The position numbers were made by a program, and so were the translations under genes. Of a stretch of DNA of 11,304 bases, positions 1 through 11,304 are shown one piece after another. How positions within the stretch are numbered: position 1 is the stretch's first letter; each line of letters begins with the position of its first letter. The stretch lies in the NCBI RefSeq assembly GCF_057098645.1, contig NZ_JBXSPU010000004.1. The stretch is one strand, 5' to 3'. Origin of the DNA: a plasmid. A model generated the notes under the pieces. It had not been told where the DNA came from. It worked only from the letters and a program-made list of their open reading frames with translations, and ran no database searches.

Positions 1-5
1 GATTC

Positions 6-14
6 TGTGGATAA
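6..14 (+). promoter_or_regulatory. DnaA box (TGTGGATAA) of the ColE1-type origin-distal region
   Basis: Exact tgtggataa inside a stretch (1-190) that closely matches, from memory, the pMB1/pBR322 sequence just downstream of ori (gattctgtggataac...cgctcgccgcagccgaacgaccgagcg...agtcagtgagcgaggaagcgga). Confidence 0.55.
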
Positions 15-189
15 CACTATCACCGCTTTTGAGTGGGCAGACACCGCTCGCCGCAGCCGAACGACCGAGCGTAGCGAGTCAGTGAGCGAGGAAGCGGAAA
101 AGCGCCTGGACGCGCATTTTCTCCTTACGCATCTGTGCGGCATTTCACACCCGGAACGGTGCACTTTTCATACAACTCGCACTGTTGCC

Positions 190-300
190 ACATAAGTAAG
201 CCAGTATACACTCCGCTATCGCTACGTGACTGGGTCATGGCTGCGCCCCGACACCCGCTAAAACCCGCTGACGCGCCCTGACGAGCTTGTCTGCTGGCGA
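190..300. other. bom / oriT-like nick region of ColE1-type plasmids
   Basis: taagccagtatacactccgctatcgctacgtgactgggtcatggctgcgccccgacacccgc matches the pBR322 bom segment as I recall it; the nic-type motif TATACTGGCTTA is on the minus strand at about 197-209. Confidence 0.55.
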
Positions 301-341
301 AAACACTCACGGACAAGCCGCGACCGCTTTCGCCAGCCCCT

Positions 342-536
342 TTATGGTTCCGTGCCGTACTGCGCTTCAAAGTGTGTCTGTATGCTGTTACCGAGTTCTT
401 CCGCCAGTTCGTGCAGTCGTTCGCACATGGCGGCCTGTTCGTCTGCATCCAGTGCATCCAGTTTTTCGAGCAACGTCAGGCTCTGGCTTTTGATAAATCG
501 CGCCATGTTGAGCGCGGTCTGCTGCTGTTTGTTCAC
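342..536 (-). CDS. rop: Rop/Rom, RNA I-RNA II pairing modulator
   Basis: 64-aa ORF MNKQQQTALNMARFIKSQSLTLLEKLDALDADEQA... aligns along its length with the 63-aa ColE1/pMB1 Rop (MTKQEKTALNMARFIRSQTLTLLEKLNELDADEQA...); it sits at the expected place beside bom. Confidence 0.9.
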   Translation of the reverse strand: MNKQQQTALNMARFIKSQSLTLLEKLDALDADEQAAMCERLHELAEELGNSIQTHFEAQYGTEP

Positions 537-756
537 GTTCTCCCTTCTCCGTTACTGGTGTTTACGTCCGGCTGTGCGTCACCTGGTCATCACGCTAGGT
601 GACGTCACTGAAAATTATCACACAAGCCCCGTCGTGTGTGGGCTGCGCGACATTAACACCCCGTGACGCTTATTTTTTGCTGAATATGTGCGCGATTTTC
701 TGTCTGCGTTGTGTGCAGTTGTCGTCATAAACATGAACGTTCCGCCGGTTCCTGAT

Positions 757-791
757 GTGCGTCACTTTGACGTTTTGACAAAGTGACGCAC
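757..791. repeat. Perfect 13-bp inverted repeat with 9-bp spacer (operator-like palindrome)
   Basis: gtgcgtcactttg-acgttttga-caaagtgacgcac read directly; contains TTGACG and TTGACA hexamers. Related GTGACG palindromes at 575-582 and 599-608 (gtgacgtcac). Confidence 0.45.
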
Positions 792-1158
792 GGGAGGTGC
801 TTGCGCAAACCCGCGAATAACGGCGTTTACCGCGTGATTTTTTTACATCTGACAACGTGACCCGGCGTGATGGCCAGTTCTGGCCAGAGACGTTCGCGGG
901 GTGTCGGGGCGCAGCCATGACCGGGTGGCGTTTGTCCGGTCGTGTGTGCGCGGTCCGACAAATGCACATCCTGTCCCGTCCCGTTTTTCGCTCGGTTTTT
1001 ATTGATTACCGGACAGACGAACCCGGATTGCCATATTGCGAAAATCACGTTAAAACGATTACGAGCGTGCAGTTGGGCTGATATATCAACAGTCATGCCA
1101 ATATGTATTAACCCGACAGGCCGCTCTTTTTAATTCCAATAAAAATATAAATACGAGT

Positions 1159-1353
1159 ATGAATCAGGACAAAGCAATTTATTTAGAAAATAAATATTTT
1201 TCACCCGCAAACGAAGCTGTCAGACTGGAGCGTGAAGGCGATTACATTGGAGCATGGAAAAAATGGAATGATGCGCTTCATTATGCCAAAGGAGAAAATA
1301 TAGGTTGGTGTATAGCCAGAGCTGAATATTGTAAAAAGACAGGCCGGTTTTAA
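1159..1353 (+). CDS. Hypothetical small protein (64 aa), possibly a helical TPR-like fold
   Basis: ORF with AT-rich upstream region and A/T-rich codon usage unlike the flanking GC-rich DNA; only a weak Shine-Dalgarno. No family recognised. Confidence 0.35.
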   Translation: MNQDKAIYLENKYFSPANEAVRLEREGDYIGAWKKWNDALHYAKGENIGWCIARAEYCKKTGRF

Positions 1354-1367
1354 TTCTGGCGGGGTTT

Positions 1368-1386
1368 CAAAGGGGCGCCCCCTTTG
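1368..1386. other. GC-rich stem-loop just after the 64-aa ORF stop
   Basis: caaagggg-cgc-cccctttg, an 8-bp perfect stem with 3-nt loop; no following T-tract, so not a canonical intrinsic terminator. Confidence 0.3.
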
Positions 1387-1489
1387 GCACCTCGACGTAT
1401 CAAAATGCACCAGCATTTTGTATACAGTCGGTCATGTGCCTCCAGGATTTACCATCAAAAACGCCCCTGTAGTTAATCCTGAATCAAGG

Positions 1490-1584
1490 TATAACTAAGA
1501 TATAATTAGCGTATAACTAAGGCATAACTAAAGTATAACTAACTTGGTGTGCATATAATTAACATATAACTAATGTATAACTAA
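1490..1584 (+). repeat. Array of about eight direct repeats of TATAACTAA phased at 11 bp (iteron-like)
   Basis: Copies start at 1490, 1501 (tataattag), 1512, 1523 (cataactaa), 1534, 1554 (tataattaa), 1565 and 1576; one degenerate slot near 1545. Confidence 0.7.
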
Positions 1585-1770
1585 CGGTTCACCAACGGAT
1601 CGCATGTAGTAGACGCTACATAAAAAATCCTGAAATGGAGGATTCGTCATAAAGAGATTCTTTTTTTTAGCGTTCTGATGCAGAACAGGGCAAACACCGC
1701 AAAAATGATGAAAAACTGATTAACCATACTGTCTGTATTCTGAATGAATTACGAAGCATAGCGATAAATT

Positions 1771-1797
1771 AAAAAATCCCCCTGGATTACAGGGGGA
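1771..1797 (-). terminator. Intrinsic-terminator-like hairpin plus U-tract (minus strand)
   Basis: Plus strand aaaaaa-tccccctg-gatta-caggggga: 8-bp perfect stem; on the minus strand the hairpin is followed by TTTTTT. Confidence 0.4.
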
Positions 1798-1904
1798 AGC
1801 TATCAGAGTTTGAGTAATGAGAAATATTATTTTGGAGAGAGCATCACAAATGCGCTCTTTTCCAATCTGCCGTAACCATCGGCAAAAGACAATCAGGACA
1901 GGCG

Positions 1905-1931
1905 AAAAAATCCCCCTATATGGCAAGGGGG
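1905..1931 (-). terminator. Intrinsic-terminator-like hairpin plus U-tract (minus strand)
   Basis: Plus strand aaaaaa-t-ccccct-atatggca-aggggg: 6-bp GC stem; minus-strand T6 follows. Confidence 0.4.
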
Positions 1932-2028
1932 TGTCAATGAGGACATGGCAATTGTGAGTTTTGTGTGTGTTTTATGTGTTGCAGTTTGCAACGTCAGAAA
2001 TTTGCCGTAGTTCGTCATGAGAGACAAC

Positions 2029-2070
2029 AAAAAAATCCCCCGTGACTGGTGGAGGCCAGGGCAAGGGGGG
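2029..2070 (-). terminator. Intrinsic-terminator-like imperfect hairpin plus U-tract (minus strand)
   Basis: Plus strand aaaaaaa-tcccccgtgactgg...ccagggcaagggggg; CCCCC/GGGGG and CTGG/CCAG arms; minus-strand T7 follows. Confidence 0.3.
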
Positions 2071-2279
2071 TAGCAAATGCCTGAATAATTTTCGTAGTTT
2101 TGATATACCCATCGTTGCAACCGCAACGGGATGAATTTGCCGCAGTTGTGCGCGAAAAACAATCCTGATTCCGGGACAGGATGTGTAATCGTATAACCGC
2201 GCACGCACGGCTATGCGATTACCACCTGGTCAGGGCTTTGCCCCGACACCCTCGACACCGTTCCCGCGATACGATAGAA

Positions 2280-2483
2280 GGGGTTCTAAGCCGGAAACCC
2301 AGAAAATTCCGTCACCAAAGCTAGTAATCGACAGATTTGCATGACGTTGAATAGGTGACGGGTTATGTGACGATATTTGGTGTCGAAATCGTTGTTTCAG
2401 TGACAGTCACTCAATCGATCGTTTGTGTGACACTCCCGTAAAAACTTGTCGCAGAAAAATCCAGGTTTCCGGCCGGGAACCCC
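2280..2483. mobile_element. 204-bp miniature element with Tn3-family-like terminal inverted repeats and 5-bp target duplication (TIME-like, non-autonomous)
   Basis: Left end GGGGTTCTAAGCCGGAAACCCAGAAAATTCCG; right end read inward GGGGTTCCCGGCCGGAAACCTGGATTTTTCTGCG. Both start GGGGTTC like the transposon IRs at 7516 and 11303. Flanked by identical TAGAA at 2275-2279 and 2484-2488. No ORF inside. Confidence 0.6.
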
Positions 2484-2571
2484 TAGAACATCAGGGCGCG
2501 TTTCCGGGTAAACGCATGTTAATGACCGGGAATTCATTGATCAGGGACCGGAGACGCGCTACAAAACTCCT

Positions 2572-2713
2572 GCGCGTTTCTGGCATCAACTGACCATGGG
2601 GATGGTTTGGCAGTAGCAGCAAGCGCCAGAAACGCGCTCAAAACGCCTCTGGCGGCAAAACCATTGCCCGATGCAAAAAAGTGCGTTACAAAGCCTCTGA
2701 GCGCGTTTCTGGC
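2572..2713. repeat. Nested inverted copies of GCGCGTTTCTGGC forming long-range hairpins, followed by a T-tract
   Basis: gcgcgtttctggc at 2572-2584 and 2701-2713; its reverse complement at 2624-2636. The pair 2624-2639 / 2698-2713 is a perfect 16-bp inverted repeat. T6 at 2716-2721. The 15-mer CTGAGCGCGTTTCTG recurs at 3466-3480 inside cer. Confidence 0.5.
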
Positions 2714-3097
2714 GTCTTTTTTGTTGCTGTGTCGCTATACTCGTTGTCAGATTCGCGCTCAATCATCACTGATTAATCTGCGCTTATCCTTCGACTGATC
2801 ACGCTGGTATTTTTTGACAACCGGTTCCCATGAAAACGCCAGACGGGAACCGTCATCCGCACCCTCTGACATGCTGGGGATTAAAAATCCCTGTGCCGCA
2901 CAGCCGGCGTTGCATAAAATTCCGCTCTGCGATGAGTATTGTTTAATCAAAAATCCCCTCGTTTTCTCCAGAAAAACGCGAGTCTGTTCTCATGCCCCGG
3001 ATGCCCACACCCCACGCAAAACCAACTTTTTTCTGATTTGCTTTTTAAATCATGTTGTTATGGTTTGAAAAATATATTTTCTTATTCAGATTTATAC

Positions 3098-3270
3098 AAA
3101 AGCGAGTCGTCGGCGACTACTGGATGATTCGGCAACGAGTCGTCGGTGATTTATCGATGACTCAACACACTGTCTCCCTGGTGTTCAGAAAAAGCGAGTC
3201 GCCAGAGAGTCGCGAGGAAAAATACTGGATGACTCGCTGATGGCTCCCGGGGTGAATCGCTCACGACTCG
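3098..3270. repeat. Cluster of GAGTCG / CGACTC-containing direct and inverted repeats
   Basis: (G/A)CGAGTCGTCGG at 3101-3113 and 3134-3146; ACTGGATGA(T/C)TCG at 3118-3130 and 3224-3236; GAGTCGCC and GAGTCGCG at 3196-3213; CGACTCG at 3264-3270. Confidence 0.5.
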
Positions 3271-3299
3271 TCTGTAACTACTGTCTGATTTCTTCTCAT

Positions 3300-3516
3300 C
3301 AGGGCTGAAAACGTCCGAAAATGCGCCTTATGGGAATCAGGCGCGCCCAAACCGATCGCCATTCAGTTTCATGCATAGTCATGCAGTGCCATGAAAACAA
3401 TCCTGACGTATTTTTCCGGTTTACCCGGGGGGAAAACATCTCTTTTTGCGGTTTTTGCGTCAGAATCGCGCTGAGCGCGTTTCTGCGGTGCGTACAATTA
3501 AGGGATTATGGTAAAT
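3300..3516 (+). other. cer-type multimer resolution site (accessory sequences plus XerC/XerD core)
   Basis: Core at 3487-3516 reads GGTGCGTACAA-TTAAGGGA-TTATGGTAAAT, which is the ColE1 cer XerC arm, 8-bp central region and XerD arm as I recall them. About 190 bp of upstream accessory sequence includes an ARG-box-like segment near 3360-3385. Left boundary approximate. Confidence 0.8.
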
Positions 3517-3524
3517 GTCTCCCT

Positions 3525-3947
3525 TTACTGCCTGCCCTCGTAGCCATCAAGATAAACCGCAGAAATCGTGTCAGCCAGCAGCTTCATTTTTTCCGGTGAT
3601 GGCATATCACCGTTCGTGTATTTTCTGCCAGCAAAGGTTGTTGTGCTCCGGAGTGAGTGAAAAAATTTTTCTGAGTGGAATTCTTTTACACGTTGCTGTG
3701 CCGTTTCTGCTGATACTCCGGCTGCTTTGTCTTTCATCCCCATATCCCGGAACTGCTGAAAGAACGGGTGCATCATACGTATGGTGTCTGCTTTCTGGGT
3801 GTGGAAGTTAGGATCAAATCCATCATCTGAAGCATAAACATAATGCCGGGTATGTCGTTCCAGGCTGGTCTTTGGTGTGCATCCTGTAAGAGCTATTGTT
3901 GCTGTTATCAGAGGTATCAGAAGCAGCCTGACAGCGGCAGATCTCAT
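3525..3947 (-). CDS. Putative lipoprotein (140 aa), function unknown
   Basis: N-terminus MRSAAVRLLLIPLITATIALTGC has a signal peptide and lipobox L-T-G-C; AGGAG Shine-Dalgarno 7 nt upstream on the minus strand. No family recognised. Confidence 0.6.
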   Translation of the reverse strand: MRSAAVRLLLIPLITATIALTGCTPKTSLERHTRHYVYASDDGFDPNFHTQKADTIRMMHPFFQQFRDMGMKDKAAGVSAETAQQRVKEFHSEKFFHSLRSTTTFAGRKYTNGDMPSPEKMKLLADTISAVYLDGYEGRQ

Positions 3948-4068
3948 AAAAATCTCCTTGCGTTTTTAATCTTGATACTCAGGGAGTTATATCTCCGAAG
4001 AGTATCTCTTATCATACGTCGGTTTACTCCCAATGTGATTTGATGGTCAATGAGTCAGGAATAATCCC

Positions 4069-4347
4069 GTGAAAAAATGTGTGCCAGTCCTGCTTTTTAG
4101 TGTTCTTTCTGCTTCGGTTGCCAGTCATGCGGACAGCAATGTTTTTCAACAAAAGGCCGAGAAGACAAAAAACGGCATTGTTGCGGATGTTAATGCCAGA
4201 CAGAAAATGTTCAGTAACAGACTGAAGATACAACTTCAGATCGATGAGTTGAGAGCAGAGCTGGCTGGCACCAGAGATGCCCAAAAAAGAGAGGATTTGC
4301 GTAAAAAACTGGAGTCTCTGGAGCGGCAAAAGAAATCCTTACGCTGA
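4069..4347 (+). CDS. Putative secreted/periplasmic coiled-coil protein (92 aa, GTG start)
   Basis: MKKCVPVLLFSVLSASVASHA has a signal peptide with an AxA-like cleavage motif (SHA-D); the mature part is highly charged with heptad-like K/E/L/R pattern. AGGAA 7 nt upstream of the GTG. Confidence 0.5.
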   Translation: MKKCVPVLLFSVLSASVASHADSNVFQQKAEKTKNGIVADVNARQKMFSNRLKIQLQIDELRAELAGTRDAQKREDLRKKLESLERQKKSLR

Positions 4348-4656
4348 TGGGGGCGTATTTTCCCCGGTTTCTTCCATAACCTTTTTACCGTTCAGATATT
4401 TACGGGCGAGGCGAATGCGTCTTGCCTGGTATACCGCCGAGTAAGCCTGGGTGGGATTCACACCGTTACTGATTTCACTGACCACATGACGCTGATCAGC
4501 CAGTGTCAGCGTGTAAACCTGTTTCTGGATGAGGTCACGGGCTTTGTCATGCTCATATCCGGCAGCAACCAGGGTGTCGAGAAGTCGCTTGTCTGTTTTG
4601 TTCAGTTTATGGCGGGGAGATTTGCTCACATCGTTCTCCGTTTTTTCATGATCCAA
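4339..4656 (-). CDS. Hypothetical small basic protein (105 aa) with a possible helix-turn-helix
   Basis: ORF divergent from the colicin promoter; the segment VVSEISNGVNPTQAYSAVYQARRIR looks like an HTH (turn at NG, then a recognition helix). No family recognised. Confidence 0.45.
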   Translation of the reverse strand: MDHEKTENDVSKSPRHKLNKTDKRLLDTLVAAGYEHDKARDLIQKQVYTLTLADQRHVVSEISNGVNPTQAYSAVYQARRIRLARKYLNGKKVMEETGENTPPSA

Positions 4657-4761
4657 CAGTTTTATATCTCATCCTGATTTGCTCCGGTGTTCTGTTTCGA
4701 CGTTCTCAATGTCTGCCTCCTTGTAGTGTGATCTTTATTGCAAAAATGAAAATCCATGTTC

Positions 4762-4825
4762 TTGACATGGGCAATGCTGAGTAGTAGGTTTTCACTGTAC
4801 ATAAAACCAGTGGTTATATGTACAG
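4762..4825 (+). promoter_or_regulatory. SOS-regulated colicin promoter with two overlapping LexA boxes
   Basis: -35 TTGACA at 4762-4767; overlapping LexA boxes CTGTACATAAAACCAG (4795-4810) and its partner tggttatatgtacag (4811-4825), each CTG-N10-CAG, in the classic colicin arrangement. Confidence 0.8.
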
Positions 4826-4873
4826 TATATTGTTTTTAATTTATTGTTTTAATTATCAAAGAGGAATTTCTTT

Positions 4874-6346
4874 ATGGATAAAGTCACTGATAATTCTCCA
4901 GATGTGGAGAGCACAGAATCTACTGAGGGGTCATTCCCAACCGTTGGGGTTGATACTGGCGATACGATTACAGCGACGCTTGCAACTGGAACTGAAAATG
5001 TTGGTGGAGGCGGTGGAGCATTTGGTGGGGCCAGTGAAAGTTCTGCTGCGATACATGCAACCGCTAAATGGTCTACCGCGCAGTTGAAAAAACATCAGGC
5101 TGAACAGGCTGCCCGTGCTGCTGCGGCTGAGGCAGCATTGGCAAAAGCGAAATCTCAGCGTGATGCCCTGACTCAACGTCTCAAAGATATTGTTAATGAC
5201 GCTTTACGTGCTAATGCCGCCCGTAGTCCATCAGTAACTGACCTTGCTCATGCCAATAATATGGCAATGCAGGCAGAGGCTGAGCGTTTGCGCCTTGCGA
5301 AGGCAGAGCAAAAAGCCCGTGAAGAAGCTGAAGCAGCAGAAAAAGCGCTCCGGGAAGCAGAACGCCAACGTGATGAGATTGCCCGCCAACAGGCTGAAAC
5401 CGAGCATTTGTTAGCTATGGCTGAGGCTGCTGAGGCTGAAAAAAATCGACAGGATTCTCTTGATGAAGAGCATCGGGCTGTGGAAGTGGCGGAGAAGAAT
5501 CTGGCTGAGGCTAAAGCTGAACTGGCGAAGGCTGAAAGCGATGTACAGAGTAAGCAAGCGATTGTTTCCAGAGTTGCAGGGGAGCTTGAAAACGCTCAAA
5601 AAAGTGTTGATGTGAAGGTTACCGGATTTCCTGGATGGCGTGATGTTCAGAAAAAACTAGAGAGACAATTGCAGGATAAGAAGAATGAATATTCGTCAGT
5701 GACAAATGCTCTTAATTCTGCTGTTAGCATTAGAGATGCTAAAAAAACAGAAGTTCAGAATGCTGAGACAAAATTAAAAGAAGCTCAGGATGCGCTTGAG
5801 AAGAGTCAGGTAAAAGATTCTGTTGATACTATGGTTGGGTTTTATCAATATATAACCGAACAATATGGAGAAAAATACGCAAGAATTGCTCAGGATTTAG
5901 CGGAAAAGTCTAAAGGAAAGAAAATTAAAGGTGTTGATGAAGCTTTAGCTGCATTTGAACAGTATAAAAATGTACTGGATAAGAAATTCAGTAAGGTTGA
6001 TAGGGATGCTATTTTTAATTCTTTAGAGTCTGTTAATTATGATGAGTTATCTAAGAATTTAACGAAGATATCAAAGTCGCTTAAAATCACTAGTCGAGTA
6101 TCTTTTCTATATGATGTTGGTTCTGATTTTAAAAATGCAATAGAAACTGGTAACTGGCGTCCTTTATTTGTCACGCTGGAGAAAAGTGCGGTAGATGTAG
6201 GTGTTGCAAAAATTGTGGCATTAATGTTTAGTTTTATTGTCGGCGTGCCTCTTGGTTTCTGGGGGATTGCTATTATCACAGGTATTGTTTCTTCTTACAT
6301 AGGGGATGATGAGTTGAACAAGCTTAATGAATTGCTAGGTATTTAA
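4874..6346 (+). CDS. cta: Pore-forming colicin of the E1 family, colicin 10-like (490 aa)
   Basis: Gly-rich N-terminal region, then [20 protein letters not shown]...[13 protein letters not shown]...LAHANN...ERLRLAKAE matching colicin E1 as I recall it. C-terminal channel domain ends [21 protein letters not shown]...LGI (E1: GIWGIAIVTGILCSYI...EVLGI). The length and the TonB-box-like DTITATL at residues 30-36 fit colicin 10; the symbol is tentative. Confidence 0.9.
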
Positions 6347-6633
6347 TTTCTCTTTAGAGAGTAATATATGAAACTTGGCAATCCTACTGGGATTGCCATT
6401 AATAAATAAAACAATGCAGATAACTTGCATAAATACCAGGGCTCTTTTTTAAATTTTGTATTTTCTTTGATATATCTAGATATGGTTAATTTAGAGTATG
6501 GATATAGCAATACATGTATTGACGATATAAAGACAAATAACAAAGGAGTGTTATCATGGTCGTTAAATATTAAAATAAGAATCCAGGGTATAAGTGATTC
6601 AGGTAAATTATGTAGGTAGTATTTTAAATGCAT
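6343..6633 (-). CDS. cti: Colicin immunity protein, E1-type integral membrane protein (96 aa)
   Basis: Convergent with the colicin gene and overlapping its stop. [10 protein letters not shown]...[22 protein letters not shown]...[14 protein letters not shown] parallels the colicin E1 Imm protein (MSLRYYIKNI...[22 protein letters not shown]...LVLAIPFGLLGLFI). Confidence 0.85.
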
Positions 6634-6662
6634 AAGTATTTTTACTTTTGTTGGAGAGGGAT

Positions 6663-6794
6663 ATGAAAATAATAATTTTTCTAATTACAATATTATTCTT
6701 GTCAGGATGTCAAGCAAACTATATTCGTGATGTACAAGGAGGAACCGTTGCGCCATCTTCGTCTTCTGAACTGACGGGGATCGCGGTTCAGTAG
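6663..6794 (+). CDS. ctl: Colicin lysis (bacteriocin release) lipoprotein, 43 aa
   Basis: Not in the ORF track. Translates to [43 protein letters not shown] with lipobox LSGC; the mature part is essentially identical to the ColE1 Kil mature sequence as I recall it. GGAGAGGG Shine-Dalgarno upstream. Confidence 0.85.
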
Positions 6795-6802
6795 AAAAGA
6801 TC

Positions 6803-6828
6803 AAAGGATCTCTTGAGATCCTTTTTTT
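6803..6828 (+). terminator. Intrinsic terminator after the lysis gene, overlapping the RNA II promoter -35
   Basis: aaaggatct-cttg-agatccttt: 9-bp perfect stem followed by TTTTTTT; same arrangement as in pMB1/ColE1. Confidence 0.7.
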
Positions 6829-6841
6829 CTGCGCGTAATCT
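6813..6841 (+). promoter_or_regulatory. RNA II (replication primer) promoter
   Basis: TTGAGA at 6813-6818 and TAATCT at 6836-6841 with 17-bp spacing, positionally equivalent to the pBR322 RNA II promoter. Confidence 0.55.
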
Positions 6842-6848
6842 GCTGCCT

Positions 6849-6957
6849 GTAAACGAAAAAACCGCCTGGGGAGGCGGTTTAGTCAAAGGTTAAGTCAGTT
6901 GGGGAACAGCTTAACCGGGTAACTGGCTTCAGCAGAGCGCAGATACCAAAAACTTGT
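6849..6957 (-). ncRNA. RNA I antisense copy-number regulator
   Basis: Antisense to the 5' ~110 nt of RNA II; its 5' end corresponds to the complement of cagataccaaaaacttgt (pBR322 RNA I begins ACAGTATTTGGTATCTG); three-stem-loop region. Ends approximate. Confidence 0.65.
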
Positions 6958-7478
6958 CCTTCTAGTGTAGTCAAAATCAGGCTGATACTTCAAGAACTCT
7001 GTTACTAACTTATAAATCTCGCTCTGCTAACCCGGTTACCAATGGCTGCTGCCAGTGGCGTTAAGTCGTGTCCTTTCCGGGTTGGACCCAAGAGAACAGT
7101 TACCGGAGAAGGCGCAGCAGTCGGGCTGAACGGGGGGTTCCTGCATACAGCCCGGCCCGGAGCGAACTGCCTAAGTCGCCCCGAGATACCAGAAGACGTG
7201 AGCTATGAGAAAGCGCCACGTGTCCCGCAAGGGAGAAAGGCGGAAAAGGTATCCGGCAATCGATATGGCGGGAACGTGGGGGCGCAGGAGGGAGCGATTC
7301 ACCGGAAACGGTGATGATCTTTAAGCCACGTCGGGTTTCGCCACCGCTGGCGGATTTCATGGTTGAGTCGGAAGACTCCCACAGATGCACCTAAAAAGTG
7401 TCTGTTTTGTGAAGTCCGTCAGGGGGGCGGAGCCTATGGAAAAAGCGCCTCCGGCGCGGCCTTTCGGGGTTTTCGTTT
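6849..7478 (+). ncRNA. RNA II primer precursor through the replication origin of a ColE1-type replicon
   Basis: Collinear with pBR322 RNA II/ori as recalled (ggtaactggcttcagcagagcgcagatacc..., gctatgagaaagcgccacg..., gtcaggggggcggagcctatggaaaaa..., ctcacatgttctttcc), but with many substitutions and an extra segment near 7330-7410. Ends approximate. Confidence 0.7.
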
Positions 7479-7515
7479 CTTGCTCACATGTTCTTTCCGG
7501 CGTTATCCCCTGATT

Positions 7516-7553
7516 GGGGTTCCGTGGGAATTTCTGCGATAACACCCGCTAAG
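7516..7553 (+). repeat. Left 38-bp terminal inverted repeat (IRL)
   Basis: GGGGTTCCGTGGGAATTTCTGCGATAACACCCGCTAAG. Confidence 0.85.
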
Positions 7554-7699
7554 CGATTCCTCCCTGACGGAAATCACTTGTTTTCCGTCAGGTCCTGCAG
7601 TTGAAGAAAATTGAATCCATAAATCTGTGATTTTTTGCGTGACAAACCCTGTCGGAATGAGAAACTGTACGGAAACTTCAATTTTAAGGTTTGTCGTAC
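7554..7699 (+). promoter_or_regulatory. res site (resolvase binding subsites) and tnpR promoter region
   Basis: 30-bp palindrome cctgacggaaa-tcacttgt-tttccgtcagg at 7563-7592, plus further TGTCGGAA / TGTACGGAA / TGTCGTACA half-sites at 7648-7700, between IRL and tnpR. Confidence 0.55.
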
Positions 7700-8323
7700 A
7701 TGTTGATTGGTTATATGCGGGTATCAAGCAATGATGAACGTCAGTCAGTTTCTTTGCAGCGTGATGCGTTGATTGCTGCTGGAGTGGATCCCCGGCATTT
7801 ACATCAGGATCATGCTTCAGGTGCTCGTGATAATCGCCCGGGACTTAAGTCCTGTCTCGCTGAACTTCGCGAAGGTGATGTACTGATAGTCTGGAAACTG
7901 GATCGACTTGGTCGTTCACTCTCACATTTGCTCCGAATTATTGAAGACCTGAAAATTCGTGGTATTGCTTTCCGATCATTGACTGAATCTATTGATACAA
8001 CAACGCCACACGGCTCGTTCCTCTTTAACCTTTTTGGCACGCTCGCGGAGTACGAAAGAACACTTATCACAGAACGCGTTAATGCTGGTCTGGCTGCTGC
8101 TCTCCGGCGGGGGAGAAAAGGCGGAAGGCCACCGGCGATAGATGCTGAAAAGGTTGATCAAATCCTCGCAGCTCTGGAAGGAGGTGCCAGTAAAGCGTCA
8201 GTATGTCGCGCATTCAGTGTGCCACGCTCAACGCTCACCGATACTCTACGACGAATTGGCTGGGCCGGACCTGGGGGGCGTAATCTGACAACGGATCAGA
8301 GCAATGTCATTTCTCGACTCTAA
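7700..8323 (+). CDS. tnpR: Serine recombinase (resolvase), Hin/Gin invertase-like
   Basis: MLIGYMRVSSNDERQ...RPGLK...GDVLIVWKLDRLGRS...GIAFRSLTESIDTTTP...GRKGGRPPA parallels Gin (MLIGYVRVSTNDQ...GDTLVVWKLDRLGRSM...GINFRSLTDSIDTSSP...GRIGGRPPK) as recalled. I place the start at ATG 7700 (AAGG about 10 nt upstream); the ORF track starts at an upstream TTG, 7691. Confidence 0.85.
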   Translation: MLIGYMRVSSNDERQSVSLQRDALIAAGVDPRHLHQDHASGARDNRPGLKSCLAELREGDVLIVWKLDRLGRSLSHLLRIIEDLKIRGIAFRSLTESIDTTTPHGSFLFNLFGTLAEYERTLITERVNAGLAAALRRGRKGGRPPAIDAEKVDQILAALEGGASKASVCRAFSVPRSTLTDTLRRIGWAGPGGRNLTTDQSNVISRL

Positions 8324-11270
8324 ATCGTACGATACGCTTTTTGGATTACCTGAACTTTATGAGGATGCACTTCCCCGGTTTTCGCTCTCCTGCGAGGATA
8401 TTGCATTCGCCAGAACTCATCGTCGATCTCATAACCGTCTGGGTTTTGCCATTCAGCTTGCACTTGTCCGTGATCTCGGTCGTACACTGCGTGCAGGAGA
8501 GATTCCCCCGGAGGCTGTTATCACCGTTGTTGCGGAACAACTGGATATTGACCCTGCTGTTTTTACACTTTACGCACAACGTGAGGAAACCCGCCGGGAA
8601 CATGCCCGCGAAATAGTTTCGGCTTTGGAGCTTCGTTCCGTCCGGAGTAGCGATTACAGAATGCTCATTATCGCGGCTACACGCGAAGCAGCAACCACCG
8701 AAAAAGGACTGCCGATCACCAGAGCAGTTATCAATAAGCTGAAGGACCAGAAGTTACTTGCCCCTGCTCCGGCACAACTCATCCGTCTGGCAATGGCGGG
8801 CCGGGCGGCTGCCCGTCGCCTTTCTTATCGGGAACTCATCAGGGATCTGAAACCTTCATCCATTAGCGCTCTCGAGCAGTTGCTTACCGAACGAGTCGGA
8901 GAAAAGAGCATTTTAGGCTGGATAGCTGAAGCGCCGGAAGGCGTGAAACTCAAGAATCTTAAGGGGTTAATTGCCAGGCTGGAGGTATTACGAACAGCGG
9001 CAATCTCCGATGAGCAACGTAAACGGATTCATGTAAACCGTTACGGTATTATTGCCCGGGATTCTCGCGTTTTACATGCGCGTGAAATACAACGAATGGC
9101 ATCCGAACGCTGTCATGCCACGCTGGTAGCCTTTGTTATTGAAAAGCAGGCAGCAATTACAGATCTGGCAATTGATATGTTCTGCAAATTGATTGGCAGC
9201 ACGAGGCGCAGAGCAGAGATAAGCCAGAAAGAGCGTCGTCTGAAAGCCGCTGAAGTACTTGAAGTCGTAGCTCAGGATCATATTAAGTTGGGACGGGCTC
9301 TCCTGGCAGCACGTGACGGTAATACTGATATTGAATCTGTAATAACAGCATCACTCGGCTGGGAAGGTTTGATTGCCAGTATGGAGGCTGCAGCTTCGGT
9401 GGCATCTTCCCATCACTGTTCTGAACTGGATGAACTTATCGGACGACAAAAATCATTACGTAAGCTTGGACGACTCATTTTCAGCGCTTTTTCTTTCAGA
9501 GCTTTTCGCCCGGATGATAGCGTTTTGTTGGCGATTGGGTATTTGCAGGCGTTCTATCATGGCCGAAAATTACCCAAACAAATTCCGCTCGATTTTATGT
9601 CCCATAAATGGCGACGTCGTGTCATCCATGGAGAAAATACCGATCTGCAGGCGTGGGAAGTCGCCGTATTCGTTCATTTGCGGGAACGCCTGAAAACAGG
9701 TGACATATGGGTTGATGGTAGTCGGGCCTGGCGTAGTTTTGAGGACTACCTTCTTCCTCACCATGTTTTCGGGCAGATGCGGGCAGAATCCCGGCTGGGA
9801 CTTGCCATTCCGGACAACTTTGCTGAATGGCGGGCTGAGCGAACCACCACACTCAACGCAAAACTGAAAGCGCTGGCAAAAGCTGCTTCGGAGAATGCCA
9901 TACCCGATGCAGAACTTTCCAGCAGAGGGTTGTCTGTGTCTCCGATTCGCGAAGAAGAGAGCGACAAAATTAAGGCTCTCAGCCGTAAACTCTACATGCT
10001 GGTACCACGCATCAGAATTACCAGTTTGCTGGCAGAAGTTCATAGCTGGACCAGTTTTCTTGATTGTTTCACCCATTATCGCACCGGGGAACAGGCGGAA
10101 GATGAAGCTGCACTTATGGCTGCGATCCTTGCCGATGCGACGAATGCGGGAGCAGAACGGATGGCGCAGAGTTCCCGGGGTGTCACCATTCACCAGATGA
10201 TGGTAATGATGGATCGTCATTTACGCACTGAAACCTATGCGTCTGCCACATCAGTTCTGGTCGATGCGCAACAGGAACATCCTTTTGCTGCTATATGGGG
10301 GGATGGGCATGTGTCATCCTCGGACGGGCAGTTTTTTCCTGCGGGTGGACGAGGAGAAGCCAGCCTCGAATATAACGCCAAATACGGCAAACGACCTGGC
10401 GCGTCGATTTATGGTTTTTTATCGAACCGTTTTGCATCCTTTTTTTCCAGAATGATTCAGGCCTCTGAAAGCGAGGCTCCCTACGTACTTGACGGCTTAC
10501 TTCATAACGAAAGTTCTGTGGTAATTCATGAGCATGCCACCGATACAGCCGGTGCGACTGAAACAACATTTTCAATGTTTCACTCTTTTGGTTACAGACT
10601 CATACCCCGTATTCGCAACCTCGGCAGTCGCAGGTTGTACGTTATTTCCCCCTCAGAGGAATATAAACCACTTGATGCCCTGATCGCCGGAAAGGCCAAA
10701 ATGGAAGTAATAGAACAGCACTGGGATGAAGTTCTGCGGCTTAAGGCCTCGATCGGCGCTGGTCTGGTACCACCATCGGTAATACTGAAAAAGCTGGCAG
10801 CATCTCCGAGACAAAACAGGCTCAATCTGGCCCTGCGTGAAATGGGACGTATTGAACGCTCAATTTTTATCTGTGACTGGTTGCTTGACACTCGGTTACG
10901 TCGCAGATCACACGCAATCCTCAACAAAGGCGAAAGCCGCCATGCACTTGCCCGCGCTATTTTTCTTCACCAACTGGGCGAATTCCGGAACAGGGCTGCC
11001 GAGACAATGGCTCACAGGGCATCGGGCCTCAACCTTGTTGTTAATGCAATAATTCTGTGGAACACGGTCTATCTCAGTCGGGCTGTTGATTACATTCGCA
11101 GCCAGGGGATCATTATACCGGAAGAGCTCTTGTCCAGTGTATCACCACTACCATGGGGTCATATCTCGCTCACTGGAGATTACCTGTGGAACGAAATTGA
11201 CCATCCCCTTGAACGATACAGGCCACTTCGTACTAATCGCTTCAATCCAAAGAACTTCACTTTTCCTTAG
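8304..11270 (+). CDS. tnpA: Tn3-family DDE transposase (988 aa)
   Basis: HNRLGFAIQLALVRDLG, NKGESRHALARAIFLHQLGEFRNR and NAIILWNTVYLSRAVDYIRSQG mirror Tn3 TnpA motifs (HNRLGIALQIGCVRFLG, NRGESRHAVARAICHGQKGEIRKR, NAVVLWNTIYMQAALDHLRAQG). Overlaps the tnpR 3' end by 20 nt. Confidence 0.93.
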   Translation: MSFLDSKSYDTLFGLPELYEDALPRFSLSCEDIAFARTHRRSHNRLGFAIQLALVRDLGRTLRAGEIPPEAVITVVAEQLDIDPAVFTLYAQREETRREHAREIVSALELRSVRSSDYRMLIIAATREAATTEKGLPITRAVINKLKDQKLLAPAPAQLIRLAMAGRAAARRLSYRELIRDLKPSSISALEQLLTERVGEKSILGWIAEAPEGVKLKNLKGLIARLEVLRTAAISDEQRKRIHVNRYGIIARDSRVLHAREIQRMASERCHATLVAFVIEKQAAITDLAIDMFCKLIGSTRRRAEISQKERRLKAAEVLEVVAQDHIKLGRALLAARDGNTDIESVITASLGWEGLIASMEAAASVASSHHCSELDELIGRQKSLRKLGRLIFSAFSFRAFRPDDSVLLAIGYLQAFYHGRKLPKQIPLDFMSHKWRRRVIHGENTDLQAWEVAVFVHLRERLKTGDIWVDGSRAWRSFEDYLLPHHVFGQMRAESRLGLAIPDNFAEWRAERTTTLNAKLKALAKAASENAIPDAELSSRGLSVSPIREEESDKIKALSRKLYMLVPRIRITSLLAEVHSWTSFLDCFTHYRTGEQAEDEAALMAAILADATNAGAERMAQSSRGVTIHQMMVMMDRHLRTETYASATSVLVDAQQEHPFAAIWGDGHVSSSDGQFFPAGGRGEASLEYNAKYGKRPGASIYGFLSNRFASFFSRMIQASESEAPYVLDGLLHNESSVVIHEHATDTAGATETTFSMFHSFGYRLIPRIRNLGSRRLYVISPSEEYKPLDALIAGKAKMEVIEQHWDEVLRLKASIGAGLVPPSVILKKLAASPRQNRLNLALREMGRIERSIFICDWLLDTRLRRRSHAILNKGESRHALARAIFLHQLGEFRNRAAETMAHRASGLNLVVNAIILWNTVYLSRAVDYIRSQGIIIPEELLSSVSPLPWGHISLTGDYLWNEIDHPLERYRPLRTNRFNPKNFTFP

Positions 11271-11303
11271 CGTGTGTTATCGCAGAAATGCCCACGGAAC
11301 CCC
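11266..11303 (-). repeat. Right 38-bp terminal inverted repeat (IRR)
   Basis: Reverse complement reads GGGGTTCCGTGGGCATTTCTGCGATAACACACGCTAAG; differs from IRL at positions 14 and 31. Confidence 0.85.
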
Positions 11304-11304
11304 T

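Follow-up and report, generated by a model that had tools for sequence, protein, structure and literature searches.

Does a ColE1-type plasmid continue to replicate when a transposon parts its origin from the DnaA box and the primosome-assembly region? The window (the whole stretch of plasmid DNA analysed here, 11,304 nucleotides) raises this question. We consider it very probable that a cryptic Tn3-family transposon was inserted into a 7,511-bp ColE1-type colicin plasmid, giving an 11,304-bp circle in which the origin is intact and replication continues.

The origin and the insertion site

We located the following parts of the replicon:

6853..6954, minus strand: RNAI, the antisense copy-number regulator of a ColE1-type replicon (Rfam RF00106, full-length model match; 74.3 bits, gathering score 47)
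6851..7444, plus strand: RNA II primer region as far as the predicted switch, colinear with ColE1 (NC_001371) 591-1197; its start is deduced from the RNAI position
6..14, minus strand: DnaA box TTATCCACA, the sole zero-mismatch match to TTATNCACA in the plasmid, at the same relative place as in ColE1
15..130, plus strand: region homologous to the primosome-assembly site (n'/ssiA), displaced strand, with high identity to ColE1 1281-1400
190..260, plus strand: bom/oriT-homologous region, nearly identical to ColE1 ~1450-1520
342..536, minus strand: rop, whose translation is a 64-aa Rop-like protein; a Rop family protein lies at the equivalent place in NZ_CP062882.1

Identity to the ColE1 replicon was 77% across 1,274 columns, and the GGAGCCTATGGAAAAA motif is kept. 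The RNA/DNA switch is placed at ~7440-7444, with ggaaaaa at 7438-7444, by homology and not from experimental coordinates; we take homology to the ColE1/pBR322 GGAAAAACGCC motif to mark it. Following established knowledge, 15-130 is presumably ssiA, and we take 190-260 to be the ColE1/pBR322 bom sequence. A general description of ssiA is available (PMC3167613). With RNAI present and colinearity with ColE1 extending through the switch, the origin is intact. The annotation of a sister plasmid has no functional Rep gene, and the sole entry labelled "replication initiation protein" lies within the RNA II region and is a pseudogene of 142 nt with a frameshift. The window plasmid differs from ColE1 in lacking mob genes, in having a segment (537-3464) with no ColE1 counterpart, and in carrying ~40 nt more in the 3' domain of RNA II.

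The transposon occupies 7516-11303. At the left junction (7515/7516), ...GCGTTATCCCCTGATT is followed directly by GGGGTTCCGTGGG..., and at the right junction (11303/11304), ...CCCACGGAACCCC is followed by T and then by GATT at window positions 1-4. The target-site duplication is distributed as follows:

7511..7515: left copy, TGATT, present once in relatives with an empty site
11304: T, with which the right copy starts before continuing at window positions 1-4
1..4: GATT, the remaining four bases of the right copy; in the related plasmid L001 (NZ_CP062882.1) a single site corresponds to both copies

Once the window ends are joined, the 5-bp duplication TGATT flanks the transposon on both sides. 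Window position 1 corresponds to L001 7459 and window position 7515 to L001 7462. The empty site, with a single TGATT, was found in L001 and in L016-L020, five independent relatives with the same backbone, and CCCCTGATTCTGTGGATAAC is uninterrupted in all the related plasmids. The TGATT match, both copies of which were read where the original prediction had put them, is far beyond chance. A coincidental match, which would have undone that prediction, was dismissed because the relatives have single-TGATT empty sites and the component lengths sum to exactly 11,304.

The insertion point, one base upstream of the DnaA box, lies ~74 bp past the predicted RNA II/DNA switch. Among the 20-mers of the GC-rich ori-distal region, the target has the highest local AT content (65%). 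When the transposon and one TGATT were removed in silico, the backbone was colinear across the junction with ColE1 NC_001371, with ColE1 1258-1280 (TATCCCCTGATTCTGTGGATAAC) identical, and RNAI, RNA II, switch, DnaA box, ssiA-homologous region, bom and rop followed in the same order as in ColE1/pBR322 (pMB1), as had been proposed. Unlike in ColE1/pBR322, the transposon parts the DnaA box, ssiA and bom from the switch. Homology to ColE1 agrees with the ~3.8-kb shift proposed for the DnaA box (6-14), the primosome region (~15-130) and bom (~190-260). The DnaA box and the primosome region, adjacent to the switch in all sister molecules, are displaced by 3,793 bp (the transposon plus the duplicated TGATT), and the DnaA box is now ~3.87 kb from the switch.

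No PLSDB record covers at least 80% of a 240-bp junction probe, and an exact 35-mer across the junction gave 0 matches in the JGI metagenomes. Complete E. coli genomes searched with the whole window did not yield its own record. As the exact junction is absent from both collections, nothing there shows this isomer persisting or spreading. A candidate for a second insertion at the same site, in NZ_CP157108.1, has a DnaA-box-like flank, GGTTATCCTCATATA; it was rejected, as it maps 718 bp upstream of the switch.

A cryptic Tn3-family transposon

The inserted element is 3,788 bp long and has no passenger genes. Its parts are as follows:

7516-7553, plus strand: left inverted repeat (IRL), 38 bp, GGGGTTCCGTGGGAATTTCTGCGATAACACCCGCTAAG, matching the right repeat at 36/38 positions
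7554..7699, plus strand: presumed res region, the 146-bp spacer between IRL and tnpR, placed relative to tnpR as in Tn21/Tn501-type elements
7700..8323, plus strand: tnpR, a 207-aa serine recombinase (resolvase; Pfam Resolvase PF00239, 7.5e-43; HTH_7, 3.5e-5)
8304..11270, plus strand: tnpA, a 988-aa Tn3-family DDE transposase (NCBIfam NF033527, 916.9 bits)
11266-11303, minus strand: right inverted repeat (IRR), 38 bp, matching IRL at 36/38 positions

By its inverted repeats, its target-site duplication and its TnpA, the transposon belongs to the Tn3 family. Both 38-bp repeats open with GGGG, a criterion of the family, and the TnpA score stands well over the 500-bit cut-off of the Tn3 equivalog NF033527. 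The transposase score (917 bits), the 38-bp repeats, the 5-bp duplication and RNAI at 6853-6954 together uphold the original prediction of a Tn3-family transposon between a ColE1-type origin and its DnaA box. In L017, a related plasmid whose transposon copy is sequence-identical, the TnpA has PF13700 and PF01526 on record. The PDB matches of TnpR are Gin invertase and the gamma-delta/Tn3 resolvase; this protein (WP_000904945.1) is annotated as "recombinase family protein" in sister copies. Both genes run in one direction, that of RNA II transcription and leading-strand synthesis.

The res assignment of 7554-7699 is presumed from position only. This spacer contains a perfect palindrome with 11-bp arms (7563-7592), and a motif scan found CGGAA-containing repeats at 7568, 7583, 7653 and 7670. 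The palindrome gave a folding z of -5.2, whereas the first 145 nt of the transposon overall are not unusually structured (z = -1.64). No perfect DnaA box was found inside the transposon, the single one-mismatch site lying deep in tnpA at 8570, and a sigma-70 promoter scan around the junction gave zero matches.

The complete element is present in 33 of the 5,426 complete E. coli genomes at 99.9-100% identity, often on several replicons per strain. It occupies up to 9 places in one of these genomes, and six or more replicons in related strains. All 11 other copies examined for their target-site duplications have AT-rich ones, 10 of them a clean 5 bp and one (L012) reading 6 bp (TATATA). The window transposon is the same as an unnamed E. 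coli/Salmonella plasmid element, with 99.9-100% nucleotide identity over 3,788 bp, the same inverted repeats and AT-rich 5-bp duplications; its copies (e.g. NZ_CP047380.1 and NZ_CP148340-45; TnpA WP_000008826.1, TnpR WP_000904945.1) differ solely in insertion site. Public records label the copies merely "Tn3 family transposase / recombinase family protein", and the cluster names are generic. Literature searches by inverted-repeat sequence, both WP accessions and length found no published name for the 3,788-bp element.

Tn5403 of Klebsiella is the same sort of minimal element: cryptic, ~3.7 kb, with 38-bp inverted repeats, tnpA and tnpR only, 5-bp duplications and no resistance genes (PMC5142620, PMC7319535). 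It is distinct in sequence, and identity with it was rejected: the copy on pPMK1-C, a plasmid stated in a paper to carry Tn5403, gave no nucleotide match, and protein identity was ~35% for TnpA and 32% for TnpR. The window TnpA is homologous end to end (residues 11-977, 510 bits; PDB 7qd4/7qd8) to that of Tn4430 from Bacillus thuringiensis, the Tn3-family transposon best studied in structure and mechanism. Tn4430 resolves by a tyrosine recombinase (TnpI/irs), whereas the window element has a serine recombinase for this step. Target choice of Tn4430 is thought to be structural or AT-driven and not sequence-specific (bioRxiv 10.64898/2026.05.30.728999). Few accessory genes of ColE1-like plasmids are commoner than those for Tn3-family transposases (PMC8683028).

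Replication with a displaced ori-distal region

The 3,788-bp transposon entered the 7,511-bp colicin plasmid at TGATT, probably by replicative transposition via a cointegrate that TnpR then resolved at the presumed res; the near-identical copies (99.9-100%) in up to 9 places per genome bear on this pathway indirectly. The RNA II promoter, its folding domain, RNAI, the switch and the first ~70 bp beyond it are all intact upstream of the insertion. Because all the parts that define ColE1-type initiation lie there, the plasmid should still replicate. DNA polymerase I would extend the primer into the transposon, and helicase loading would probably follow from recognition by PriA of the D-loop or fork structure, and not of the displaced ssiA or DnaA box. 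From the existence of the plasmid only, we infer that its replication is normal.

Deletion work on ColE1/pBR322 established that the DnaA box and the primosome site beyond the switch are dispensable, and everyday cloning vectors are truncated just past the switch, so the ori-distal region need not adjoin the origin or even exist. Adjacency of the DnaA box and the primosome region is an accessory, not a defining, trait of ColE1-type replicons. PriA loads on the fork-like or D-loop structure itself without a specific sequence (reviewed in PMC5778457 and PMC3167613). The PriA primosome of ColE1 resembles the one that R- or D-loops recruit, and tracts made by Pol I in vivo extend to ~1.3 kb (PMC3167613). 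Restart proteins meet a fork-like structure on ColE1-like plasmids (PMC5778457), and the DnaA box offers no more than a potential alternative site for loading (PMC3640518).

It is unlikely, though worth weighing, that the insertion is tolerated through a substitute signal on the transposon, with the 7563-7592 hairpin as a surrogate primosome-assembly site, or that the plasmid pays a cost such as lower copy number. Situated 48 nt inside the transposon, the palindrome is on the strand that Pol I extension displaces, and it folds strongly; it is more simply explained as a predicted resolvase-binding subsite of res, in a segment that as a whole has no unusual structure. In vitro work, as cited in PMC3640518, gives ssiA and the DnaA box roles, whereas PriA loading is independent of specific sequence. 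No other ColE1-type plasmid surveyed has this transposon within 860 bp downstream of the switch, which could reflect counter-selection. The backbone, however, has 0 mismatches to an isomer with the transposon elsewhere (L017), so that no change accompanies the insertion and no compensating change in cis was needed. We favour continued replication from the intact origin. The original prediction had described the insertion as a natural test of how far the ori-distal region must be adjacent. The form of this test is valid, but its significance was overstated: dispensability was already established, and the insertion by itself tests viability only, because sequence carries no copy-number information.

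The circle, its positional isomers and what they mean

Joining 7515 to 5 rebuilds a backbone of 7,511 bp. A transposon-free circle of exactly this length (L020) has 1 mismatch to it. Two independently assembled positional isomers are of 11,304 bp each: L017, with 0 backbone mismatches, an identical transposon and the duplication TTGTA, and L001, with 4 backbone mismatches and the duplication AAAAA. Because 7,511 (backbone), 5 (duplication) and 3,788 (transposon) sum to 11,304, exactly the size of these isomers, the window is very probably a complete 11,304-bp circle, as predicted from its ends.

We consider it very improbable that the window is instead a unit cut from an unresolved cointegrate, a multimer or a longer contig, with the T at 11304 present by luck. 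The right duplication does place only a single base inside the window end, the same backbone is also embedded in a 17.5-kb contig (L016), and ColE1 cointegrates formed via Tn3-family transposases have been described (PMC8683028). Against this, a fragment would hardly be expected to end by chance at exactly one unit length, two independent isomers have the same length, one of them is deposited as circular, and the other (L017) closes through a 55-nt terminal repeat. An assembly artefact, with the transposon threaded into the wrong spot on a small plasmid, is equally hard to credit: the element is on six or more replicons in related strains, the identical backbone is reported with three different transposon positions, and one end of L017 consists of 101 nt of unrelated DNA, a sign that such assemblies are imperfect, but misjoining through a repeat does not duplicate precisely 5 bp that the empty site has only once, and each junction coincides exactly with the tip of an inverted repeat.

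According to a 2026 preprint (10.64898/2026.05.30.728999), fork-like DNA is bound by Tn4430 TnpA, which joins the ends of the transposon a short way downstream of a nascent 3'-OH; hotspots beside a unidirectional origin are also reported there. An insertion at +74 could mark the Pol I D-loop intermediate, because this slow D-loop awaits helicase loading in the first few hundred bases after the switch. In a small survey of ColE1-type plasmids, 4 of the 11 insertions of this transposon lie within ~165 bp of the replicon edges, one at +74 and three at 125-165 bp before the RNA II start, in the zone that the unidirectional fork reaches last. There is a small chance, in our estimate, that the position is a footprint of Tn3-family "replication hijacking" and not just an AT-rich accident. 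A larger survey of Tn3-family sites relative to ColE1 origins could test the fork-targeting model from existing sequences.

The element and the tolerance of the plasmid to its insertion are ordinary, expected biology. The window is an instance of a common cryptic transposon moving among small colicin plasmids, mostly of pig and human E. coli, and matters little alone. On the identical backbone, the transposon occupies three different sites, one parting the origin from the DnaA box and primosome site, one disrupting the colicin gene and one upstream of the colicin gene. Together with the transposon-free parent, these three positional isomers form a ready-made isogenic series for comparisons of copy number, stability or colicin expression, and the series could gauge how far copy number in vivo depends on an adjacent DnaA box and ssiA.

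The transposon and its copies

When the two ends of the window are joined, TGATT follows directly after the right inverted repeat (IRR), and it is the same as the TGATT at 7511-7515. Thus, the predicted target-site duplication, split over the window ends, is present. The following features delimit the element.

7515/7516: left junction, GCGTTATCCCCTGATT followed by GGGGTTCCGTGGGAATTTCTGCGATAAC
7516-7553 and 11266-11303: 38-nt inverted arms (repeat finder)
7700-8323: 207-aa protein, Pfam Resolvase (7.5e-43) and HTH_7
8304-11270: 988-aa protein, NCBIfam Tn3-transposase equivalog (916.9 bits)
11303/11304: right junction, GTTATCGCAGAAATGCCCACGGAACCCC followed by T and then by the window start, GATTCTGTGGATAAC

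Direct alignment of the inverted arms revealed identity at 36 of the 38 positions. As the arms enclose two genes transcribed in the same direction, the transposon is a 3,788-bp element without passenger genes. The score of the larger protein exceeds the equivalog cut-off of 500 bits, and this protein also matched TnpA of Tn4430 (PDB 7qd4/7qd8) at 510 bits, so that the assignment to the Tn3 family stands. The protein encoded at 7700-8323 scored 171-173 bits against DNA invertases (Gin, 4m6f/3uj3) versus 89-95 bits against the gamma-delta/Tn3 resolvases. It extends by ~25 C-terminal residues past the aligned part of the Gin, gamma-delta and Tn3 proteins, and shares 50% identity with the Tn5393c resolvase encoded in pPMK1-C.

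Dozens of plasmids from E. coli and Salmonella contain copies with 99.9-100% identity along the full 3,788 bp, whose genes are annotated just as 'Tn3 family transposase' and 'recombinase family protein'. We found no published name for the element in the literature or among database cluster names. It is distinct from Tn5403, which shares its minimal layout: the Tn5403 copy in pPMK1-C has no DNA similarity to it and the protein identities are ~35% (TnpA) and 32% (TnpR). The complete element is present in 33 of 5,426 complete E. coli genomes, at up to 9 places per genome. The pig E. coli O157:H16 strain Res13-Lact-PEA12-26 (NZ_CP062876-82) carries it on at least six replicons, with complete or truncated copies on the chromosome and at least five plasmids, and similar multi-replicon bursts were observed in several other pig and human strains. 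Therefore, the transposon appears to be currently active.

The insertion point, the closed circle and the backbone

Outside the transposon, the backbone carries these features.

4874-6346: colicin, 490 aa; N-terminal fragment annotated as colicin 10 (cta) in a sister record (a relative with a near-identical 7,511-bp backbone)
6343-6633: immunity gene, colicin K type (cki), from the sister-record annotation
6853-6954, minus strand: full-length RNAI (Rfam)
14-6, minus strand: DnaA box TTATCCACA, the sole perfect box in the molecule
~15-130: ssiA-homologous stretch, after the DnaA box as in ColE1
~190-260: bom, after the ssiA-homologous stretch, in ColE1 order
342-536: rop, after bom, in ColE1 order

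We removed the transposon and one copy of TGATT in silico and aligned the remaining backbone to ColE1 (NC_001371). The two were colinear over a stretch that begins upstream of RNA II, includes the conserved GGAGCCTATGGAAAAA switch motif and reaches rop, and across the insertion point the backbone was identical to ColE1 1258-1280 (TATCCCCTGATTCTGTGGATAAC). From this homology and the known layout of the ColE1/pBR322 origin, we take the RNA/DNA switch to be at ~7440-7444, which would place the insertion about 74 bp downstream of it. The DnaA box starts one base past the duplicated TGATT. This colinearity and the box at 6-14 confirm that the insertion lies between the ColE1 origin and the DnaA box, as the original prediction had stated. 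The target 20-mer is 65% AT, the highest in an otherwise GC-rich ori-distal stretch. The plasmid differs from ColE1 in a ~40-nt extra segment (~7352-7398) in the RNA II 3' domain, 45-90 nt upstream of the switch and common to all relatives of this backbone, because of which RNA II is ~590 nt rather than ~555 nt long.

The window's own record is absent from PLSDB and from the complete E. coli RefSeq genomes, where close relatives are present. One of these, NZ_CP062882.1 (L001; E. coli O157:H16, pig faeces, Quebec), is 11,304 bp long and was deposited as circular. It has the same backbone, with 4 backbone and 2 transposon mismatches, and its element lies within the colicin gene, after window position 5314, flanked by AAAAA. 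Window positions 7515 and 1 map to 7462 and 7459 of this plasmid, which therefore contains a single unbroken TGATT. Five further relatives were obtained via contigs encoding the intact 490-aa colicin; all five contained the empty-site 40-mer and neither window junction was found in any of them. In one of the five, a metagenome contig (ENA ERZ1311469; L017), a 55-nt terminal repeat closes the molecule to 11,304 bp; the transposon is identical to that of the window, follows window position 4725 in reverse orientation and has TTGTA as its duplication. Another of the five (GCA_043241705.1; L020) is a 7,511-bp circle without the transposon and with 1 mismatch.

As 7,511 + 5 + 3,788 = 11,304, and both the circular L001 and the closed L017 have this same length, the proposal that the window is one full unit, a closed circle, is well supported at the sequence level. 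Between the window and the 7,511-bp backbone of L017 there are 0 mismatches, which shows that the origin-adjacent insertion arose without any accompanying cis change. The first 101 nt of the L017 contig (1-101) match nothing elsewhere in the plasmid on either strand, and probably stem from faulty assembly where the circle closes. A 17.5-kb contig, also one of the five (GCA_026612075.1 JACYKX010000064.1; L016), holds the same backbone beside F-like plasmid genes (DUF1380, YubE, methylase, IS110-family transposase), with window 2407-2484 at each end of the plasmid-derived part; it may represent a cointegrate or have arisen by recombination at the bom-like/inverted-repeat region.

The backbone itself contains three copies of a bom/oriT-like core (GGGTCATGGCTGCGCCCCGACACCC; 224-256, 899-931 inverted, and 2228-2251) despite the lack of mob genes. 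These cores, together with an 80-nt inverted repeat (899-978 vs 2172-2251, 75% complementary), suggest that it was pieced together from several ColE1-like plasmids. Just downstream of a small ANR-family regulator gene (~1159-1353), two 11-bp repeat arrays (1468-1600; consensus ~TATAACTAAGG; 5.2 and 3.1 copies) resemble iterons or an array of protein-binding sites. The surrounding 2.2 kb (1354-3524) have no equivalent in ColE1, and the sister record annotates no gene there. A repeat with a hairpin (AAAAAATCCCCC...GGGGG) occurs three times, at 1771-1796, 1905-1930 and 2030-2055, with a spacing of ~130 bp. The colicin looks mosaic, and a near-perfect palindrome upstream of it (4794-4826, CTGT...ACAG arms) resembles the LexA boxes usual in colicin promoters; in L017, 148 bp separate the transposon from the colicin start downstream of it.

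Choice of the insertion site

Ten other ColE1-type plasmids have the element, at distances of 864 to 7,333 bp downstream of the switch. Counted in the opposite direction along the circle, three of these insertions (L011, L012 and L013) are 681-718 bp upstream of the switch, or ~125-165 bp upstream of where RNA II starts. The interval between the switch and the DnaA box is free of the element in all ten, and the window junction is absent from PLSDB and the JGI metagenomes. Therefore, the position is a one-off in the accessible data, while the type of event is routine. Among the accessory genes of ColE1-like plasmids, those for Tn3-family transposases rank with the most frequent, and these transposases mediate ColE1 cointegrates (PMC8683028).

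AT-rich duplications (AAAAA, ATATA, TTTGA, TTATA, TTGTA, TTTTA, ATGTT, TATAT, TTTTT) flank 11 of 11 other copies examined. Ten are clean 5-bp duplications, and for L012 a 6-bp reading, TATATA, fits better. L012 (NZ_CP047382.1) and L013 (NZ_CP148355.1), from a pig in China and a human in Korea, respectively, carry the element at the same TATATA site (colicin lysis gene). The difference between their duplications (TATATA, 6 bp, and ATATA, 5 bp) suggests that a single hotspot, ~125 bp before the start of RNA II, was hit independently in each. L011 (NZ_CP157108.1) has a third insertion at a similar distance from this start. In pSCU-106-3 (NZ_CP053237.1; L004), a 3,779-bp variant (7116-10894, duplication ATATA) is inserted in the loop of the hairpin equivalent to the window's second (1905-1930).

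A 2026 preprint argues that Tn3-family transposition (Tn4430) needs target replication; in it, TnpA of Tn4430 is reported to bind fork-like DNA, and insertions to concentrate beside a unidirectional origin when intermediates accumulate there (10.64898/2026.05.30.728999). An insertion 74 bp into the early ColE1 D-loop would fit such targeting of replication intermediates, and so would the three that lie a short way upstream of where RNA II starts, at the end of the unidirectional fork's course. However, with a post hoc observation on 11 insertions and AT-richness as a confounder, we consider it unlikely that this targeting determined the site.

Replication past the insertion

In the standard model of a ColE1-type origin, RNase H cuts RNA II, Pol I extends it and the displaced strand exposes the n'/ssiA site, whereupon PriA steers the loading of DnaB (PMC3167613); loading could alternatively take place at a DnaA box close by (PMC3640518). 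In this plasmid, native sequence extends for only 74 nt past the switch. Beyond these, Pol I would copy IRL, the presumed res region and tnpR, and would reach the ssiA region and the DnaA box only ~3.9 kb on. The existence of the plasmid with its insertion fits the classic deletion studies of Oka et al. 1979 and van der Ende et al. 1983, in which the ori-distal sequences were reportedly dispensable, and the many vectors that end at or just past the switch.

Pol I tracts of up to ~1.3 kb occur in vivo, and repair at R- or D-loops recruits essentially the same primosome as ColE1 (PMC3167613). Restart proteins recognise the fork-like structure (PMC5778457). Because the tract length, the fork recognition and the deletions and vectors all fit the existence of this plasmid, we infer that structure-specific loading by PriA is the likely route. 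The transposon might also provide a surrogate signal for helicase loading, although none is needed. Its hairpin at 7563-7592 does fold well (z = -5.2), but this palindrome makes better sense as a resolvase site, and the folding of the first 145 nt of the transposon is unremarkable overall (z = -1.64).

The structural statements of the original prediction thus all hold. The idea that the insertion is a natural test of how much of the ori-distal region must be adjacent to the origin is legitimate, although the question has long been considered settled and copy number is not readable from sequence alone. The transposon, the replicon and the tolerance of such an insertion are all already known.

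Follow-up and report, generated by a model that had tools for sequence, protein, structure and literature searches.

An invertase-like resolvase and its predicted res site in an unnamed Tn3-family transposon of a ColE1-type colicin plasmid

The small serine recombinase TnpR, encoded at positions 7700-8323 of the DNA studied here, is placed by its sequence among the transposon resolvases, as a sister to the DNA invertases and not as a member of them. It very probably carries out ordinary cointegrate resolution, in a manner dependent on accessory sites and independent of Fis, and its likeness to invertases would reflect ancestry. The window (i.e., the whole stretch of DNA that was analysed, 11,304 bp) is an entire circular ColE1-type colicin plasmid (record NZ_CP062882.1, E. 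coli O157:H16), which also carries a pore-forming colicin and a colicin-K-type immunity gene.

Inside this plasmid lies a Tn3-family transposon of 3788 bp (7516-11303), with the order IRL-res-tnpR-tnpA-IRR. Its features are given below in window coordinates, followed where useful by the position relative to the tnpR start codon.

7511-7515, no strand: left copy of the TSD, 5 bp, TGATT, read directly from the sequence.
7516-7553, plus strand: IRL, 38 bp, 95% complementary to 11266-11303; homology with other plasmids starts here.
7565-7590, plus strand: site I of res, the predicted crossover site, TGACGGAAATCA-CT-TGTTTTCCGTCA, a 26-bp dyad of 12-2-12 layout with an 11/12 dyad match.
7635-7659 (-65 to -41), plus strand: putative accessory subsite of ~25 bp, TGACA-AACCC-TGTCG, in the most conserved block 5' of tnpR, cGACAAACccTGTCGGA.
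7666-7700 (-34 to +1), plus strand: putative accessory subsite of 35 bp, a 12-11-12 dyad, TGTACGGAAACT-N11-GTTTGTCGTACA, proposed from conserved columns.
7700-8323, plus strand: tnpR, encoding a small serine recombinase (resolvase) of 207 aa whose catalytic residue is Ser9, from the ORF, its domains and alignment.
8304-11270, plus strand: tnpA, encoding a 988-aa Tn3-family DDE transposase (Pfam DDE_Tnp_Tn3 and DUF4158; NCBIfam transpos_Tn3, E = 1e-275).
11266-11303, minus strand: IRR, 38 bp, pairing with IRL.
11304 plus 1-4, no strand: right copy of the TSD, TGATT, across the record origin of the circular 11304-bp record.

The 38-bp IRs, the 5-bp TSD and the DDE_Tnp_Tn3 transposase found around tnpR are those of a Tn3-family transposon. 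A non-coding stretch of 146 bp separates IRL from tnpR, and the 3' end of tnpR overlaps the start of tnpA by 20 nt. As originally predicted, the gene occupies a resolvase position, with IRL (7516-7553) and the res region on one side and tnpA (8304-11270) on the other. TnpA is 36% identical to the TnpA of Tn21 and 35% identical to that of Tn5403. The complete element is present at >99% identity in 63 enterobacterial plasmids of PLSDB, and TnpR itself on 419 contigs. A literature search found no paper naming the transposon, WP_000904945 or WP_000008826. The transposon is a minimal, cryptic, unnamed 3.8-kb element of the Tn3 family. [quoted passage not shown]

The tnpR ORF runs from an ATG at 7700 to a TAA at 8323 and encodes 207 aa (RefSeq WP_000904945.1, annotated 'recombinase family protein'), with the Pfam domains Resolvase (E = 5.9e-43) and HTH_7. 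The original prediction held that this protein resembles the Hin/Gin invertases more than the Tn3 resolvase, and this is borne out. Among solved structures, Gin is the best match (E = 6e-50, 173 bits), whereas the gamma-delta/Tn3 resolvase structures give E values of 3e-24 to 5e-26 (i.e., roughly 1e-24 to 1e-26) and 89-95 bits. In a tblastn search against phages, invertases of the Cin and Gin type matched with an identity of 52-53%. In the aligned catalytic domain, TnpR is 57-58% identical to the Gin, Cin, Pin (PinE) and Fels-2 invertases, in comparison with 35.5% for gamma-delta, 37.6% for Tn21 and 35.5% for the Tn5403 TnpR. The motifs on which the prediction was based (MLIGY.RVS.ND, GD.L.VWKLDRLGRS, FRSLT.SIDT..P and GR.GGRPP) are all collinear with Gin, and, at 57% identity to the invertases against 36% to gamma-delta, the likeness exceeds the core shared by the whole family.

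TnpR carries the full catalytic set (gamma-delta R8, S10, R45, D67, R68, R71 and E124) as well as the GGRPP minor-groove arm. The same catalytic residues are found in the Tn3/gamma-delta and Tn21 resolvases, which have the same predicted job although their identity to TnpR is only 32-38%; Tn21 also matches the present element in its res-tnpR-tnpA order and its 988-aa TnpA. The gamma-delta residues R2, R32, K54 and E56, which form the 2-3' interface, are instead M, H, E and R in TnpR. Given this lack of conservation, the regulatory interface is not transferable from gamma-delta.

A C-terminal tail longer than the compact end of the invertases had also been pointed out. The additional length is real (207 aa, compared with 184-193 aa in the invertases), but it is smaller than was implied and consists mostly of an unconserved stretch overlapping tnpA. 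Residues 185-192 (RIGWAGPG) are conserved and constitute a motif common to the whole clade, whereas residues 193-207 present zero conservation in the family, whose members terminate at 199-216 aa. Given that residues 193-207 are unconserved and that the last 20 nt of tnpR lie within tnpA, the tail does not in itself point to an unusual function. An extension of ~100 aa past the HTH, as in the ISXc5 type, is absent from TnpR (207 vs 307 aa), which has only some eight conserved extra residues.

A phylogeny, a check proposed together with the original prediction, was obtained by NJ with 500 bootstraps on a small reference set, whose invertases are Gin, Cin, Pin and Fels-2 and whose resolvases include gamma-delta, Tn21 and Tn5403. 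It places TnpR on the invertase-like side, apart from the gamma-delta, Tn21 and Tn5403 resolvases, yet outside the invertase clade. The latter, composed of Gin, Cin, Pin and the Fels-2 invertase, has 100% bootstrap support and excludes TnpR. Another clade, also with 100% support, contains TnpR, its homologues from Xenorhabdus, Sphingomonas and Methylobacterium, and the Tn4662-like and Xanthomonas TnpR; it unites with the TniR of Tn5053 at 74%. A split with 79% support separates the invertase-like proteins, including a 307-aa resolvase of the ISXc4/ISXc5 type, from the gamma-delta, Tn21 and Tn5403 resolvases. Support is low for the deep branches, at 18-39%. Two insertions of 2 aa each, one after SxND and one in VDPRHL, are common to TnpR, TniR and the Tn4662-like protein and absent from the invertases. 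The branch to which TnpR belongs (the Tn4662/Tn5501-type TnpR and TniR, with ISXc5 nearby) would have parted from Gin/Hin more recently than from Tn3/gamma-delta/Tn21.

The TnpR family is very large, with proteins of ~200 aa. The best 120 matches listed are 73-100% identical to TnpR, and the sources among them include Xenorhabdus, Salmonella, Vibrio, Sphingomonas, Methylobacterium, Rhizobium and many metagenomes; the relatives at 75-88% identity, again among the matches listed, span Alpha- and Gammaproteobacteria. Relatives at 81-88% identity are located directly 5' of Tn3-family transposases of 988-989 aa (in Xenorhabdus, Sphingomonas and metagenomes), and others, at 75-79% identity, adjoin transposition genes of the TniA/TniB/TniQ type. 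At the level of 65% identity stand a Tn4662-like element, made up of a toxin-antitoxin pair, tnpR and tnpA, and a Xanthomonas plasmid resolvase, and the TniR of a Tn5053-type mercury transposon is 53% identical overall and 63% in the catalytic domain. Among the contexts examined, no relative was found beside an invertible segment.

Three known systems can be compared with TnpR. The TnpR-res modules of the Tn4662/Tn5501 type constitute the 'Tn3000' subgroup of Lima-Mendez et al. (2020, PMC7157771); their res sites come from prediction and not from footprinting. Overall, their TnpR is 65% identical to ours, a value that rises to 69% for the catalytic domain; it falls in the same 100% bootstrap clade and has the same C-terminal R-x-GW-x-G-x-G motif. 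The likeness extends to the DNA, given the collinear res-tnpR-tnpA arrangement, the homologous accessory region and the 12-2-12 dyad at -136, with half-site TGTCGGAAAACA in Tn5501 and TGACGGAAATCA here; the Tn5501 res as a whole, predicted to have three subsites, is homologous to ours. As for the differences, the central dinucleotide is TT there and CT here, and the Tn4662-like element has a toxin-antitoxin pair, of which there is none in this element. The two TnpAs are only 24% identical over a partial alignment, and thus unrelated beyond family level. Given that identity to the Tn4662-like element is 65% for TnpR but only 24% for TnpA, the res-tnpR module has passed from one TnpA lineage to another.

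For the second system, res-TniR of the Tn5053 family, resolution of the cointegrate has been described (PMC7765201). The TniR (TniC) of the Tn5053/Tn402 'res-site hunter' elements is related to TnpR by the 63% catalytic-domain identity and the 74% bootstrap value, by both 2-aa insertions and by a His at the position of gamma-delta R32. It differs in its partners, which are the TniABQ proteins and not a Tn3-family TnpA, and in having its own res sequence, with the upstream dyad TGTCACATAATC...GTATATGTGACA.

The third is the 'long' resolvase of ISXc5/TnXc4, from the Tn3 family, which Liu et al. (1998, Genes Cells 3:221) describe as closely related to DNA invertases, and whose res is listed with three subsites, of which site I is hix/gix-like (Lima-Mendez et al. 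2020, PMC7157771). This protein is 54% identical to TnpR in the catalytic domain and also lacks the Fis-contact residues of the invertases. However, it is 307 aa long, with a C-terminal extension of ~100 aa, does not have the two 2-aa insertions, and is encoded by a tnpR divergent from tnpA; its branching relative to the TnpR clade has 18% support. Invertase-like resolvases are an established type since 1998, comprising ISXc5, TniR and the predicted Tn5501/Tn4662 res systems, to which TnpR adds an unnamed enterobacterial member.

The original prediction further described a res-like site with palindromic subsites next to the gene, and a palindromic subsite near tnpR is indeed present, at 7563-7592. 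The predicted res occupies ~136 bp beside tnpR, with the crossover site distal and the accessory subsites proximal to the gene. The site I dyad has a constant position in eight element types (this one and seven others), -135/-136 relative to the tnpR start codon, and is homologous to site I of the Tn5501 res (Lima-Mendez et al., Table S2). Its centre, CT at 7577-7578, would be the dinucleotide at which cleavage takes place. Among relatives this dinucleotide is CT, CC, TC, TG, TT, AG or GG; for Tn5501, dyad symmetry gives TT as the centre, one base off the 'at' marked by Lima-Mendez et al.

Beyond site I, a linker of ~45 bp (-109 to -67) is unrelated between elements, and the block from -66 to -1 is nearly invariant from Gamma- to Alphaproteobacterial elements. 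This block holds three copies of a 12-bp motif, TGYRCGACAAAC, related to the half-site of site I. It can be parsed into the two putative subsites listed above, although the homologous region of Tn5501 is parsed otherwise by Lima-Mendez et al., and the boundaries of the subsite at 7635-7659 are approximate. The dyad at -34 has a match of 11/12 in Xenorhabdus and of 9/12 in both the Tn4662-like element and P0090; in the present element, at 7666-7700, it was counted by eye as 8/12, which is under the 9/12 cut-off of the scan. This subsite, which extends over the tnpR start codon, is probably the autoregulatory site as well.

The same organization is retained in a miniature element of 295 bp in plasmid CP056948.1, which has matching terminal repeats but no genes, tnpR included. 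Site I and both accessory blocks are kept in it with the same spacings, the blocks being placed 70/71 and 101 bp after the first base of site I. The conservation of both sequence and spacing in the accessory region implies selection for a defined synaptosome, a structure that normally imposes resolution selectivity.

Site I itself has the geometry of the invertase type (26 bp, 12-2-12, non-palindromic centre). The gix/hix crossover sites likewise consist of two 12-bp halves around an asymmetric 2-bp centre (26 bp in all), and Tn3 site I is 28 bp long with a palindromic AT centre. The one mildly unusual trait of the system is this invertase-like geometry of site I, in which the central dinucleotide is asymmetric and varies between elements that are otherwise alike. 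That dinucleotide might serve as a compatibility code specific to each element, or else the enzyme may also be capable of Fis-independent inversion; we consider these suggestions unlikely. If such a code did exist, copies of the same transposon would resolve, and recombination of res with the res of another transposon would be blocked.

Some other serine recombinases are reported to show relaxed selectivity at a low level, and TnpR might likewise resolve direct repeats and also, with no need of Fis, invert DNA at a useful rate when its res sites are inverted. The catalytic domain and the geometry of site I, both invertase-like, are compatible with this explanation, as are the residues at two positions to which hyperactivating mutations of Hin/Gin map: TnpR has Asn at the position of Gin H106 and Tyr at that of Gin M114. 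Given the strong conservation of the accessory subsites, in sequence as well as in spacing, we nonetheless find it improbable.

The likeness to Gin, Cin, Pin and Hin, which comprises the MLIGY N-terminus, the GGRPP arm and a crossover site of 26 bp whose 2-bp core is asymmetric, could also be read as the sign of a true Fis/enhancer-dependent invertase captured by the transposon, which would flip a segment between two inverted crossover sites. Gin and Cin are the best matches among the solved structures and the phage matches checked, and the minor-groove arm and the gix/hix-like site I (26 bp, 12-2-12, asymmetric central dinucleotide) point the same way. This reading is nevertheless very unlikely. 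The invertases in question act on inverted sites around tail-fibre or flagellin segments, whereas the relatives of TnpR adjoin transposases in the contexts examined, and TnpR lies outside the 100% invertase clade.

The residues that engage Fis and the enhancer argue in the same direction. Helix 1 of the DNA-binding domain contacts Fis through Gln151, Arg154 and Leu155, which are uniquely conserved in Fis/enhancer-dependent invertases, in which a basic helix-B triad (Hin K47, R48 and K51) clamps the enhancer DNA (McLean et al. 2013, PMC3798978). With the Hin numbering transferred via Gin, the triad is K-[KR]-[KR] in all four invertases compared, but K-S-A in TnpR, in which one of the three residues is basic, and K-A-A/T in the family consensus. 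The Fis-contact patch, in turn, is Q-R-L in the four invertases and Q-A-A in TnpR (one of three kept), with the Ala at the Leu155 position invariant in 117 members of the TnpR family.

As for the enhancer, which comprises two phased Fis sites and usually lies towards the 5' end of the invertase gene, the one annotated for Cin spans nt 19-90 of cin, within its own 5' coding region. A crude scan for Fis sites (G-N13-C), which is weak in that it misses the annotated Cin enhancer, found a match at nt 22-36 in gin, in the Fels-2 gene and in pinE. The same scan gave a single match in the first 160 nt of tnpR, at nt 124 and not at the positions of the invertase genes, and none in the GC-rich tnpR relatives. 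In addition, one of the two insertions (6 nt in the gene) lies where the invertase genes carry the enhancer and alters the spacing.

Finally, site I is the sole copy in the plasmid: no second site I was found in the whole circular sequence with up to three mismatches. Since the plasmid has a single crossover site, there is nothing to invert. An inverted repeat at the ColE1 origin (7409-7427) was considered as a partner for the left half of site I and rejected as a chance match, given that the half-site scan returned 6 matches against 3.9 expected and that 37 of 200 shuffles matched this result.

According to yet another explanation, TnpR is mainly a repressor or a relic, cointegrates are resolved by the host RecA, and the res-like sequences are only operator and promoter. 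The promoter-proximal dyad covers the start codon, and a promoter scan detected no sigma-70 promoter-like site in 7450-8400; both results were counted in favour of this explanation. The catalytic residues, however, are all intact, and TnpR is conserved at 75-88% across Alpha- and Gammaproteobacteria. Moreover, site I lies 110-135 bp 5' of the gene at a fixed, conserved distance, and is retained in the miniature element, which has no gene to regulate. We regard this explanation as barely credible.

The preferred reading remains cointegrate resolution by TnpR, for which a mechanism can be outlined by homology with the Tn3/gamma-delta, ISXc5 and TniR systems. TnpR dimers would bind site I (7565-7590) and the two accessory subsites (~7635-7659 and 7666-7700) of the ~136-bp res. 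In the cointegrate that follows replicative transposition, two directly repeated res sites would synapse, and the tetramer at site I would be activated by the subunits bound to the accessory sites, and not by Fis and an enhancer. Ser9 would then cleave at the central dinucleotide CT (7577-7578), half of the tetramer would turn by 180 degrees, and religation would part donor and target, each with one copy of the transposon. TnpR bound to the subsite at the start codon would probably repress tnpR and tnpA too. The insertion examined, that of this plasmid only, is a simple copy flanked by the TSD; simple insertions could alternatively come from RecA-dependent resolution.

The topological selectivity of TnpR, presented originally as an open question, is less of one in this light. 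The protein and the Tn4662-like TnpR are members of one large clade, made up of transposon resolvases; the protein is also grouped with the Tn5053 TniR and falls outside the 100% invertase clade. It is devoid of the residues characteristic of Fis/enhancer-dependent invertases, and conserved accessory subsites lie upstream of its gene.

The weight of these results for basic biology is small, given that resolvases closer to invertases than to the Tn3 resolvase were already established. Their use is for annotation: 'recombinase family protein' and 'DNA invertase Pin-like' are widespread labels in this clade, and the protein studied here can be named TnpR. A defined res, in turn, helps to spot hybrid elements and miniature derivatives that carry res.

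The transposon has its insertion point at window 7511-7515 in the ColE1-type backbone, just beyond the replication-origin region, and the sequences that flank it (...CCCCTGATT on one side, CTGTGGATAAC... on the other) are contiguous in pBR322-type vectors. Given this position, the insertion left the replicon intact. The backbone also carries a colicin gene and, adjoining it, an immunity gene; PLSDB's gene table for the plasmid does not list the colicin ORF:

4874-6346, + strand: pore-forming colicin gene, 490 aa (Pfam Colicin domain, residues 306-487)
6343-6633, - strand: colicin-K immunity gene (Pfam CKI, E=1e-55)

Relatives of the transposon's IRL and res occur in other replicons, both as a remnant and within a miniature element:

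L002:5001-5212: remnant of IRL, res and start of tnpR, in IncX1 plasmid NZ_CP031234.1
L037:2784-3078 (CP056948.1): gene-less miniature element of ~295 bp, also found at L038:5001-5200 (NZ_CP022502.1)

The remnant (86% identity) spans IRL and res, extends ~36 nt into tnpR, and is found in many IncX1 and other plasmids; it adjoins parA/parG, and the plasmid's own, unrelated resolvase gene lies ~1.3 kb away. The miniature element at L037 has terminal repeats ~84-95% identical to the IRs of the window transposon, and contains a complete res-like region, with site I and both accessory blocks spaced as in that transposon. It is similar to IS101 or to TIME elements with a portable res. The 5-mers flanking it are AGATA and GAGAT, with no clean duplication.

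Site I was compared among Table S2 of Lima-Mendez et al. 2020 (PMC7157771), the Tn4662-like element (L014:4865-4890) and the window (7565-7590). In Tn5501, the dyad symmetry of site I puts its centre at TT rather than at the 'at' marked in that table. The sequence listed there as subsite II of Tn4662a, TGTCGTAAAACA-TT-TGTTTTGCGACA, lies at -136 from the ATG, where all relatives have site I. Hence, the published assignment of subsites in Tn4662a may be shifted.

Within TnpR, Arg57 falls in the alignment column of γδ Glu56 (E56), which is part of the 2-3' regulatory interface. Of the 16 non-invertase sequences in the alignment set, 14 have arginine in this column, TnpR included; none of the four invertases does, and they have Q or S instead. 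In the same set, a His at the γδ R32 position is specific to TnpR's clade and TniR. Both residues may be parts of a resolvase-type regulatory interface.

TnpR shares 65% identity with the TnpR of the Tn4662-like element (L014), and the two TnpA proteins share only 24%; the nearest named elements for TnpA are Tn21 (36%) and Tn5403 (35%). TnpR homologues with 75-79% identity (L010, L011 and L029-L032, from Methylobacterium and metagenomes) adjoin TniA/TniB(/TniQ)-type transposition genes, and Tn3-type transposases are not their neighbours. In L029-L032, a truncated tniQ and the resolvase gene are convergent. Judging from the TnpR and TnpA identities, the resolution module (7700-8323) and the transposase (8304-11270) have different histories.
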